Made by a program: the position numbers and the translations under genes. From IMG/VR virus record IMGVR_UViG_3300010148_000050, positions 1 to 34,269 of that record: a stretch of DNA of 34,269 nucleotides. One strand, given 5' to 3'. Of this stretch, positions 1 through 34,269 are shown piece by piece. Every line of letters begins with the position of its first letter. Position 1 is the first letter of the stretch. Source of the stretch: a virus. Its lineage: Duplodnaviria > Caudoviricetes. The notes beneath the pieces were generated by a model that did no database searches, had not been told where the DNA came from, and saw only the letters and a program-made list of their open reading frames with translations.

Positions 1-1809
1 ATTATAACCTGAAACATCTCCAATAAAGTTTGAAAATTGTGTATTAGTTAATTGAGCATCATCTCCTTTTAAAGGTTGTGTAATAAATTTATAAGAAATA
101 TTAGGACCGGTACCTCCTATAATTACTCCATTAGATTGCCACATATATTGATCATCGCTATACCAATCTGCATTTGTTTCTGGATTTTCATCATTATAAG
201 GATTAATACAGTCATGTGTTTCGGGTATTTTATCAATAGTTGTAAACTGAGTTCCAGGTTGTTCTGTATATAAATTATTACCATCTATAAAAACAGTAAC
301 ATCTGACTCTGAATCTAATCTACATTGGTTAAGTTTATGATCGAATCTATAGACCCTTGAATCAAAATCAACAAAAAAAGATGTATTAGTTATATTCCCC
401 ATAAAGAGTTTATTATCTCTTGAGGCTATAGTCTTTACTCTTTCAAAAGTTGCACCAATACCTTCTTGGAATTCTGTAGGAGATAATTGTATCTTTTGTT
501 CACTACCTGTTAACTCCACAGATATATCTTCTAATATATTAGGAGCTACTTTAAACATATAATACTGATGTAATAACGGATCATATCCACTAGTTTTCAT
601 ATAGACAGCTCCAAATTCTATTAAATCATATGTAGTATCTAGATCTTTAAGTTGCCACTCAATTCGTTTACTTGTGAGTGTTCCCATTAGATCTGCTGTA
701 TCTAAATCTATTTCTCCTCCCTCTATATTACAAAATGGATCAGTTTCTTCATCTCCATATAAAGATACTTTATTACTTAAAGGAGACCAGTTAGAAGTTA
801 ATCCTTCAAAACTTTTATATCTATAAGCTATTTGGTAAGTTCCTGCTGGAAGTGTTCCTCCTATAGTTATCTCATGTAGTGTAGGTATTTGAAATTCAGT
901 AACTGGAGCTAAATCTAAAAATCTAGCATCTATTGCTATTGAATCTTCTGCAGCAACATTTAGTTTTCTAGGGGGATTAAAGTTATCGGTCCAATAAACT
1001 CCTTGTTCATCTTTATTTTCATACCTTCCTATAGCCTGTATAGGATGTTGTTTTGTAAAATTAACAAGATTATTATTATATACACATTTCCAATTTACTT
1101 CATATGTAGAAGGATCATACCTTAATCTCCATATTTGCCCAGAGCCTCCTATTGCTTCTGGGGTACCGCCATCGTGGCTAGTAGTAAATAAATAAATATC
1201 ATCTCGAATTGTAGTGTATCCTATAATCTCTAAATCACAGTCTTTACCTCCAATATTAATTGTATTTGTATAGTTATTAGAAACTATAACATTTGTAATC
1301 TGTATATCGTTTTCATCTTCTGACCAAAAAGTTAAACGAAATCTACTATTATCATAAGCAAAGTTTATATTATCTGGTAATGATCCATTACCTATTAAAA
1401 CACCATTTGTTGTAAAACCTGGAAAATCACTTATTAATGCTTGATATATAACAGAAACTATATTACCACCCGTTGCGGTAAAACTTCTACTATAAGTTGC
1501 ACCATCTGTATAAATATTACAAATAACATTCCATAAAGTACCTTCCCAATAAGCCCCTAATACTACTTGATCTTTCATTTCAAGTGCTAATACTTTAGGA
1601 GCGCATGGTATTTCTGCTAAAAACTCATTACCTTCTACATTAACAACAGCTGCACCCTCTTTAGAATGGTGAGGAGCAATACGAATATTACTACCATCGT
1701 AATATGTATCTGGAGGAAGTACATACTTAGCCACATCTTTATTCATACCTTTTAAGAAGGTATTAATAGATGTAGATGGTGGTCCTTGTTGTTGTTTTTT
1801 TTCTGCCAT
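1..1809 (-). CDS. Tail stabilisation / muzzle protein (P22 gp10-like, crAss-like), 5' part only; runs off the left edge; absent from the ORF track
   Basis: ATG at 1809-1807 shares one base with the upstream TAA. My translation begins MAEKKQQQGPPSTSINTFLKGMNKDVAKYVLPPDTYYDGSNIRI, matching the NTFxxGMNxD...PxxxY...NIR N-terminus typical of crAss-like stabilisation proteins. The frame is open where I checked it (start and positions 1-60). It lies directly after the tail tubular gene. Confidence 0.85.
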   Translation of the reverse strand, partial: MAEKKQQQGPPSTSINTFLKGMNKDVAKYVLPPDTYYDGSNIRIAPHHSKEGAAVVNVEGNEFLAEIPCAPKVLALEMKDQVVLGAYWEGTLWNVICNIYTDGATYSRSFTATGGNIVSVIYQALISDFPGFTTNGVLIGNGSLPDNINFAYDNSRFRLTFWSEDENDIQITNVIVSNNYTNTINIGGKDCDLEIIGYTTIRDDIYLFTTSHDGGTPEAIGGSGQIWRLRYDPSTYEVNWKCVYNNNLVNFTKQHPIQAIGRYENKDEQGVYWTDNFNPPRKLNVAAEDSIAIDARFLDLAPVTEFQIPTLHEITIGGTLPAGTYQIAYRYKSFEGLTSNWSPLSNKVSLYGDEETDPFCNIEGGEIDLDTADLMGTLTSKRIEWQLKDLDTTYDLIEFGAVYMKTSGYDPLLHQYYMFKVAPNILEDISVELTGSEQKIQLSPTEFQEGIGATFERVKTIASRDNKLFMGNITNTSFFVDFDSRVYRFDHKLNQCRLDSESDVTVFIDGNNLYTEQPGTQFTTIDKIPETHDCINPYNDENPETNADWYSDDQYMWQSNGVIIGGTGPNISYKFITQPLKGDDAQLTNTQFSNFIGDVSGYN

Positions 1810-2561
1810 TACTTAAGTTTCCTTCGACCAGGACTAGCTAGATCAGTAAAGAATGTCCTTGATGAATTCATATTAGGTTTTAATTTAACCCATTGATTCT
1901 TAATATTTTCCATTTGATCTAGATTAGGCATACTTGCCGATCCTCGCGCTTGTTTTACATACCATTCCCAATCTCGTTGGCTATCTCTAAATACAGCCTC
2001 TTGCAATGATCCTCTTCTCCACCATATTCTATCAACCATAGTTTGTATATAAGCTTTTACAGCTTTCTTATAACTAACATTATCAGGTATCATAGGAAAA
2101 CCTTCTTTGTCTACGTTTATACCTCTAAAAGATACTAACAAACATCCTTTATCAAAAGACGTAACAATAAAATTATCATTAATATAATAACAATTACCAT
2201 TTTTATTTTCAGAATCTGTTAAAGGAAAGTTAGTAGCATCTACTTCCTTACCATCAATCACATTCTTTGTAGCGTTTCCAGAGTTTGTAGATATAGCCCC
2301 GAATGTTCCAGAGCATAGAGGTAGTGGTATTCCGTTATATGAAATTTGTTCTAAAGAATGGAAGTTGCAAGGTAATTTTACTTTATGTCCTGAGACACAT
2401 AACTCTCCTATTAACTCTACATAAGATACCCCAGCTCCTATAAGTTCTAAAGCTTCACCTGCCCATTCAATTACATCCCAAATGTCAAGCTCTTCTTGGA
2501 TACCTGAGTCTCTATATACTCCTTCTATTATTTCATATACTGATACATATTTATAAATCAT
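1809..2561 (-). CDS. Tail tubular / ring protein (P22 gp4-like, crAss-like)
   Basis: 250 aa; DVIEWAGEAL, YYINDNFIVTSF and VDKEGFPMIPD motifs typical of crAss ring proteins; sits between the IHF-like and stabilisation genes. Confidence 0.75.
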   Translation of the reverse strand: MIYKYVSVYEIIEGVYRDSGIQEELDIWDVIEWAGEALELIGAGVSYVELIGELCVSGHKVKLPCNFHSLEQISYNGIPLPLCSGTFGAISTNSGNATKNVIDGKEVDATNFPLTDSENKNGNCYYINDNFIVTSFDKGCLLVSFRGINVDKEGFPMIPDNVSYKKAVKAYIQTMVDRIWWRRGSLQEAVFRDSQRDWEWYVKQARGSASMPNLDQMENIKNQWVKLKPNMNSSRTFFTDLASPGRRKLK

Positions 2562-3031
2562 TCAAAATAGTCTACTTTTTTCTTTTTTAATAATCCGGCT
2601 AATCGTCTTTTATTAGTACGAGTAGCTTGAAAGCTATATACACTTTTATTCTTTATTACCGCGTTTATCTTTGACCAAAACCATCTATAATTAAAACCGT
2701 CTGTATGATCATTTAAGTGATAAATAACTTTCTTATGTTTATTGGTTTCTAGCCAATTAATCTTTAATTTATTTTTCTTAGAATAATTCATCTTCTTCTT
2801 TTTTATTCTAAGAGTACCTAATCTATAAGGCATTTTAAACTCTTTTGCTTTCATAAGAATATCTTCTATAATCTTCTTATTAAAGTCTTCACAGATTGCT
2901 CTGTATTTTTTATAACCTACATCATAAAAGTCATCATAACTTTTATAAGCACTTTTTAAAGTGCAACTATTTACCTGCAGGGACTTGCATGTTTTGCTCT
3001 CCATCTCCTTTAGCGTTATTAGTTTCATCAT
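2558..3031 (-). CDS. crAss-like IHF/HU-related basic DNA-binding protein
   Basis: Very Lys-rich; FKMPYRLGTLRIKKKK, INWLETNK and YRWFWSK resemble the divergent IHF-like gene of the crAss capsid/tail block. The true start may be the ATG at 3004. Confidence 0.7.
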   Translation of the reverse strand: MMKLITLKEMESKTCKSLQVNSCTLKSAYKSYDDFYDVGYKKYRAICEDFNKKIIEDILMKAKEFKMPYRLGTLRIKKKKMNYSKKNKLKINWLETNKHKKVIYHLNDHTDGFNYRWFWSKINAVIKNKSVYSFQATRTNKRRLAGLLKKKKVDYFE

Positions 3032-3719
3032 TTGGTAAAGTTAATGTTATCTGCATTCTTTTTTGTAAAACAATACTTGTAACATTTTCTGCCAGCGTCA
3101 TGGAAATCGGAAAAGGTTCATCCCAAGAATACTGGCAATCAAAATATTCGGTATCATAAGGTCCAGTTTCTGGATCCTGTTCTCCCATTTCATCTAAGCA
3201 TCTATTATGCATCCATACTTCTTCAGCGTCTTCATAGACTCCAGTGACCTTAACGGCATCAATTAATAAGTCACATATAACATATAGATAACTATCTTTA
3301 ATATACCATCTGTTCTTAGAACCAGTATACTTATTATACTTGTTCCACTTTTTCCTAAACGCAGTAGTCTCAGAAAAAGCTCTCTGTCCGTCCAAAGATT
3401 CTACAGCTAATATACTATCCCGTTCATTTCGTTGTACAGTTCTTGGAATAGGTTTAACAGATTTTAGTACATGAATTCCTAAATCCACCTCACAAGCTTC
3501 AGCAGCATCAACCGGTTCTAAAAATACCCTTTCTAACGTCTCTATACACGATGCTGCAACACGCATCTTTCTACCCATAATCTGCGACAATAGCATAGAT
3601 CTCTCTTGCATTACCCAGTATGCAATCTGTCTATCACTTATTTTTGCATCATCAGACGTTATACCACCATAAGCGATATTCTTAATATCATAAACCAATT
3701 TATTTAACGTTAATGCCAT
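2967..3719 (-). CDS. Putative tail ring / structural protein
   Basis: 250 aa; TLNKLVYDI...SDDAKISDRQIAYWV N-terminus and WYIKDSYLYV / VKVTGVYED motifs resemble crAss-like ring proteins; synteny. Confidence 0.6.
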   Translation of the reverse strand: MALTLNKLVYDIKNIAYGGITSDDAKISDRQIAYWVMQERSMLLSQIMGRKMRVAASCIETLERVFLEPVDAAEACEVDLGIHVLKSVKPIPRTVQRNERDSILAVESLDGQRAFSETTAFRKKWNKYNKYTGSKNRWYIKDSYLYVICDLLIDAVKVTGVYEDAEEVWMHNRCLDEMGEQDPETGPYDTEYFDCQYSWDEPFPISMTLAENVTSIVLQKRMQITLTLPNDETNNAKGDGEQNMQVPAGK

Positions 3720-3722
3720 TAT

Positions 3723-4856
3723 TTATATATTAACTTGTAAGTAACCTTCACAACCCTTTTCCTTATTCCATATATACGCTTGCGCGCATCGCAAAGATTG
3801 ATAACCCATTAATTTGTGCCATGAATCATTTGCACATATAGAAGGAATAAATCTTACTTTAATTCCTCTATATTCATTTACCATTTCTTTATGCAAATGT
3901 CCACAATGAACTTCTCTAAATTTAGTCCTTGAGAACATCAATGGTTGCTCAGTTGCCATTATAAGTGGCATCTCAGCAGCTTTCTCTTTATCTCCATGCG
4001 TAAACATTAACATATTTACACCATACTCATAGTACTTTCTACTATCTAAACCATTATCAACTAACACGTTTTGGTCGTTTTTAAACCAAGCTGATAAAAC
4101 TTCTCCCGCATAAAACATACGCTCAAAGTCATGATTCCCCTGTACTATAACAATATCTACCGGAGCATATTCAGCTAAATAATTAGCTGCGTCAATTATT
4201 AATTTGGTATATCCAATGAAAGATTTTTGCCAATCTATTGAATCACTTTGTGGTGTTCCTTTAGTTGTAGTCTTTCTCATACCTTCAGAGTTCATACCAT
4301 CGTTTCCTATTGGTAATAAAAACCTCTGTATATTTAATCCTGATGCTCTTGCATGTAACTCTTTAACAGAATCCATAAAATGCATTTCACCTGTTTTTAC
4401 ATTCTCATCAGTTTCTTTACCATAATGTATATCAGGTAAAGATATTTCGTATACTATTGGATTGTCATCCGTTTTTGTATACTGACGATCTTTTTTAGCC
4501 GGAGCTATTGTTTTCAATTTTTCAAAGAACTCATCTTTAAATTTCTGAGAAGCTTTACCACCATCTCTAGTTACTATAGAGTATCTAGTTTCACCTCCCA
4601 TTGTTTGCCAGATCTTAACTGACTTGACCTCATCTTCACTTAATCCTTGCGCATGTATGGCCTCTTTAAGTTCATTAGAACTAACATTCTCACTTACTTC
4701 ATCTTCCCGTCTCCACATAAAACCACCTGCTGTAGCTCTATCTCCTCGAAGTGTTTTATGTATACTTCCATTATCTATATCAGTTTTACTTGAAGCTTCA
4801 GAAACATCTTGGTACCGACCAACCAGTTGTCCCTGCATTGTATATTGTAATATCAC
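3723..4856 (-). CDS. Calcineurin-like metallophosphoesterase with N-terminal NUMOD1-type DNA-binding domain
   Basis: All five metallophosphoesterase motifs are present in order: PDIHYG, GND, GNHD, HGD, GHLH. The first ~50 aa (ILQYTMQGQLVGRY..VSEAS...SIHKTLRG..TAGGFMWR) look like NUMOD1. GTG start overlaps the upstream TAG. Confidence 0.85.
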   Translation of the reverse strand: MILQYTMQGQLVGRYQDVSEASSKTDIDNGSIHKTLRGDRATAGGFMWRREDEVSENVSSNELKEAIHAQGLSEDEVKSVKIWQTMGGETRYSIVTRDGGKASQKFKDEFFEKLKTIAPAKKDRQYTKTDDNPIVYEISLPDIHYGKETDENVKTGEMHFMDSVKELHARASGLNIQRFLLPIGNDGMNSEGMRKTTTKGTPQSDSIDWQKSFIGYTKLIIDAANYLAEYAPVDIVIVQGNHDFERMFYAGEVLSAWFKNDQNVLVDNGLDSRKYYEYGVNMLMFTHGDKEKAAEMPLIMATEQPLMFSRTKFREVHCGHLHKEMVNEYRGIKVRFIPSICANDSWHKLMGYQSLRCAQAYIWNKEKGCEGYLQVNI

Positions 4857-5458
4857 TATTTATTAAATTTAAGTTTATACATTATTCCTACGCTATGGGT
4901 TTTATCTAATATACCATATCTATAAGAATATGAAAATCCATTCCTACTAGTAAATCCAATCTTAGGAGAGAAGTTAAACATCTCTTTATTTCCCCCAACC
5001 TCTGCTCCTACATCAAGTGTAAAAGGAGGTTTTAATGTCTGTACTGTATTAGCTATAGTACTAACTATAACAGTATCTATCTTCAAAATGTATTGAGGAA
5101 ACTTAGGAACATAACTTAAACTCTGTTCTAATAATGCACCATTTACTCTTGTGTAAATAGTACCATCTATTAAACTATCAGAGTATGGATTGTTATATTC
5201 ATTAATATTAAGTTCATCCCATACATCATCTGGTACTTCTATTTTAACAGGTTTTAGTATTTCTACTTCTACAATTCTTTCTACAGTTTCTACAAACTTA
5301 ACAGTATCTATTCTTGTTTTATAAATAGTATCTGTCTGTATTGTAGTCACTTCTGATTCTATTGTAGATCCATTATTAATATTACTTCCACATTCCTGTA
5401 AGAATAATATATATAATAATAAACCCGCTATTACTATCCACTTAGGATCTAATTTCAT
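4856..5458 (-). CDS. Membrane-anchored protein, candidate spanin
   Basis: N-terminal hydrophobic helix (WIVIAGLLLYILFLQEC), DTI/DTV-rich extended region, C-terminal amphipathic beta-strands ending YKLKFNK. Confidence 0.5.
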   Translation of the reverse strand: MKLDPKWIVIAGLLLYILFLQECGSNINNGSTIESEVTTIQTDTIYKTRIDTVKFVETVERIVEVEILKPVKIEVPDDVWDELNINEYNNPYSDSLIDGTIYTRVNGALLEQSLSYVPKFPQYILKIDTVIVSTIANTVQTLKPPFTLDVGAEVGGNKEMFNFSPKIGFTSRNGFSYSYRYGILDKTHSVGIMYKLKFNK

Positions 5459-5470
5459 ACTTAAATGTAT

Positions 5471-5689
5471 TTAATTCCAAAACATTAATTTGGCTACTAT
5501 ACCAACTATTGCCACCCAGATTGACCATAAAACTTTATTAGCATTATGTCTAAAAGAAGTATTTCTATTTACACGAGATACGATACCAAAATCAGGATCG
5601 AGCAATCTTTTTTTAAGATCGCTCACATCCTGTTTGATTTCTAGAATATCTTCATGTAACTCTGAATTTGAAATACGTCTATTTGCCAT
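5471..5689 (-). CDS. Small coiled-coil protein with C-terminal TM helix (holin-like)
   Basis: 72 aa; heptad segment LHEDILEIKQDVSDLKKRL, then VLWSIWVAIVGIVAKLMFW. Confidence 0.5.
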   Translation of the reverse strand: MANRRISNSELHEDILEIKQDVSDLKKRLLDPDFGIVSRVNRNTSFRHNANKVLWSIWVAIVGIVAKLMFWN

Positions 5690-5699
5690 TAGCTATAGT

Positions 5700-6095
5700 T
5701 TATTCAACTACCAACTTTCCAAGTAAAGGTTTCATCATATTTGCATCTAAACCATAATCTTTTAAGTCATCTAGTGGAATAGAAATAATTTCTACTTCTA
5801 CTTCCTCTGCCATAACTTTTTCCCATCTTTCATTAGCTTTTTCTAAGTTATCCCCAAAGTCAATTTGATTTTGTGGATTTCTTAACACTTCTCCTTTGTC
5901 ATCTTTAGGAGCTAACTCATCGGTTAATTCCTTATGTCTTGTATTCACACTATTTACAATAGGTGAAATAAGATCTAGATTTTTAGACAGTGTATGCCAT
6001 ACTTTAGTTTCTTTGCTATTTATATATGCGATACCTTGACTTATTGCTAGTAAGTCTTTATTAGTCATCTTTTGTTTTTTGCTATTCTTAGCCAT
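5700..6095 (-). CDS. Hypothetical phage protein, resembles DUF1617-like proteins often found next to tail-fibre genes
   Basis: 131 aa; pattern LSKNL...L..ELAPKDDKGE...EEVEVEI. Family resemblance by eye only. Confidence 0.45.
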   Translation of the reverse strand: MAKNSKKQKMTNKDLLAISQGIAYINSKETKVWHTLSKNLDLISPIVNSVNTRHKELTDELAPKDDKGEVLRNPQNQIDFGDNLEKANERWEKVMAEEVEVEIISIPLDDLKDYGLDANMMKPLLGKLVVE

Positions 6096-6128
6096 ATTAA
6101 AAATTTTAAAATTATTAAATTAATTAAA

Positions 6129-6434
6129 TTACGCACTAGGTCGTAATACTATATACAAGTCATCCACGACTTGTGTTTCAGGTAAAGTTCCTGCAGTTGC
6201 GACTGTCATATAATGCATAGTTGCTGCTGCATCAGGAATTTGAATTACTAAATCCCCTACTTCTAAAGCCCCAAAATCTGTTGTTGTGGATGCGTTTGCA
6301 CACTTAATATAAAAGAAGTTAAGATCTTTTACAATTCGATCTACATCTTTTACAGTAGCGTATCTTGTTTTTAACTCAGCACCTAATGATTTCTTTCTAG
6401 CGATCACTGGTACTGCACCATCTGCTTTTGCCAT
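6129..6434 (-). CDS. Hypothetical small (probably virion) protein
   Basis: 101 aa ORF, co-oriented with neighbours, AT-rich leader carrying the TGTTTAA motif. Confidence 0.6.
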   Translation of the reverse strand: MAKADGAVPVIARKKSLGAELKTRYATVKDVDRIVKDLNFFYIKCANASTTTDFGALEVGDLVIQIPDAAATMHYMTVATAGTLPETQVVDDLYIVLRPSA

Positions 6435-6462
6435 TATTATTAAATTTTATTATTAAACACTA

Positions 6463-6831
6463 TTAACCTTTTGTCCATAAACCATACTCTACTTTTATAT
6501 TAGTAGTGTTAGCTTTTAGTTTTAGTCCTTTACTTGCATCTATCGGGTACATCATAAATTCTCCCGGTCCTAAACTTCCAAATAGAACTGGAGATCCTGC
6601 TCCTGTAGCCACATCTAACATACTAGAAGTATGTAAGTTCTTTATATATGCATATGTAATGGTACTTATACTAGTAGCTACTAACTCTGTGTAAGCTAAT
6701 GTTGTAACTTCTACTCTAGCAGAATCCACAATAGGATTAGCTACAGTTAAATTATCTGTTAAACTAATACTTAAAGCATCAGTTGAAGTAGTAGTACTTG
6801 TTATTGTTAAGGCTGTTGATAAAGTTGCCAT
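6463..6831 (-). CDS. Small beta-rich putative virion protein, paralogue of 6862..7230
   Basis: 122 aa; shares MATLS..L..TSTTTSTDALSIS.TD.L.V..P and EYG.W with the neighbour. Confidence 0.7.
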   Translation of the reverse strand: MATLSTALTITSTTTSTDALSISLTDNLTVANPIVDSARVEVTTLAYTELVATSISTITYAYIKNLHTSSMLDVATGAGSPVLFGSLGPGEFMMYPIDASKGLKLKANTTNIKVEYGLWTKG

Positions 6832-6861
6832 TATTATTATTCTATTATATTAAACATTCTA

Positions 6862-7230
6862 TTAACTCTTAGCCCACTGACCATATTCTATAACACACGC
6901 ATTTCCAATAGCTTGAGCTGCCACTGCTTTACCATCTTTCAAAGGTAAAAAACAACATTCTCCAATTCCCATTTTCATAATTCCAGCTCCTCCAAGATCA
7001 ACTTCGACTACATCAGTAGCAGTAACACCACTTATTACTTTTATATATAAGTAAGTTATTTTTGATGCAACAGCTGCTAATACAGCGGTTGATCCTCCCG
7101 TTGCTATTGATTTACGAGCTACGTTTATAGATGGCTCAGTTACACTAAGACTGTCTGTTGTTGATATACTCAACGCATCAGTACTTGTTGTAGTACTTGT
7201 CAAAACTAATTGTTGTGATAAAGTCGCCAT
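6862..7230 (-). CDS. Small beta-rich putative virion protein, paralogue of 6463..6831
   Basis: 122 aa; same length and motifs as the neighbour; preceded by a promoter-like element. Confidence 0.7.
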   Translation of the reverse strand: MATLSQQLVLTSTTTSTDALSISTTDSLSVTEPSINVARKSIATGGSTAVLAAVASKITYLYIKVISGVTATDVVEVDLGGAGIMKMGIGECCFLPLKDGKAVAAQAIGNACVIEYGQWAKS

Positions 7231-7265
7231 TATTATTTTATTTTTAAATTATTATTTCAATTTTC

Positions 7266-7297
7266 CAAATATATTATATATATTTTGTTTTTCCAAA
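7266..7297 (-). promoter_or_regulatory. Bacteroidota housekeeping-sigma promoter (-33 TTTG, -7 TAnnTTTG)
   Basis: Minus strand: TTTG (7297-7294), 20-nt spacer, TATATTTG (7273-7266), in the gap upstream of the 122-aa gene. Confidence 0.7.
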
Positions 7298-7299
7298 TG

Positions 7300-10200
7300 T
7301 TATCCCTCATTATTACACAATAATCCTTGTAGTATTGCGTCTGCTAAATCATCTTGACTTATTGTAAGGAATTCTTGACCTGCTCCCGGTATTTTAAAAG
7401 TTACTCCATAATTAGCTAAACTAAATCCTTGAGAACTATATCTACCAGGAGGAATAGTTGAACCATCATGTAAAGCAGTAGTTACATTAGAATTACCTAA
7501 CCATGAGTAAGGATTAGGAAAATTCGTATCTGTATAAGGAGCCATACTTGCGCATGCGCTAGTCCAAGGTAAATCTATAAAGTCTGCACAACTGATATGA
7601 CCTAACTCTGAAGGATTTCCTTGTCCTACAACACCATATAAAGTTGAGCAAAACATTTGATTATTTAAACCTCCAGGCGTGCCTGACATTTTAGTAGGGA
7701 ATATAATAGCATTAAAATTACCATTTGCATAACCAGTACCTATTGGTCCATTAGCGTGTTTAATAGTCATAGAAGCTGCTCCATTCGTATCATACCCATA
7801 ATTCCAAGCCTCAGTAAATCTAGTATGATCAATACATAAAGGTGTAGTAATATAAGTATCATAAACATCTACAGCATCTCCTGTGCCATACCACGATGCA
7901 TTACCAGAACTTCCAGTAGAATTATTTAATATACCAGGACCACACTCGTTCTGCCAGGTCTGGAGAGTACTACTATTAAATTCCAAATTCTCTTGTGTAT
8001 GATACACAGGATTAGATTCATCTACAAACATAAGACAAATAGCATTAGTATCCCCACCTTCAAATGCATGATATACATCACTAAACCCTTCTTCGCCTGG
8101 TGGATCATTAAATGGATTAAGTTGTGTACCAGGTAAATTATTTACATAATTACCATTTTGATCTAAGCCATTAGAATTCATAGACTTAATAAGAAGACGT
8201 GCTGAGTCAGTTAGATCGGGAGTCTCCTCTCCTGTAGTTTTATAAACATCATTTACAGTAGAGAAAGGTATTCTTAAATTAGGATGTAAAGATGGAGAAT
8301 TACCATGTATTGGGTACATCATCCATTTTATCCATCTTTCACTACCTCCAGTAAGAAGTTGACCCATCTGATTGTCATAATTAGCTAAAACATCATTAGC
8401 TCCTGGAAAATCAATACTAAAAGTAGATGCGGTATAAACATTCTGCCACCAATAAGCACTCCTGTTACTATCCTGAGTTCCGCTAGTAGGAGTTTCATAA
8501 GCATCCCAATTTGCTGGATCAGTACTACTGTTTTTCCAATTTGTAACTGTTATTTTTCCAAACCACGAGTAACCTACAGGTAGATGATAAATATTACCAC
8601 TAAAATTAGTTATATTATTATCATCCAATATTTGTGCCATAGCAGCTTCTACTAAATTTCTAAGATCTGCACATGCTTGAAGTTTTACTTCTCCTGAGGT
8701 ACTTGGATATATAGACGTCATATCATAAAATACATATATATTTCTATTATCAAGACATGATTGTACATTGCTAGCACAACAAGCAGCATCTGGACACATT
8801 ATACATTCTGGACAATAATTCTCTGCTTCCGGATCTGTACACCCATAACAAGATGCATATTCACATAATGAGTTATCAGCAACAGTACAATCTGCACAAT
8901 AGTTACAGGCTGTTAAATCCAGACATCCAACACATGAGTCTGTAAAATCTTGACATCCACATTGTCCTGGATATATACATTCACCTGGTATATTTTCAAC
9001 TGCACTAGGATCGAAGTTACATGCATTAGGATCTGTACATGCAGATGTATAATAACAAGAACCATCATCCCATTCAGCTGCTGCATCATAATTTAATGCA
9101 TCTGGATTAGTACATCCTCCAGGAACTTCTATAGGAGGAATTATAGTTTCTACATTTGATAAATTACAATCATATTCTCGTAATGTTAATCCTTTAGGAG
9201 GAAAACAAGATCCACATAATTCTCCAGCATTTGTAAATACTTTATCTACAGTTGTCCAGTCTAAACAATTAACACAATCTTTTTCATAAGTTACTTCAAT
9301 ACCATCTGGTGGAATAACTACTCCAGGATAACTACAACATGAAGTGTCACTTCCACCTTCTACTCCACTACAATCACATGTATTGTTAGGATTATAATTT
9401 GTAGCAGTTGGATCTTGACAAGATAAAGGACATCCTTCATATATACAACAATCATTCAAAACACCTGTTTGTGATAAACATGTAACACATCCTGGACAAT
9501 AATTTAATGCGCTTGGATCAGTACAACCACCTATAGATGATCCCGCAGTACAAAATCCACAGTTAACAAATATATCTGATACTGTTACTGCTATTTCTGG
9601 ATTACATATATCTTGAGTTTCAATATTCCAACATCTAGGATTACCTTGACTGTCTGGATATTGATCTATTCTTACAACCGATCCTGAAGCAAATGCACTA
9701 TTTAAATCTGCATTTGGTAAAACATTAATTAATTGATCTCCACTACTATCACAACAAACTAATGTAAAACAATCTTGATTAGGATTTTCATATAAACAAC
9801 TATAACATCCTGGCCACGATTCTATTACAGTTAAAAGACCTGGGCCTATTAAAGGATTACAAGTTGTTTGATTACACTGTCCACAATATGCAACAGTAAA
9901 GCAATCATCATTTGTCAAACCTAATGCTAAAACATCAGCAGGTAATTGTTCAAACTTAAATACATAATCTCCTAAATCAGAAATACCTCCCCAATATTGA
10001 TCTCCAATCATCACAAAACTTATTGGATTTGTATCAGCACATTGTGTTACTGTATAACATTGTGTAACAGTTGCATTACAACATGTGTCACAATTATCTT
10101 GTATTTGTGATACAACTACTGGTACTGCAACAGTTTGATAATCTAAATAAGGATCGTATTCACAATCTACTTTATAACATCCTATATATCCTACTAATTC

Positions 10201-13200
10201 AAGTACATCTGAAATTGAAGGGTCATCATCAAGAGCTCCAGGAGTACAATGAACATTCATATTAGTAGATGTAATAATTTCACCAGGTGCTCCATTCCCA
10301 GCATTTTCTGGACACTCATCACATAAAACTAATCTCCATCTAGGATCTTGAAATTGTACATTACAAGCATCACAATCTATATAACCTGCAACAGGAGTTA
10401 TTGTAGTAAGAGATTCGCCTTCTGGTAATGTACCTGCAAGCTCCGCATACCAACAAGATAATCCAGTTCCTGGATCCCAAGTAAATGAAGTATTGTTACC
10501 TGCTTCTCCAACATACGGCCAAAATAATTCGTCATCAGAATAATAAAATTGAGATACACAAAGAGGACAATCAAAAGGTTCGCAGAAAGTATCTGGAGCA
10601 TCTCCTAATCCAAATCCATAAATCTGACAAACCATTGTTCTATCTTGAATTGCAGCTGCAGAACCACCACTCATATAACAAGCAGTTGGATCATAAGCAG
10701 TATCTTCTCCAGGAGCATAAATACTTGTAAAGCTAGTACTATCTGCAGTCGGGGCCATTATCGCATCAGGATCCCCAAAACTACCAGGGTTTGCATTACA
10801 CCCAGTATTATATATACCATTTTCAGAACATGTAAAACCTCCCTGAGCTACAAAAGAACCTGTTGTTCCAGAACCTGTTGTTCCTTGACAATTAGGTTGT
10901 AAAGCCATACTTTCATAAGCATGATGAAATCCAAATGAATGTAAGATTTCATGAATACCAACTCTTAATATTTCTATAGTACCAAATACTTGTGTATCAG
11001 TAGTCTTTCTCCAATTTTCGTTAACGTCAAATATTATATTTTGACTCCCGTTTGTTCTAAATGCTGTAGATGAATCTGTATTATATGTACCAGAAGTTCC
11101 ATCATAACCTGCAGTAACATTAAACATACTAGGTCCAGTAGCCCAAGCTAAAGCACCACTAGCCGATCCTGTATAATTACATCCGGTACATCCACTAGTT
11201 TGAAATCCTCCTGGATTACCACCATTGGTATAACACCAATCAGATCTTCTTCCCATCCATATTCTAAAATCTCCAACACCTGAAGCACCCGTTGTAGTTG
11301 TAAAACCTATTGGAGCACTTGTACTCCAATTATCTAAATCAGAAGTCGGCAAAGCCGAATCTGTACCTGTTTCTTTTCCAAGATCTGTAAATCGTAAAGT
11401 TAACTGATTAGGGTAACCATTCTGAGGACTAAAAGTACTTTCAAATAATTGTGAAACTTGAGCAAAAGCTTTACCTACTTCTGCTCTAAATTGAGCTTCT
11501 GTTATTGTATAAGTTTTATCATAGATAACACCATTACTACCATTACCTTGAGCATTATCTGTAGTAGGACCACTTTCATGTTTAGGTATAGTAAACTGAC
11601 CACTAGCAAAATCACCTGCTCCAGGTGACTCACCTATACAAGCTGAAGAATAATAACTACTAGGAGTTATACTACCTTCTCTTGGAAAACTGTAAGTCAT
11701 GTATACAGCTTGAGGTCCTGAGGCTAATTGCTGAACTGCATCCCATATATCTTGATTTAAATATTCAGTCATTCCAAATCTTTGGCTTTCTCCATCTAAT
11801 TGTATTGCTGTACCTGGCGTAAAGTCTTGACAATCATTTGCACTCGCACATCCTTCAGAGCTTTGGCCACAATTAACTATTTTAAATACATCAGGATTAT
11901 CTGGAAGATTAAAACATTCTCCAAAAAGATTTGAGGTAGCACAACTAAAATTATCATTTTGAATTGTAAGTGCAAGAGCATTATTATCATCTGAAAAACA
12001 TCTACGTTTTATAAACTGAGGAAATCCAAAATCTATTGTAGAGTCATTAGCAAGAACTTGCCTTCTAATTAAATGAGCTGCGTCTCCTGATGGTAATACA
12101 TACCCATCCATTTCAGCATCATTGATACTTGGAGTAATCAGATCACCATTTAATATATTACTAATATTAAATTTTCTTAAACATCTAGTAGAAGCAATTC
12201 TTTGTGAACTATTACCGTCTAATTGAGGATTCCACTCACTAGTATTAGCAGCTCCTTGAAAAGTAAAATCATACTCAGGAGTTAATTCTCCTATACCTAA
12301 AAATGTTTGTCTCCAATTTACTTGATTTGAAATACTACCTGAAGAATTACCTAATACAAGTCCTGCATATAAAGCTCCATCAGGACCTCTATGTAAATCT
12401 GTTACAATACTAGCTTGTAGTAGAGGTCTTATTACATTAGGTTTCTCAATGAATCCATCAGCACACCATTGTGGATTAAAATCTAAGTCACCTGGAATTT
12501 GATTTTGTAATCTTGTAGATGGATTACTTACTTTAAATAAAGTAGATCCAACCGATGGTAAATACTGATCTATGTCTTGAGTTTGTTGTCCTTCTGCTAA
12601 AGTATCTAAATTAACCCATGATAAAATAGGCTTACTTGTAGCTGGAAGTCCCATTCCTAGTGTATTAACACTAGTTTGACTTTCCCATATCCCACCATTA
12701 TTAACCCAGGTCATTCCTAGTTCTCCAAACAGATCACCCATATATTCATTACATTGATAAGCATGTGTAAAAGACATACCAGACTTATAAGTAAATAAAG
12801 CATTATCACCAAATTCAACTCCATGAGTAAATGGTAAAAAACCTTCATTCCCTTCACCTGGGGGTAAGTCTCCCCCACAAGTACTCATTCCTTCAGCAAC
12901 TATGTCTTGCCAAATAGCAACACACTCTCCAGTATTTTCATCAAAAGTATATAACTGAGTCCATCCTATTCCTAACTTATTACCTGTAATAGCTATATGA
13001 CTATTATTAGGAGAAACTTTAATACGCGCCCACTCACTTAAATTTTGTCTATCTCCATCTATTTTCCCTGGTAAATCATTTATACTACCACTCATGCTAG
13101 TAATTACAGGTTGCCCTATTCCAGTAGAATCTACTCTTCGTGCACGTATTTTACCCGGAGGTGAAGGTACCATAACAAGTCCTGTTGGAGGATCATATGG

Positions 13201-16200
13201 TATTACATCTAAAACCCAATAAAAATCTTCATCACTATCTGCTATTGCAGGTCTTGATGTTACTGTTAATCTTTCAGTCGAATACATAGTTGAACCAGGA
13301 AGATAAGGTAACTCTTGATTATAAGAAATTATTTCTCCTAATCCATCTGCTGTATCCATATTTATAACAGCATATTGAGGACGAAGATTTCCTGGTCTTT
13401 GATATATTAAATAATATTGTTTATATGTTGTACTACCTGGAAATCTATCACTATCAGGTTTTGGAACCGTTATACATTGTTGGGAAGCGTATTGCAAATT
13501 CCCACCAGGAGAAACACCTCCATTTAATAATTGACTTCCACCACTAGTACTACCCGTCATTGTTAGATGACTAGAATTGTATACAAATCTACCATCCGAA
13601 TAAAACATTATAGCACCTCTAGTATACTCTTTACCTCCTATAGTAACAGGTTCATGAGCACTATGTACTGTACTTCCAAATTTAGTAAAGAAATTATTAT
13701 CATTTAAATTTGCATCTATTGTACCCATATTAGTAGGCGATATAGCTGTACTTGGAGTGGCTATACCCATACTATTTTGCCATGTTAAAAGACTACTCTT
13801 TCCCCAAAGCCAATTAGCCCCATGAATATAATCTGCTGTGACACATCTTTTCCAGCAACCTGTTATAAGATCTGTTTCAACAAAATTAAATGCTCTATTA
13901 GCATCATCATCAACAGAACTAAATGTACTATTAAATACTGAAACTGGTTGATCAGCAAAACAACTTAACATCATAGTAGAGTTAGTAGAAGTTACAGTCT
14001 GGCAATTTGCTACATAAAAAGGATCACAAGACAAACACTTATCAGCATCACTACTAGTTCCATCAATTTGTACTTGTGATAGTTGGTTAGTTGCTATTGG
14101 GAAAGGTGACATTTCTATTTTAAAACACTGTGCTTCAAGTAGATTTCCATTAGGATCTGTAAGGTTTCCCCAAAAAACTAAATCTCCTGATAGAAGAGCA
14201 GCAAGCAGATTACTATCTGTAGTATAATATTCTTGTATACCAAAATCTTGACCTGGATTTAAATCACTACAACACCCATTTATTTTAACAAATGCTGGAG
14301 CAACTGCTTCATTATTTTGTGCATTACAAGTTATACAATCTGGTGCAGATAAAACTAATTGAGCTGTAGGTCTTAATGTTGGGGTAGGTCCATAAATAGT
14401 AGAATCTATTTCCCAACAATGTCCATTCTCTCCTTTACCAAGATCTTGAATTTTAACTGCTCCTGTTCCTATATGTCCATGTAGTGTTGTACTACTTGCA
14501 TAGTCAACATACCTTACAATATTCTGAGCTTTACATTGTTTTAATTTTAAATAAAAATTACATGTATTGCAAGACTTTTTAGTAGTCTTGATTGTCTGCG
14601 CTGATGCAGATACTAAATCAACTGCATTTCCTAGATCGTCTACACTACGACAAAATAGTTCTCCTTCTAATTGAACTGTCTTACCTCTCTTAACTTTAAT
14701 ATTTTTAGTTAAAGCTTCTGTAGTATATTTAGGATCTGATGTAGGATCACCACATTTTAATAATCTATAACACTTAGTTTGTACTCCTGTACAACTAACA
14801 CAATCAGTATATTGTGAGGTAACATTTACATCTACACCAGAACATGTAATTGAATTATCATATGTATATACTGTATAACATTTACCTGGACTATCTGTTA
14901 CAATCACTTGTCCTAAATAAGCAGACACATCTGTTCTTGTAATTGTACTAGCACCTGTAGCACAATCTACTAATTCATAGCAGCAATTTTTACTTGTTGT
15001 AGAAGCAAAGCATGTAGAACAACTTGAATAGTTTACTAATTTAAAAGCACCTGAATCCCAGTATAGACATGGGTTATTATAACCTAATCCACTAGGAGGG
15101 AATCTAAATTTTGTATCACCATCTGATTTTATAACAGGTAATGTAGAAATTAAAGCACCTGTATCTTTAACTATTTTGTAAAGAGTGGAAGCAAAATTAT
15201 TAGAATCCCAAACAAGTACAAAGCAAGAATCTTTAACAATCTCTATAGCTTTAACAGTCTGATTTGCATTCAAAGATAATGTAGATGTTAAATCAGCAAT
15301 AACTGTATGAGTTAAAGTAGAAGGATCTAATTTAAATAAATCATTATATACAGGTGTGGCTGTAGGTGAACTATCACCTATACAATAATATTCACCTGTA
15401 ATTTTATCTACTGCAAGATCTCCTGTTAATTGAACAGTAGTATTTGTTAAAGTATTTATAGTAGTTAATACTCCTTTTTTATTAATAGAATTTCTAGATA
15501 CTTGAGTTACACCACTAACAACACCTCCTGTAATAAGCTCATCTGAATAATTAAAACTAACAGTAGTAGATTGAGGTACAGTAATAGTTGTAGAACTTCC
15601 ACCAGGTACAACACCATTCGCGGGTATTGTGTAATACAAAGAAGATCCTCTAGGTATAAATCCTACACCATGTTTATTAAAAGCTATATCAGTACCACCT
15701 ATAATAGGTTGAGTATCTAATATTCCAGTAGTTAAGTCTACTTTATAACCATTAGAATCCCCTATTATATATAATGAATCATCAGAAGACTGTACTTCTA
15801 CACATCTATTTAACTGATCATTGTTTTGAGCATTATCTGTTATTTCATAATAACTACCTACTTTACATGTTGAATCATCACTAGTTCCAACTATTTCTCT
15901 TGTAAAACCTAATCCTTTATAACCTGAATCACAACAACTTACTAATAATTTACAATAATGATCTGATTCAATTTCAGAACATGACCCACAATCAGGTGAA
16001 ACAGATAGTATATCACCTACTGTAGCAGAACCAGATACTGCAAACCAAACAGTAAAACAACCCGCATAGTTAGCAACTGTAACAACATCACCCTCATGAG
16101 GACTTAATAATGCATTATTTGTATCAATATATGCTACGTTAACTATACCAGCACCTTGCGCAGTATAGTTCCAAGTACCTGTACTTGAGTTAATTGTAAT

Positions 16201-18120
16201 ACTTTTACCATCAGTAGCTGCACCTGTAGATGTATTAATAGTATATCTTTTACCTTCTATATAACCATATAATGTAGTATCATCAGTAGCTAAACCTTCA
16301 TAATCTTTACTTAAAGTGTTTGCTCCTACAGTAGCCCATGTACCTGGACCTGTATTTTTATATAGATCATCACCAGATGCCATATATAAAGTACTACCTA
16401 TATAAGCAGTATCTACTGCTACATGTGCTGTATTACCTGCAGTTTTAGTAGCCACTCCTGTAGCAATTACTATTTCTGCATAATTATAGTGAGGACCAGT
16501 TATTTCAACTACTCCATATAATTTAAGAGGATCCCCATTTTTACTAGATATAGATTTGAATCCTGTAATAGATGTACCACTTACAGTAGTACCTGCATCA
16601 ACATTTCCTGTAACAGGATCTATTTTATATATCTTTGGTGTAGCTCCTGTACCTGCTAATAAGTAAATAAAGTTAGTTTCTTTCTGTACTGCTATATTTA
16701 CTCTATTAGAAATAGAACTTACATCTGCAACTTTCGTAGCATCTAGTACTCCGTCTAGAACCCAAATAGATCCTAGTGTATCCATTATATACTCTTTCTG
16801 AGTATCACATGGAATTAATCTATGATAAGAAGTTGTTGCTGTTGTTCCTTCACCTGCCAGAGGTCTAGTAGGTGTACCTTTACCTATTGTATCTCCCGCA
16901 ACAGTTGTTGCAACAGTTTCAGTAAACTCTGAATTAGTAGGATCTGATGTATCCCTTATTACAGATAATGAATTAGTAGCATAAATATCATTATAGTCAG
17001 AACTATATCCACCTGAAGTTCCTACAACAGCTGGTTTTGTTAAATATATACGATCAGCATATGGATCTTTATACATACCAAATATGGCTTTATCAACATT
17101 ATTTCCTAAAGAACTCATAGATTTACCTACAGTCCCTTGAGCTGTAACAACATTACTAGCATTTAAAGTATACCAATTAACTCCTAAACCATTACTTGCA
17201 TCATATACTGGAACATATAATGTACTTGTATCAAAGTCCCATTCTAAATCATAACCTTTTAATCTACCATCATTTCCTTTTCCTGGAGATACAGGTCCTG
17301 CATCTTTAATTGGAACCGTAAAAGAATTAAAAGCAGAAAGTACACCTGTTGCAGGATTAAGATCATATACTTCTACTGTAGCAGTTGTAACAGGAGTTCC
17401 TGAAGTACCAACAGATGCTTGGTAAACAGTAGCCATTTTTGTATTATCTCCATTAAACTTAATGGTAGCATGATTAGCTGCATCATTATTTGCATAAACA
17501 TTACCTATAGCAGTTGTAACTAAAGAACCAAATACAGGAAGATGTGAAGATACACCTGTTATTAAAAAGACCTCATGTCTATTAGAACCTTTTAAATGTG
17601 TCATAAAACCATACTGACTTGTAACTGAACTATAGAAAGCATTAAACCTATCAGTAGTTGCGCCTGATACAGCTACAAAACCAGCAGCTGAACCACCACT
17701 AGTTATAGTTTGATTCTGAGCTACTGTTCCACGACCACTATTACCAGTCATGAGAACATTATGCACATAGATTTTTCCGTTTGCAGGATTATGTGTTAGT
17801 ATCCACCAATAATGAGTTTCACTACTTTTAAGAATTACAGCTGTTTGAGCTGATTTATTATCACCATTTAATCCATTTAAAGTACCACCATTCATGATAG
17901 CACCAGTAGAATCATATACAGTTTTACCATCTGTATAGAATAATAAATCACCTGCAGAATAAGATACACCAGGGTTATAAGCCGCATCAGTTGCTACTGA
18001 CGCAGTACCCGCAGGAGCACTAAATGCTGCTGGAGTACTGGATAAAACAGGAGGATAACTATCGTTATCTTGTTTTACACTATTACCTAATACTAATTTT
18101 TTCCACTTTTCTGCTGCCAT
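7300..18120 (-). CDS. Giant (3606 aa) Cys-rich multidomain protein, probable tail fibre/adhesin: beta-propellers, CxxC modules, metzincin Zn-protease, GCTD-type repeats, vWA-like C-terminus
   Basis: Uninterrupted ORF in the tail region; HEILHSFGFHH (HExxHxxGxxH) plus a DAIMAP Met-turn; recurring [YF]xLxxC...C[YFW]xV...CxxC units; six CxDxxAxN[YF]-type repeats; two copies of a [LM]FY[TS]DGxxVY propeller start. Confidence 0.8.
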   Translation of the reverse strand: MAAEKWKKLVLGNSVKQDNDSYPPVLSSTPAAFSAPAGTASVATDAAYNPGVSYSAGDLLFYTDGKTVYDSTGAIMNGGTLNGLNGDNKSAQTAVILKSSETHYWWILTHNPANGKIYVHNVLMTGNSGRGTVAQNQTITSGGSAAGFVAVSGATTDRFNAFYSSVTSQYGFMTHLKGSNRHEVFLITGVSSHLPVFGSLVTTAIGNVYANNDAANHATIKFNGDNTKMATVYQASVGTSGTPVTTATVEVYDLNPATGVLSAFNSFTVPIKDAGPVSPGKGNDGRLKGYDLEWDFDTSTLYVPVYDASNGLGVNWYTLNASNVVTAQGTVGKSMSSLGNNVDKAIFGMYKDPYADRIYLTKPAVVGTSGGYSSDYNDIYATNSLSVIRDTSDPTNSEFTETVATTVAGDTIGKGTPTRPLAGEGTTATTSYHRLIPCDTQKEYIMDTLGSIWVLDGVLDATKVADVSSISNRVNIAVQKETNFIYLLAGTGATPKIYKIDPVTGNVDAGTTVSGTSITGFKSISSKNGDPLKLYGVVEITGPHYNYAEIVIATGVATKTAGNTAHVAVDTAYIGSTLYMASGDDLYKNTGPGTWATVGANTLSKDYEGLATDDTTLYGYIEGKRYTINTSTGAATDGKSITINSSTGTWNYTAQGAGIVNVAYIDTNNALLSPHEGDVVTVANYAGCFTVWFAVSGSATVGDILSVSPDCGSCSEIESDHYCKLLVSCCDSGYKGLGFTREIVGTSDDSTCKVGSYYEITDNAQNNDQLNRCVEVQSSDDSLYIIGDSNGYKVDLTTGILDTQPIIGGTDIAFNKHGVGFIPRGSSLYYTIPANGVVPGGSSTTITVPQSTTVSFNYSDELITGGVVSGVTQVSRNSINKKGVLTTINTLTNTTVQLTGDLAVDKITGEYYCIGDSSPTATPVYNDLFKLDPSTLTHTVIADLTSTLSLNANQTVKAIEIVKDSCFVLVWDSNNFASTLYKIVKDTGALISTLPVIKSDGDTKFRFPPSGLGYNNPCLYWDSGAFKLVNYSSCSTCFASTTSKNCCYELVDCATGASTITRTDVSAYLGQVIVTDSPGKCYTVYTYDNSITCSGVDVNVTSQYTDCVSCTGVQTKCYRLLKCGDPTSDPKYTTEALTKNIKVKRGKTVQLEGELFCRSVDDLGNAVDLVSASAQTIKTTKKSCNTCNFYLKLKQCKAQNIVRYVDYASSTTLHGHIGTGAVKIQDLGKGENGHCWEIDSTIYGPTPTLRPTAQLVLSAPDCITCNAQNNEAVAPAFVKINGCCSDLNPGQDFGIQEYYTTDSNLLAALLSGDLVFWGNLTDPNGNLLEAQCFKIEMSPFPIATNQLSQVQIDGTSSDADKCLSCDPFYVANCQTVTSTNSTMMLSCFADQPVSVFNSTFSSVDDDANRAFNFVETDLITGCWKRCVTADYIHGANWLWGKSSLLTWQNSMGIATPSTAISPTNMGTIDANLNDNNFFTKFGSTVHSAHEPVTIGGKEYTRGAIMFYSDGRFVYNSSHLTMTGSTSGGSQLLNGGVSPGGNLQYASQQCITVPKPDSDRFPGSTTYKQYYLIYQRPGNLRPQYAVINMDTADGLGEIISYNQELPYLPGSTMYSTERLTVTSRPAIADSDEDFYWVLDVIPYDPPTGLVMVPSPPGKIRARRVDSTGIGQPVITSMSGSINDLPGKIDGDRQNLSEWARIKVSPNNSHIAITGNKLGIGWTQLYTFDENTGECVAIWQDIVAEGMSTCGGDLPPGEGNEGFLPFTHGVEFGDNALFTYKSGMSFTHAYQCNEYMGDLFGELGMTWVNNGGIWESQTSVNTLGMGLPATSKPILSWVNLDTLAEGQQTQDIDQYLPSVGSTLFKVSNPSTRLQNQIPGDLDFNPQWCADGFIEKPNVIRPLLQASIVTDLHRGPDGALYAGLVLGNSSGSISNQVNWRQTFLGIGELTPEYDFTFQGAANTSEWNPQLDGNSSQRIASTRCLRKFNISNILNGDLITPSINDAEMDGYVLPSGDAAHLIRRQVLANDSTIDFGFPQFIKRRCFSDDNNALALTIQNDNFSCATSNLFGECFNLPDNPDVFKIVNCGQSSEGCASANDCQDFTPGTAIQLDGESQRFGMTEYLNQDIWDAVQQLASGPQAVYMTYSFPREGSITPSSYYSSACIGESPGAGDFASGQFTIPKHESGPTTDNAQGNGSNGVIYDKTYTITEAQFRAEVGKAFAQVSQLFESTFSPQNGYPNQLTLRFTDLGKETGTDSALPTSDLDNWSTSAPIGFTTTTGASGVGDFRIWMGRRSDWCYTNGGNPGGFQTSGCTGCNYTGSASGALAWATGPSMFNVTAGYDGTSGTYNTDSSTAFRTNGSQNIIFDVNENWRKTTDTQVFGTIEILRVGIHEILHSFGFHHAYESMALQPNCQGTTGSGTTGSFVAQGGFTCSENGIYNTGCNANPGSFGDPDAIMAPTADSTSFTSIYAPGEDTAYDPTACYMSGGSAAAIQDRTMVCQIYGFGLGDAPDTFCEPFDCPLCVSQFYYSDDELFWPYVGEAGNNTSFTWDPGTGLSCWYAELAGTLPEGESLTTITPVAGYIDCDACNVQFQDPRWRLVLCDECPENAGNGAPGEIITSTNMNVHCTPGALDDDPSISDVLELVGYIGCYKVDCEYDPYLDYQTVAVPVVVSQIQDNCDTCCNATVTQCYTVTQCADTNPISFVMIGDQYWGGISDLGDYVFKFEQLPADVLALGLTNDDCFTVAYCGQCNQTTCNPLIGPGLLTVIESWPGCYSCLYENPNQDCFTLVCCDSSGDQLINVLPNADLNSAFASGSVVRIDQYPDSQGNPRCWNIETQDICNPEIAVTVSDIFVNCGFCTAGSSIGGCTDPSALNYCPGCVTCLSQTGVLNDCCIYEGCPLSCQDPTATNYNPNNTCDCSGVEGGSDTSCCSYPGVVIPPDGIEVTYEKDCVNCLDWTTVDKVFTNAGELCGSCFPPKGLTLREYDCNLSNVETIIPPIEVPGGCTNPDALNYDAAAEWDDGSCYYTSACTDPNACNFDPSAVENIPGECIYPGQCGCQDFTDSCVGCLDLTACNYCADCTVADNSLCEYASCYGCTDPEAENYCPECIMCPDAACCASNVQSCLDNRNIYVFYDMTSIYPSTSGEVKLQACADLRNLVEAAMAQILDDNNITNFSGNIYHLPVGYSWFGKITVTNWKNSSTDPANWDAYETPTSGTQDSNRSAYWWQNVYTASTFSIDFPGANDVLANYDNQMGQLLTGGSERWIKWMMYPIHGNSPSLHPNLRIPFSTVNDVYKTTGEETPDLTDSARLLIKSMNSNGLDQNGNYVNNLPGTQLNPFNDPPGEEGFSDVYHAFEGGDTNAICLMFVDESNPVYHTQENLEFNSSTLQTWQNECGPGILNNSTGSSGNASWYGTGDAVDVYDTYITTPLCIDHTRFTEAWNYGYDTNGAASMTIKHANGPIGTGYANGNFNAIIFPTKMSGTPGGLNNQMFCSTLYGVVGQGNPSELGHISCADFIDLPWTSACASMAPYTDTNFPNPYSWLGNSNVTTALHDGSTIPPGRYSSQGFSLANYGVTFKIPGAGQEFLTISQDDLADAILQGLLCNNEG
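8812..9531 (-). repeat. Six GCTDPxAxNY-like protein repeats in the giant protein
   Basis: GCTDPSALNY, SCQDPTATNY, GCTNPDALNY, ACTDPNACNF, GCLDLTACNY, GCTDPEAENY. Confidence 0.85.
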
Positions 18121-18123
18121 TTC

Positions 18124-18858
18124 TTATCCTATTAAATCATAACATGTTAATTCTATCCATACTTTTGCTGTAATACCATTTGGAGATTGTGTTGCTTCAT
18201 GAAAATATGATTGATTGTCTGAGCCAACAGCACAAATATAATATCTATCAGTACCTGATTGATCCACACCATTTCCACCTCCCATAAATTTTACTATATC
18301 TCCACTATTATATGTATACCCAGGAGCCCAAATTAATTGACCTCTTGCTTGCCATGCTACTTTAGTATTACCACAAACGCTCCAAGCATTTACAGCTATA
18401 GCATTTTCCCAACATGGTATCTTTAAAACATATTCTTCACAAGTTTGTCCTAAAACTTCTTGACAAGTATCACAATCTATTACTAGACCATTCTGTAAAC
18501 TAGGATTACTAGCATCCATCCACCTCATATATAAAAACTCATCAGTTCCTATTGCTGCATATCTAGGATATACTTTTACAACTTGATCAAAAGTAAATCC
18601 TGATGTAGGTATATCGGTATGATATACTAAAGATCCTGAAGCTACCCATTCATTTTCACAATCACATCCGTCACTTACTAAACATTCTAGCATTTCAATA
18701 TATGCTCCTAATAATTGAACATTACATTTTTCATTTTCACAAGGTTTACCATACTTTTGTTTATCTACTAGTTTAGCAGTTTTTTCTGCAAAACAACACT
18801 TAAGTTTGTTTAACCTATGTTTTATATCATATACCGTATATTTACCTAAAGTACTCAT
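18124..18858 (-). CDS. Cys-rich putative tail hub/fibre-adaptor protein with a CBM5/12-like C-terminal motif
   Basis: 244 aa; helical KCC-containing N-terminus; WAPGYTYNSGDIVKF...YYIC resembles the WxxxxxYxxGDxV chitin-binding-module motif. Confidence 0.5.
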   Translation of the reverse strand: MSTLGKYTVYDIKHRLNKLKCCFAEKTAKLVDKQKYGKPCENEKCNVQLLGAYIEMLECLVSDGCDCENEWVASGSLVYHTDIPTSGFTFDQVVKVYPRYAAIGTDEFLYMRWMDASNPSLQNGLVIDCDTCQEVLGQTCEEYVLKIPCWENAIAVNAWSVCGNTKVAWQARGQLIWAPGYTYNSGDIVKFMGGGNGVDQSGTDRYYICAVGSDNQSYFHEATQSPNGITAKVWIELTCYDLIG

Positions 18859-19847
18859 TAAGATATTTTCATTATAAAAGCAAGTGCATAATAAGGAGGA
18901 ATGTTATTAAAACAATCCCCAAAATCAGGAGAACCCAAATCTGGTTGTCCATCTCCTGTATCCCCATCCATATTTACATCATGAATATGAGCTCCACATC
19001 TAGGATCATTATCTCCAGTACATTCACTACCACTACTAGGATCTAATGTAATTCTAAATGTAGGATTACTTACACCACCACATTCACTACAATTCCAGTT
19101 ACTAGCTGCAGCAAAATCTTCAGAACCTCCACCAAATATATTTGCAGGAACGTTTGCTGTAAAATCAGCAGCCCAGTGATGATAATGAGCACCTCCTTGT
19201 GAAAGAGATATATCTACATTATCTAAACTATGGATATGTGCTGGAATATTATTTGGAGCTAAACATGTAAAAGGAAATCCTCCTACGTCACCTACATTTG
19301 GCCATAAAGGATTATTATTTGCATCTAGTGCAGGTGGAGCACCCGCAGCTTGATCAGGCATAACTATAAATCTACCTCTAAGATCTGGAGTACCATTAGT
19401 ACCATCACATATAGCCCAGTTAGGTAATCCATCTATATCACTAATTGATCCTGACCACATAACAATAATACCTGGAGGAAGACTACCAGAATTACCACCC
19501 CCTTCTTCAATTATATTTGTTATGTTTCCTGCTATATAAGTTTGACTACATGGACTTGGAGCTGGACCTGTTTCTATAACAATATCTCCTTCAACTGCAA
19601 ATCCACTGTCTACAGTTTCTCCTCCTTCTGCTAAGTATACATTTAAAATAGAACATCCGTTGACACCATCTTCACCGTTAGTTCCAGGTGCACCATCAGC
19701 ACCTGCAGGACCCATTGGACCTGTTGGACCTTGAGGTCCTGTATCACCTACGGGTATATCACACCCATTAGATTCTGCACATGATTGACAATCACATGCG
19801 CACAGATTTGGATCTGCACATCCATTTTCACAATTTTCACATGCCAT
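18858..19847 (-). CDS. Tail fibre protein: Cys-rich N-terminus, collagen-like segment, tail-collar domain, HxH tip
   Basis: Ten Gly-X-Y triplets; LPPGIIVMWSG...WAICDGTNGTPDLRGRF tail-collar signature; HIH, HYH and HIH motifs; C-terminal NNIPPYYALAFIMKI. Confidence 0.85.
   Translation of the reverse strand: MACENCENGCADPNLCACDCQSCAESNGCDIPVGDTGPQGPTGPMGPAGADGAPGTNGEDGVNGCSILNVYLAEGGETVDSGFAVEGDIVIETGPAPSPCSQTYIAGNITNIIEEGGGNSGSLPPGIIVMWSGSISDIDGLPNWAICDGTNGTPDLRGRFIVMPDQAAGAPPALDANNNPLWPNVGDVGGFPFTCLAPNNIPAHIHSLDNVDISLSQGGAHYHHWAADFTANVPANIFGGGSEDFAAASNWNCSECGGVSNPTFRITLDPSSGSECTGDNDPRCGAHIHDVNMDGDTGDGQPDLGSPDFGDCFNNIPPYYALAFIMKIS
19659..19748 (-). repeat. Collagen-like (Gly-X-Y)10
   Basis: GDTGPQGPTGPMGPAGADGAPGTNGEDGVN. 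Confidence 0.9.
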
Positions 19848-19858
19848 TAAAACTTATA

Positions 19859-20464
19859 TTATGAGCACGTATTACACGGGCCCTTGTAATTACACAATCT
19901 ACTAACTTGCTTAAATATCTTGTCGGCTTTTGTAATACTCCCACAAGATGAAGCATATAGCATAGCTTTATATAATGTATAAGCTTCTAATGCATTTTGT
20001 TTTTCTGAATCGCACGGACAATCTTCGCACATGTCTAATGCTGCTAACATTTTATGTACACAACATTTAATTGTACTATAACAAAATATAAACTTACGAG
20101 CTGTTAACCAAGTACCTGCACCTCCCTGTTCTGCTACTAAAACTCTATATTCTATTTCATATAAACCCTGCGTCATTGTTGTATTTGCAGTACCACCTAA
20201 CATACTCATATTAATCATAAAAGAATTATTACTCGCATTAGGTAAAGCACTACCTATTATAGGAAGATCTAAATTATAATTAGTACCTGATGGGTCTATT
20301 ACATTTATTTCTACATCCTGAACATCTGATAATGCAAAATTAGGATCACCCCATCCTGTTGTATTTGTAACTGGATCATATGCACCTGTTGTATCTGTAA
20401 ATACTATGTTTTGTGAATCGCAAGATTCGTTTGCCGAAAAACTAATTTTTGGTAAAGCTGCCAT
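19859..20464 (-). CDS. Putative tail hub protein (Ig-like N-terminal domain plus Cys-rich helical C-terminus)
   Basis: 201 aa; DTTGAYDPVTNTTGWG and GLYEIEY beta-sandwich motifs followed by KCC/CxxC helices; position after the capsid accessory genes, as for crAss hub proteins. Confidence 0.5.
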   Translation of the reverse strand: MAALPKISFSANESCDSQNIVFTDTTGAYDPVTNTTGWGDPNFALSDVQDVEINVIDPSGTNYNLDLPIIGSALPNASNNSFMINMSMLGGTANTTMTQGLYEIEYRVLVAEQGGAGTWLTARKFIFCYSTIKCCVHKMLAALDMCEDCPCDSEKQNALEAYTLYKAMLYASSCGSITKADKIFKQVSRLCNYKGPCNTCS

Positions 20465-20487
20465 TAACTATACTATATTTAAATATA

Positions 20488-20514
20488 GGTAGGGGAGATT
20501 GCTCCCCCCTTACC
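20488..20514 (-). terminator. GC-rich hairpin after the capsid gene cluster; probable weak intrinsic terminator or RNA-stability hairpin
   Basis: Minus strand GGTAAGGGGGGAGCAATCTCCCCTACC followed by TATATTT; stem GGGGAG/CTCCCC in an otherwise AT-only spacer; poor U-tract. Confidence 0.65.
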
Positions 20515-20532
20515 CATAAAATTATTTATCTA

Positions 20533-20910
20533 TTACCCATAAACGTAACAGATAGTTACATCATATTCTCCTGATTGAATACCACTACCAGACGCTGTAA
20601 AATTAATTAAGCCTCCGCCAGTACCCATAGCTGTTGCCACTAGTGGAACTGATACCATTTTATCAGCTGCATTTAATAGTGATCCCGATGCAATATCACC
20701 TGTTATTTCTACAGATCCAACCTTTACCCTTACGTTTACAGATTCACTACTTCCCGCTTTAGCGTGAATGAAGCATCCTGTAACTATAGCATTAGCTGGT
20801 ATAGATGTTGCTGTTGTATAAGCTGTTTGGAGTCCAGTTGAATGTAATACATTTGCTGTAGTACATTTAATCTCTCCTTGAGCTCCTACTGTTTTTGTTG
20901 TTACTGCCAT
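20533..20910 (-). CDS. Small beta-rich putative head decoration/fibre protein
   Basis: 125 aa; IPANAIVTG jelly-roll-like motif; last gene before the hairpin, so grouped with capsid genes. Confidence 0.5.
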   Translation of the reverse strand: MAVTTKTVGAQGEIKCTTANVLHSTGLQTAYTTATSIPANAIVTGCFIHAKAGSSESVNVRVKVGSVEITGDIASGSLLNAADKMVSVPLVATAMGTGGGLINFTASGSGIQSGEYDVTICYVYG

Positions 20911-20942
20911 TATATTATATTTTTAAAAAGTTAAACAATTAA

Positions 20943-21929
20943 TTAAAGTGCCAAAGGAGCAAAACTACCTGGACATGATGCGAACCAACCATTTAGAACA
21001 TTTTCTAAAAGAGCTTGCTGACCTGCACCTCCATTTTCCATTGCTACAATAGTCATTTCTGGACTAGCTATGTCTTTATTAAGATTAGCCGATGCGTGTA
21101 CATCAGTGTAAGATATAGCATACATATCATATGTATCTCCTGCAACAGCAAATACTGGATAAGATGGTACTGGAAACTTCATTAAGTTATTAATACCCTC
21201 CATTCCAAGTTGTGCTCTTTCAAGATCAGATACATGCTCATACGTACCTACACCGTAAATTGGTACAGCAGAGTTACCCGTTCCATCAGTTGTAATTAAT
21301 GTAGTACCTCCATCAATGAATGCACCATCTACTACAACTTTAAATGTAACTTGTTCGTAACCATCTATTACTTTATAAGTTTGCGCTTTACCTGTTATTG
21401 TTATTCCTCTATTTGTACCAGTAGTGTTTATAGTTACAGTATCTAACAAATCTTTACAGATAGAATCTGCTTCAATTTGTGCTTTAAAATCAGCTGCTAT
21501 TTCTGCTTCTGTAGCAGTAGCATCTGAAGTATAACTAAATCTTCGTACAAATTGTCTTTCTGATCCTTGTACTTTATCAAACTTGAATATAATACTAAGT
21601 CTATATTCAGCTGAATTGTTAAGTAAAATAGAGCCTGAAGCTGTATTATACCCAACAGCTACAGCTTGTTGAGTAGCGCCAACATAAGATTGACCTGTGT
21701 ATTTTTGTACATTAGCACCTTCTATTTTTGAAGACCATCTTACTTTTCCAGCTCCATCAATACCTTGTACTAAATATATATAAGGAGCATCAGCAATAGT
21801 TTCACCAGGTAACAAAAAAGTCATATCTGGTTTTACTGCTGCGATTTCTCCTATCGCTAAACCGGCAATATTAGCAGCACCTCCTGCTACATTTTTACCG
21901 ACTAAAATTTTATAATTTTCGTGTCTCAT
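20943..21929 (-). CDS. Auxiliary capsid protein (conserved crAss-like capsid-block gene)
   Basis: 328 aa, Ala/Gly/Thr-rich beta protein; size and position (third gene after MCP) match the crAss auxiliary capsid gene. Confidence 0.6.
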   Translation of the reverse strand: MRHENYKILVGKNVAGGAANIAGLAIGEIAAVKPDMTFLLPGETIADAPYIYLVQGIDGAGKVRWSSKIEGANVQKYTGQSYVGATQQAVAVGYNTASGSILLNNSAEYRLSIIFKFDKVQGSERQFVRRFSYTSDATATEAEIAADFKAQIEADSICKDLLDTVTINTTGTNRGITITGKAQTYKVIDGYEQVTFKVVVDGAFIDGGTTLITTDGTGNSAVPIYGVGTYEHVSDLERAQLGMEGINNLMKFPVPSYPVFAVAGDTYDMYAISYTDVHASANLNKDIASPEMTIVAMENGGAGQQALLENVLNGWFASCPGSFAPLAL

Positions 21930-21961
21930 TATAAATCATTTTTAAATATTAAACATTAAAT

Positions 21962-22660
21962 TTATTCTTGAGATATAGCTTCAACCATATGAGTTTGAAA
22001 TCTAGGGTTAGCTGTATTTTCTAATGCCATTCCAACCGCCATGGTTACAATTTCATCATGAGTATGATCAGCTAATTCGCAATCATTATTGTTAACTAGA
22101 TTTATCTGTTCTGGTCTCTTTATATATCTCAACAGATACCTATTAATATCATAAGTACCATCTCCTATTAACTCAACATTTCCTCCGTGCATAAGTCTAA
22201 CAATTTTATTTTTGTCAGGCTTATTAAACGGATCCCCAATGATTTTATTATAATCATCGTGTTGAATGGGTTTTACGTTTTTCCTTTTATATACTGTATT
22301 GTTATCACAATTTTGCCAGCTAACTTCACATTCTTCATTAACTGCAAACCAATATATAGGAAATCCACCAAACGTACCATCGGGTAAAGTAAATAATACT
22401 CCATTTGGCTTTACCGGGGTTTGTGTGGCAGCAGGAATTAATGTAACTTCCTGCACAACTTCACGTAAATCATCAGTTCTTTTTTGAGTTTCTTCAAAAG
22501 TTTCTCTTTTGACATCATGTGAATATCGTGTTTTTACAAATTTTTCTTGGGCTTTATTAAGCCAAAGATCAACTTCTTCAGGTTCAAAGTTAGGGTAGTT
22601 AAGACTATCAGTCTTATCTAACCCCACCTTGAATTGTATATGCATTTCCGCTACAGTCAT
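21962..22660 (-). CDS. Head-tail ring/connector protein (conserved crAss-like gene)
   Basis: MTVAEMHIQF..LDK...FEPEEVDLWLNKAQ, FEETQKRTDDL, YLLRYIKRP, CELADHTHDEIV..AV signature. Confidence 0.75.
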   Translation of the reverse strand: MTVAEMHIQFKVGLDKTDSLNYPNFEPEEVDLWLNKAQEKFVKTRYSHDVKRETFEETQKRTDDLREVVQEVTLIPAATQTPVKPNGVLFTLPDGTFGGFPIYWFAVNEECEVSWQNCDNNTVYKRKNVKPIQHDDYNKIIGDPFNKPDKNKIVRLMHGGNVELIGDGTYDINRYLLRYIKRPEQINLVNNNDCELADHTHDEIVTMAVGMALENTANPRFQTHMVEAISQE

Positions 22661-23493
22661 TACTTCTGTTTCACTTTTTTGGCCTTCTTAGGCATTTTGG
22701 TATCATCGGTAGCAATGTCCTTGACACTACTAGTTGTTCCCTGTAGTCTCGCTTTTAGCGATAATACAATATCCTGATTTTTTGGATCCTTTAAATAGAT
22801 AATTGCAGATTGTAAATCATGTCCTATAGGATCATCACCGAACATATAATGTCCACCTCTAATTCTAAGAGCATTATTATTAACTAAATTCTCTATCAAA
22901 ACCCTAGTCTTAAAGTCTGGAAGAGCCATAGTTTCATTAAATTTTTCAGACTCTTGTTCAACGATGTCTGCTAATGTATTTTCAATAAGTGCATCTGAAG
23001 CATTATCTGCTCTTTTACCCATTATTTTTAATACATTTTTCATCTCGCTAATAGTCATCGAATTAAATTGCTTATATGCTTTTCTTTTCTCTTTAACTTT
23101 TAAATTATCTTTTTTGGCGTCTTCCTCAGCATCATATAATACATATATTGCTTTGGGCCAATCTTCAGTTTCATTTACGGAGTTCGCTACTTTTTCACTT
23201 CTAGTTAAGAGTTTATAATCTAGAAAATCTCTAGGACGATCTAGTTTTAAAACTTTTTCTTTATCAGTTAATATAACAGCGTAATCTTGCCAATATTCTG
23301 AAAATTTATTTAACGTGCCAGCGGATAAATTTAACACACCTTCAAGTCTCGTTTCTTCCTCTGGTGTAAGACCGGTATCATAGCCACCTCTTCCGTAGGT
23401 AGCTATGACCGTGTCTTTACATTTAGGGAATCTATGAAATCCTGACCAAGCGTGTTTTTTATGCGCTTTCACAATTACAGTTCCTTCTGTCAT
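22660..23493 (-). CDS. Conserved crAss-like protein encoded directly after MCP
   Basis: 277 aa; TGLTPEEETRLE, SEYW, LKLDRPRDFLDY, YLKDPKNQDI motifs; synteny. Confidence 0.65.
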   Translation of the reverse strand: MTEGTVIVKAHKKHAWSGFHRFPKCKDTVIATYGRGGYDTGLTPEEETRLEGVLNLSAGTLNKFSEYWQDYAVILTDKEKVLKLDRPRDFLDYKLLTRSEKVANSVNETEDWPKAIYVLYDAEEDAKKDNLKVKEKRKAYKQFNSMTISEMKNVLKIMGKRADNASDALIENTLADIVEQESEKFNETMALPDFKTRVLIENLVNNNALRIRGGHYMFGDDPIGHDLQSAIIYLKDPKNQDIVLSLKARLQGTTSSVKDIATDDTKMPKKAKKVKQK

Positions 23494-23518
23494 GCTTTAA
23501 ACTTTAAATTATTAATTA

Positions 23519-24952
23519 TTAATTAGCAGCCGCATTAGTACAGATTAACTCACCACATGCCATTGGGTTTTTGATCATGATACCACATTCAGTTAACATG
23601 TGTACTGAATAACCATCAAGGTTATCAGAACGCATAGTGTTTACTGATTTTGCTGTGTTACCAAATGGATCAACGGAACCCGCTGTATGCCACATCATGT
23701 CCTTAGAACCTTTTTTATGTACAGCTTGGATGTTTGATTCTCCACCTGCCATTCCAAAGTCAAGGAATGTAAATCTGTAAGACTCAAGAGGTCTACCTGT
23801 TTCTGCATGTAATTTTCTGTTGATGATAGTATTATCATATAAAGGTAAATGCTTAAGAGTAATCTTTGTACCATTTAATCCCATATATGTTTTAAACTGA
23901 CCACCTAATGCTAGGTTTTGTCCACTACCAGTAACAAATTTAGAATCTACTAAAGTCCAATTAGACGCAGCTGTTTTCATAGCTTTGTCAAACTCAGCAA
24001 ATCCATATTCACCAGTAAATGCAACAAACTCTCTAGATGATTCAGGCATTACATTGTAAGATAGATCAATTAAGAAATCACGGATGATATTCTCAGATAA
24101 TTCAGTGTAGTTTCTAATATTAGCTGGAGCTATTTGCTCTCTAATACCAGCACCTTCATATACTGGAAGACCATTGTTACCTAACATATCAGTAACGCCA
24201 TTAGCGTCAGATGAGAATGTTGAGTACCAATAAGATCTTTCTATTTCTCTGTACCACTGTGCCATTGCTTCCCACTCAGCATATCGAGTCCATACTGTTG
24301 ATTTTTTCCCTGGGTTATTAGGGTCAGCCAACTGAATAACAAGTGCATCTGTAGCAGCGCTTCTTGTTACTGTGTATGATTTTCTCAACGTACTTAAATG
24401 ATTTCTCATTTTAAAAGGCGCACTAAAAGTAGTGTTACCTCCCGTAGAAAATTCTGGTACTGTAGTATATTCTTTCGACATTTCTTTTCCAGCTTCAAGT
24501 AATGCTGATGGTATAGCTGCTGTTGCAGTACCCACTTGACGCATAGTATATATCCATGCATTCCCATCAAAATATGGGTCTTCCATTACTCTAACTCGAT
24601 AATCTCTGTCATCAAGAACTAATACTTCTTGATTTGCGAACCATTTTTCTTTAAACTTTACTCTAAAGTTAGTTCTATTTGCTCCATACTCGCCGAAGTT
24701 TCCTGCGATCGCAACAGCTTTCTCATCATCTCCTTGTAAATGCCAATCATATTCTCTGTTACCAATCTCTGTAGAACGTCCCATACCTGATGTCAAGTAT
24801 TGGATAGGGTTAGAACCCTGCATTCCAAAGATACGAGTAACTAAAGTACTCATAACTTCTGGCTCCGTTAAATATGCGGATGATAAGTGATTTTGCTGTG
24901 TCAACCCAGAATGCCATTTCGTTCTGTATAGTTGTAATCCATTTATAGCCAT
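23519..24952 (-). CDS. Major capsid protein (crAss-like, HK97 fold)
   Basis: 477 aa; GLTQQNHL, EYDWHLQG, FKMRNHLSTLRK, GAGIREQI, TGEYGFAEF, HPLES-like RPLESYR, GIMIKNP. Confidence 0.9.
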   Translation of the reverse strand: MAINGLQLYRTKWHSGLTQQNHLSSAYLTEPEVMSTLVTRIFGMQGSNPIQYLTSGMGRSTEIGNREYDWHLQGDDEKAVAIAGNFGEYGANRTNFRVKFKEKWFANQEVLVLDDRDYRVRVMEDPYFDGNAWIYTMRQVGTATAAIPSALLEAGKEMSKEYTTVPEFSTGGNTTFSAPFKMRNHLSTLRKSYTVTRSAATDALVIQLADPNNPGKKSTVWTRYAEWEAMAQWYREIERSYWYSTFSSDANGVTDMLGNNGLPVYEGAGIREQIAPANIRNYTELSENIIRDFLIDLSYNVMPESSREFVAFTGEYGFAEFDKAMKTAASNWTLVDSKFVTGSGQNLALGGQFKTYMGLNGTKITLKHLPLYDNTIINRKLHAETGRPLESYRFTFLDFGMAGGESNIQAVHKKGSKDMMWHTAGSVDPFGNTAKSVNTMRSDNLDGYSVHMLTECGIMIKNPMACGELICTNAAAN

Positions 24953-24985
24953 TCACTTAAATTTTTATTAAATTAAACATTTTTA

Positions 24986-26167
24986 TTATAATTTCATTGC
25001 CTTTGAAAACAGACTAAAGTCCATATCATCTCCAGATACTTTTGTTCTAGATTTGCTTTTTAATTTCTTTCTAGAAATCCCAGAAGCTCTTTCTAGATTA
25101 GCTCTTAGATTTGATGCAGCCTTTGTTCTTGCTTTCTTTTCAACTTTCCCAAAATCAAAATTATTAAAATATAACCAAGCCATTTTCAGTTGCGAATCTT
25201 TGTCAGCTTCTGAATCCATAACCAACTTGGTTTTACCGGTCTTACGATCTGGTTTAGTAATATATTCATAAAAAGCCTTTTTTTGCTTTTTACTTATAGG
25301 AAAGCCAGCAATATCTTCTTTCCCATCGATATTCTCTTTTAACTCTGTTAAAAAAGTTTCTTGTTTTTCTTGTTTTATCACAGCTTGTTTTTTCTGTGTT
25401 TCCAGTAATTGTGCTCGTTCTTTCTTTTGAATACCTTGTAATTTTCTTAAAGAACGATTAGCTCTACCGGCTAAAACATTACCATTTAAAAGATCTTGAA
25501 TTTCATCAACAATCTCTTCTCTATTATAGCCCTCACGTCTCATAAGTTCGGCTACTATTTGTTTTTGTAAATCACTTTTACCTTTTAAATTATTATTGTC
25601 AATTCTTGAAAAATCAACAGTAGCATATGCTTTAGTAAAATGTTGAGGATCTCCTCCATCCTCAATAAACTCTAAAAATTGTTGAGCAACAGGATCTAAA
25701 TTTTCTTTATATTCTGATACTCCTTTTTCAATTTGTTTTTTTACAACTTTTGCTAAACCATCCTCAGAGTCTTCAAATTCTTCATCGTCAAATTCTATAA
25801 CTCCTTCTTCTTTTAAATGATTAGCAAGTACACCTATTTGAGATAGTTCTTCTTCTTCTGTGTCAGCCTCTTCTTGTTTTTCTGTTTTAGGCTCTGAAGA
25901 CACATCTTCTTCTTCCTCTTCTTCTTCTTCTATAGTTTCTCTATATTCTATTTCTAAATTGTCTACAGAAAGCTCTTCTTTTTTACTTTCTTTAGCAACA
26001 GGTGTTTCTTTTTCTTTAGTCTCATCAGTTTTATCTACTATGCCTGTATCTTCAGCCAAAGCTTCAACTTCTGCAACTTCTTGTATTTCTACATTATCAG
26101 GTGCTATTGTATCACCCTCTAATGATTTAAATCCTTCAAAAGGATTAAGTTCTTTCTTATCACTCAT
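24986..26167 (-). CDS. Acidic scaffold-like protein (conserved gene upstream of the crAss MCP)
   Basis: 393 aa; very Glu-rich N-terminal half, coiled-coil middle, basic C-terminus; directly upstream of MCP. Confidence 0.7.
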   Translation of the reverse strand: MSDKKELNPFEGFKSLEGDTIAPDNVEIQEVAEVEALAEDTGIVDKTDETKEKETPVAKESKKEELSVDNLEIEYRETIEEEEEEEEDVSSEPKTEKQEEADTEEEELSQIGVLANHLKEEGVIEFDDEEFEDSEDGLAKVVKKQIEKGVSEYKENLDPVAQQFLEFIEDGGDPQHFTKAYATVDFSRIDNNNLKGKSDLQKQIVAELMRREGYNREEIVDEIQDLLNGNVLAGRANRSLRKLQGIQKKERAQLLETQKKQAVIKQEKQETFLTELKENIDGKEDIAGFPISKKQKKAFYEYITKPDRKTGKTKLVMDSEADKDSQLKMAWLYFNNFDFGKVEKKARTKAASNLRANLERASGISRKKLKSKSRTKVSGDDMDFSLFSKAMKL

Positions 26168-26192
26168 AATTAAATATTATTTATCAATTTTA

Positions 26193-26223
26193 CAAAAATA
26201 TAATTATATTTTATATTTCCAAT
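26193..26223 (-). promoter_or_regulatory. Bacteroidota-type promoter upstream of the scaffold/MCP genes
   Basis: Minus strand: ATTG (26223-26220), 19-nt spacer, TATTTTTG (26200-26193). Confidence 0.7.
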
Positions 26224-26237
26224 AGTTATTATTATTA

Positions 26238-27452
26238 TTACTCAGTTTTTTCTTGTTTATTATAGCGGTTTATATTTATGTCTCTTGCTCTAGGATGCAC
26301 ATATGTATTATCTACTTGAGCATTTTTCATTATGTTAGGATTGGTCATTTGCTCAAAATTTTGATCATCTGGTATAAAATCTTTACCATAAGTTTTTTCA
26401 AAACTATCTCGTAAATTTTTTGTTATAGCATCTATATCAATAACATCATGTTCAGTAGTATAAAATGGAGCATAATTTATTACAGGTGCATTCTTAGTTT
26501 TATCTCCCCCATAACCATCTTTCCAAGACCATTTTGTTTCTATACCTTTTTCATCATCGTATTCAGAAAAATCATTTATATCCTTAAGAAATAATCTACG
26601 CTTATGATTAGTCATATCTCTATTATAATAAGCTCCCCATAATTCAGCACGTGTTACATTATCTGCAAGTTCATCTCCTTCAAAATAGGATGAAAGTTTT
26701 AAATTAGGATCTTTTGTTTTTTCATAGTTACCCATCAATTCCATTAACATTATTATACCTTGAGACTGATCACTAAGCTGTCTTACATCAAAAGGTGAGT
26801 GATCTCCTGTCCATCCTTTCATATTTCCTTCATCATCAAGTTTTACATTTACCATACTTAAATATAATTTTTCTAATTCTGGAAATTCAGTATGCGTTAT
26901 TGTATCTCCTCTTTCGTTTTTAAACTGTGGATTTTTATTTTTTATATGTGAATCATAATATTTTTCATATCTAAAATGATAGTTTCCAGCACCATCTGTA
27001 TCTGATCCAAACAATTTTTTAATAGCTGTTTTAGCTGAATTAGGTTCTGTAGATCCCAAACCTCTTCCAGGTCCTTTTCTTTGTGCCATATCGGAATCAA
27101 ACCTTTGATGAGGTCCGCTTTCATGATATGATATTTCATTTAATATTTGTTTCCACCCTTCTATAGTACCCCCATATTCAGGCATAACATATTTAACTAT
27201 AAATCTATTTAACTCATATTGAGGTTTTCTATCTGCTGGATTTGATTCTGAATAGGGGTTATCTTTAACCTCATCTTTAGATAATCCAAATTCTGCTCTA
27301 GGTAATTTTTTAAACCTTCTATTAAGATTCCACGAATCTCTTATCTTACCAGCCGTATGTCCCATATATGGAATACCCCCATGCTCTAATTTCTTAGTGC
27401 TCTTAGCTTCTTCCTTCTTAAAATTTTTATTAAAAGATCTATCTAATCTCAT
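26238..27452 (-). CDS. Hypothetical protein with lysozyme/transglycosylase-like motifs
   Basis: 404 aa; helix ending ISYHESG followed by QRKGPGRGLGSTEP, and later LWGAYYN, resembling lysozyme-superfamily ES...GxGRGLxQxEP motifs. Confidence 0.5.
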   Translation of the reverse strand: MRLDRSFNKNFKKEEAKSTKKLEHGGIPYMGHTAGKIRDSWNLNRRFKKLPRAEFGLSKDEVKDNPYSESNPADRKPQYELNRFIVKYVMPEYGGTIEGWKQILNEISYHESGPHQRFDSDMAQRKGPGRGLGSTEPNSAKTAIKKLFGSDTDGAGNYHFRYEKYYDSHIKNKNPQFKNERGDTITHTEFPELEKLYLSMVNVKLDDEGNMKGWTGDHSPFDVRQLSDQSQGIIMLMELMGNYEKTKDPNLKLSSYFEGDELADNVTRAELWGAYYNRDMTNHKRRLFLKDINDFSEYDDEKGIETKWSWKDGYGGDKTKNAPVINYAPFYTTEHDVIDIDAITKNLRDSFEKTYGKDFIPDDQNFEQMTNPNIMKNAQVDNTYVHPRARDININRYNKQEKTE

Positions 27453-29965
27453 TATTTACTTGAAGTTGTAGGTTTATTATTAGCTGCTGTACGTTTTATT
27501 TTTTCATTTTCCATATTAGATCTTTTCTTTTCCTCAAACTCTTGCTGTTTTAATCCTAAGTCTTGTTGATTTTTTTGCATCTGCATATCTAATTTAGCTT
27601 GCTCTTTTTGTCTATCAAATTCTAACTTAACTTCATTATTTTTATTATCTAAATAACCATCGTTGTTATCATCTTTATCTGCTAACCTAGCTTCTGCATT
27701 AATTTCAGCAACTTTTATTTTAGTATCCGCTTCTAACTGAGCTCTTGCATCCTCTCTTTGTTGCTTCATTTCTTCTTGTTGCTGCTGCATCTGTGCTATC
27801 TGTTGTTGAGATTGTTGTTCAGCTTGTTGAGCTTCTTGAGTTCTTTGATCTACATTAGCTTGAGCTTCTTTTAATTTTCTTTGTATAGAAGTAATAGATT
27901 CATCCTGCATAATGTCTGCAATATCTGAAAATGTAGTAACCCCTGATTGTAATGCTGATTGAGCAAGATTTCTAAGTTGATCTATTGTTCTATCATCTTT
28001 AGAAGAGTTAGAAACAAATACACCATAATTAGTACTTGAAAAATCATCTCCTTCAATATTCATAAATACTTTACTCATGTCATCCATAATATATTGTATC
28101 TTCTTACCATTACGCCATGCCATTTTAGTTACATCAATAAGAGCTTGTAGAACTTTTCTTTTTACCTCACTATGATTATAAAACCAATATTCAGTAATAT
28201 GTGAAGATTGTGTTACCGCTCTTTCAGTATTACCTACAAGTTCTGAAGTTTGTACTTGTCCTTGACGTTGTCTAGAAACTCCAGAGAGTTCGCCCACTTC
28301 TGTTTTAATCTGATCTAATAGCTGAACATGAGTATTTATGTAATTACCCATAGAAAGATCAATGGATTGGAATTGATTAAAAGGGGCAGCTTGCTGGGAT
28401 CTATTACCTTCCTCTCTGGAGTTAATAAACATAACACCCACTGAATCTAAATAGTACATCCATTTAGAAACATCCCATCCTTCTGAAGATGGTATCTGAG
28501 CTATATCCATTAACGCTACTTTACCTTTAGATTTTGCTAAAGCTAATTCAGTTCTGTAATAAACAATATTATATAAATATTGATATGGTTTCATTCTATC
28601 AATTAAAGAAATAGATTCTGAATTTCTTTCATTGTAAATATATCCCACATAACCTGACTTAACTATACTATTGTTATCCATGTCTCGTCTTTGGTTTTCT
28701 TTAGGTCTAATATTAACATATATATTTTCTGCTATTTTAGTACCTTCCCAATACTCACTTATCCATTCCCATTTTAAAGATACACCATCAAATATCCACT
28801 CACCGGTTTCTTTATCTTTTTCAGCATAATCTGGAACTTCAAATATTTCATCTACAATATCTTGTTGTTCAAATCCATTTTCATCCATCATTTTCATAAA
28901 ACCAACTTTTCTCATTGATTTCCATTCACATTGAATAACTCGAATCATACCATCTCTTCTATATTGTCTTATATGATTAGGATCAAACGTACCACCTGCA
29001 TCATAATTAATTATACTAAATTCTGAATAAGGATAATTAACTTGACCATTATCCATATCTCCAGCTCTCCCAGTTCCTCTTTCTAATGTATCTATATCTT
29101 TTGGTAATAATACATCATGGAATTCATCTATAACTGTAGATAATGTTAACCATCTTTCTTCTACTATAGATTGAGCATCATCGATCCACGGAGAATCAGG
29201 ATCAAGAATTATACGAATATCTAATGGATTACAAACTCTAACTACAGGTTCCCCTGCAATTTCTCCTACCCAATATATTTCTTCTCCTGCTATCAAAGCA
29301 TCTTTAAAACCTTGATTAAATTTATTGATTAAATTTTCTTCTCTTGTTAAATATTCTAATATATTCTGTCCTTGCTTTTCTCTTACATCCTGATACTCAT
29401 AGCTAATATATTTTTCAATTTGTGCAGGAGTTTGAGGTTGTTGCATTTGCTGCTCTTCTGGAGAAGGTTGTTGACCTGAAGCTTGTTGCATAGCACCTTC
29501 TTGTGCTTGTTGTTCTTGTTGCATTCTTACTTCTGGCGGAACTACTACTGAGTATAAAAACTCCATTAATAATTTTTTACGAGTTTCTTCTATCTGAGAA
29601 ATAGAAGCAGGATCATGAGATACTACTCTAAAATTAAATGGTCTTTTAATTTCTTCTCCCATTAATAATTGTAACTTAGGAGATATTATATCATAATGTT
29701 GTAAGGATGCTGGGAACTCATCAGCAGAATGTCCATAAGGACTTACTACATATTCAAAATCTTTTTGGTCTAGTACACCATTATATAAATCATAATTAAT
29801 TTGTTTTCTGTATCTAGACGATCTTCCATTATAACTTGCGTCACTATATGTAACTTTTTCTAGCTCATCTATACAAGATTTTCCCCACTTTTTACCTTTC
29901 CTTTTTCTAGGTAATTTTTGTTGAGGTAAATCCTCTAAAACGTAATCAGTATTTATTCCTTCCAT
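27452..29965 (-). CDS. Portal protein (crAss-like)
   Basis: 837 aa; LPQQKLP, NYDLYNG, YDIISPKLQLLMGEE.KRP, WEWISEYWEGTKI, SLIDRMKPYQYLYN, SGVSRQRQG; Gln-rich coiled-coil tail. Confidence 0.9.
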   Translation of the reverse strand: MEGINTDYVLEDLPQQKLPRKRKGKKWGKSCIDELEKVTYSDASYNGRSSRYRKQINYDLYNGVLDQKDFEYVVSPYGHSADEFPASLQHYDIISPKLQLLMGEEIKRPFNFRVVSHDPASISQIEETRKKLLMEFLYSVVVPPEVRMQQEQQAQEGAMQQASGQQPSPEEQQMQQPQTPAQIEKYISYEYQDVREKQGQNILEYLTREENLINKFNQGFKDALIAGEEIYWVGEIAGEPVVRVCNPLDIRIILDPDSPWIDDAQSIVEERWLTLSTVIDEFHDVLLPKDIDTLERGTGRAGDMDNGQVNYPYSEFSIINYDAGGTFDPNHIRQYRRDGMIRVIQCEWKSMRKVGFMKMMDENGFEQQDIVDEIFEVPDYAEKDKETGEWIFDGVSLKWEWISEYWEGTKIAENIYVNIRPKENQRRDMDNNSIVKSGYVGYIYNERNSESISLIDRMKPYQYLYNIVYYRTELALAKSKGKVALMDIAQIPSSEGWDVSKWMYYLDSVGVMFINSREEGNRSQQAAPFNQFQSIDLSMGNYINTHVQLLDQIKTEVGELSGVSRQRQGQVQTSELVGNTERAVTQSSHITEYWFYNHSEVKRKVLQALIDVTKMAWRNGKKIQYIMDDMSKVFMNIEGDDFSSTNYGVFVSNSSKDDRTIDQLRNLAQSALQSGVTTFSDIADIMQDESITSIQRKLKEAQANVDQRTQEAQQAEQQSQQQIAQMQQQQEEMKQQREDARAQLEADTKIKVAEINAEARLADKDDNNDGYLDNKNNEVKLEFDRQKEQAKLDMQMQKNQQDLGLKQQEFEEKKRSNMENEKIKRTAANNKPTTSSK

Positions 29966-29985
29966 TATAGTATATTTCTAACTTA

Positions 29986-30016
29986 CAAAAATATTAATTT
30001 TTATCTAATTTCCAAA
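29986..30016 (-). promoter_or_regulatory. Bacteroidota-type promoter upstream of portal
   Basis: Minus strand: TTTG (30016-30013), 19-nt spacer, TATTTTTG (29993-29986). Confidence 0.75.
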
Positions 30017-30019
30017 TGA

Positions 30020-32035
30020 TTAGAAAGATTTTTTTCTTTTCTTAAATAAAGAAGAACTCCAAAACTTATCTCCCATATTAAAATCATACTTACCTTCTAA
30101 ATCAACATTATAATTTTCATGACTATGAAGTATACATAACATGAATGATATAGCCCTATCAAAGTTACCTTCTTTATGATCATACGCTATTAATTCTTGT
30201 ATTAATGGAATAGAATAAATTGTATGAAGATTAAGTTGATCTCCTCCTTGACCATCTGCTCTTTTTTCTAATAACCAATCCCTTAAATATAATTCACATT
30301 GCACTTTAATAGGTTCACTCATGTGAACACCATATCCTCTACTTACTGTAGTTCTATTAACTATATCTTTTAAAATATTTGGTTGCTCTTTTAATAAATG
30401 TAAAGACTTCTTTTGCTCAAAATAAATCTTTAATCCTTTTAAATTATTTTCATATAACGTTTGAGCGTTGTAATAAGTAAGTAATTTTCTTACTGTTTCA
30501 TAATATTCTTTAGCTGTATCAGGTCTACCTGTATATTCTGCTACTGGAATATTATAAGTATTATCAAACTTTTGAAAAGTTTTATATATAAAAGTACTAC
30601 CTAATGAACTAGTAGTAGAATCATCTTGATCATAGGGGTCAGTACCCGCTATATATAATCCATAAGGAATATGACCAGACTCATCTCTATAGGGGTGTTC
30701 CCATATTACAACACACCCTGTTCTATCATCTGTATTTTTAATAGGAAATTTATTTATAGGATTTAAATTATCATTAGGCATCCATTTTACCTGATCTTTA
30801 TCCCACCATAAATCTCCAATCATAGCCATATCCTTAGCAAGCTTAGTTACTTCAAGTTCTCCTAACCAAGCATTTAATTCTATAGTTGGAAATATATTAC
30901 CAGTACTTTTTAAGAATGCTTCTCTTGGAGTTTTAGGAGATTGTGTAATATATTTTTCCCATGTAGTTCTAGAATCTGTAGTTTTTACAATCTTTCTTTC
31001 TTGATCTAAAAACTCTTCTGCAGCATCTCTCATAGAATTTCCTTGATCATCAACCATACTAACAACATCGCCATTTGACAATGTTACTTTACCTGGTTTA
31101 TACCACATGTCATCTATAAAAAAACCACAATTAGTTCCAGCCCCACCTTCGTCCCATATATTCTCAAAAGGTCTTAACCAATATTTATCTGGATTATAAA
31201 ACATTTCAGCAAAATCATTTGATCCTCCATCCATATCACCACCTGTTCCAAATATTAATGGCATACCAATCATTACATTACCATCTCTAAATACAGGTGC
31301 TGTAATCATATATGCATTTATAAGATTAGGAAACTTACCAGCCTCTTCCCATAACATGAGATCAGCTGTTTTACCAATAGCTGCAGAGAAATTATCTTTA
31401 AATGTTAAAGTAAATATCTCACTATTATAACCATTCCATACTTCTTTACCATCTTTTACTTCCTTGAACCTAGCTTTAACAAAATCTCTACGATCTGGAT
31501 TTCTACGTTTAGCCCATGCTGTATGTTTATTAATAAAATTAATCATTTCTAATGCCATAGCCATAGTAGCATTACCATATTCATTTAAATATGCACCAAT
31601 AATACTTGTAGAATCTCTAAAAAAATTATACTGATGAACACATAAGGCACCATTTTTGTATGAAAAACCTTTACGTCTAGCTTTAGCTACAATCATACCT
31701 TGACCATTATTACGTGCTAATTCACATTCATCGAAGTAATAATAATCCATATCAAGAAAGCTAGGAAATGTTAGTATTTTTCTTTCTAACTTTCCCTGTT
31801 TTACTGTAGCCTTAATCTGAGTAAAGTTTAAATAAAAATAGTGAGGTCCTGTGATACGGACCCCACCTACTTCAAAACCTTCTAAACATCTTCTAGTCTG
31901 TTCATCCCAATATTCTTTGTAGGCATAAGTGCCAGGGGGAGAATTAGTGTAGTAGCCATTCCTTAGAAAGCTTCTTGCTTCACAAGAAAACTCTCTAGTA
32001 TTGACAAAAGAAGGTTGTAATCTAAAATGATTCAT
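30020..32035 (-). CDS. terL: Terminase large subunit
   Basis: 671 aa; Walker A KARRKGFS, Walker B LMLWEEAG, FGTGG coupling motif, RNase H-like AGTDPYD and NFDRAIS; ITGPHYFYLN N-terminus typical of crAss TerL. Confidence 0.95.
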   Translation of the reverse strand: MNHFRLQPSFVNTREFSCEARSFLRNGYYTNSPPGTYAYKEYWDEQTRRCLEGFEVGGVRITGPHYFYLNFTQIKATVKQGKLERKILTFPSFLDMDYYYFDECELARNNGQGMIVAKARRKGFSYKNGALCVHQYNFFRDSTSIIGAYLNEYGNATMAMALEMINFINKHTAWAKRRNPDRRDFVKARFKEVKDGKEVWNGYNSEIFTLTFKDNFSAAIGKTADLMLWEEAGKFPNLINAYMITAPVFRDGNVMIGMPLIFGTGGDMDGGSNDFAEMFYNPDKYWLRPFENIWDEGGAGTNCGFFIDDMWYKPGKVTLSNGDVVSMVDDQGNSMRDAAEEFLDQERKIVKTTDSRTTWEKYITQSPKTPREAFLKSTGNIFPTIELNAWLGELEVTKLAKDMAMIGDLWWDKDQVKWMPNDNLNPINKFPIKNTDDRTGCVVIWEHPYRDESGHIPYGLYIAGTDPYDQDDSTTSSLGSTFIYKTFQKFDNTYNIPVAEYTGRPDTAKEYYETVRKLLTYYNAQTLYENNLKGLKIYFEQKKSLHLLKEQPNILKDIVNRTTVSRGYGVHMSEPIKVQCELYLRDWLLEKRADGQGGDQLNLHTIYSIPLIQELIAYDHKEGNFDRAISFMLCILHSHENYNVDLEGKYDFNMGDKFWSSSLFKKRKKSF

Positions 32036-32250
32036 TATTTTTTGGCAAATTTTTCAACACCGCTTATACCAAAGCAGCCTAATACAACCCATACAAATGA
32101 GTCATATACAAATTCATTAATTACTAAATCATAACCAGCCCATCCTGTTATTAGATCTAGCATCATAACTAAACACATTATTACAAAAGCAACAAAACCT
32201 ATTATCGCTTTTTCATTCCAATCATTGGAATCTTTAAATATTTTCATCAT
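32035..32250 (-). CDS. Small two-TM membrane protein (holin-like)
   Basis: 71 aa; AIIGFVAFVIMCLVMMLDLI and FVWVVLGCFGISGV, ending EKFAKK. Confidence 0.55.
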   Translation of the reverse strand: MMKIFKDSNDWNEKAIIGFVAFVIMCLVMMLDLITGWAGYDLVINEFVYDSFVWVVLGCFGISGVEKFAKK

Positions 32251-32265
32251 ATACTAATTTTTAAA

Positions 32266-32622
32266 TTAACGTTTCCCACCATCGTACTCGACAGCATGTC
32301 CCTCACTTACTAATGCTTCATTAACATTAATAGGTAAGTTTAAGTCATCTGGATATATAATTAAAGTACCTATTACTCTACCATATTTACCCAGTTCTTT
32401 ACTCTCTACAACAAGACTTCCTTTATCTAATAATTCTATTAATCTAGCTTTTGCAGCTAAACCTTTTTTCTTTTCTTCTAGATTTCTTGTTCTAGATTCT
32501 GGCGCATTTATACCAGCCAGTCTTACTCTTTTGTGAACACTAATATCAAATCCTAGATCTATATTAACATCGATAGTATCACCATCAACTACTCTATCTA
32601 ATTTTGCTTTGTATGTATACAT
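32266..32622 (-). CDS. Thermonuclease (staphylococcal nuclease-like) protein
   Basis: RVVDGDT, RVRLAGINAPE, GKYGR, NEALVSEGHA motifs; no signal peptide. Confidence 0.88.
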   Translation of the reverse strand: MYTYKAKLDRVVDGDTIDVNIDLGFDISVHKRVRLAGINAPESRTRNLEEKKKGLAAKARLIELLDKGSLVVESKELGKYGRVIGTLIIYPDDLNLPINVNEALVSEGHAVEYDGGKR

Positions 32623-32623
32623 A

Positions 32624-33001
32624 TTATTGAAATTTATTTAATAGTAATGTATCTATAGAATTTTGAACTGTCTTTTTATCAGCATCTAATTGAAACATAA
32701 TATTAGGTTTAAACCTTTCTTTTTCTGTTCCATTCTCAAAGATAATTACAGTGGGTATAGCCTCAACACTATAATCCATTTGTAAATCCATATCAGATGT
32801 TATATCTATTCTATAAACATTACATTCTTTTAACTTTATTAATTCTTTAAATTCATTTGAAGCATTCCATGCAGCCCAAAACTCAACTACTACTATATCT
32901 TTAGCTACCTTATTCTTAAAATTATTTTTGTTAATTACTTCTTGTGCGTAACCTATATTTGCTAAACACACTATTAGCAGTATTAATATTAATTTTTTCA
33001 T
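32624..33001 (-). CDS. Secreted thioredoxin-fold protein lacking CxxC
   Basis: Signal peptide MKKLILILLIVCLANIGYA; VVVEFWAAWN in place of VDFWAxWC; YSVEAIPTVIIFENG cis-Pro loop. Confidence 0.75.
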   Translation of the reverse strand: MKKLILILLIVCLANIGYAQEVINKNNFKNKVAKDIVVVEFWAAWNASNEFKELIKLKECNVYRIDITSDMDLQMDYSVEAIPTVIIFENGTEKERFKPNIMFQLDADKKTVQNSIDTLLLNKFQ

Positions 33002-33342
33002 TTTTTTAATTCTTTTAATTCTTCTTCTAAATCTTCTAGATCTTTAATTACTTGATCTATTTTATTACGAGCCATTTGATCTTTCATATTAAACTCCATA
33101 CGAGTCGGTGGCCATGTATTAGTAGCAGCAGGATCACCCATATCTATTGTATAAGTACCTGTTCCTGGTTTAGGCATTTCTAATGCTTTTTCTACTTTAT
33201 CTTCAAGCTCTGAAAACTTAGAATTAATAGTACTCATTAAACCAAAATAAGAAGAAACAACAGTAATAACTGCTGCTACTATACTTATTAGAGTTTTTAT
33301 ACTAACTTGAAATTTGCTATTTTCCGATAATTCTTTTGTCAT
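32998..33342 (-). CDS. Single-TM coiled-coil membrane protein
   Basis: 114 aa; TM LISIVAAVITVVSSYFGL; two heptad segments flanking a Pro-rich linker; 4-nt overlap with the thioredoxin-fold gene. Confidence 0.6.
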   Translation of the reverse strand: MTKELSENSKFQVSIKTLISIVAAVITVVSSYFGLMSTINSKFSELEDKVEKALEMPKPGTGTYTIDMGDPAATNTWPPTRMEFNMKDQMARNKIDQVIKDLEDLEEELKELKK

Positions 33343-33354
33343 TATTCATAAATT

Positions 33355-33645
33355 TTACTGATCCAATATTAATAAAACATCTGCAGAACCTGATTCTAAT
33401 GTTATATTCAGAGTATAATTAGGATCAAAACTATACCCCTGTTGAAAGACATTTAAAGATTCATTAGCTATAATACGCAATGATTTCGATATATGATATT
33501 TTTCATAGGTTTTGCTTAAATATATACTAATTACAATTTCACTATCTGTAGTATTTGTAATTATCAAACTCTTTATATTATTTGCTCCCGCTTTTAATCT
33601 TACTGAGTTTGGTGCTGATATTTGTTTATATACGTAATTTTCCAT
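33355..33645 (-). CDS. Hypothetical small beta-rich protein
   Basis: 96 aa; IKSLIITNT motif; stop/start overlap with the upstream gene. Confidence 0.55.
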   Translation of the reverse strand: MENYVYKQISAPNSVRLKAGANNIKSLIITNTTDSEIVISIYLSKTYEKYHISKSLRIIANESLNVFQQGYSFDPNYTLNITLESGSADVLLILDQ

Positions 33646-34145
33646 TATACTAGTGTTTGAGGAGTTCCTTTATAAGCTACTCTATTAATTGTATCTTCAA
33701 GGATCCATCCTAATTGAGCTGTTCCTTGTTTTTGTCCTTTTTGTGGAGGTACTATTCTTATTTCTAAATTTAAAATAAGTCCTATTCCTATGTGTACCTG
33801 AATAGGTGGTATATATGTATTACCTTTTAATGCTGTAGTATTTGTAGTTCCTAATTGCAATAAAGCTGTATCACCAGCTAGTGCTGTTTTATTAGTTGTC
33901 CCTAACACCATACTATCTTTTGCAGTATTAGTTGTAATAGCATTTGCTTGTGCTGTTGTTATTCCAGTTTTAGCATTATTAGCTGCCATATCAGTTATAT
34001 GATTATTTAATAAATCTGTCAACTCATCTATCTTAGTTACTAGTCCTTGTAAAAACTTATCACGTTCAGTTTGATGAGAAGTATCTTTATTTATAGCAAT
34101 ATCATATCCCGAATTTGCTACATCTGTAAATTTTGTTATTGCCAT
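33645..34145 (-). CDS. Hypothetical fibre-like protein with short internal repeats
   Basis: 166 aa; coiled coil, ANNAKTGITTAQANAITTNTAK, then LGTTNKTALAGDT / LGTTNTTALKGNT. Confidence 0.6.
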   Translation of the reverse strand: MAITKFTDVANSGYDIAINKDTSHQTERDKFLQGLVTKIDELTDLLNNHITDMAANNAKTGITTAQANAITTNTAKDSMVLGTTNKTALAGDTALLQLGTTNTTALKGNTYIPPIQVHIGIGLILNLEIRIVPPQKGQKQGTAQLGWILEDTINRVAYKGTPQTLV

Positions 34146-34151
34146 TATTAT

Positions 34152-34268
34152 CTAATTTGTATAAACTCCATTAATATTAATATTAAAAAATAAATCTTGA
34201 TTACCACTATTACTATCTTTCTTTAACCAAATAAATAACATGTCATCTTCTGCAAATGTATTACTTGA
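34152..34268 (-). CDS. 3' end of a gene entering from the right edge
   Basis: Open frame SSNTFAEDDMLFIWLKKDSNSGNQDLFFNININGVYTN, then TAG at 34154-34152, 6 nt before the next ATG. Confidence 0.55.
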   Translation of the reverse strand, partial: SSNTFAEDDMLFIWLKKDSNSGNQDLFFNININGVYTN

Positions 34269-34269
34269 A

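Follow-up and report, generated by a model that had tools for sequence, protein, structure and literature searches.

The 3606-aa giant protein of an environmental crAss-like phage contains a chain of eleven cysteine modules, four of which are split by whole inserted domains. We propose that the giant is probably a disulfide-stapled tail appendage, in which the module chain carries the inserted domains. The protein is encoded in the 34,269-nt stretch of DNA analysed here (the window), a record that is a 34-kb fragment and in which all of the large open reading frames lie on the minus strand.

An eleven-module cysteine chain in a crAss-like phage protein

Pfam searches of the window detected Crass_capsid (E 3e-144), Ring_1, Ring_2, Ring_3_4 and crAss_MUZ. 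Because Pfam and PHROGs together identified the terminase, portal, crAss-type capsid, rings 3/4, 2 and 1 and muzzle, we consider the window to be the structural block of a crAss-like phage, and the crAss-type major capsid protein, several ring proteins and muzzle place this phage in the Crassvirales. The giant ORF sits between the ring 3/4 gene and the ring 2 gene, and it is preceded by a 201-aa Cys-rich gene, a collagen-containing fibre gene and a 244-aa Cys-rich gene, in that order (Table 1). Cysteine makes up 3.7–5.7% of the giant and the products of its three preceding genes, and 0.4–2.0% of the eight capsid, portal, terminase, ring and muzzle proteins that were counted. The giant was present in 12 of the 15 related records searched. 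The three records without it encode capsid proteins that are ~70–73% identical, and other, shorter genes occupy its slot there (708 aa in G008 and 1013 aa in G009). Two giant orthologues came from a source labelled tara, suggesting a marine clade. A thioredoxin-like gene at 32624–33001 was considered as a disulfide catalyst and rejected: its product has no CxxC and a signal-like N-terminus, and the gene occurs in 4 of 13 records.

Each module spans ~65–90 aa and follows the pattern [C]Yx[L]xxC(A) ... C(B)[WYF]xV ... C1xxC2. The original prediction had listed 11–12 units. The motifs that it quoted lie where it placed them, and the count is 11 rather than 12 (M1 to M11, from position 16830 down to 9547), with seven compact modules (M3–M6 and M9–M11) and four split ones (M1, M2, M7 and M8). 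The four interruptions of 200–600 aa that it described were found as inserts of 218, 237, 613 and 414 aa, at positions close to its estimates.

Table 1. Positions of the giant ORF, its domains and the genes that precede it in the window
Feature	Positions	Strand	Basis
201-aa Cys-rich protein in tail-hub-A gene position	19859..20464	-	synteny only
329-aa collagen-containing tail-fibre-like protein	18858..19847	-	Pfam/PHROGs annotation of window
244-aa Cys-rich gene directly upstream of giant; N-terminal part H-domain-like	18124..18858	-	hhalign 74.6%, E 2.6e-5, 48 columns
Giant ORF, 3606 aa, 135 Cys	7300..18120	-	ORF translation
N-terminal domain, aa 1–428, no Cys, insert 3 homologue	16837..18120	-	hhalign 99.6%, E 3.7e-24
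Module M1 N-half (first strand and Cys A)	16786..16830	-	split alignment, orthologue alignment
Insert 1, 218 aa, loop after Cys A of M1; propeller-like by eye; two alleles	16132..16785	-	split alignment
Module M1 C-half	15976..16131	-	retrained profile 14.7 bits; split alignment
Module M2 N-part, up to Cys B strand	15784..15957	-	orthologue split scores, AlphaFold2
Insert 2, 237 aa, predicted five-bladed beta-propeller, loop after Cys B of M2	15073..15783	-	AlphaFold2, structural match
Module M2 C-part: loop Cys, last strand, CxxC	15007..15072	-	orthologue alignment, AlphaFold2
Compact modules M3 (14788–14985), M4 (14557–14775), M5 (14323–14556), M6 (14023–14295)	14023..14985	-	profiles, AlphaFold2
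Module M7 N-part; degenerate in window, canonical in 11/21 orthologues	13840..13980	-	orthologue split scores
Insert 3, 613 aa, invariant Cys clamping either side	12001..13839	-	orthologue alignment
Module M7 C-part	11911..12000	-	orthologue alignment
Module M8 N-half	11827..11892	-	split alignment
Insert 4, 414 aa, probable metzincin-type metalloprotease	10585..11826	-	Pfam Peptidase_M10, motifs
Module M8 C-half	10360..10584	-	profile, split alignment
Compact modules M9 (10078–10344), M10 (9793–10062), M11 (9547–9774)	9547..10344	-	profile, orthologue comparison
Cys-rich region, GCTD-type repeats, 38 Cys	8755..9531	-	sequence reading, orthologue alignment
Conserved short, probably helical segment with two CxxC, within GCTD-type region	9163..9291	-	orthologue alignment
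C-terminal domain, 484 aa, conserved; vWA-like motifs by eye	7303..8754	-	orthologue comparison

Within the window alone the repeat signal was modest. Leave-one-out profiles were clear for two of the seven compact modules, M5 and M6, which scored above all 2000 shuffles; the number of shuffles that matched was 6 for M3, 21 for M11, 22 for M10, 116 for M4 and 214 for M9. We therefore turned to relatives: a profile with 44 modules as its seed matched 506 protein clusters at E ≤ 0.001, the best 150 of which were used, and it was retrained on 140 non-orthologous proteins, these being the members of the 155 proteins gathered that share no non-module part with the giant. With the retrained profile, six units of the window exceeded the best of 300 shuffled giants (9.4 bits): M3 (42.5 bits), M11 (32.1), M4 (22.6), M5 (17.3), the M1 C-half (14.7) and M10 (12.1). 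The M8 C-half (9.1), M9 (8.5) and M6 (−3.1) did not exceed it. The cysteines were also compared in an alignment of 21 giants, which includes the window, leaves out P0008, L082 and three fragments, and contains some near-duplicate rows. The 44 core Cys positions were 98% conserved in this alignment vs 33% for the non-Cys residues, and every module retained all four core cysteines in 19–21 of the 21 orthologues. These results confirm the eleven-module chain.

AlphaFold2 modelling of a single module (pLDDT 90.6) gave five strands, a short turn helix and a terminal helix, so that the predicted fold of each module is a small beta domain of five strands with a short helix at its end. Searches of 44 members against Pfam gave no significant match (best E 0.009, in one member). 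PHROGs, NCBIfam and PDB sequences gave no module match either, an absence that leaves a family possible. The module was not recognised as an already described domain in the libraries searched (Pfam, PHROGs, NCBIfam and PDB). Structural searches with the single-module model returned a best E of 0.92 in the PDB (Foldseek) and a best Z of 3.7, with none at Z ≥ 4 (VIA-align), and the ESM Atlas gave matches under 0.9, to unnamed viral clusters. There was no match for M3–M6 or P0013 in 50,697 GenBank phage records, and no genomic context was found for a second class of module proteins (P0023, P0016 and P0046) or for P0047. No description of the module, the architecture or a phage virion metzincin was found in the mainly non-subscription literature searched.

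Outside the module chain, the N-terminus of the giant is basic and non-hydrophobic (top 19-residue hydropathy 1.5). The C-terminal domain had no family match in Pfam or NCBIfam. Its vWA identity was unsupported (E 0.27 against one vWA sequence), and a kinship seen by eye with a 2109-aa protein of L154 was not recovered by profile comparison. The conserved segment within the GCTD-type region was considered as a copy of the hub-A C-terminus, which was likewise unsupported; the segment matched nothing at a significant level (best E 0.019–0.023). PHROGs gave no fibre match for the giant.

Split modules and their inserts

The split modules were examined by a glocal alignment that allowed one long insertion, with 12 shuffles per module. 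M1 of the window scored 46.4 bits across its 218-aa insert (shuffle maximum 10.1) and M8 scored 46.0 bits (shuffle maximum 13.1). M7 was within chance in the window (10.3 vs a shuffle maximum of 15.1) and scored 29.9–45.1 in 11 of the 21 orthologues. An alignment with a 40-aa minimum insert mis-paired M2; the split score of this module was 22.0 in the window and 12.9–37.2 over 21 orthologues, and its true N-part was found in all 21. The orthologue scores for M2 and M7 were each set against one shuffle (≤ 14.0). One of the two control regions beat its own shuffles, at a low score (7.6 vs 1.9). The four core cysteines were kept across the 218–613-aa inserts in 21/21 orthologues for M1 and M8 and in 20/21 for M2 and M7. 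M7 was lost in G6, and its terminal Cys pair has a spacing of 8 in the window and of 2 or 5 in most other aligned orthologues.

The original prediction had raised the question of whether split halves fold together around each insert. An AlphaFold2 model of M2–M5 built from 22 sequences had a mean pLDDT of 86.1 and a pTM of 0.64, and both parts of the split M2 were modelled at pLDDT 72–91 beyond the first ten residues (57). When the M8 halves were supplied as separate chains, the score was 0.42 vs 0.17 for the best control. Among reference pairs, 116 of the 157 solved and 2 of the 215 mismatched ones attain the mark used for this comparison, in which runs agree on ≥70% of contacts and the partner pLDDT is ≥45; the range of 0.60 or under holds only 18 of the 157 solved pairs together with both passing mismatches. 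Co-folding of the halves is indirectly suggested by the M2 model, and the two-chain result lends weak support to the M8 halves pairing as one domain. We infer that the halves of split modules co-fold. Inserts were found in three loops of the module, after Cys A, before Cys B and after Cys B.

Three of the inserts had been described as propeller-like and the fourth as a protease. The propeller assignment is best founded for insert 2, whose AlphaFold2 model (pLDDT mostly 80–96) forms a closed ring of four-stranded blades. Its closest structures were YjiK (Z 16.5, rmsd 3.1, 202 aligned), SCAN (Z 16.4) and glutaminyl cyclase (Z 15.3), which we take to be five-bladed propellers, and insert 2 is accordingly predicted to be a five-bladed beta-propeller. 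Insert 3 is likely to have a propeller fold: one orthologue's insert 3 gave a weak DPPIV_N match (E 0.003), and look-alikes carry PD40. This insert is homologous to the N-terminal domain of the giant, and its four outside relatives carry PF18911 with PF18962 or PF13585, presumably PKD and type IX secretion-type tail domains. Insert 1 had no family match and resembled insert 2 weakly by profile (hhalign, E 0.0026). The protease assignment held. Excised insert 4 matched Pfam Peptidase_M10 at 30.8 bits (cut-off 24), and it contains both the HExxHxxGxxH motif of metzincins (aa 2390–2400, about 10921–10953; present in 21/21 orthologues) and a Met-turn whose Met (aa 2455) was invariant in 9/9 aligned sequences. 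Its best solved matches were myroilysin (E 0.0016), MMP-9 (E 0.0055) and karilysin (E 0.0061). Insert 4 thus appears to be a metzincin-type metalloprotease, and its intact motif points to protease activity.

Comparison of orthologues at the same loops showed that inserts come and go, as the original prediction had anticipated. Of the 21 giants, 9 have a compact M10, G6 has an enlarged one, and 11 have an M10 that is split after Cys A. A single ~150-aa domain makes up the insert in nine of the 11; in G3 and P0022 the insert is about twice that size, and the two copies in G3 are distantly related within one fast-evolving family. M9 is split in G6 alone (1/21), by 418 aa after Cys B. A module that is compact in one set of orthologues can be split in another, with both halves intact. 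Among the 140 non-orthologues, 13 match the after-Cys-B insert pattern, one of which (P0115) is two ordinary modules; one module is nested within another before Cys B in P0026, P0045, P0047, P0069 and P0074, and P0028 is similar. The insert pattern was also matched, in an uncurated regex search, by 26 of the 58 distinct proteins that carry the H domain described below.

Insert 1 exists as two alleles whose distribution conflicts with the tree of the adjoining N-terminal domain. In a test of 10 rows, with groups named after the identity table was seen, P4 and P5 were sisters in the N-terminal domain (100/100) and their monophyly was rejected in insert 1 (p-AU 1e-31); conversely, the insert-1 grouping was rejected in the N-terminal domain (p-AU 3e-5). 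Insert 1 has thus recombined between lineages. The swapped tracts lie inside the insert or are about equal to it, which fits homologous recombination, and no DNA repeats bracketing the inserts were conserved among the 20 direct and 25 inverted families listed. All four inserts of the window are retained in kind in all orthologues examined, indicating that exchange is slower than 'plug-and-play'. As judged from these comparisons, the exchangeability proposed originally amounts for the most part to gain, loss, duplication and swapping of alleles, at a slow pace. The idea of a scaffold with exchangeable domains is supported by the defined loops, the turnover of inserts and the one recombined insert, and is tempered by the constancy of the four inserts of the window.

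Proposed cysteine pairing and tail position, and alternative readings

Among 473 non-orthologue modules with all four core cysteines, a loop Cys was present in 224 of the 228 with an additional Cys A0 and in 58 of the 245 without it. Thirty modules lacking Cys B were aligned, 11 of which were nested, split, half modules or misaligned. The other 19 comprised nine CxxC-type modules that keep C1 and lack C2, one ambiguous module and nine from one subfamily. In that subfamily the tail cysteines number 1, plus one if B is present and one more if the next element has a partner, in 26/26 readable rows, as counted by hand after 2 of 28 rows were dropped as nested or misaligned and one B call was corrected. 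The B/C2 co-loss cases were read by eye, the regex being confounded by the Cys of the following module. In the orthologues, B and C2 were lost together in G2 (M4) and in P6/P0087 (M5), and A and C1 were lost together in P6/P0087 (M9); M2 of G6, which is without C1 and keeps A, is an exception to paired loss. Because the module sequences are related, these counts do not represent independent events and overstate independence. The loss of cysteines in pairs favours three disulfides over bound zinc, and we infer the pairing A–C1, B–C2 and an optional A0–loop bond, with extra pairs clamping the insert necks. Odd Cys totals per module are common (192/473), leaving room for bonds between modules or chains. 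The tail barrel and hubs of crAss001 are disulfide-bonded (PMC10172136).

The H domain, which is probably helical, was found in at least 53 of the 140 non-orthologues, mostly near the end of the protein. A motif scan yielded 71 viral loci, 67 of which have H. The H gene directly follows the gene in the hub-A position (201-aa family) in 65 of these 67 loci; H is fused to modules in 62 of the 67, which belong to another clade, and is a lone 88–89-aa protein in two. H thus lies after hub A, itself assigned by position, and before ring 2, which is the position of tail hub B in the crAss001 gene order. Hub B of crAss001 (gp39) has 114 aa and is part of a fibre-docking collar (PMC10172136). No significant match to crAss001 gp38 or gp39 was obtained with either the 201-aa family or the H domain (hhalign E 0.26 for H against gp39 as a single sequence), and the hub names accordingly derive from synteny only. 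An H-like domain starts the 244-aa protein encoded directly upstream of the giant, as a separate gene in the window. Since H is fused to modules elsewhere and is a separate gene here, this arrangement suggests that the giant docks via the adjoining H-like protein. A location of the giant in the virion is likewise suggested by gene position and domain fusions.

We propose that the chain of eleven modules would lie on the outside of the phage tail, docked on the tail collar through the adjoining H-domain protein, and would present its binding propellers and a zinc protease to the surface of the host. Disulfide bonds would be made after lysis and would hold both halves of each split module together, such that the insert would bud off sideways and leave the chain unbroken. 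On a Bacteroidota host, surface proteins or matrix may then be the targets that the propellers bind and the protease cuts.

The original prediction had left open whether the backbone is stapled by metal or by disulfides; pairwise Cys loss speaks for the disulfide and against the metal. The same scaffold could in principle be built from modules that each hold a zinc (or iron) site with four cysteines, as in a zinc ribbon, a reading that we consider unlikely. It would account for the four core cysteines with their CxxC, 98% conserved, and like zinc ribbons and fingers the module has four conserved potential ligands; assembly, moreover, takes place in the reducing cytoplasm. However, ligands of such a site would be kept or lost as one set with a fixed knuckle spacing, whereas here the cysteines go in specific pairs while the module stays. 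The spacing of the last two cysteines is CxxC in 504 of 533 modules, which fits a metal site, but it is 1 in the remaining 29 and 2, 5 or 8 in M7. A metal site is not expected to survive loss of two ligands or such spacing changes. In addition, the 30 replacements of Cys B include no His and one Asp, with no typical ligand pattern. It is very improbable that the split modules are instead remnants whose halves no longer co-fold, making the giant an ordinary domain string with Cys-rich linkers. The degenerate M7 of the window, the loss of M7 in G6 and the weak two-chain result for M8 would suit such decay, but the retention of core cysteines across the inserts, the occurrence of one module in compact and split form with its halves intact, and the confident modelling of both parts of M2 all argue against it.

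The disulfide-stapled appendage might also be misplaced in our model. The giant could be associated with the virion elsewhere, as a capsid decoration or an outer fibre cage, or could be a free multi-domain enzyme that is released at lysis and degrades host matrix. That the giant itself has no fused H domain, that the hub identity is by synteny and that a capsid auxiliary gene lies close by would all be compatible with these possibilities. We nevertheless judge them improbable, given the fusion of module chains to H after the hub-A position in 62/67 loci of another clade, the H-like gene 4 nt upstream of the giant, and the fibre-like or Cys-rich character of every gene between the hub-A position and ring 2.

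A tail appendage of this kind leads to a wider reading, which we offer tentatively. The hub-B position of environmental crAss-like phages may be a modular display platform, in which a collar-docking helical domain carries or partners chains of a disulfide module with an undescribed fold, and these chains accept whole domains, and even other modules, in three loops. In this lineage there might be up to twelve ~380-kDa appendages, with propellers taken from type IX-secreted surface proteins of the host, a virion-borne metzincin that cuts the protein coat to reach the receptor, and inserts re-equipped by recombination.

Comparison with known systems

In the RTX adhesin AhLap of Aeromonas hydrophila, split domains project ligand-binding domains off the stalk (PMC12077191). 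The likeness to the giant is that a stalk domain is interrupted by a ligand-binding domain projecting off the axis, after which its fold is completed, and nesting also occurs (PMC12077191). Sequence tests show a host domain interrupted by a whole domain and then completed in the giant as well, with co-folding predicted. In contrast, the RTX stalk consists of Ig-like domains or a Ca-binding beta-roll and belongs to a type I-secreted bacterial adhesin, whereas the giant has a ~65-aa cysteine module with three loops, is a phage late gene product and carries inserts of up to 613 aa and a protease cargo. The split-domain design is thus known from RTX adhesins; the module, cysteine chemistry, viral setting and protease cargo differ.

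Within the same virus order, crAss001 (gp38 THA, which is listed in PDB 7qoj, gp39 THB and gp22) shares the neighbourhood of auxiliary capsid, hub A, hub B and ring 2 and has a disulfide-stabilised tail, but its gp39 has 114 aa and its fibre genes adjoin the portal, and its outer fibres are described as poorly resolved (PMC10172136). None of the 22 crAss001 proteins tested contained the module (best E 0.49). The giant is a concrete candidate for a role in host recognition, a poorly understood process in environmental Crassvirales. Its module is widespread and uncatalogued (506 clusters), takes inserts in three loops and has a predicted pattern of disulfides as well as a link to the tail collar. 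That a domain of 65 residues can accommodate inserts of 600 residues is of interest both for the evolution of proteins and for its use as a display scaffold.

The closest single-module neighbours were Tudor/SH3-like barrels (ARID4B Tudor, Z 3.7, rmsd 3.0, 46 aligned), a match that lies below Z 4, is tied with unrelated folds and covers the first 47 residues only, leaving homology unsupported. LRP6 and megalin, in which propellers alternate with small disulfide modules, were the top Foldseek matches of the M2–M5 model (E ~5e-7). This match comprises the propeller only; the propellers of LRP6 and megalin lie between EGF modules, whereas those of the giant lie inside its module, which has no EGF match. 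Insert 4 shares HExxHxxGxxH and the Met-turn with metzincins such as matrixins (M10), myroilysin and karilysin but is placed within a structural module of a phage protein. If carried on the phage particle, a metzincin would offer an unusual way through the protein surface of a host.

Mosaicism and a domain insertion in the giant gene

Over residues 1-779, the giant shares 92-100% identity with its relative P0003, whereas identity falls to 32-50% from M6 to the start of M8. From this drop we conclude that the gene is mosaic. The insert domain of about 150 residues in M10 is 76% shared between the related giants P0011 and G007; the other segments compared share 28-56%. This domain is uncatalogued and fast-evolving, and one or two copies are inserted.

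Coordinates of features in the window and in related loci (L)
Feature	Position	Strand	Remark
Two 122-aa paralogues	6463-6831, 6862-7230	(-)	tandem, immediately after giant
GCTD-type Cys repeats of giant	8755-9531	(-)	
Staphylococcal-nuclease-like protein gene	32266-32622	(-)	immediately upstream of terminase gene
Thioredoxin-fold protein gene	32624-33001	(-)	
~150-aa M10 insert domain	L062:7707-8156, L063:7555-8427, L080:11462-11911, L081:3557-3970		
2109-aa and >1858-aa proteins, respectively	L154:2592-8918 and L163:2-5575	(-)	hub-B position

Cys repeats and other module chains

The GCTD-type repeats were found in 12 of the 21 giant orthologues, and the remaining clade carries another Cys repeat at this site, preceding the same C-terminal domain. 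GCTD repeats and an internal H domain also occur in both hub-B-position proteins, in which, by eye, another small Cys element seems to hold inserted domains. In P0026, P0045, P0047, P0069 and P0074, a complete module sits within another one, in the hairpin that precedes Cys B. The module chains P0012, P0015, P0016, P0023 and P0046 make up a second class of such proteins, which lacks the H domain; its members are acidic and differ in their N-termini.

Neighboring genes

The tandem paralogues are 42% identical to each other (E 3e-20) and are probably small beta-rich virion proteins. The thioredoxin-fold gene, present in 4 of 13 related records, encodes a protein with a signal-peptide-like N-terminus and without a CxxC motif.
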